Assembly: GCA_018400815.1 (NCBI GenBank)
Contig: JAGYLS010000023.1
Coordinates: forward strand, 1-21,790
Length of the DNA stretch: 21,790 nt
Direction of reading: 5' to 3'
Origin: Candidatus Oleincola secundus
GTDB lineage: Bacteria; Atribacterota; Phoenicimicrobiia; Phoenicimicrobiales; Stramentimicrobiaceae
Part shown: one piece after another, positions 1-21,790 of the stretch
Numbering within the stretch: position 1 is the first letter of the stretch
How the letters are laid out: every line of letters begins with the position of its first letter
The notes under the pieces: generated by a model
Told to the model about the DNA's origin: nothing
Seen by the model: the letters and a program-made list of their open reading frames with translations, nothing else
The model's database searches: none
Made by a program: the position numbers and the translations under genes

Positions 1-49
1 CACTATAAGTAAAACAATTAAGAAGGTGGAAAGCGAAGAAGGAAACTGA
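1..49 (+). mobile_element. 3' end of a RAYT/Y1-type transposase-like ORF (C-terminal HTH), running in from the left edge
   Basis: Frame 2 reads TISKTIKKVESEEGN* (TGA 47-49), followed by TATTTCAAGACCTGA. Aligns at DNA level with the remnant at 1481-1541. Family assignment is from recall of RAYT C-termini (..HYTTVSKIIK..) and their downstream GACCTGACCCC motif. Confidence 0.5.
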
Positions 50-64
50 TATTTCAAGACCTGA
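43..64 (+). repeat. 22-bp direct repeat copy 1 (AAACTGATATTTCAAGACCTGA)
   Basis: 21/22 identical to 1520-1541. Confidence 0.85.
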
Positions 65-123
65 TTCTGTGTATTGCACTTGAATAAAATTAAAAGAATT
101 AAAGATATTTAAGGAGAATAGAA

Positions 124-585
124 ATGGGAAAAATTGAAGAAAAAATTAAGTCTATTGGTATTAATCTTCCGGAAACACCCAAACCCATTGGTTCTTATGT
201 GCCTTGTGTTCAAACAGGTAAATTAGTTTATACCTCTGGGCAAGGATGCAAAAGAGCTGGTCAGCTGATTTATCAGGGAAAATTAGGAAAAGATATTACT
301 ATCGAGGAGGGTTATGGCGCTGCAAAAATTGCTATTATCAATGCTTTGGCTATACTGCAGGGACATTTAGGCAGTTTAGATAAGATCAAAAGAGTTGTTA
401 AGCTATTGGGATTTGTGGCTTGTGTTCCGGAATTTGACCAGCAACCAAAGGTTATCAATGGTGCATCAGACCTCTTGCTGGAAATTTTTGGTGAAAAAGG
501 TCAACATGCTCGTTCAGCAATTGGAACTAACGCGCTTCCATCCAATATGCCTGTAGAAATTGAAATGATTGTCGAAGTGGAATAG
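124..585 (+). CDS. RidA/YjgF/YER057c/UK114 family protein (Rid1-like enamine/imine deaminase)
   Basis: Motifs SYVP..QTGKLVYTSGQ, VINGASDLL, HARSAIG (catalytic Arg) and LPSNMPVEIE. RBS AAGGAG at 111-116. Confidence 0.9.
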   Translation: MGKIEEKIKSIGINLPETPKPIGSYVPCVQTGKLVYTSGQGCKRAGQLIYQGKLGKDITIEEGYGAAKIAIINALAILQGHLGSLDKIKRVVKLLGFVACVPEFDQQPKVINGASDLLLEIFGEKGQHARSAIGTNALPSNMPVEIEMIVEVE

Positions 586-619
586 AACACAATGATAAAG
601 TTGATTTTGTGGAAATGAT

Positions 620-697
620 ATGGATAGAACGAAGAAATTTTGGAATAAAGAAGCTAAGAACTATGATAAGCAGGTTAATGAAAAATATAGAAAATAA
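620..697 (+). pseudogene. Truncated 5' fragment resembling a class I SAM-dependent methyltransferase
   Basis: Reads MDRTKKFWNKEAKNYDKQVNEKYRK*. The FW.x.A..YD pattern is typical of methyltransferase N-termini. It stops just before the 3' end of the TA module. Confidence 0.5.
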
Positions 698-719
698 AAG
701 GGACAGTTTTTTCTGATAT

Positions 720-1052
720 TTAGTTCTTTATAATTTCAATTAATCTATCAAGAATTTCATCGAATTTTTTATCTTTTAGGCTGGCAGCCTTATAAAGAAC
801 AATATGCCTATCTGCGGTAAAAATACGGTTTGGTCTGATATTGCTTACTCGTTTTAATTCTCCTGTTTTAAAATCTTTATCGTCAATTTGGATAGCATAA
901 TTATCTTTAACATTCTGGCTGGTTATCTGACAGAGAATAATATCATCTCCATTTAATACAGAGATAATTAGCGCAGGGCGCCTTTTGTTCTGGGTAAGGT
1001 CAGAGAACGGGAAGGGAATAATTACGATATCTCCTTTTACAAATTTTGCCAT
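720..1052 (-). CDS. mazF: PemK/MazF family mRNA interferase toxin
   Basis: KGDIVIIPFPFSD...KRRPALIIS...ILCQITS; 110 aa; overlaps the upstream antitoxin by 16 bp. Confidence 0.9.
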   Translation of the reverse strand: MAKFVKGDIVIIPFPFSDLTQNKRRPALIISVLNGDDIILCQITSQNVKDNYAIQIDDKDFKTGELKRVSNIRPNRIFTADRHIVLYKAASLKDKKFDEILDRLIEIIKN

Positions 1053-1231
1053 GCTTCATCTTCTTCCGGCTTTAGCCAATCCTTTCCAAGGGAGGTTTCA
1101 CTTGCAATTGTTATATGCATTTTTTCTTTTATATTTTTTGTCTTTAAAAATCTAATAAAGTCCAAAACCTCATCAAGGTATGGTTCAGGGACTTGTTCGA
1201 TCTCTTTTAAAAGTATATCTTTTTTACTCAT
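1037..1231 (-). CDS. DUF2281-like antitoxin
   Basis: EIEQVPEPYLDEVLDFIRFLK...ASETSLGKDWLKPEEDEAWQNL; acidic C-terminus; directly upstream of the toxin; RBS AGGTGG on the minus strand. Confidence 0.8.
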   Translation of the reverse strand: MSKKDILLKEIEQVPEPYLDEVLDFIRFLKTKNIKEKMHITIASETSLGKDWLKPEEDEAWQNL

Positions 1232-1264
1232 AGCCCACCTTCTACTTATAACTAATTTATTTAA

Positions 1265-1273
1265 ATTATAACA
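1265..1273 (-). promoter_or_regulatory. Extended -10 promoter (TGnTATAAT) of the TA operon
   Basis: Minus strand reads TGTTATAAT about 34 nt upstream of the antitoxin ATG. Confidence 0.5.
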
Positions 1274-1401
1274 TATATTTATTATAAAAAAAGTTTAATA
1301 GACTCAAATAAAAAAATGGGAAAAGATGCAAAATTCATGGAGTCGAGCTCTAGAGTCTATGATATAGGAGATGGTTGTACTAGCTCAGACAAACAATAAA
1401 G

Positions 1402-1545
1402 AGAAATGAAAATACACCAGGCTAACCAAGAGTATGCTATAATCCACAAGAGATTTAGCAATATCCTGGTTTGTATTATACACCTGCAAGTAAGATAATA
1501 AAAAAGCTGAAAATGAAGTAAACTGATAATTCAAGACCTGACCCC
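1402..1545 (+). pseudogene. Degraded 3' remnant of a RAYT-like transposase plus terminal TTCAAGACCTGACCCC motif
   Basis: With frameshifts reads RNE/KIHQANQEY/YNPQEI*QYPGLYYTPASKIIK/AENEVN*, resembling the RAYT C-terminal HTH (..YGYTLKEIAEYLGIHYTTVSKIIK). Homologous to 1-64. Confidence 0.55.
1520..1541 (+). repeat. 22-bp direct repeat copy 2 (AAACTGATAATTCAAGACCTGA, then CCCC)
   Basis: 21/22 identical to 43-64. Confidence 0.85.
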
Positions 1546-1639
1546 ATATATTTTGCTTTAGCATGATGCTGAAGGCTATTTTTTGAATATTTTTTTCAGA
1601 ATTGAGGAATAGGTAGTAATTTTCTGGTAAAATTTAAAT

Positions 1640-1711
1640 ATGAATAAAGAAATTTCTGATTATATTAATCACCAGAAATCAGCGCAAAAAAATTTGTCAG
1701 AAATTAAGTAG
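1640..1711 (+). pseudogene. 5' fragment resembling a DUF1801 (YdhG-like) protein
   Basis: MNKEISDYINHQKSAQK, then after a frameshift in the A-run ICQKL. Matches the recalled N-terminus pattern (V..YI..Q.SPQKEIC.KLR). Confidence 0.45.
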
Positions 1712-1839
1712 AAAAATTGATAAACGAGAAACAAAAAAACCGGATTAAAACTAAACTTAAGTAATATACAAATTTTTTGCTTAAGTTAATGTTGGAAAAC
1801 GAAAAATTAGAAGATAATAATTGAAAGGAGGGTTGAAAC

Positions 1840-2028
1840 ATGCCTATTTTACAGGTAGAAATGCTTAAAGGAAGAACGATAGAACAGAAAAGGAATATGG
1901 TTAAGAAAGTTACCGATGCGGTTACAGAAACCCTGGACTGCCCTAAAGAAGCTGTACGTATTATTATTAGGGAAATGGAATTAGAAAATTTTGCCAGTGC
2001 AGGAGTTCTAAGGGCTGACAATGAATAA
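1840..2028 (+). CDS. 4-oxalocrotonate tautomerase family protein (2-hydroxymuconate tautomerase)
   Basis: 62 aa; after Met removal has Pro1, Arg11, Arg39 and Phe50, the 4-OT catalytic set. RBS AAGGAGG. Confidence 0.92.
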   Translation: MPILQVEMLKGRTIEQKRNMVKKVTDAVTETLDCPKEAVRIIIREMELENFASAGVLRADNE

Positions 2029-2359
2029 AAAAATTATCTTATTTATTATAATAATCGCTCTGGGGGTATTTGCCTGGTCATATTTTTCAAATCCAGAAAC
2101 AAAGGAAGATGGGGATAGCAATGCTTTTATCTTTGACTGTCCTTCAGGAGTAGAGATAAAAATCAGCTATGATAAAGAAAGTGATTCAGCTAGTTTGTTT
2201 ATTGAGGGTGAAGAGTATAAAATTCACCGGGTAATAAGTGCATCAGGAGCAAGATATGCAAATGATGATGAAACAGTTGTTTTTTGGGAACACCAGGGAG
2301 AAGCAATGGTGGAGATTAAAGGAGAAACAATGTATCAGGAATGCAAACTTATAGAATAA
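2021..2359 (+). CDS. MliC/PliC family lysozyme-inhibitor domain protein, N-terminally anchored or secreted
   Basis: Hydrophobic N-terminus; motifs SASGARY and FWEHQGEA; two Cys for the family disulfide; overlaps the 4-OT stop by 8 bp. Confidence 0.8.
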   Translation: MNKKIILFIIIIALGVFAWSYFSNPETKEDGDSNAFIFDCPSGVEIKISYDKESDSASLFIEGEEYKIHRVISASGARYANDDETVVFWEHQGEAMVEIKGETMYQECKLIE

Positions 2360-2545
2360 GGCAATATTTATTATTTATTGGATAACAATTTTAGTGTATT
2401 TGTTAATACCCGGGCGCCTTTTTCTATATCATCTCAATTAGTCCACTTTTGTTGTAGAATAAGATTATACTTTTTGGTTTATCTTATTCGGCAGGCAAAT
2501 TAATTTATTTTTAATATTTTAATAAATGCAGTTAGGGGATAAAAG

Positions 2546-2875
2546 ATGTTTTCCAAAAGAATGAAAATATGTATTGTATTAGGTACTATTTTGGGAGTGG
2601 TTTGTATTATAGGAGCTTTAATCAGGTCCGGTTTTCAAAGTGATACTTTCTTCTTATTTGCTTTGTGGTACAATCGGCTGATTATGGGAATAATGATTGG
2701 ACTGTCTAGCCGAAGCAGAGATTTACTAAAAGCGGTTGGCAGAGGTGCTCTTTTTGGTTTGCTTGTATCTTTTGCTTTTTACGCCTCCACCGGTTTTAGT
2801 GACATGGTGAGTTTTCTGGCTGGTATTATATACGGGATAATAATAGAGACATTTGCATTTAAATACGAAGATTGA
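2546..2875 (+). CDS. Small multi-pass membrane protein, unknown function
   Basis: 109 aa with about four hydrophobic segments; WYNRLIMG motif; RBS AGGGG. Confidence 0.75.
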   Translation: MFSKRMKICIVLGTILGVVCIIGALIRSGFQSDTFFLFALWYNRLIMGIMIGLSSRSRDLLKAVGRGALFGLLVSFAFYASTGFSDMVSFLAGIIYGIIIETFAFKYED

Positions 2876-2981
2876 GGAGTAATTAGTTACGATTTATGAT
2901 AAGAAAACTTCTGACATTCAAAATATTCTGTTATAAAAATTTTGCATGAGTTGATTCGGAAAATAAGAACCATGGATATAA

Positions 2982-3204
2982 AAAATTAAAGATATTGCTT
3001 TCCTGTTGATGTTTATTTGTCTGCTATTGGGATGGGAAATATGAAAAAGTTGGCGGTTACTTATTTATAATATCTTTATTAATGGGATTTATTGTACCCA
3101 TATTTATTGGACAGAATTCGGGGATACATTTAATAGTACCTTTTATTGCCGGAATTTTATATTTGATGGTTGAGTATAGTAAAGAGATGTGCTTTATAAA
3201 ATGA
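2982..3204 (+). pseudogene. Frameshifted small membrane-protein pseudogene
   Basis: KIKDIAFLLMFICLLLGW, frameshift at about 3033-3037, then KYEKVGGYLFIISLLMGFIVPIFIGQNSGIHLIVPFIAGILYLMVEYSKEMCFIK*. In-frame stop at 2979-2981 upstream. Confidence 0.5.
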
Positions 3205-3229
3205 GAGAGTAAAAGAAGGAGAGTCATCG

Positions 3230-4519
3230 ATGGTAAATTATAAAACCAGTCGGGAGTTTGCAATAGAATTAGATAAAAAAGATTCCCTTAATGTTTTTCG
3301 GGAAAGATTTTACCTTTTACCTGCCAAGATTTACATGGACGGAAATTCCCTTGGTCTTCTATCTAGGGATGCTGAAAAATCGTTACTTAAGCTGCTTGAT
3401 CAGTGGAAGAAACTGGGTATTGATGGCTGGCTGCAGGCAGAAAATCCCTGGTTTTATTATGCTGAAAAGCTGGGTGCTCAAATGGCTAGCCTGATAGGGG
3501 CAAAACCGGAAGAAGTCATCATTACCTCATCCACTACCGTTAATCTTCATTCCCTGGTAGGCACTTTTTATCAGCCTGTTGGTAAAAGGAGAAAAATTTT
3601 AGCCGATGAGCTTAATTTTCCTTCCGATATTTATGCATTGAGCAGCCAGATTAAGCTGAAAGGATTTAATCCGAAGGAAAACCTGGTATTGGTTAAAAGT
3701 AGAAATGGCCGATTTTTAAGGGAAGAAGATATTGTTGAGATGATGAGTGAAGAGATTGCTCTTATTTTATTGCCTTCGGTTCTTTATCGCAGTGGACAAT
3801 TATTGGATATGGAGTATCTATCCAATGAAGCAATAAAGAGGAGAATTATGATTGGTTTTGACTGCAGTCATTCTGCGGGAGCCATGCCTCATTATTTTGA
3901 TCAATGGGGGATAGATTTTGCTTTCTGGTGTCATTATAAATATATGAACAATGGTCCTGGTGGTGTAGCTGGTCTTTATATTAATGAAAAATATTTAAAA
4001 TCCCAGGCTGCACTGACTGGCTGGTGGGGTTACCGAAAAGATAAACAATTTGATATGTCTTTGACTTTTGAAAAAGCCAACAATGCCGGCGGATGGCAAA
4101 TTGGCACCCCTCATCTGCTGAGCATGGCACCATTGGAAGGTTCATTAAAAATCTTTCAGGAGGCAGGAATCAATAATGTACGGGAAAAATCCTTGCAGCT
4201 TACCGGTTACATGATTGGCCTGTTAGACAGGAAAGGTTTGACTAAAAAACCTTATAATTACCAAATTGGTAGTCCGGTGGAAGAAAAAAGACGTGGTGGA
4301 CATGTTGCTGTGGAGCATCCGGAGGCGGCAAGGATTAACAAAGCCTTAAAAGACAGGGGCATTATCCCTGATTTTCGTTACCCAAATATCATCCGGTTTG
4401 CACCTGTGGCTCTTTATAATACTTTTGAAGATGTCTGGCAGGTCGTTCAGGCATTGCAGGACATTATTGATAATGTGGAGTACAAGAACTATGATGAAAT
4501 TAGAGAGTCTGTAACATAA
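3230..4519 (+). CDS. kynU: Kynureninase (PLP-dependent)
   Basis: Motifs IYMDGNSLG, NFPSDIY, DCSHSAG, WCHYKYMNNGPG (PLP Lys), GWWG, RRGGHVA, PDFR.P.IIRFAP.ALYN. RBS AAGGAG. Confidence 0.95.
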   Translation: MVNYKTSREFAIELDKKDSLNVFRERFYLLPAKIYMDGNSLGLLSRDAEKSLLKLLDQWKKLGIDGWLQAENPWFYYAEKLGAQMASLIGAKPEEVIITSSTTVNLHSLVGTFYQPVGKRRKILADELNFPSDIYALSSQIKLKGFNPKENLVLVKSRNGRFLREEDIVEMMSEEIALILLPSVLYRSGQLLDMEYLSNEAIKRRIMIGFDCSHSAGAMPHYFDQWGIDFAFWCHYKYMNNGPGGVAGLYINEKYLKSQAALTGWWGYRKDKQFDMSLTFEKANNAGGWQIGTPHLLSMAPLEGSLKIFQEAGINNVREKSLQLTGYMIGLLDRKGLTKKPYNYQIGSPVEEKRRGGHVAVEHPEAARINKALKDRGIIPDFRYPNIIRFAPVALYNTFEDVWQVVQALQDIIDNVEYKNYDEIRESVT

Positions 4520-4542
4520 ATAGATACTTATTCACTTATGAG

Positions 4543-4595
4543 TTTATTTAACCATAAAAAATCACCTTCTAAGAAGGTGGTAAGGGTTAAATAAA
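4543..4595 (+). terminator. Long imperfect hairpin downstream of kynU
   Basis: TTTATTTAACC(4543-4553)/GGTTAAATAAA(4585-4595) encloses ATCACCTTC-TAA-GAAGGTGGT. Lies between convergent genes. Confidence 0.5.
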
Positions 4596-4792
4596 ATGGT
4601 TTTACCATAAAAAGATTAAGAGTAGCTAGATGACAATTTTTCACCTGGAGTACAAAGTTGGAAGTACGATTGCTTAAGAAATATTATAGCTAAAGTTCAA
4701 TAAAAAATCGAAAGAAAAAGAGATAAAAAGTATCAAAAAAGTTACACCTTTTTTAGAGGTTCTTAAAGCCACCAGCTATGCGGGTGCGATAT

Positions 4793-5338
4793 TTACTTGT
4801 ACCGGTTATAACTTCTTATTTCATTCAATTCTTTTCGTTTCTTCGGGCGGATTTCATTGGATTGCGGGTAACCCATGGTAACAATTAGTTCAATATTTTT
4901 AGATTGTGGAATATTTAACAGCTTTTTTACTCCGGTCTCATCGAACCATCCTAAAATACAGGTGCCTAATCCTTCTTCAGTTGCCTGGAGACAAATATTC
5001 TCAACGGCGATTCCAGCATCGATTAAATTAAACTGTTTATTCTTAATTGCTCTTCCAATTTTATTGATAATTCCTTTGTTTTCCGAAATTACTATTATCA
5101 AAACAGGAGCCTGCAGAGAAAAACGATTAAAAGAGACAATTTTATTGAAAGTTTTTCTGGCTACTTTATCTTTTAACTCCGGGTCATCTATTACAATAAA
5201 TTGCCATGGTTGAGCATTTCTGGCAGAAGGAGCAAGTCGCCCGGCTTCGAGGCATCTTTCAATTATTTCACGCTGGACAGTTTTGTCCTGATATGCTCTT
5301 ACACTTTGTCTGTTTCTTGCTAAATCTAAAAATTTCAT
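4793..5338 (-). CDS. Nitroreductase family FMN-dependent oxidoreductase
   Basis: RQSVRAY, LAPSARNAQPWQF, IDAGIAVENICLQATEEGLGTCILG, GYP. The ATG at 5338 (MKFLDL) with AAGGT upstream is preferred over the TTG at 5365. Confidence 0.92.
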   Translation of the reverse strand: MKFLDLARNRQSVRAYQDKTVQREIIERCLEAGRLAPSARNAQPWQFIVIDDPELKDKVARKTFNKIVSFNRFSLQAPVLIIVISENKGIINKIGRAIKNKQFNLIDAGIAVENICLQATEEGLGTCILGWFDETGVKKLLNIPQSKNIELIVTMGYPQSNEIRPKKRKELNEIRSYNRYK

Positions 5339-5594
5339 CTTTTTTACCTTTATATTATATTGCAAAATTGAAAGAAAAACTATTTCTGATTTGTAGATTA
5401 CTGGAATATAGAATAATCTAAACAGCCAGGATAGTCAAATTTAACTTATCTGTTTGTTCCCGGGTAGTTATATATAATTCAATACTACAAAAATTTTAAA
5501 ATAATTTTAATTTGATTGAAAGAAAATTACCACTTCCTGCGTATTACTAGGTAGAAGCAATAAAATACAAAACGAAATCGGAGGAAAGAAAGAG

Positions 5595-5966
5595 ATGAGG
5601 AATTCAGGTAATTATAAAAAAGCAGGAATTGTTTTACTGGTTATACTACTGGTGGTAGGATTATTCGCTACTATGAGTCTTGCCCAGAATAATGGTAACG
5701 CAGGAGGCAAGAACGGTTTTTCTAAGGGAGATATCAGTGCTGCAGGACCGGGTAGCGGCAGAGGCGGCTATAGACAGGATGCTCCAGATGATGACGGAGA
5801 TGGTACCCCAAACGGTTGGGATAATGATTATACTGCTGATTGTAACTGTGAATGCTGTTTAGCAGATGATGACGGAGACGGTATCCCAAACTGTCAGGTC
5901 GATGATTATGAAGGAGATTGCGCCTGTGCAGGAGAACCCAAGGGTAATCAATGGGGCAAACAATAG
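5595..5966 (+). CDS. Secreted Gly/Asp/Cys-rich protein with two thrombospondin-type-3-like DDDGDGxPN repeats
   Basis: Signal peptide ending ..ATMSLA|Q; DDDGDGTPNG and DDDGDGIPNC; RBS GAGG; followed by a strong terminator. Confidence 0.8.
   Translation: MRNSGNYKKAGIVLLVILLVVGLFATMSLAQNNGNAGGKNGFSKGDISAAGPGSGRGGYRQDAPDDDGDGTPNGWDNDYTADCNCECCLADDDGDGIPNCQVDDYEGDCACAGEPKGNQWGKQ
5785..5891 (+). repeat. Intragenic 29-bp direct repeat, 78-bp period (5785-5813, 5863-5891)
   Basis: CAGATGATGACGGAGATGGTACCCCAAAC vs CAGATGATGACGGAGACGGTATCCCAAAC (27/29). Confidence 0.85.
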
Positions 5967-6012
5967 TATCGTTGAAGAATTACGAAATATTCTCCTTAAT
6001 TAAATAAAAATA

Positions 6013-6054
6013 GAAAATTCCCTCTTTTTGTAAATAAAGGAGAGGGAATTTTTC
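6013..6054. terminator. Probable bidirectional intrinsic terminator
   Basis: AAAATTCCCTCTTTTT-loop-AAGGAGAGGGAATTTT with A-tract and T-tract flanks, between convergent genes. Confidence 0.75.
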
Positions 6055-6254
6055 TTATAAATGCTTGATTTTTATATTGAATATAATATTGATAATAGAA
6101 AATTTTGCTTACTTGGACATGCGCCTTGCTGCTTCTATAGCCATGTCACTTAGCATTAATTTTTAAATTTTTACTTATTTACTACCAGAGAGAAGGATTA
6201 GAATATAGATGAACGGGAAGTAGGAGAATCTGCCAGAGAATTTTCTAAGGTACT

Positions 6255-6695
6255 TTAGTCCGTTTGTTTTATTGATTCAATTCCTTTGAGTAATATTTCG
6301 GCTGATTTTAGATTGGTTGCCAAAGGTATATTGTGAATGTCACAAACTTTTAGAAGAGCGGCAATATCAGGATCATGAGGCTGTTTGGCCAGGGGATCCC
6401 TTAAGAAGATAACCAAATCCACTTCTTTACTGGCTACTAAGCCCCCAATTTGTAAGTCCCCTCCAACTGGTCCTGATAGCATTTGAACTACCGAGAGGTT
6501 AGTACGTTCATTAATTAATTGTCCAGTAGATTTTGTCGCAATCATGTTACAATTTTTAAAGAATTGCTCGTTTTCCTTGGCAAAAGAAATCATTTCTGCC
6601 TTTTTCCCATCATGAGCAATTAACGCAACGCATAGTCTTGCATCTCTTTTTTTATTTTTTTTAATTGGTACAACGACAGTTTTGTGTTTTTCCAT
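6255..6695 (-). CDS. mgsA: Methylglyoxal synthase
   Basis: [50 protein letters not shown]. Confidence 0.95.
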
Positions 6696-6908
6696 TTTAT
6701 TTTAGATAAACCTCCACTATTTAATTTTTACTTGAATTTTATAATAATATCATATTGTTAAATAATGTATAACATTTAAAAATAATATATCTTAGAAAAG
6801 TTAATTTTATATTAAGAAGTGCAGGTTATTTTCTTAACCTCCATTTTTATTTAGAATGAAAATGGCTTAAATCATCTTAACAGCATGAAAATAATATTAA
6901 TAATAAGC

Positions 6909-7658
6909 TTACTTAATTGTTAAAGAGAATTCTGCCACTACTGATGCCCTTATAGTTACCTCGTCAGGTTCGATAGGAGTGGGTGCGCCGGAGAAAGATA
7001 TTTCCCTTTGCAATGTATTGTCCTGAAAACGAAAGGGGGTATAACCTGTTTTTTCTTCTTTGACAGTATGTAATGCTGCAATATTTTCATTTACACTCCT
7101 AGCAATTGCTTTAGCTTTTCGGTATGCTTGTTGGGTGGCCATCTGAAGTGCATGTATCATTAAATCCTGCGGATCTTTTAGTTCAAAGCTGATGTAGTTT
7201 ATATTATTTGCTCCCGATATAACTCCAAGGTCGATAATTTCTCCTACCTTATCCAGCTGAGCTGTTGATACGATTATTTCGTTAGTTGCCTGGTAATAAA
7301 TTAACTCTTTTTCAATATCCGGTTTTTCTCGTGGTAGTTCACGATAACTGTGTAACCTGTATGAGCCGGTTTTTAAATTTTCTTTAGATAAACCAAAATC
7401 CAGTAAAGCTTGTCTAACTGCATTAGCGATCCTTGCATTTTCTTCAACTGCATCATCTGCTAATCTGCTATGTGTTTCGATGGATAAGCTTATTTGTGCG
7501 AGGTCAGGTTGGGATGACAATTCTGCTTCTCCATATGTTTGAATAATTTTCTGTGGTACCGAAGCAGCTGGTGAAGTTTGATTTTGCGCATGTCCACTAA
7601 GTGTTATTGCCATTATCAATACAAAAGTAATAGTAAATAAAACATTTTTTGTTTGCAT
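6909..7658 (-). CDS. SIMPL (DUF541/YggE-like) domain secreted protein
   Basis: Signal peptide; GEAELSSQPDLAQISLSIET; GANNINYISF; AYRKAKAIA; PIEPDEVTIRASV. RBS AGGAGG. Confidence 0.9.
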   Translation of the reverse strand: MQTKNVLFTITFVLIMAITLSGHAQNQTSPAASVPQKIIQTYGEAELSSQPDLAQISLSIETHSRLADDAVEENARIANAVRQALLDFGLSKENLKTGSYRLHSYRELPREKPDIEKELIYYQATNEIIVSTAQLDKVGEIIDLGVISGANNINYISFELKDPQDLMIHALQMATQQAYRKAKAIARSVNENIAALHTVKEEKTGYTPFRFQDNTLQREISFSGAPTPIEPDEVTIRASVVAEFSLTIK

Positions 7659-7919
7659 TTTTCAAGGCCTCCTATCAAAATATACCTGGAATCTATTATT
7701 TTTACATTTAAATCTAAATCAATATTAACCGCTAAGGTAATAAAGATAGTAATCTAAAATATTTTACCATACTTTACATAGAGCATAATAGTATATATTG
7801 GCTAACCAAATAATTTATCCGATCTTTTTGAAGGGAATATCAATAAATGATAAAATATAACAAAATAAAGATTCAGGCTAATTTTTTCTTTTTAAAATTT
7901 AGATAGTGAGATAATAAAT

Positions 7920-9227
7920 ATGTGTGATACTATTGTAGCACTGGGTTCTATTGTTAAAGGAGGTATAACTCTTTTTGGGAAAAATAGTGACCGTGAACCC
8001 GATGAAGCGCAAAATATCCGCATTATTCCCCGCAAAAAACATAGTCACACAGATATTGTAAAGTGTACTTATATAACCATCCCTCAAGTTTCGGAAACAG
8101 CCCGGGTATTGCTTTGTCAACCGTTTTGGATGTTTGGTGCAGAGATGGGAGGAAATGAACATGGAGTGGTTATTGGTAATGAGGCAATATTTACCAAAGA
8201 AAAGCCAGCCAAAAAAGGACTTACCGGTATGGATTTAGTACGATTAGCGCTTGAGCGAAGTCATACTGCCAGACAGGCTTTAGAAGTAATTATTAAGCTA
8301 TTAGAGAAATATGACCAGGGCGGTAATTGTGGTTATCGATTTAAATTACATTATATGAATAGTTTCATAATTGCTGATAAGAAAGAAGCTTATGTATTGG
8401 AAACTGTAAAAAGATGGTGGGCATGGAAGAAAATTAATGATGTCTGGAGCATATCCAATGTTATATCCCTTCAGCAGGATTATGACGAATGTTCCGAAGG
8501 GTTAATTAAAAATGCTGTTAACAAAGGATATTGCAAAAGCCAAAATGATTTTAATTTTCGAAAATGTTATTCCGATAAATTTATGACCTGGGCTGCCAAT
8601 GGGATTATTAGAGAAAAACGTTCCCGCGAATTGCTTGAAAAGAACAAAAACAAATTTACTGTAAAGCATTTTATAAATATTTTGCGTGATCATGGAAACA
8701 AGCCTCAGTGGACTCCTCACAAAGGACCTGGAGGAACTTTATGCTTACATGCAGCAGATTCATTATTACGAAGAACACAAACAGTGTGCTCCCTGGTTGC
8801 CAGTATCGGTAAAGAGAATAACTTTTATTATACAACCGGAGCATCCAATCCATGTTTTAGTCCTTATTTCCCGGTTTTCTATTACAATACCGAGGTACCG
8901 AAAGAATACAAAGAAGGAAGTGCATATTATAATCAGAATTCATATTGGTGGGAAAGTGAATACTACCATCGCAAAGCTCTAAAATATTTTTATTCAGCTT
9001 TAATGGAAGTTCAGCCCGTAATCGGTAATTATGAAGAAGAAATGATTGCTGGGATTGAAAATGCCAATGGAGATATTAATCAAGATATGATAGATAGATA
9101 TTTTGTTCAGGCAAGGGGTATTGTGAGAAACTGGGGAGCCGGTTCAGATAAGCTACCCCCGATGCAATTGAGCTGGTATTATAGATATTATTGGCGAAAG
9201 TATAATCGGAGAAATAAAATCTTCTAA
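7920..9227 (+). CDS. Peptidase C69/secernin-like Ntn-hydrolase (dipeptidase)
   Basis: N-terminal MCDT nucleophile; FGKNSDREPDEAQ; GAEMGGNEHGVVIGNEA; GMDLVRLALER. Confidence 0.9.
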   Translation: MCDTIVALGSIVKGGITLFGKNSDREPDEAQNIRIIPRKKHSHTDIVKCTYITIPQVSETARVLLCQPFWMFGAEMGGNEHGVVIGNEAIFTKEKPAKKGLTGMDLVRLALERSHTARQALEVIIKLLEKYDQGGNCGYRFKLHYMNSFIIADKKEAYVLETVKRWWAWKKINDVWSISNVISLQQDYDECSEGLIKNAVNKGYCKSQNDFNFRKCYSDKFMTWAANGIIREKRSRELLEKNKNKFTVKHFINILRDHGNKPQWTPHKGPGGTLCLHAADSLLRRTQTVCSLVASIGKENNFYYTTGASNPCFSPYFPVFYYNTEVPKEYKEGSAYYNQNSYWWESEYYHRKALKYFYSALMEVQPVIGNYEEEMIAGIENANGDINQDMIDRYFVQARGIVRNWGAGSDKLPPMQLSWYYRYYWRKYNRRNKIF

Positions 9228-9338
9228 AATTCCCATATTTTTTATATTTAAATTACAGTTAAGATTTCTTCTTTTAGACTTCAAATCATTCAAAAAGTAT
9301 GCAATTATAATTTTATATGATAAATATTTAAATTTAAT

Positions 9339-9367
9339 TTGACAAAAACAGATTATATTAGTAAAAT
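9339..9367 (+). promoter_or_regulatory. Sigma70/SigA promoter of the ilv-leu operon
   Basis: TTGACA (9339-9344), 17 nt, TAAAAT (9362-9367), immediately upstream of the T-box. Confidence 0.85.
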
Positions 9368-9387
9368 TGCTAAAATTATCATTAAAA

Positions 9388-9623
9388 ATTATGCAGGAAG
9401 CCAGTAGGTAATAATTTGCTGAAGAGAGCCATAAATCGGTGTGAATATGGTAGTAAATGTTACTGAAACTCACTTCCAGCTGATTAAGATATAAAATTTT
9501 AGTAAATTTATTCCAGTATTTTTTTACAATGAGGGTAGAAAATAAGATTTTCTACTGAAATAGGGTGGTAACACGACAAATTCGTCCCTATCTAAATCAA
9601 ATGGTTTAGATAGGGACTTTTTT
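9388..9623 (+). ncRNA. T-box riboswitch, leucine specifier (CUC), transcriptional
   Basis: Stem I is closed by GGAAG(9396-9400)/CTTCC(9473-9477) and has AGTA, AGAGA and GGTGTGAA motifs. Specifier GAAA-CTC-A (CTC 9469-9471). Stem III GTAGAAAAT/ATTTTCTAC (9535-9555). Antiterminator AGGG-TGGTAAC-ACGA..TCGT-CCCT (9562-9589). Confidence 0.93.
9584..9623 (+). terminator. T-box terminator
   Basis: GTCCCTATCTAAATCA-AA-TGGTTTAGATAGGGAC followed by TTTTTT; overlaps the 3' arm of the antiterminator. Confidence 0.92.
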
Positions 9624-9630
9624 ATTATTA

Positions 9631-9761
9631 AGGGAAGTATGCCTAGGGTTCCGTTTTGTATATAAAAGTCTGGACCAAGTGGCATAAAATACGGATATCA
9701 TTAATGCATAATACATTCGTATTACACCGTGGGTAAAAAAGACCCCAGCGGAAGGTTCCTT
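9631..9761 (+). ncRNA. ykkC-motif riboswitch aptamer, subtype 2a (ppGpp-sensing)
   Basis: GGAAG-TATGCC-TAGGGTTCCG...GTCTGGACCAAGT-GGCATA (P1); AATACGGAT/ATTCGTATT (P2); ACACCGTGGGT-AAAAAAG-ACCCCAGCGG (P3); P0 pairing AGGGAA/TTCCTT. Located upstream of ilvB. Confidence 0.88.
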
Positions 9762-9800
9762 GTCTCGAAATAAAAGGACCTGCCTGCGGGGTCTTTTATT
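9737..9800 (+). terminator. Expression-platform terminator of the ykkC/ppGpp riboswitch
   Basis: AAAAGACCCC(9737-9746)/GGGGTCTTTT(9788-9797) with an inner AGGTTCCTT/AAGGACCT stem. It sequesters the 3' half of aptamer P3/P0, so ligand binding should antiterminate. Confidence 0.85.
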
Positions 9801-9854
9801 AAATAAAATTAGAAAGAGTAAATTTCTGATAAAAATTGAAAAGAGGTGAAGAAT

Positions 9855-11540
9855 ATGGAATTAAGCGGAACTGAAATTATTGTTGAATCTCTGAAACAGG
9901 AAAAAGTGAAGGTAATTTTTGGTATAATCGGTGCTGCAATCATGCCTTTATATGATACCTTTGGAAAAACAGGAAAGCTTCCCTTCGAAAACATATTAAC
10001 TAGGCATGAGCAGGGAGCTATTCATGCCGCTGACGGATATGCGAGGGCAACGGGCGAGGTAGGAGTATGTATTGCTACATCAGGTCCGGGAGCAACAAAC
10101 CTGGTTACCGGCCTGGCAAATGCCTATCTGGATTCAGTCCCATTGGTGGCATTTACAGGACAGGTGCCAACTTACATGGTAGGTAATGATGCCTTTCAGG
10201 AAGTTGATATTACCGGAATTACACTTCCTATTACTAAAAATAACTATATAGCCAGAAGAGTAGAAGATTTAGCATCGATTATCAAGGAAGCCTTTTATAT
10301 CGCACGCAGTGGAAGGCCAGGACCTGTATTAATTGATTTACCCAAGGATGTTCAACAGGCCAGATGTCAATTTAAATATCCGGATAAGATAAACAGAAAA
10401 GGCTATAAGCCTTCTTATAAAGGACATGTTAGACAGATCAAAGCAGCAGCAAAAAAAATCATGGAAGCCGAGAAGCCTGTAATTATTGCCGGTGGCGGTA
10501 TCATTAATGCTAATGCTTCAGAGGAATTACAGAAAGTGGCTCTCAAGACAAATATTCCCGTTGTTAATACCTTTATGGGTCTTGGCAGCTTTCCAAAGAA
10601 CCACCCTCTTTCTCTGGGAATGTTGGGAATGTATGGACAGTATGCAGCTAATCAGACAATCAGTAGTGCTGATCTTATTATTGCACTGGGTACACGTTTT
10701 GATGACCGAATTACGGGAAATTTAAAGCAATTTTGTCCCCATGCGGAATTGATTCATATTGATATTGACCCTGTCGAAATAGGGAAAAATATTGCAGTTA
10801 AAATACCCATCGTAGGAGACCTGAAATATATACTGCATCAGTTAAACGATTACCTTGATGAGAGAAAAAATTCGTCATGGCTGATAGAAATCAAGAAAAT
10901 AAGAGAAAAGATTACACCGCAGTTAGAAGAAGAAAAAGGAGAACTGAGACCAAAATATATAATTAAGTGTATTAATGAATTTTTTAAGGGAGAGGCTATA
11001 ATTGTGACTGATGTCGGTCAGCATCAGATGTGGGCAGCCAATTATTGTCAATTTATGCATCCGCGTACTTTCGTTTCCTCAGGCGGTCTGGGTACCATGG
11101 GATATGGATTCCCTGCGGCAATTGGTGCAAAATTTGGGTGTCCCAAAAAGCCGGTAGTTTGTATATCAGGTGACGGAAGTTTTCAGATGAACATTCAGGA
11201 GCTGGCTACGGCAATTTATAACAGGCTACCGATGATTGTAGTGTTAATGAACAATGGATACCTGGGTATGGTGAGGCAATTACAGGAATTATTTTGCGAT
11301 CGACGTTATGTTTCGACTTCTCTAGCAGGGAGTCCGGATTTTATAAAAATTGTTGAAGGTTATGGCGGTGTTGGCTTCAGGGTGAATAAAAAAGAAGAAT
11401 TTTACCCGATTTTAGAGAAAGCTTATGAAATGAACCAATTTGTTCTTATAGACTGTCAGATACCTCAGGAGGAAAATACTTTTCCAATGGTTCAACCAGG
11501 TTCGTCAATCAATAAAATGATGGGAGTTGAGCAATCATGA
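9855..11540 (+). CDS. ilvB: Acetolactate synthase large subunit (biosynthetic)
   Basis: RHEQGAIHAADGYARATG, TSGPGATN, RFDDR, DVGQHQMW, GDGSFQMN..NN (ThDP motif). ATG 9855 with RBS GAGGTG is preferred over GTG 9846. Confidence 0.95.
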   Translation: MELSGTEIIVESLKQEKVKVIFGIIGAAIMPLYDTFGKTGKLPFENILTRHEQGAIHAADGYARATGEVGVCIATSGPGATNLVTGLANAYLDSVPLVAFTGQVPTYMVGNDAFQEVDITGITLPITKNNYIARRVEDLASIIKEAFYIARSGRPGPVLIDLPKDVQQARCQFKYPDKINRKGYKPSYKGHVRQIKAAAKKIMEAEKPVIIAGGGIINANASEELQKVALKTNIPVVNTFMGLGSFPKNHPLSLGMLGMYGQYAANQTISSADLIIALGTRFDDRITGNLKQFCPHAELIHIDIDPVEIGKNIAVKIPIVGDLKYILHQLNDYLDERKNSSWLIEIKKIREKITPQLEEEKGELRPKYIIKCINEFFKGEAIIVTDVGQHQMWAANYCQFMHPRTFVSSGGLGTMGYGFPAAIGAKFGCPKKPVVCISGDGSFQMNIQELATAIYNRLPMIVVLMNNGYLGMVRQLQELFCDRRYVSTSLAGSPDFIKIVEGYGGVGFRVNKKEEFYPILEKAYEMNQFVLIDCQIPQEENTFPMVQPGSSINKMMGVEQS

Positions 11541-12034
11541 AGCATACTATTGCAATTTTAGTAGAAGACCAGCCAGGTGTCATGGCGCGTGTTGCTAGTT
11601 TGTTTACCCGGAGAGGTTTTAATATTGAAAGCATTGCAGTAGGTCATTCTGAAAAAGAGGGTATTTCACGAATGACCATTATTACCAGCGGAGATGAAAA
11701 GGTTTTAGAACAGGTAACCAAACAGTTAAATAAGTTAATCGATGTCATACGCGTTCGGGACATATCTCCCCGGAATGTTATTGAAAGAGAGTTGATTCTG
11801 GTAAAAGTGCATACGGATTCATTGTCAATTCGGGCAGAGATTATTCAATTAGTAGAAATATTTAAAGCCAAAGTTGTCTATGTAGAGCGGGACACTTTGA
11901 CCATTGAAATGTCTGGAGATGAAGAAAAAGTCAGTGGACTTTTAAAGCTTTTAAAGCCATTTGGCATTATTGAAATTGTCCGTACCGGAAGAATTGCAAT
12001 AGCAAGGACTAAAAATAACGGACAACGGACGTAA
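11537..12034 (+). CDS. ilvN: Acetolactate synthase small regulatory subunit
   Basis: ACT domain LVEDQPGVMARVASLFTRRGFNIESIAVG; KQLNKLIDV; EIVRTG. ATGA overlap with ilvB. Confidence 0.95.
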   Translation: MKHTIAILVEDQPGVMARVASLFTRRGFNIESIAVGHSEKEGISRMTIITSGDEKVLEQVTKQLNKLIDVIRVRDISPRNVIERELILVKVHTDSLSIRAEIIQLVEIFKAKVVYVERDTLTIEMSGDEEKVSGLLKLLKPFGIIEIVRTGRIAIARTKNNGQRT

Positions 12035-12110
12035 TTAAGGGGAAAAATAAATTTACAGAATAGTCATATTTTTAAATGAGAGATTATCTATCAGAAAAAA
12101 GGAGGCAAAA

Positions 12111-13655
12111 ATGACTGAAAAAATATTTATTTTTGATACAACATTACGTGATGGGGAGCAATGCCCCGGGGCTTCTCTCAATACCAATGAGAAGTTAGAA
12201 ATTGCCAGGTACCTGGAAAAAATGAGAGTAGATGTTATTGAAGCCGGTTTTCCTGTATCTTCTCCTGGTGATTTTGAAGGTGTTGAGATAATTGCTAAAA
12301 ATATTAAGAATACTACCATTACCGGTTTATGCAGGGCAGTTGAAAGGGATATAAAATGTGCCTGGGATGCCATTAAGTCAGCTCAAAAACCCAGGATTCA
12401 TACTTTCATTGCTACCTCACCAATCCATATGAAGCTTAAGCTGGAGAAAACACCTCAGGAGGTTCTTCAACAAGCTGTTTCGGCGGTGAAGCTAGCAAAA
12501 AGTTATTGCCCTGAGGTGGAATTTTCCGCAGAAGATGCCAGTCGCAGCGAACCCCAGTTCCTATACAAAGTTTTTGAAGAGGTCATCAAAGCAGGTGCAA
12601 CCATTGTTAATGTCCCGGATACAGTTGGATATTCACAGCCTGATGAATTCGGCCAACTAATCCAGGGTATTAAGAAAAATGTTCCAAATATCGAACAGGC
12701 AATTATTAGCGTACATTGTCATAATGATTTGGGTATGGCAGTGGCAAATTCGCTGGAATCCTTAAAATTTGGTGTACGGCAAATCGAATGTACAATGAAT
12801 GGTATTGGAGAAAGAGCAGGAAATGCTTCTCTGGAGGAAATTGCCATGGCTTTACATACCAGAGAAGACTTTTATAATAAATCCACTAATATTGATACCC
12901 ACTACATTTATCCAACCAGTAAGCTGGTGAGTCGTCTAACCGGATTTGTTGTTCAACCTAATAAAGCTATTGTGGGGAAGAATGCATTTGCCCATGAAGC
13001 CGGCATTCATCAGGCAGGTATATTAAAAGATACTTCTACTTATGAAATTATGAAGCCACAAACAATTGGTTTGGAAAGCAATCAATTGGTATTAGGTAAA
13101 CATTCTGGTCGCAATGCTTTTAAAAGCCGTTTATTAGAATTAGGTTATGCCTTAGAGAAAGAAAAACTAAATAAATCTTTTGAGCAATTTAAACAACTGG
13201 CTGATAAAAAGAAGGAAATTTATTCTGAGGACCTCGTTGCCCTTATGTCTGAAATATTAGTTGAAGATATAACTGATATTTATGAATTGAAATATTTTCA
13301 TGTAAATACCGGAAACAGTATTTTACCAACTGCAACAGTTAGGTTAAAAAAAGAGGATAAAATTTTTGAAGATGCTGCTTGTGGTGATGGTCCTGTCGAT
13401 GCAGTATTTAACGCTATCGATCGAATCACCGGAGTCAAGGTAAAATTATCTGATTATTATATCAAGGCCTTAACTAGAGGAAAGGATGCACAGGGAGAAG
13501 CCGTAGTTGAAATCAAAGATAACGGAAGATCTTTTGTTGGAAAGAGTATAAGTACCGATACTTTGGAGGCAAGTGTAAAAGCATATCTGAAGGCGATTAA
13601 TAAAATGTTAGTGCAACTCAACAGAGGTTTAGGTTCACAAAAGAAGATAGATTAA
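12111..13655 (+). CDS. leuA: 2-isopropylmalate synthase
   Basis: DTTLRDGEQ, HCHNDLGMA, NGIGERAGN, AHEAGIHQ, LGKHSGR, C-terminal regulatory domain GDGPVDA. RBS AAGGAGG. Confidence 0.95.
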   Translation: MTEKIFIFDTTLRDGEQCPGASLNTNEKLEIARYLEKMRVDVIEAGFPVSSPGDFEGVEIIAKNIKNTTITGLCRAVERDIKCAWDAIKSAQKPRIHTFIATSPIHMKLKLEKTPQEVLQQAVSAVKLAKSYCPEVEFSAEDASRSEPQFLYKVFEEVIKAGATIVNVPDTVGYSQPDEFGQLIQGIKKNVPNIEQAIISVHCHNDLGMAVANSLESLKFGVRQIECTMNGIGERAGNASLEEIAMALHTREDFYNKSTNIDTHYIYPTSKLVSRLTGFVVQPNKAIVGKNAFAHEAGIHQAGILKDTSTYEIMKPQTIGLESNQLVLGKHSGRNAFKSRLLELGYALEKEKLNKSFEQFKQLADKKKEIYSEDLVALMSEILVEDITDIYELKYFHVNTGNSILPTATVRLKKEDKIFEDAACGDGPVDAVFNAIDRITGVKVKLSDYYIKALTRGKDAQGEAVVEIKDNGRSFVGKSISTDTLEASVKAYLKAINKMLVQLNRGLGSQKKID

Positions 13656-13702
13656 TTTATGCATAAATTAATCTAATACACATCTTCGGCATTCGGGAAA
13701 GG

Positions 13703-15280
13703 ATGAAGATAATGTCAATGAATTTAGAAATAATGGATACTACTTTAAGAGATGGAGAACAGATGAAAAATGTTAGCTATTCTCCTGATGAAAAATTGGC
13801 ACTTGCAAAAATATTATTAGATGAAATAAAAGTAGATAGAATTGAGATTACCAGTGCCAAGGTGAGTGTAGGTGAAAAAGAAGCAGTTCGAAAAATAATT
13901 GATTGGGCAAATCAATACAAATATACTCAAAGAGTTGAAATACTGGGTTTTGTAGATATTACCGAATCAGTAGATTGGATTTCTAATTTAGGCGGAAAGG
14001 TAATAAATATTCTGGCCAAAGGATCAATAAATCATTTAACTAATCAGCTAAGAAAAACAAAAGAGCAACATGTCAAAGAAATTAAGGAAACAATATCATA
14101 CGCAGGGAAAAAAGAGATTACTTGCAATCTATGGCTGGAAGATTGGTCTAATGGCATGCTTAATTCTCCGGACTATGTATATTATTTAATAGATAATCTT
14201 GCTGAAGAAAGCATAGAAAGATTTATGTTACCAGATACACTTGGAATTTTGTATCCATCTCAGGTTTATCACTTTTTGAAAAACATTATCAGGAAATATC
14301 CCAAACTGCATTTTGATTTTCATGCTCACAATGATTACGGATTGGCTACTGCTAATACTATATCAGCAGCTGAGGCAGGAATTAAGGGTGTTCATTGTAC
14401 TGTTAACGGTATGGGAGAAAGAGCCGGCAATGCACCCCTGGAAGAAGTTGTCGTAGCACTAAAAGATTTTCTCAATATTGATACAGGTATTGAAGAAAAA
14501 AGTTTATATCATTTGAGTAAGACTGTCGAGGCTTTTTCTACTTATCGTATTGCCTCAAATAAGCCAATTTGTGGAGAAAATGTCTTTACCCAAACTGCAG
14601 GCATTCATGCAGATGGAGATAGAAAAGGCAATCTATATGCCAGCAGGCTTTTACCCGAGAGATTTAACCGTAAGAGGCAATATTCTTTGGGGAAATTAAG
14701 CGGTAAATCCAATTTAGATTATAATTTGGAAGAGATAGGTATTGAACTTTCCAAAGAACAAAAAAAGAATATATTGGACAGGGTTATTGAATTGAGTGAT
14801 AAAAAGAAAACAATTACTAGCTCTGATTTACCTTATATTATATCTGATGTTTTGGAGACTCCTGAAGAAAATACTTTTAAATTAAAAGCATACAATATTT
14901 TAACAAGTCATTCAACAAAACCTGTTGCGGTAATTCAATTGCTCTATAAGGATAAAGAAAATGGCAATACGATTGAATTGGAAGAAATTGCACAGGGTGA
15001 TGGTGGTTATGATGCTTTTATGAATGCCATAAGAAAAATATTCCAGAAAATTGGCCTTAATTTACCAATGCTTATTGATTATAGGGTTAGCATTCCTCCA
15101 GGAGGTAAGACAGATGCATTGGTACAATGTGCTATTACCTGGGAGATAGAGAACAAGCAAAACATTATTACCAAGGGAGTTAATTCTGATCAGGTCTTAG
15201 CTGCCATTGAGGCAACTGAAAAGATGATGAATATTATTGCTTTGATGAAAAAATCTAATAAAAAACCGGCTGATATGTAA
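13703..15280 (+). CDS. cimA: (R)-citramalate synthase, Leptospira/Bacteroidetes-type
   Basis: IMDTTLRDGEQ..VDRIEITSAKVS..EDWSNGM..MLPDTLG..HAHNDY..QTAGIHADGD..IPPGGKTDALV. Start may be 13712 or 13718. Confidence 0.85.
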   Translation: MKIMSMNLEIMDTTLRDGEQMKNVSYSPDEKLALAKILLDEIKVDRIEITSAKVSVGEKEAVRKIIDWANQYKYTQRVEILGFVDITESVDWISNLGGKVINILAKGSINHLTNQLRKTKEQHVKEIKETISYAGKKEITCNLWLEDWSNGMLNSPDYVYYLIDNLAEESIERFMLPDTLGILYPSQVYHFLKNIIRKYPKLHFDFHAHNDYGLATANTISAAEAGIKGVHCTVNGMGERAGNAPLEEVVVALKDFLNIDTGIEEKSLYHLSKTVEAFSTYRIASNKPICGENVFTQTAGIHADGDRKGNLYASRLLPERFNRKRQYSLGKLSGKSNLDYNLEEIGIELSKEQKKNILDRVIELSDKKKTITSSDLPYIISDVLETPEENTFKLKAYNILTSHSTKPVAVIQLLYKDKENGNTIELEEIAQGDGGYDAFMNAIRKIFQKIGLNLPMLIDYRVSIPPGGKTDALVQCAITWEIENKQNIITKGVNSDQVLAAIEATEKMMNIIALMKKSNKKPADM

Positions 15281-15349
15281 TAGATAAAAGGAGGAAAATG
15301 ATATCCGGTTATAATATATAATGCATTAATAAGAATTGAGGAGGAGATT

Positions 15350-16612
15350 ATGGGAAAAACAATTGCCGAAAAAATAATACAAAATCACTGTAATAAAAAA
15401 AATATAAAAAAAGGTGATTTAGTAAAAGCAAAGGTAGATTTTGCCTTTGCTAATGACATTACCGGACCCCTGGCTATTGAGGTTTTCAATAAAATAGGTG
15501 TGAAGGAGGTATTTAACCGGGACAAAATTACTTTCATTCCCGATCATTTTACACCGAATAAAGATATAAAATCAGCTGAACAAGCAAAGATTATAAAAGA
15601 ATTTTCAGAAAATCAAATGCTTACCAACTATTTTGAAGTAGGCCAAGGTGGAATCGAACATGCGCTTTTACCTGAAAAAGGGTTTATACTTCCCGGTCAG
15701 TTAATTGTTGGAGCTGATTCTCATACTCCGACATCAGGAGCGTTAGGAGCATTAGCTATTGGTGTGGGCAGTACCGATTTGGGTGTTGTTCTGGCTATGG
15801 GAGAAATATGGTTAAAGGTACCGGAAACAATTAAATTTATTTATAATGGAAAATTGAATAAATGGGTTGGAGGAAAAGACCTAATACTTTATACCATTTC
15901 TAAAATTGGAGTAAATGGTGCCAATTATAAAGTCATGGAATTTAGCGGTGATGTTATTAGTCAACTTTCTATTGATAATCGATTTACTATATGTAATATG
16001 GCCATTGAAGCAGGTGCAAAAAGTGGAGTCATTGAGGCAGATAATGTTGCTTTAGATTATTTAAAAGAGAGAGCAAGGGACCTATTTCAAAAAATTAATA
16101 GTGATTCGGATGCTGAATATGAGCAAACAATAGAATATGATGTAGCCAATATAGAACCACAGGTAGCCTTTCCTCATTTACCTGACAAGGGAAGACCTAT
16201 CAGCGAAGTAGGAGAAGTCAGAATAGATCAATCTGTAATAGGTTCCTGTACCAATGGTCGTATTGAGGATTTAAGAATTGCTGCCCAAATATTAAAAAAT
16301 AACAAGGTTGATTCTAAAATTAGGTTAATTATTCTCCCTGCTACTCAACAGATTTATCTGGATGCCATGGAAGAGGGTTTATTAAAAGTATTTATTGAGG
16401 CAGGAGCAGTCATCAGCCCACCTACATGTGGACCTTGCCTTGGTGGACATATGGGTGTACTGGCAAAAGGAGAAAAGGCAATTTCAACCACCAACCGAAA
16501 TTTTGTTGGCAGAATGGGCCATCCGGAAAGTGAAGTATATTTATCGAACCCGGCAGTAGCAGCAGCTTCGGCTATTACCGGGAAAATATCCAGTCCCGAG
16601 GAGGTAGTATAA
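15350..16612 (+). CDS. leuC: 3-isopropylmalate/citramalate isomerase large subunit (LeuC/HacA/DmdA-type), copy 1
   Basis: DSHT, GSCTNGR, CGPCLG (Fe-S cysteines), [21 protein letters not shown]. Confidence 0.92.
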
Positions 16613-16614
16613 TC

Positions 16615-17112
16615 ATGATTATAAAAGGTAGTATATGGAAATTTGGAGATAATATTGATACCGATGTCATTATCCCTGCTCGCTACTTGAATACATCAGA
16701 CGCGGAAGAGCTAGCATCACATTGCATGGAAGATTATGACCGGGAGTTTATAAAAAAAATGAAGCAGGGAGATATAATTGTTGCCGGAGAAAATTTTGGG
16801 TGTGGCAGTTCCAGAGAACATGCTCCTCTTGCTATTAAAACAGCCGGCATTTCCTGTGTTATTGCTAAGTCTTTCGCTCGAATTTTTTATCGAAATGCCA
16901 TAAATATAGGTTTACCCATCTTTGAGTCTGCTGAAACCTTTGAACAGTCTAAACAGGGAGACATTTTAGAAGTAGACTCTGAAGTAGGAGTTATTAAGAA
17001 TTTTAGTAACAATAAGGAATTTCAAATAAACCCCTTACCTGATTTTATTCGGAGTATTATTTCTGCCGGAGGGTTGGTTGAATATACAAAAAAAGAAGTT
17101 GATAGAAGATAA
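16615..17112 (+). CDS. leuD: 3-isopropylmalate dehydratase small subunit, copy 1
   Basis: [40 protein letters not shown]. Confidence 0.93.
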
Positions 17113-17408
17113 GATAAAGTTAAAAGAAAAATCTATAATATCGTTATAATTGCTGTCTTTTGCTAATGTTTTTAAGATTAAAATCCTTTAAATTTATTAT
17201 GACATTATTATAGATTTTTCTTTTAATGAACTCAACTATTTAAGCGGTGTTTACTTCTGATATTTGAAATTGGTAGTCCAGGTAAATTTATTCATTGTTA
17301 TTTCACATTATAGCGATAAATATTAATAATTGAAAATAGTAAATTATTCATATATTATTTGGGAAATATAAAAATCAGGCCATAGAAAAGATAAGGGAGA
17401 GGAATATA

Positions 17409-19289
17409 ATGAAAAGCAGAATCGCTGTGATGAGTTACTGTAAATTAACAAAGGTAATAAAAAGAACAATTAGTCCCAAAGAGTTAAAAAAATTAACTAT
17501 TATTGAATCGAGTTTTAGCGAAACTAAAGAGATTGCAGTAAATCTTTGGGAAAAGGATAAAGTAGATGTATTTGTATGCGGAAGCAGTAATTTGCAAATG
17601 ATTAAAGAAAATATTCCTGCCCCTATTGTTCCAATAAATATCTCAGGCTTCGATATCATGGATAATTTAATAGAAGCAAAAACAAAGGGAAATGAAATTA
17701 TTATTATCTCCTATAAAAATTATATCGCAAGCAAATTTGCGCACAAGGGAATTTTTAATGTTGATGTAGATGAAAAATGCTATAACAATATTTCTGAATT
17801 AAAATTGATACTGAATAACTTAAAAAAGAAAAATGAGAGTATAGTTATTGGTTCTAGCCTGGTTTGTGATATATGTGATGAAATGGAGATAGATTCCATT
17901 TTAATTTATTCATCAGACAGTATTAAAAACGCAATTAGCCAAGCCATACAGATCCAGGAATCTATTCAAAAAGAAAAATATAAATTGAATCAATTTAATG
18001 CAATCCTGAATTTTACTTATAGTGGAATTATTGCAACTGATAAAAATAACATTATTCGGATATATAATCCTATGGCAGAAAATATCATTGGTATCCCAGG
18101 AAAAAATATCGTAGGAAGAGATGCGAATCATGTTATTGAGAATACACGATTATCGGAAGTATTAATCTCAAAACAACAGGAAATAGATCAGCTGCAAAAA
18201 CTAAATAATCGTGTAGTTTTGACTAGTCGTGTACCAATTCTGGTTGGGGATCAGGTTGAAGGAGTTGTCGCTACATTCCGTGATATAAAATCAATAGAAG
18301 AGTCTGAGCACAAAATAAGAAAACAGTTATATTCAAAGGGTTTAATTTCAAAATATACTTTTGATGATATTAAAGGTGAATCCCAGGCTATCAAGAAATG
18401 TATTGAAATTTCTAAAGAATATGCAAACAGTAATTTTACAATTTTGATAAGTGGTGAATCCGGGACCGGGAAGGAATTATTTGCCCATAGCGTCCATCAT
18501 CAAAGTGAAAGAAGAAGCGAAGCTTTTGTAGCTATTAATTGTGCTGCTCTTCCCAAGAGTCTTTTAGAGTCTGAATTATTTGGCTATGTCGGAGGCGCGT
18601 TTACGGGGGCAAAAAAAGAGGGGAAAATTGGGCTTTTTGAATTAGCCCACAATGGAACGATCCTGTTAGATGAGATTGCTGAAACACCATTGAGTATACA
18701 GTCCCGATTATTGAGGGTTATACAGGAAAAAGAAGTCATGAGGCTGGGAAGTGATCGGGTGATTAAAGTTGATGTAAGAATTATTTCAGCCACAAATAAG
18801 AATCTATGGAAAGAAGTAGTAAGGGGAAACTTTAGAGAGGATTTATATTATCGTCTAAGTGCTCTGGAGTTAAAGATACCCCCACTAAGAGATAGGAGAA
18901 AAGATATTCCGTTTATTTCCAGAGAATTTATCAGGAATCATTTCCAAAATATTTATTATGCTTATCAAAAAAAATGGGAAGAGATATTTACAAATTTACA
19001 GAAATATGAATTTTACGGAAATGTAAGAGAATTATACAATGTCCTAAAAAGGCTGGCAATTCTTATTCAAAAAAGAGAAGAATATTCCGTGCAGGGATTA
19101 ATAGATTTAACCTATGATGAAAAAGAGAAGTTGCTAGCGTCAAAAGCAGGACAAAGAAAGAAAGGCGAAATAGAAGATATTTTAGAGATGTTAAATAGAA
19201 AAGATTGGGATAAAAGTGAAACAGCAAAGGAGTTGGGAATCAGCAGAACAACCCTGTGGAGAAAAATGAAAATATATGGCATAGAATAG
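17409..19289 (+). CDS. Sigma54-dependent enhancer-binding protein, PrpR-like (PrpR_N + PAS + AAA+ + Fis HTH)
   Basis: ISGFDIM N-domain; PAS; Walker A GESGTGKE; GAFTGA; Walker B LLDEI; FREDLYYRL; LGISRTTLWRKMK. Confidence 0.92.
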   Translation: MKSRIAVMSYCKLTKVIKRTISPKELKKLTIIESSFSETKEIAVNLWEKDKVDVFVCGSSNLQMIKENIPAPIVPINISGFDIMDNLIEAKTKGNEIIIISYKNYIASKFAHKGIFNVDVDEKCYNNISELKLILNNLKKKNESIVIGSSLVCDICDEMEIDSILIYSSDSIKNAISQAIQIQESIQKEKYKLNQFNAILNFTYSGIIATDKNNIIRIYNPMAENIIGIPGKNIVGRDANHVIENTRLSEVLISKQQEIDQLQKLNNRVVLTSRVPILVGDQVEGVVATFRDIKSIEESEHKIRKQLYSKGLISKYTFDDIKGESQAIKKCIEISKEYANSNFTILISGESGTGKELFAHSVHHQSERRSEAFVAINCAALPKSLLESELFGYVGGAFTGAKKEGKIGLFELAHNGTILLDEIAETPLSIQSRLLRVIQEKEVMRLGSDRVIKVDVRIISATNKNLWKEVVRGNFREDLYYRLSALELKIPPLRDRRKDIPFISREFIRNHFQNIYYAYQKKWEEIFTNLQKYEFYGNVRELYNVLKRLAILIQKREEYSVQGLIDLTYDEKEKLLASKAGQRKKGEIEDILEMLNRKDWDKSETAKELGISRTTLWRKMKIYGIE

Positions 19290-19315
19290 TTTTATAATAG
19301 AAGTAATTAAAATAT

Positions 19316-19346
19316 TGTTATAATATTATGAAACAATTATGAAACA
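19316..19346 (+). promoter_or_regulatory. Candidate upstream activator sequence
   Basis: Tandem ATTATGAAACA at 19325-19335 and 19336-19346, preceded by the imperfect inverted half-site TGTTATAAT (19316-19324). About 60-90 bp upstream of the -24 box. Confidence 0.55.
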
Positions 19347-19406
19347 TTGCTGTTAAAATTAATATTAAAAACGGGTAAAATATACCAATTCAAGAGTATT
19401 TTTGTT

Positions 19407-19422
19407 TGGCACGTTACTTGCT
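19407..19422 (+). promoter_or_regulatory. Sigma54 (-24/-12) promoter
   Basis: TGGCACG-TTAC-TTGCT; GG at 19408-19409, N10, GC at 19420-19421; matches consensus. Confidence 0.92.
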
Positions 19423-19477
19423 TATTATAATATGTAAATAGAATGAGATTGTATTGAAATATATCAAGGAGAGAACA

Positions 19478-20347
19478 GTGCAAAGAACAAAAAGGCTTAA
19501 AAAATTACTTCAAGCTAAAGAAATACTAGTTGCTCCCGGGGCTTATGATGTCTTTGGTGCTAAGATGATAGAAAAAATTGGATTTAAAACTGTATATATG
19601 ACCGGATATGGTACATCAGCTAGTATTTTGGGAAAGCCGGATGTTGGATTGTTGTCAATGACTGAAATGGCCAAAAGAGCGGGAGATATTGCAAAAGCAG
19701 TAAATGTTCCGGTAATTGCCGATGCTGATACTGGCTATGGAAATCCATTGAATGTAAGAAGAACAGTTATGGAATATGAAAGAGGCGGAGTAGCCGGCAT
19801 ACAGTTGGAAGACCAGGTTTTTCCTAAAAAATGCGGACACATGATGGGGAGAAAAATTATTCCAAAAGAGGAAATGGTTCAAAAGATAAAAGCTGCCTGT
19901 GATATAAGAGAAGATAAGGATTTTGTTATAATTGCCAGGACTGATGCCAGAACAAACTATGGATTAGATGAAGCAATTTCAAGAGGGAAGGCATATCAGG
20001 ATGCAGGAGCAGACCTTATTTTTATTGAATCTCCGGAAAGTATTGAGGAGATGCAGAAAATTAACAGTGAATTCAGCAACATTCCGACTCTGGCTAATAT
20101 GGTAGAAGGTGGCAGAAGCCCGAATTTAACAATTGACGAGTTAGAGAAACTAGGTTTCTCTATTGTAATATTTAGTACAGGACCTTTGTATTCAGCTGCG
20201 AAAGGTGTAAAAGATTATCTGACTGAATTAAAGATAAAAGGAACAACGTCCTCAAGAATCAATAAAATGATTTCTTTTAAAGAATTCAATGAACTGATTG
20301 GATTGCAGGATTATCTTGACCTGGAAAAGAAATACCAGGTTGATTAA
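19478..20347 (+). CDS. ICL/PEP-mutase superfamily lyase (2,3-dimethylmalate lyase / 2-methylisocitrate lyase-like)
   Basis: APGAYD, YMTGYG, IADADTGYG, QLEDQVFPKKCGH, IARTDA, ANMVEGG. GTG 19478 with RBS AAGGAG (19466-19471) is preferred over TTG 19454. Confidence 0.9.
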   Translation: MQRTKRLKKLLQAKEILVAPGAYDVFGAKMIEKIGFKTVYMTGYGTSASILGKPDVGLLSMTEMAKRAGDIAKAVNVPVIADADTGYGNPLNVRRTVMEYERGGVAGIQLEDQVFPKKCGHMMGRKIIPKEEMVQKIKAACDIREDKDFVIIARTDARTNYGLDEAISRGKAYQDAGADLIFIESPESIEEMQKINSEFSNIPTLANMVEGGRSPNLTIDELEKLGFSIVIFSTGPLYSAAKGVKDYLTELKIKGTTSSRINKMISFKEFNELIGLQDYLDLEKKYQVD

Positions 20348-20417
20348 GAAAAATATACAAGGTCTCAAATAGATATAAATATTAATATTTATTAAGAAAG
20401 GAAAGCCAGGGAATAAA

Positions 20418-21680
20418 ATGGGTAAAACATTAGTTGAAAAAATATTAGCAGCCCATACGGATTCTAAAGATTTTAAAATTGGAGATATCATTAATGTAAA
20501 ACTTGATTTTGCTTTCTCCAATGATATCACTGCTCCGTTAGCAATAAAAGTTTTTGAGGAGAGTGGGGCTAAACAAGTATTTGACAGAAAGAGAATCGGT
20601 GTAATTCCTGATCATTTTGCTCCGAATAAAGACATAAAATCGGCCGAACAGTGTAAAATAATGAGAGAATTTGCCAGGAAACATCAAATAGAGAATTACT
20701 TTGAGATTGGAAGAATGGGTATAGAACATGCATTATTGCCGGAGAAAGGATTGGTGCTACCGGGAGATTTGGTTGCAGGATCGGATTCACATACTGATAC
20801 ATCTGGGGCATTAGGTGCATTTGCTATGGGTGTTGGCAGTACTGATATGGCCTTTGCTATGGCAACCGGAGAAATCTGGTTAAAAGTGCCGCCTGTTATT
20901 AAATTTAATTATACCGGGAAATTGAATAAGTGGGTTAGTGGAAAAGATTTAATACTCTATACTATCTCGGAAATCAGTGTTAGTGGCGCAAATTACAAGG
21001 TTATGGAATTTAGTGGAAAAGTTATAAATAACCTGTCAATGGATAATCGTTTTACGATGTGCAATATGGCCATTGAGGCAGGGGCAAAAACGGGAATTAT
21101 CGAGCCAGATGAAAAAACGATACAGTATGTAGAAGGCAGGGCTAAAAGACCCTATCAGGTTTTTAAGAATGACCCGGACGCCAAATATGAAAAGATAATT
21201 AATTATGATGTTAGTAATATTGAACCACAGGTATCTTTCCCACATTCACCTGGAAATGCAAGACCCATCAGTAAAGTTGACAATATAAAAATAGATCAAT
21301 CGATTATTGGCTCTTGTACAAATGGCAGGATAGAGGATTTACGAATTGCCTCAGAAATTTTAAAAGGACATAGCGTTCATCCGGAAGTCAGATTGATTGT
21401 TTTTCCTGCTACTCAAGAAATTTACCGGCAGGCGCTTCAGGAAGGGCTAATTGACACTTTTCTTTCAGCAGGAGCTGCCATAAGCACACCTACCTGCGGT
21501 CCGTGCATAGGAGGGCATATGGGACTTTTGGCTAAAGATGAACGAGCCATATCAACTACAAACAGGAATTTTGTAGGGAGAATGGGTCATCCGGAAAGTG
21601 AAGTATATCTTTCAAATCCCGCTATTGCTGCTGCTTCAGCGATTTTAGGTAGAATTGCTAGTCCTGAGGAGGTGAAATAA
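20418..21680 (+). CDS. LeuC/DmdA-type hydratase/isomerase large subunit, copy 2
   Basis: Same length (420 aa) and colinear with copy 1; GSCTNGR, CGPCIG, STTNRNF. Confidence 0.9.
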
Positions 21681-21684
21681 AGAT

Positions 21685-21790
21685 ATGATAATAAAAGGAA
21701 AGGTTTGGAAATTTGGAGATAATATCGATACGGATGTCATTATTCCGGCACGTTATCTAAATACATCTGATCCCAAAGAATTAGCTATGC
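21685..21790 (+). CDS. LeuD/DmdB-type small subunit, copy 2 (5' part; runs off window)
   Basis: Not in the ORF track. Reads [35 protein letters not shown].. Confidence 0.92.

Follow-up and report, generated by a model that had tools for sequence, protein, structure and literature searches.

A leucine T-box followed by a predicted ppGpp riboswitch upstream of a leucine-citramalate operon in a probable member of the Atribacterota

Organization of the leader and of the downstream operon

The window, i.e. the whole stretch of 21,790 nucleotides analyzed here, carries on its + strand, in this order, a promoter, a T-box, a first terminator, a ykkC-fold aptamer, a second terminator and the genes ilvB, ilvN, leuA, cimA, leuC and leuD. 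The sigma-70 type promoter (TTGACA-17-TAAAAT, positions 9339-9367) agrees with the consensus at 11 of 12 positions, and a promoter with 10-11 of 12 matches stands at the same place in all 14 orthologous leaders. A first-pass annotation of this DNA had recognized a single sigma70 promoter. This is borne out: between it and the aptamer the best site of the window reaches only 8/12, and the internal sites of the orthologues reach at most 9/12 in 13 of 14 leaders and 10/12 in one, at differing positions. Transcription likely starts at an A near 9373-9375. An A as start base has been associated with favoured transcription at falling GTP (PMC6003355), an effect that might add a further layer of control at the ilvB leader. 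The U-tract of the first terminator and the aptamer are separated by 7 nt, and the single promoter is followed by two elements of the ON type, each with a terminator of its own.

Two other kinds of control were considered for this leader and rejected. None of 12 short leader frames has a run of Leu, Ile or Val at a position fitting a leader-peptide attenuator. Translational control was discarded with the ribosome-binding site lying about 45 nt beyond terminator 2. Nine RNA runs share 5-13% of sequence words with the query DNA; T-box depth exceeds aptamer depth in three of four runs, on contigs of related strains that are blind to starts, ends and levels.

The first gene, ilvB (9855-11540, ribosome-binding site at 9842-9848), encodes the large subunit of acetolactate synthase (TIGR00118, 779 bits, over the cut-off), and ilvN (11537-12034; TIGR00119, 202 bits) the small subunit. 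They are followed by leuA for 2-isopropylmalate synthase (12111-13655; TIGR00973, 753 bits, over the cut-off) and by a cimA-like gene for a citramalate synthase of the Leptospira type (13703-15280), which scores 652 bits with NF042433, below the cut-off of 950. The best solved relative of the latter product is the citramalate synthase of L. interrogans (3ble, E 2e-116). The last two genes, leuC and leuD (15350-17112; TIGR02083, 672 bits, and TIGR02084, 265 bits, both over the cut-off), specify isopropylmalate dehydratase. All are on the + strand with gaps of at most 76 nt, none with a terminator-like site, and the six genes are presumably co-transcribed. Neither ilvC nor leuB was found in the host assembly (86% complete). 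The citramalate route might take the place of IlvA: the IlvA model TIGR01127 gave no match over the cut-off in 41 genomes, but many relatives have shorter, strong matches.

After the operon, positions 17409-21680 encode a PrpR-like sigma-54 activator, a PrpB-like lyase or mutase and a second leuC. The same block lies directly after leuA in a relative (locus L177), where it runs into leuD and leuB. The end of the window is also the contig end, and leuB may lie beyond it. Elsewhere, at L236 (G000:C90:872-5850), ilvD is located behind a TRAP transporter with a separate Ile(AUC) T-box and no ppGpp aptamer.

A leucine T-box lacking Stem II

An Rfam scan of the window at the gathering thresholds returned no match, and the T-box and ykkC elements were called by E-value. 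The T-box model RF00230 is matched over its full length (model positions 1-219) at 9382-9592 with 80.2 bits (cut-off 93, E 1e-17), and the Guanidine-I/ykkC model RF00442, also in full, at 9632-9753 with 51.0 bits (cut-off 63, E 4e-8). Both stand far above nine other Rfam matches, of which the next best has an E-value of 0.85. The two elements named in the first pass are thus recovered by covariance models as full-length matches, if not at the thresholds of the database. In the host genome 11 of 14 full-length T-box matches likewise score below 93 bits, so the RF00230 threshold appears strict for this AT-rich lineage.

Stem I (9396-9477), with its AG bulge, distal loop and specifier loop, is supported by RF00230 and by our alignment A2, composed of 17 orthologous and 7 paralogous T-box leaders. 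The specifier is the leucine codon CUC (9469-9471). Stem III with flanking purines (9535-9555) was located by folding and alignment. The antiterminator (9561-9590; RF00230, alignment and fold) carries the bulge UGGU at 9566-9569, complementary to the ACCA end of the tRNA, and its pairing excludes that of the terminator. Specifier, bulge and terminator agree with the first-pass description. In A2, 89.7% of the cells are paired and two-sided changes occur in 22 of 39 pairs, exceeding 500/500 shuffles and all slid controls, with counts inflated by the relatedness of the genomes.

The optional Stem II and IIA/B domain is missing. An AU-rich, degenerate linker (9478-9530) takes its place, and the IIA/B motif CGUUA occurs in 0/17 orthologues versus 7/7 Ile-type paralogues. 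Its loss probably accounts for the low RF00230 score. The Stem II domain has been described as optional, yet important outside glycine T-boxes (PMC7583486).

Leucine specificity is indicated by several observations. CUC is kept in all 17 orthologous rows of A2, and it suits the function of the genes downstream. The same register read in other T-boxes of the genome gives CUC for leuS, AUC for ileS, UUC for pheS and UGG for a trpB-like gene (genes named from their translations). The host genome also encodes a tRNA-Leu(GAG) ending in ACCA, whose discriminator fits the UGGN bulge. The bulge alone does not discriminate among tRNAs, because tRNA-Val also has discriminator A and tRNA-Ile likewise carries it.

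Two observations concern other T-boxes. In the leuS T-box at L104 (G000:C131:16575-16870), Stem III seems to be interrupted by an entire tRNA-like sequence; an Ala tRNA that may be this insert was listed by ARAGORN at matching coordinates. At L103/L117, L107/L118 and L114, a T-box is followed by a second antiterminator-terminator unit that lacks a Stem I of its own, ahead of a transporter substrate-binding gene, a trpB-like gene and carA.

A ykkC aptamer of predicted ppGpp type

The second element (9631-9761) was delimited with RF00442, alignment, folding and comparison by eye with validated aptamers. It comprises a 6-bp P0 (9631-9636/9756-9761), P1 (9638-9686, with G9679-U9680), P2 (9688-9723), the ACAC segment (9724-9727), P3 (9727-9751, with a C9746-A9747 bulge containing no G) and the linker AAGG (9752-9755). 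The equivalents of A5 and G6 are at 9636-9637. The Rfam matches include no separate ppGpp model, and the subtype call rests on comparison with published sequences. A P0 helix and a pyrimidine at position 49 set subtype 2 apart from guanidine-I, and G96 distinguishes PRPP from ppGpp aptamers (PMC6031431). The window aptamer has P0, which spans 4-8 bp in 27/27 leaders scored, and U9680, a pyrimidine and not A, at the position equivalent to C49. Which of C9746 and A9747 corresponds to position 96 is our deduction, and neither is G. ACAC between P2 and P3, the A5/G6 equivalents and a linker of the 4-5 nt (A)NARG form are present as well, and the genes are of branched-chain amino-acid synthesis in a ppGpp-producing host. 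The first pass had argued from P0 and P3 for ppGpp over PRPP or guanidine, and these comparisons point the same way.

All the features listed for measured ppGpp binders are present in the window aptamer, and its linker conforms to NAGG, a motif correlated with a preference for ppGpp rather than pppGpp (PMC9881157). Compared by eye, its P3 is almost identical to the P3 of the validated aptamers from T. oceani, D. hafniense and P. fermentans (PMC6003355, supplement). It departs from most binders in having U where they have C after the G48 equivalent, a U also found in the binders C13 and C43 (PMC9881157). In the same screen, binding was poor or lacking for 5 of 30 subtype 2a candidates, and the screen values of its Table S1 cover none of the JS1-type rows discussed below. 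We consider the assignment to the ppGpp (subtype 2a) class to be supported as a prediction.

Among 61 distinct ykkC-like sequences in the loci examined, the 36 with a P3 of the window type were aligned, and the 25 of a second clade were left out. In this alignment 99.0% of the cells are paired and two-sided changes occur in 11 of 30 pairs (0/500 shuffles; slid controls 30-47%), counts that the relatedness of the genomes again inflates.

Two terminators and a putative two-input gate

Terminator 1 (9584-9623, + strand) consists of a 15-bp stem (9584-9617) and six U, and is exclusive with the antiterminator. Its fold has a z-score of -6.4 and beats 200/200 shuffles; the computed energy is -26.6 kcal/mol versus -13.2 kcal/mol for the antiterminator. 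Terminator 2 (about 9737-9801, + strand) is a long hairpin that takes up the P3/P0 3' strand and ends in the tail UUUUAUUA. Its region has a z-score of -4.1, with 0/200 shuffles as good, which is in line with the complete aptamer and overlapping second terminator seen in the first pass. The terminator form is computed at -51.9 kcal/mol and the aptamer form at -46.3 kcal/mol, a gap of 5.6 kcal/mol. According to these models the terminators are the default folds at both stages. A hairpin capturing the P3/P0 strand and then a U-rich tail were found in 36/36 aptamers folded.

In this reading, a single mRNA would carry two transcriptional ON switches, one after the other and independent of each other. 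In the default state, transcription would be halted at terminator 1. With uncharged tRNA-Leu(GAG), the anticodon would pair with CUC and the ACCA end with UGGU, the antiterminator would be held and the polymerase would pass. The aptamer would then be made; without ligand its P3/P0 3' strand would be drawn into terminator 2, and with ppGpp bound at the four-way junction P0 and P3 would be held, allowing read-through into ilvBN-leuA-cimA-leuCD. An end helix held by ppGpp against a terminator has been described (PMC10687018). Operon output would approximate "Leu-starved AND ppGpp-high". The two inputs would be coupled, since uncharged tRNA-Leu also activates Rel, and the gate should chiefly filter out ppGpp from other starvations, and Leu limitation too mild to reach the stringent threshold. 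Rel is represented in the host genome by an intact 685-aa match over the cut-off with hydrolase, synthetase, TGS and ACT domains, and by matches over the cut-off in 40/41 genomes.

That the leader is a leucine T-box and a ppGpp riboswitch acting serially as ON switches with an AND-like output is, in our opinion, very probable. The first-pass proposal that read-through requires uncharged tRNA-Leu as well as ppGpp can be maintained as a prediction from sequence, conservation and the literature. The gate may be leaky, since terminator 2 has an interrupted tail and the comparable riboswitch of D. hafniense shows substantial ligand-free read-through in vitro (PMC6003355).

Host lineage and distribution of the tandem

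Among the matches listed for IlvB, the closest named relatives, at 75% and 65%, are two records from Atribacterota, and the remaining 78 are at 55% or less; the same tandem leader is present in the 75% relative. The host, an uncultured bacterium of sediment type, is most likely a member of the Atribacterota (JS1) and not a Firmicute. In the host order, 37 of 52 genomes have the tandem pattern, at 48 places altogether, against 0/34 genomes in the rest of the phylum; many of the genomes are incomplete, so that a missing tandem does not equal true absence. A control pattern with reversed order had no match in the same genomes. Matches to the ykkC model occur in 45/86 genomes, all inside the host order.

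The CodY profile PF06018 matched nothing in 41 genomes in which control profiles did match. Control of the leader by CodY was discarded on this result and on the best CodY-box match having 5 mismatches.

Isoleucine-specific twins and losses of the aptamer

The host family has 26 tandem places, namely 14 Leu(CUC) leaders like that of the window and 12 leaders before a paralogous ilvB. Stem I is readable in 10 of these 12 and always shows, in the same register, the isoleucine specifier AUC; one of the remaining two is cut but shows AUC, and the other is unreadable. On the same contig ilvC lies downstream at 10 of the 12 places. Paralogous ilvB2-ilvN2-ilvC operons under an Ile(AUC) T-box and a ppGpp-type aptamer are found in the same family at L179 (1080-4984), L190, L195, L225, L227, L127, L145, L150, L158 and L226. 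Nine genomes hold both Leu and Ile gates. In the host genome and a congener, neither the ilvB2 operon nor ilvC was found.

Among 19 loci of relatives, the aptamer is deleted and the T-box kept in three (L012, L018, L019), and the aptamer is decayed in two (L015, L016). In four of these five genomes the paralogous ilvB leader is also without aptamer. L015 and L016 further have a palindromic GC-rich repeat inserted in the T-box linker.

Those specifiers of the sister family that could be read are CUC, which overlaps with AUC in a lengthened loop. At L020, L137, L157 and L171 the loop reads AUCUC, with Ile and Leu codons overlapping; these T-boxes have full Stem II and IIA/B and are placed ahead of one merged ilv-leu operon.

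Aptamers of ppGpp type also occur without an adjoining T-box, in the ilvD/ilvB interval (L184), before an amidohydrolase-like gene (L125) and before proC (L154), and a tandem lies ahead of an amidohydrolase-like gene at L231. A second ykkC-like aptamer of the host genome (L101:1501-1616, G000:C156:4741-4856) precedes genes for a BrnQ-like transporter and a beta-lactamase-fold protein, proC and an aminotransferase gene. It has C at the 49 equivalent, a U-rich P3 like the published natA-type rows C94, C101 and C103, and two G in the P3 bulge, and may thus be of either the ppGpp or the PRPP type. The second ykkC clade, of which it is part (25 sequences; L129, L133, L145, L147, L158, L184 and others), lies before a GAF-ANTAR gene or glutamate dehydrogenase, and also before amino-acid transporters, and at L184 the locus continues with a synthase, aconitase and isocitrate dehydrogenase. 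These contexts would point to a broader (p)ppGpp regulon that takes in glutamate synthesis.

Comparison with published tandem riboswitches

A leucine T box adjoins about 40% of the ppGpp riboswitches on branched-chain genes, an arrangement termed AND gate (Sherlock 2018, PMC6003355). Table 2 of a later paper (Sherlock 2022, PMC9481103) has 16 tandems in the order T box(Leu) to ppGpp and 15 in the reversed order, with the logic worded as prediction, and the same gate is shown in PMC5912903. The window leader shares with the published T box(Leu) to ppGpp gate the two elements, their order, separate expression platforms, branched-chain genes and the Leu specifier. It is a further example of a known tandem whose mechanism itself has already been described, as the first pass had acknowledged. 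In contrast to the published Firmicutes gates, the host is Atribacterota-like and the T-box lacks Stem II, and relatives have an Ile-specific twin. The published carriers typically have codY, whereas no CodY was found in the 41 genomes analyzed here. An Ile(AUC)/ppGpp gate is absent from the table of tandem gates in PMC9481103, and no report of such a tandem was found in literature titles and abstract openings; published alignments may already include Ile specifiers.

With the validated 2a aptamers of T. oceani and D. hafniense (ilvE) and P. fermentans (glxB), the window aptamer has in common the P0-P3 fold, ACAC, a non-G P3 bulge, the NARG linker and a terminator overlapping P3/P0, and it differs from them in the U after the G48 equivalent. 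The PRPP riboswitch (2b) and Guanidine-I (subtype 1, RF00442) have the same overall fold, with P0 also in 2b. However, the window aptamer has neither the G96 nor the purine-synthesis context of 2b, and it departs from Guanidine-I by its 51 bits (cut-off 63), U instead of adenosine at 49, the presence of P0 and the lack of a guanidine export context.

The first pass had seen possible novelty in a non-Firmicute host and in the gating of a citramalate-containing operon. The host is indeed most likely non-Firmicute, but aptamers of JS1 are already present among the 105 subtype 2a candidates of PMC9881157 (Table S1), as C5, C6 and C49, whose accessions are listed as JS1 Atribacteria single-cell genomes (PMC6281690). 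The metagenomic rows C50, C58, C60, C62 and C63 resemble them. By eye, the aptamers at L156 and L137, in two genomes of the host order, read the same as C6 and C49, a match that locates the lineage. The three JS1 rows appear to have the same P1 arms, U and P3 as the window aptamer, but their linker is the 5-nt AUAGG and their P0 pairs GGGA with UCCC, unlike the AAGG linker and 6-8 bp P0 of the window clade. They bear no species, gene or T-box label in Table S1, and the lineage apparently is in the published data but unremarked, the paper texts naming only Firmicutes. Literature searches found no riboswitch or T-box riboswitch report for Atribacter; published alignments may already name JS1 hosts. 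As for the citramalate operon, the suggestion is weak as well: five of the 105 candidates (C22, C34, C66, C68, C72) are entered with cimA as their gene in the same Table S1. What looks unreported is the Ile(AUC) T-box/ppGpp gate on ilvBNC, the lack of CodY in 41 genomes, the aptamer losses and the T-box without Stem II.

Alternative readings of the leader

The T-box could be the working switch and the aptamer stage leaky or dispensable, leaving a leucine sensor with modest ppGpp tuning instead of a true AND gate. The loss or decay of the aptamer at five of 19 relatives' loci, the interrupted tail of terminator 2, the small energy gap at this stage and the high ligand-free read-through in D. 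hafniense (PMC6003355) would all be accommodated. We nevertheless regard this as rather unlikely: the aptamers that remain have an almost unchanging core, and the anti-aptamer hairpin is kept in 36/36 cases, which argues for selection on switching. In the opposite case the T-box, being without Stem II, would no longer read tRNA and ppGpp would be the sole control, or it would read another tRNA. The unconserved Stem II and IIA/B in 17/17 orthologues and the score under the cut-off could be taken this way, but CUC is invariant in the same 17 leaders, Stem I covaries, the antiterminator is invariant and some relatives retain this T-box alone. The operon would moreover be silent without antitermination, because terminator 1 is strong, and such a dead or misread T-box is highly improbable.

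The identity of the second ligand could also be questioned. A single nucleotide can separate 2a from 2b (PMC9881157), the window has U and not C after the G48 equivalent, and the sole Rfam aptamer match is Guanidine-I; the element might then be another ykkC subtype (PRPP, ADP/CDP, guanidine) or a variant for a different nucleotide ligand. The P3 bulge, however, lacks the G96 needed for PRPP, a pyrimidine stands where guanidine-I has A, P0 is present, the genes are of branched-chain metabolism and JS1 aptamers of nearly the same sequence had been assigned to 2a in the original work. A ligand other than ppGpp seems quite improbable, and the leucine T-box in series with a ppGpp riboswitch is the reading that we retain.

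Significance for the branched-chain stringent response

On balance, though with limited confidence, we favour the view that in JS1 Atribacterota the branched-chain amino-acid stringent response dispenses with CodY and depends entirely on RNA logic. The leucine-citramalate operon would be governed by the Leu(CUC)/ppGpp gate with its Stem II-less T-box. In relatives, ilvBN-ilvC would be under a copy of the gate whose specificity a single base change has shifted to Ile(AUC)/ppGpp. The present survey makes explicit that the system is fixed in a non-Firmicute order without CodY found, and the 48 tandem T-box/ppGpp-type leaders from 37 genomes add to the 31 published. If the second ykkC clade, found ahead of genes for glutamate synthesis and amino-acid transport, truly belongs to it, the regulon would be wider. 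The AND logic was put forward as a prediction in 2018 and still had that status in 2022; the compact Leu and Ile leaders, together with the natural losses, constitute convenient material to test it. The lineages in which the aptamer was kept or lost offer a natural series on what the second input buys.
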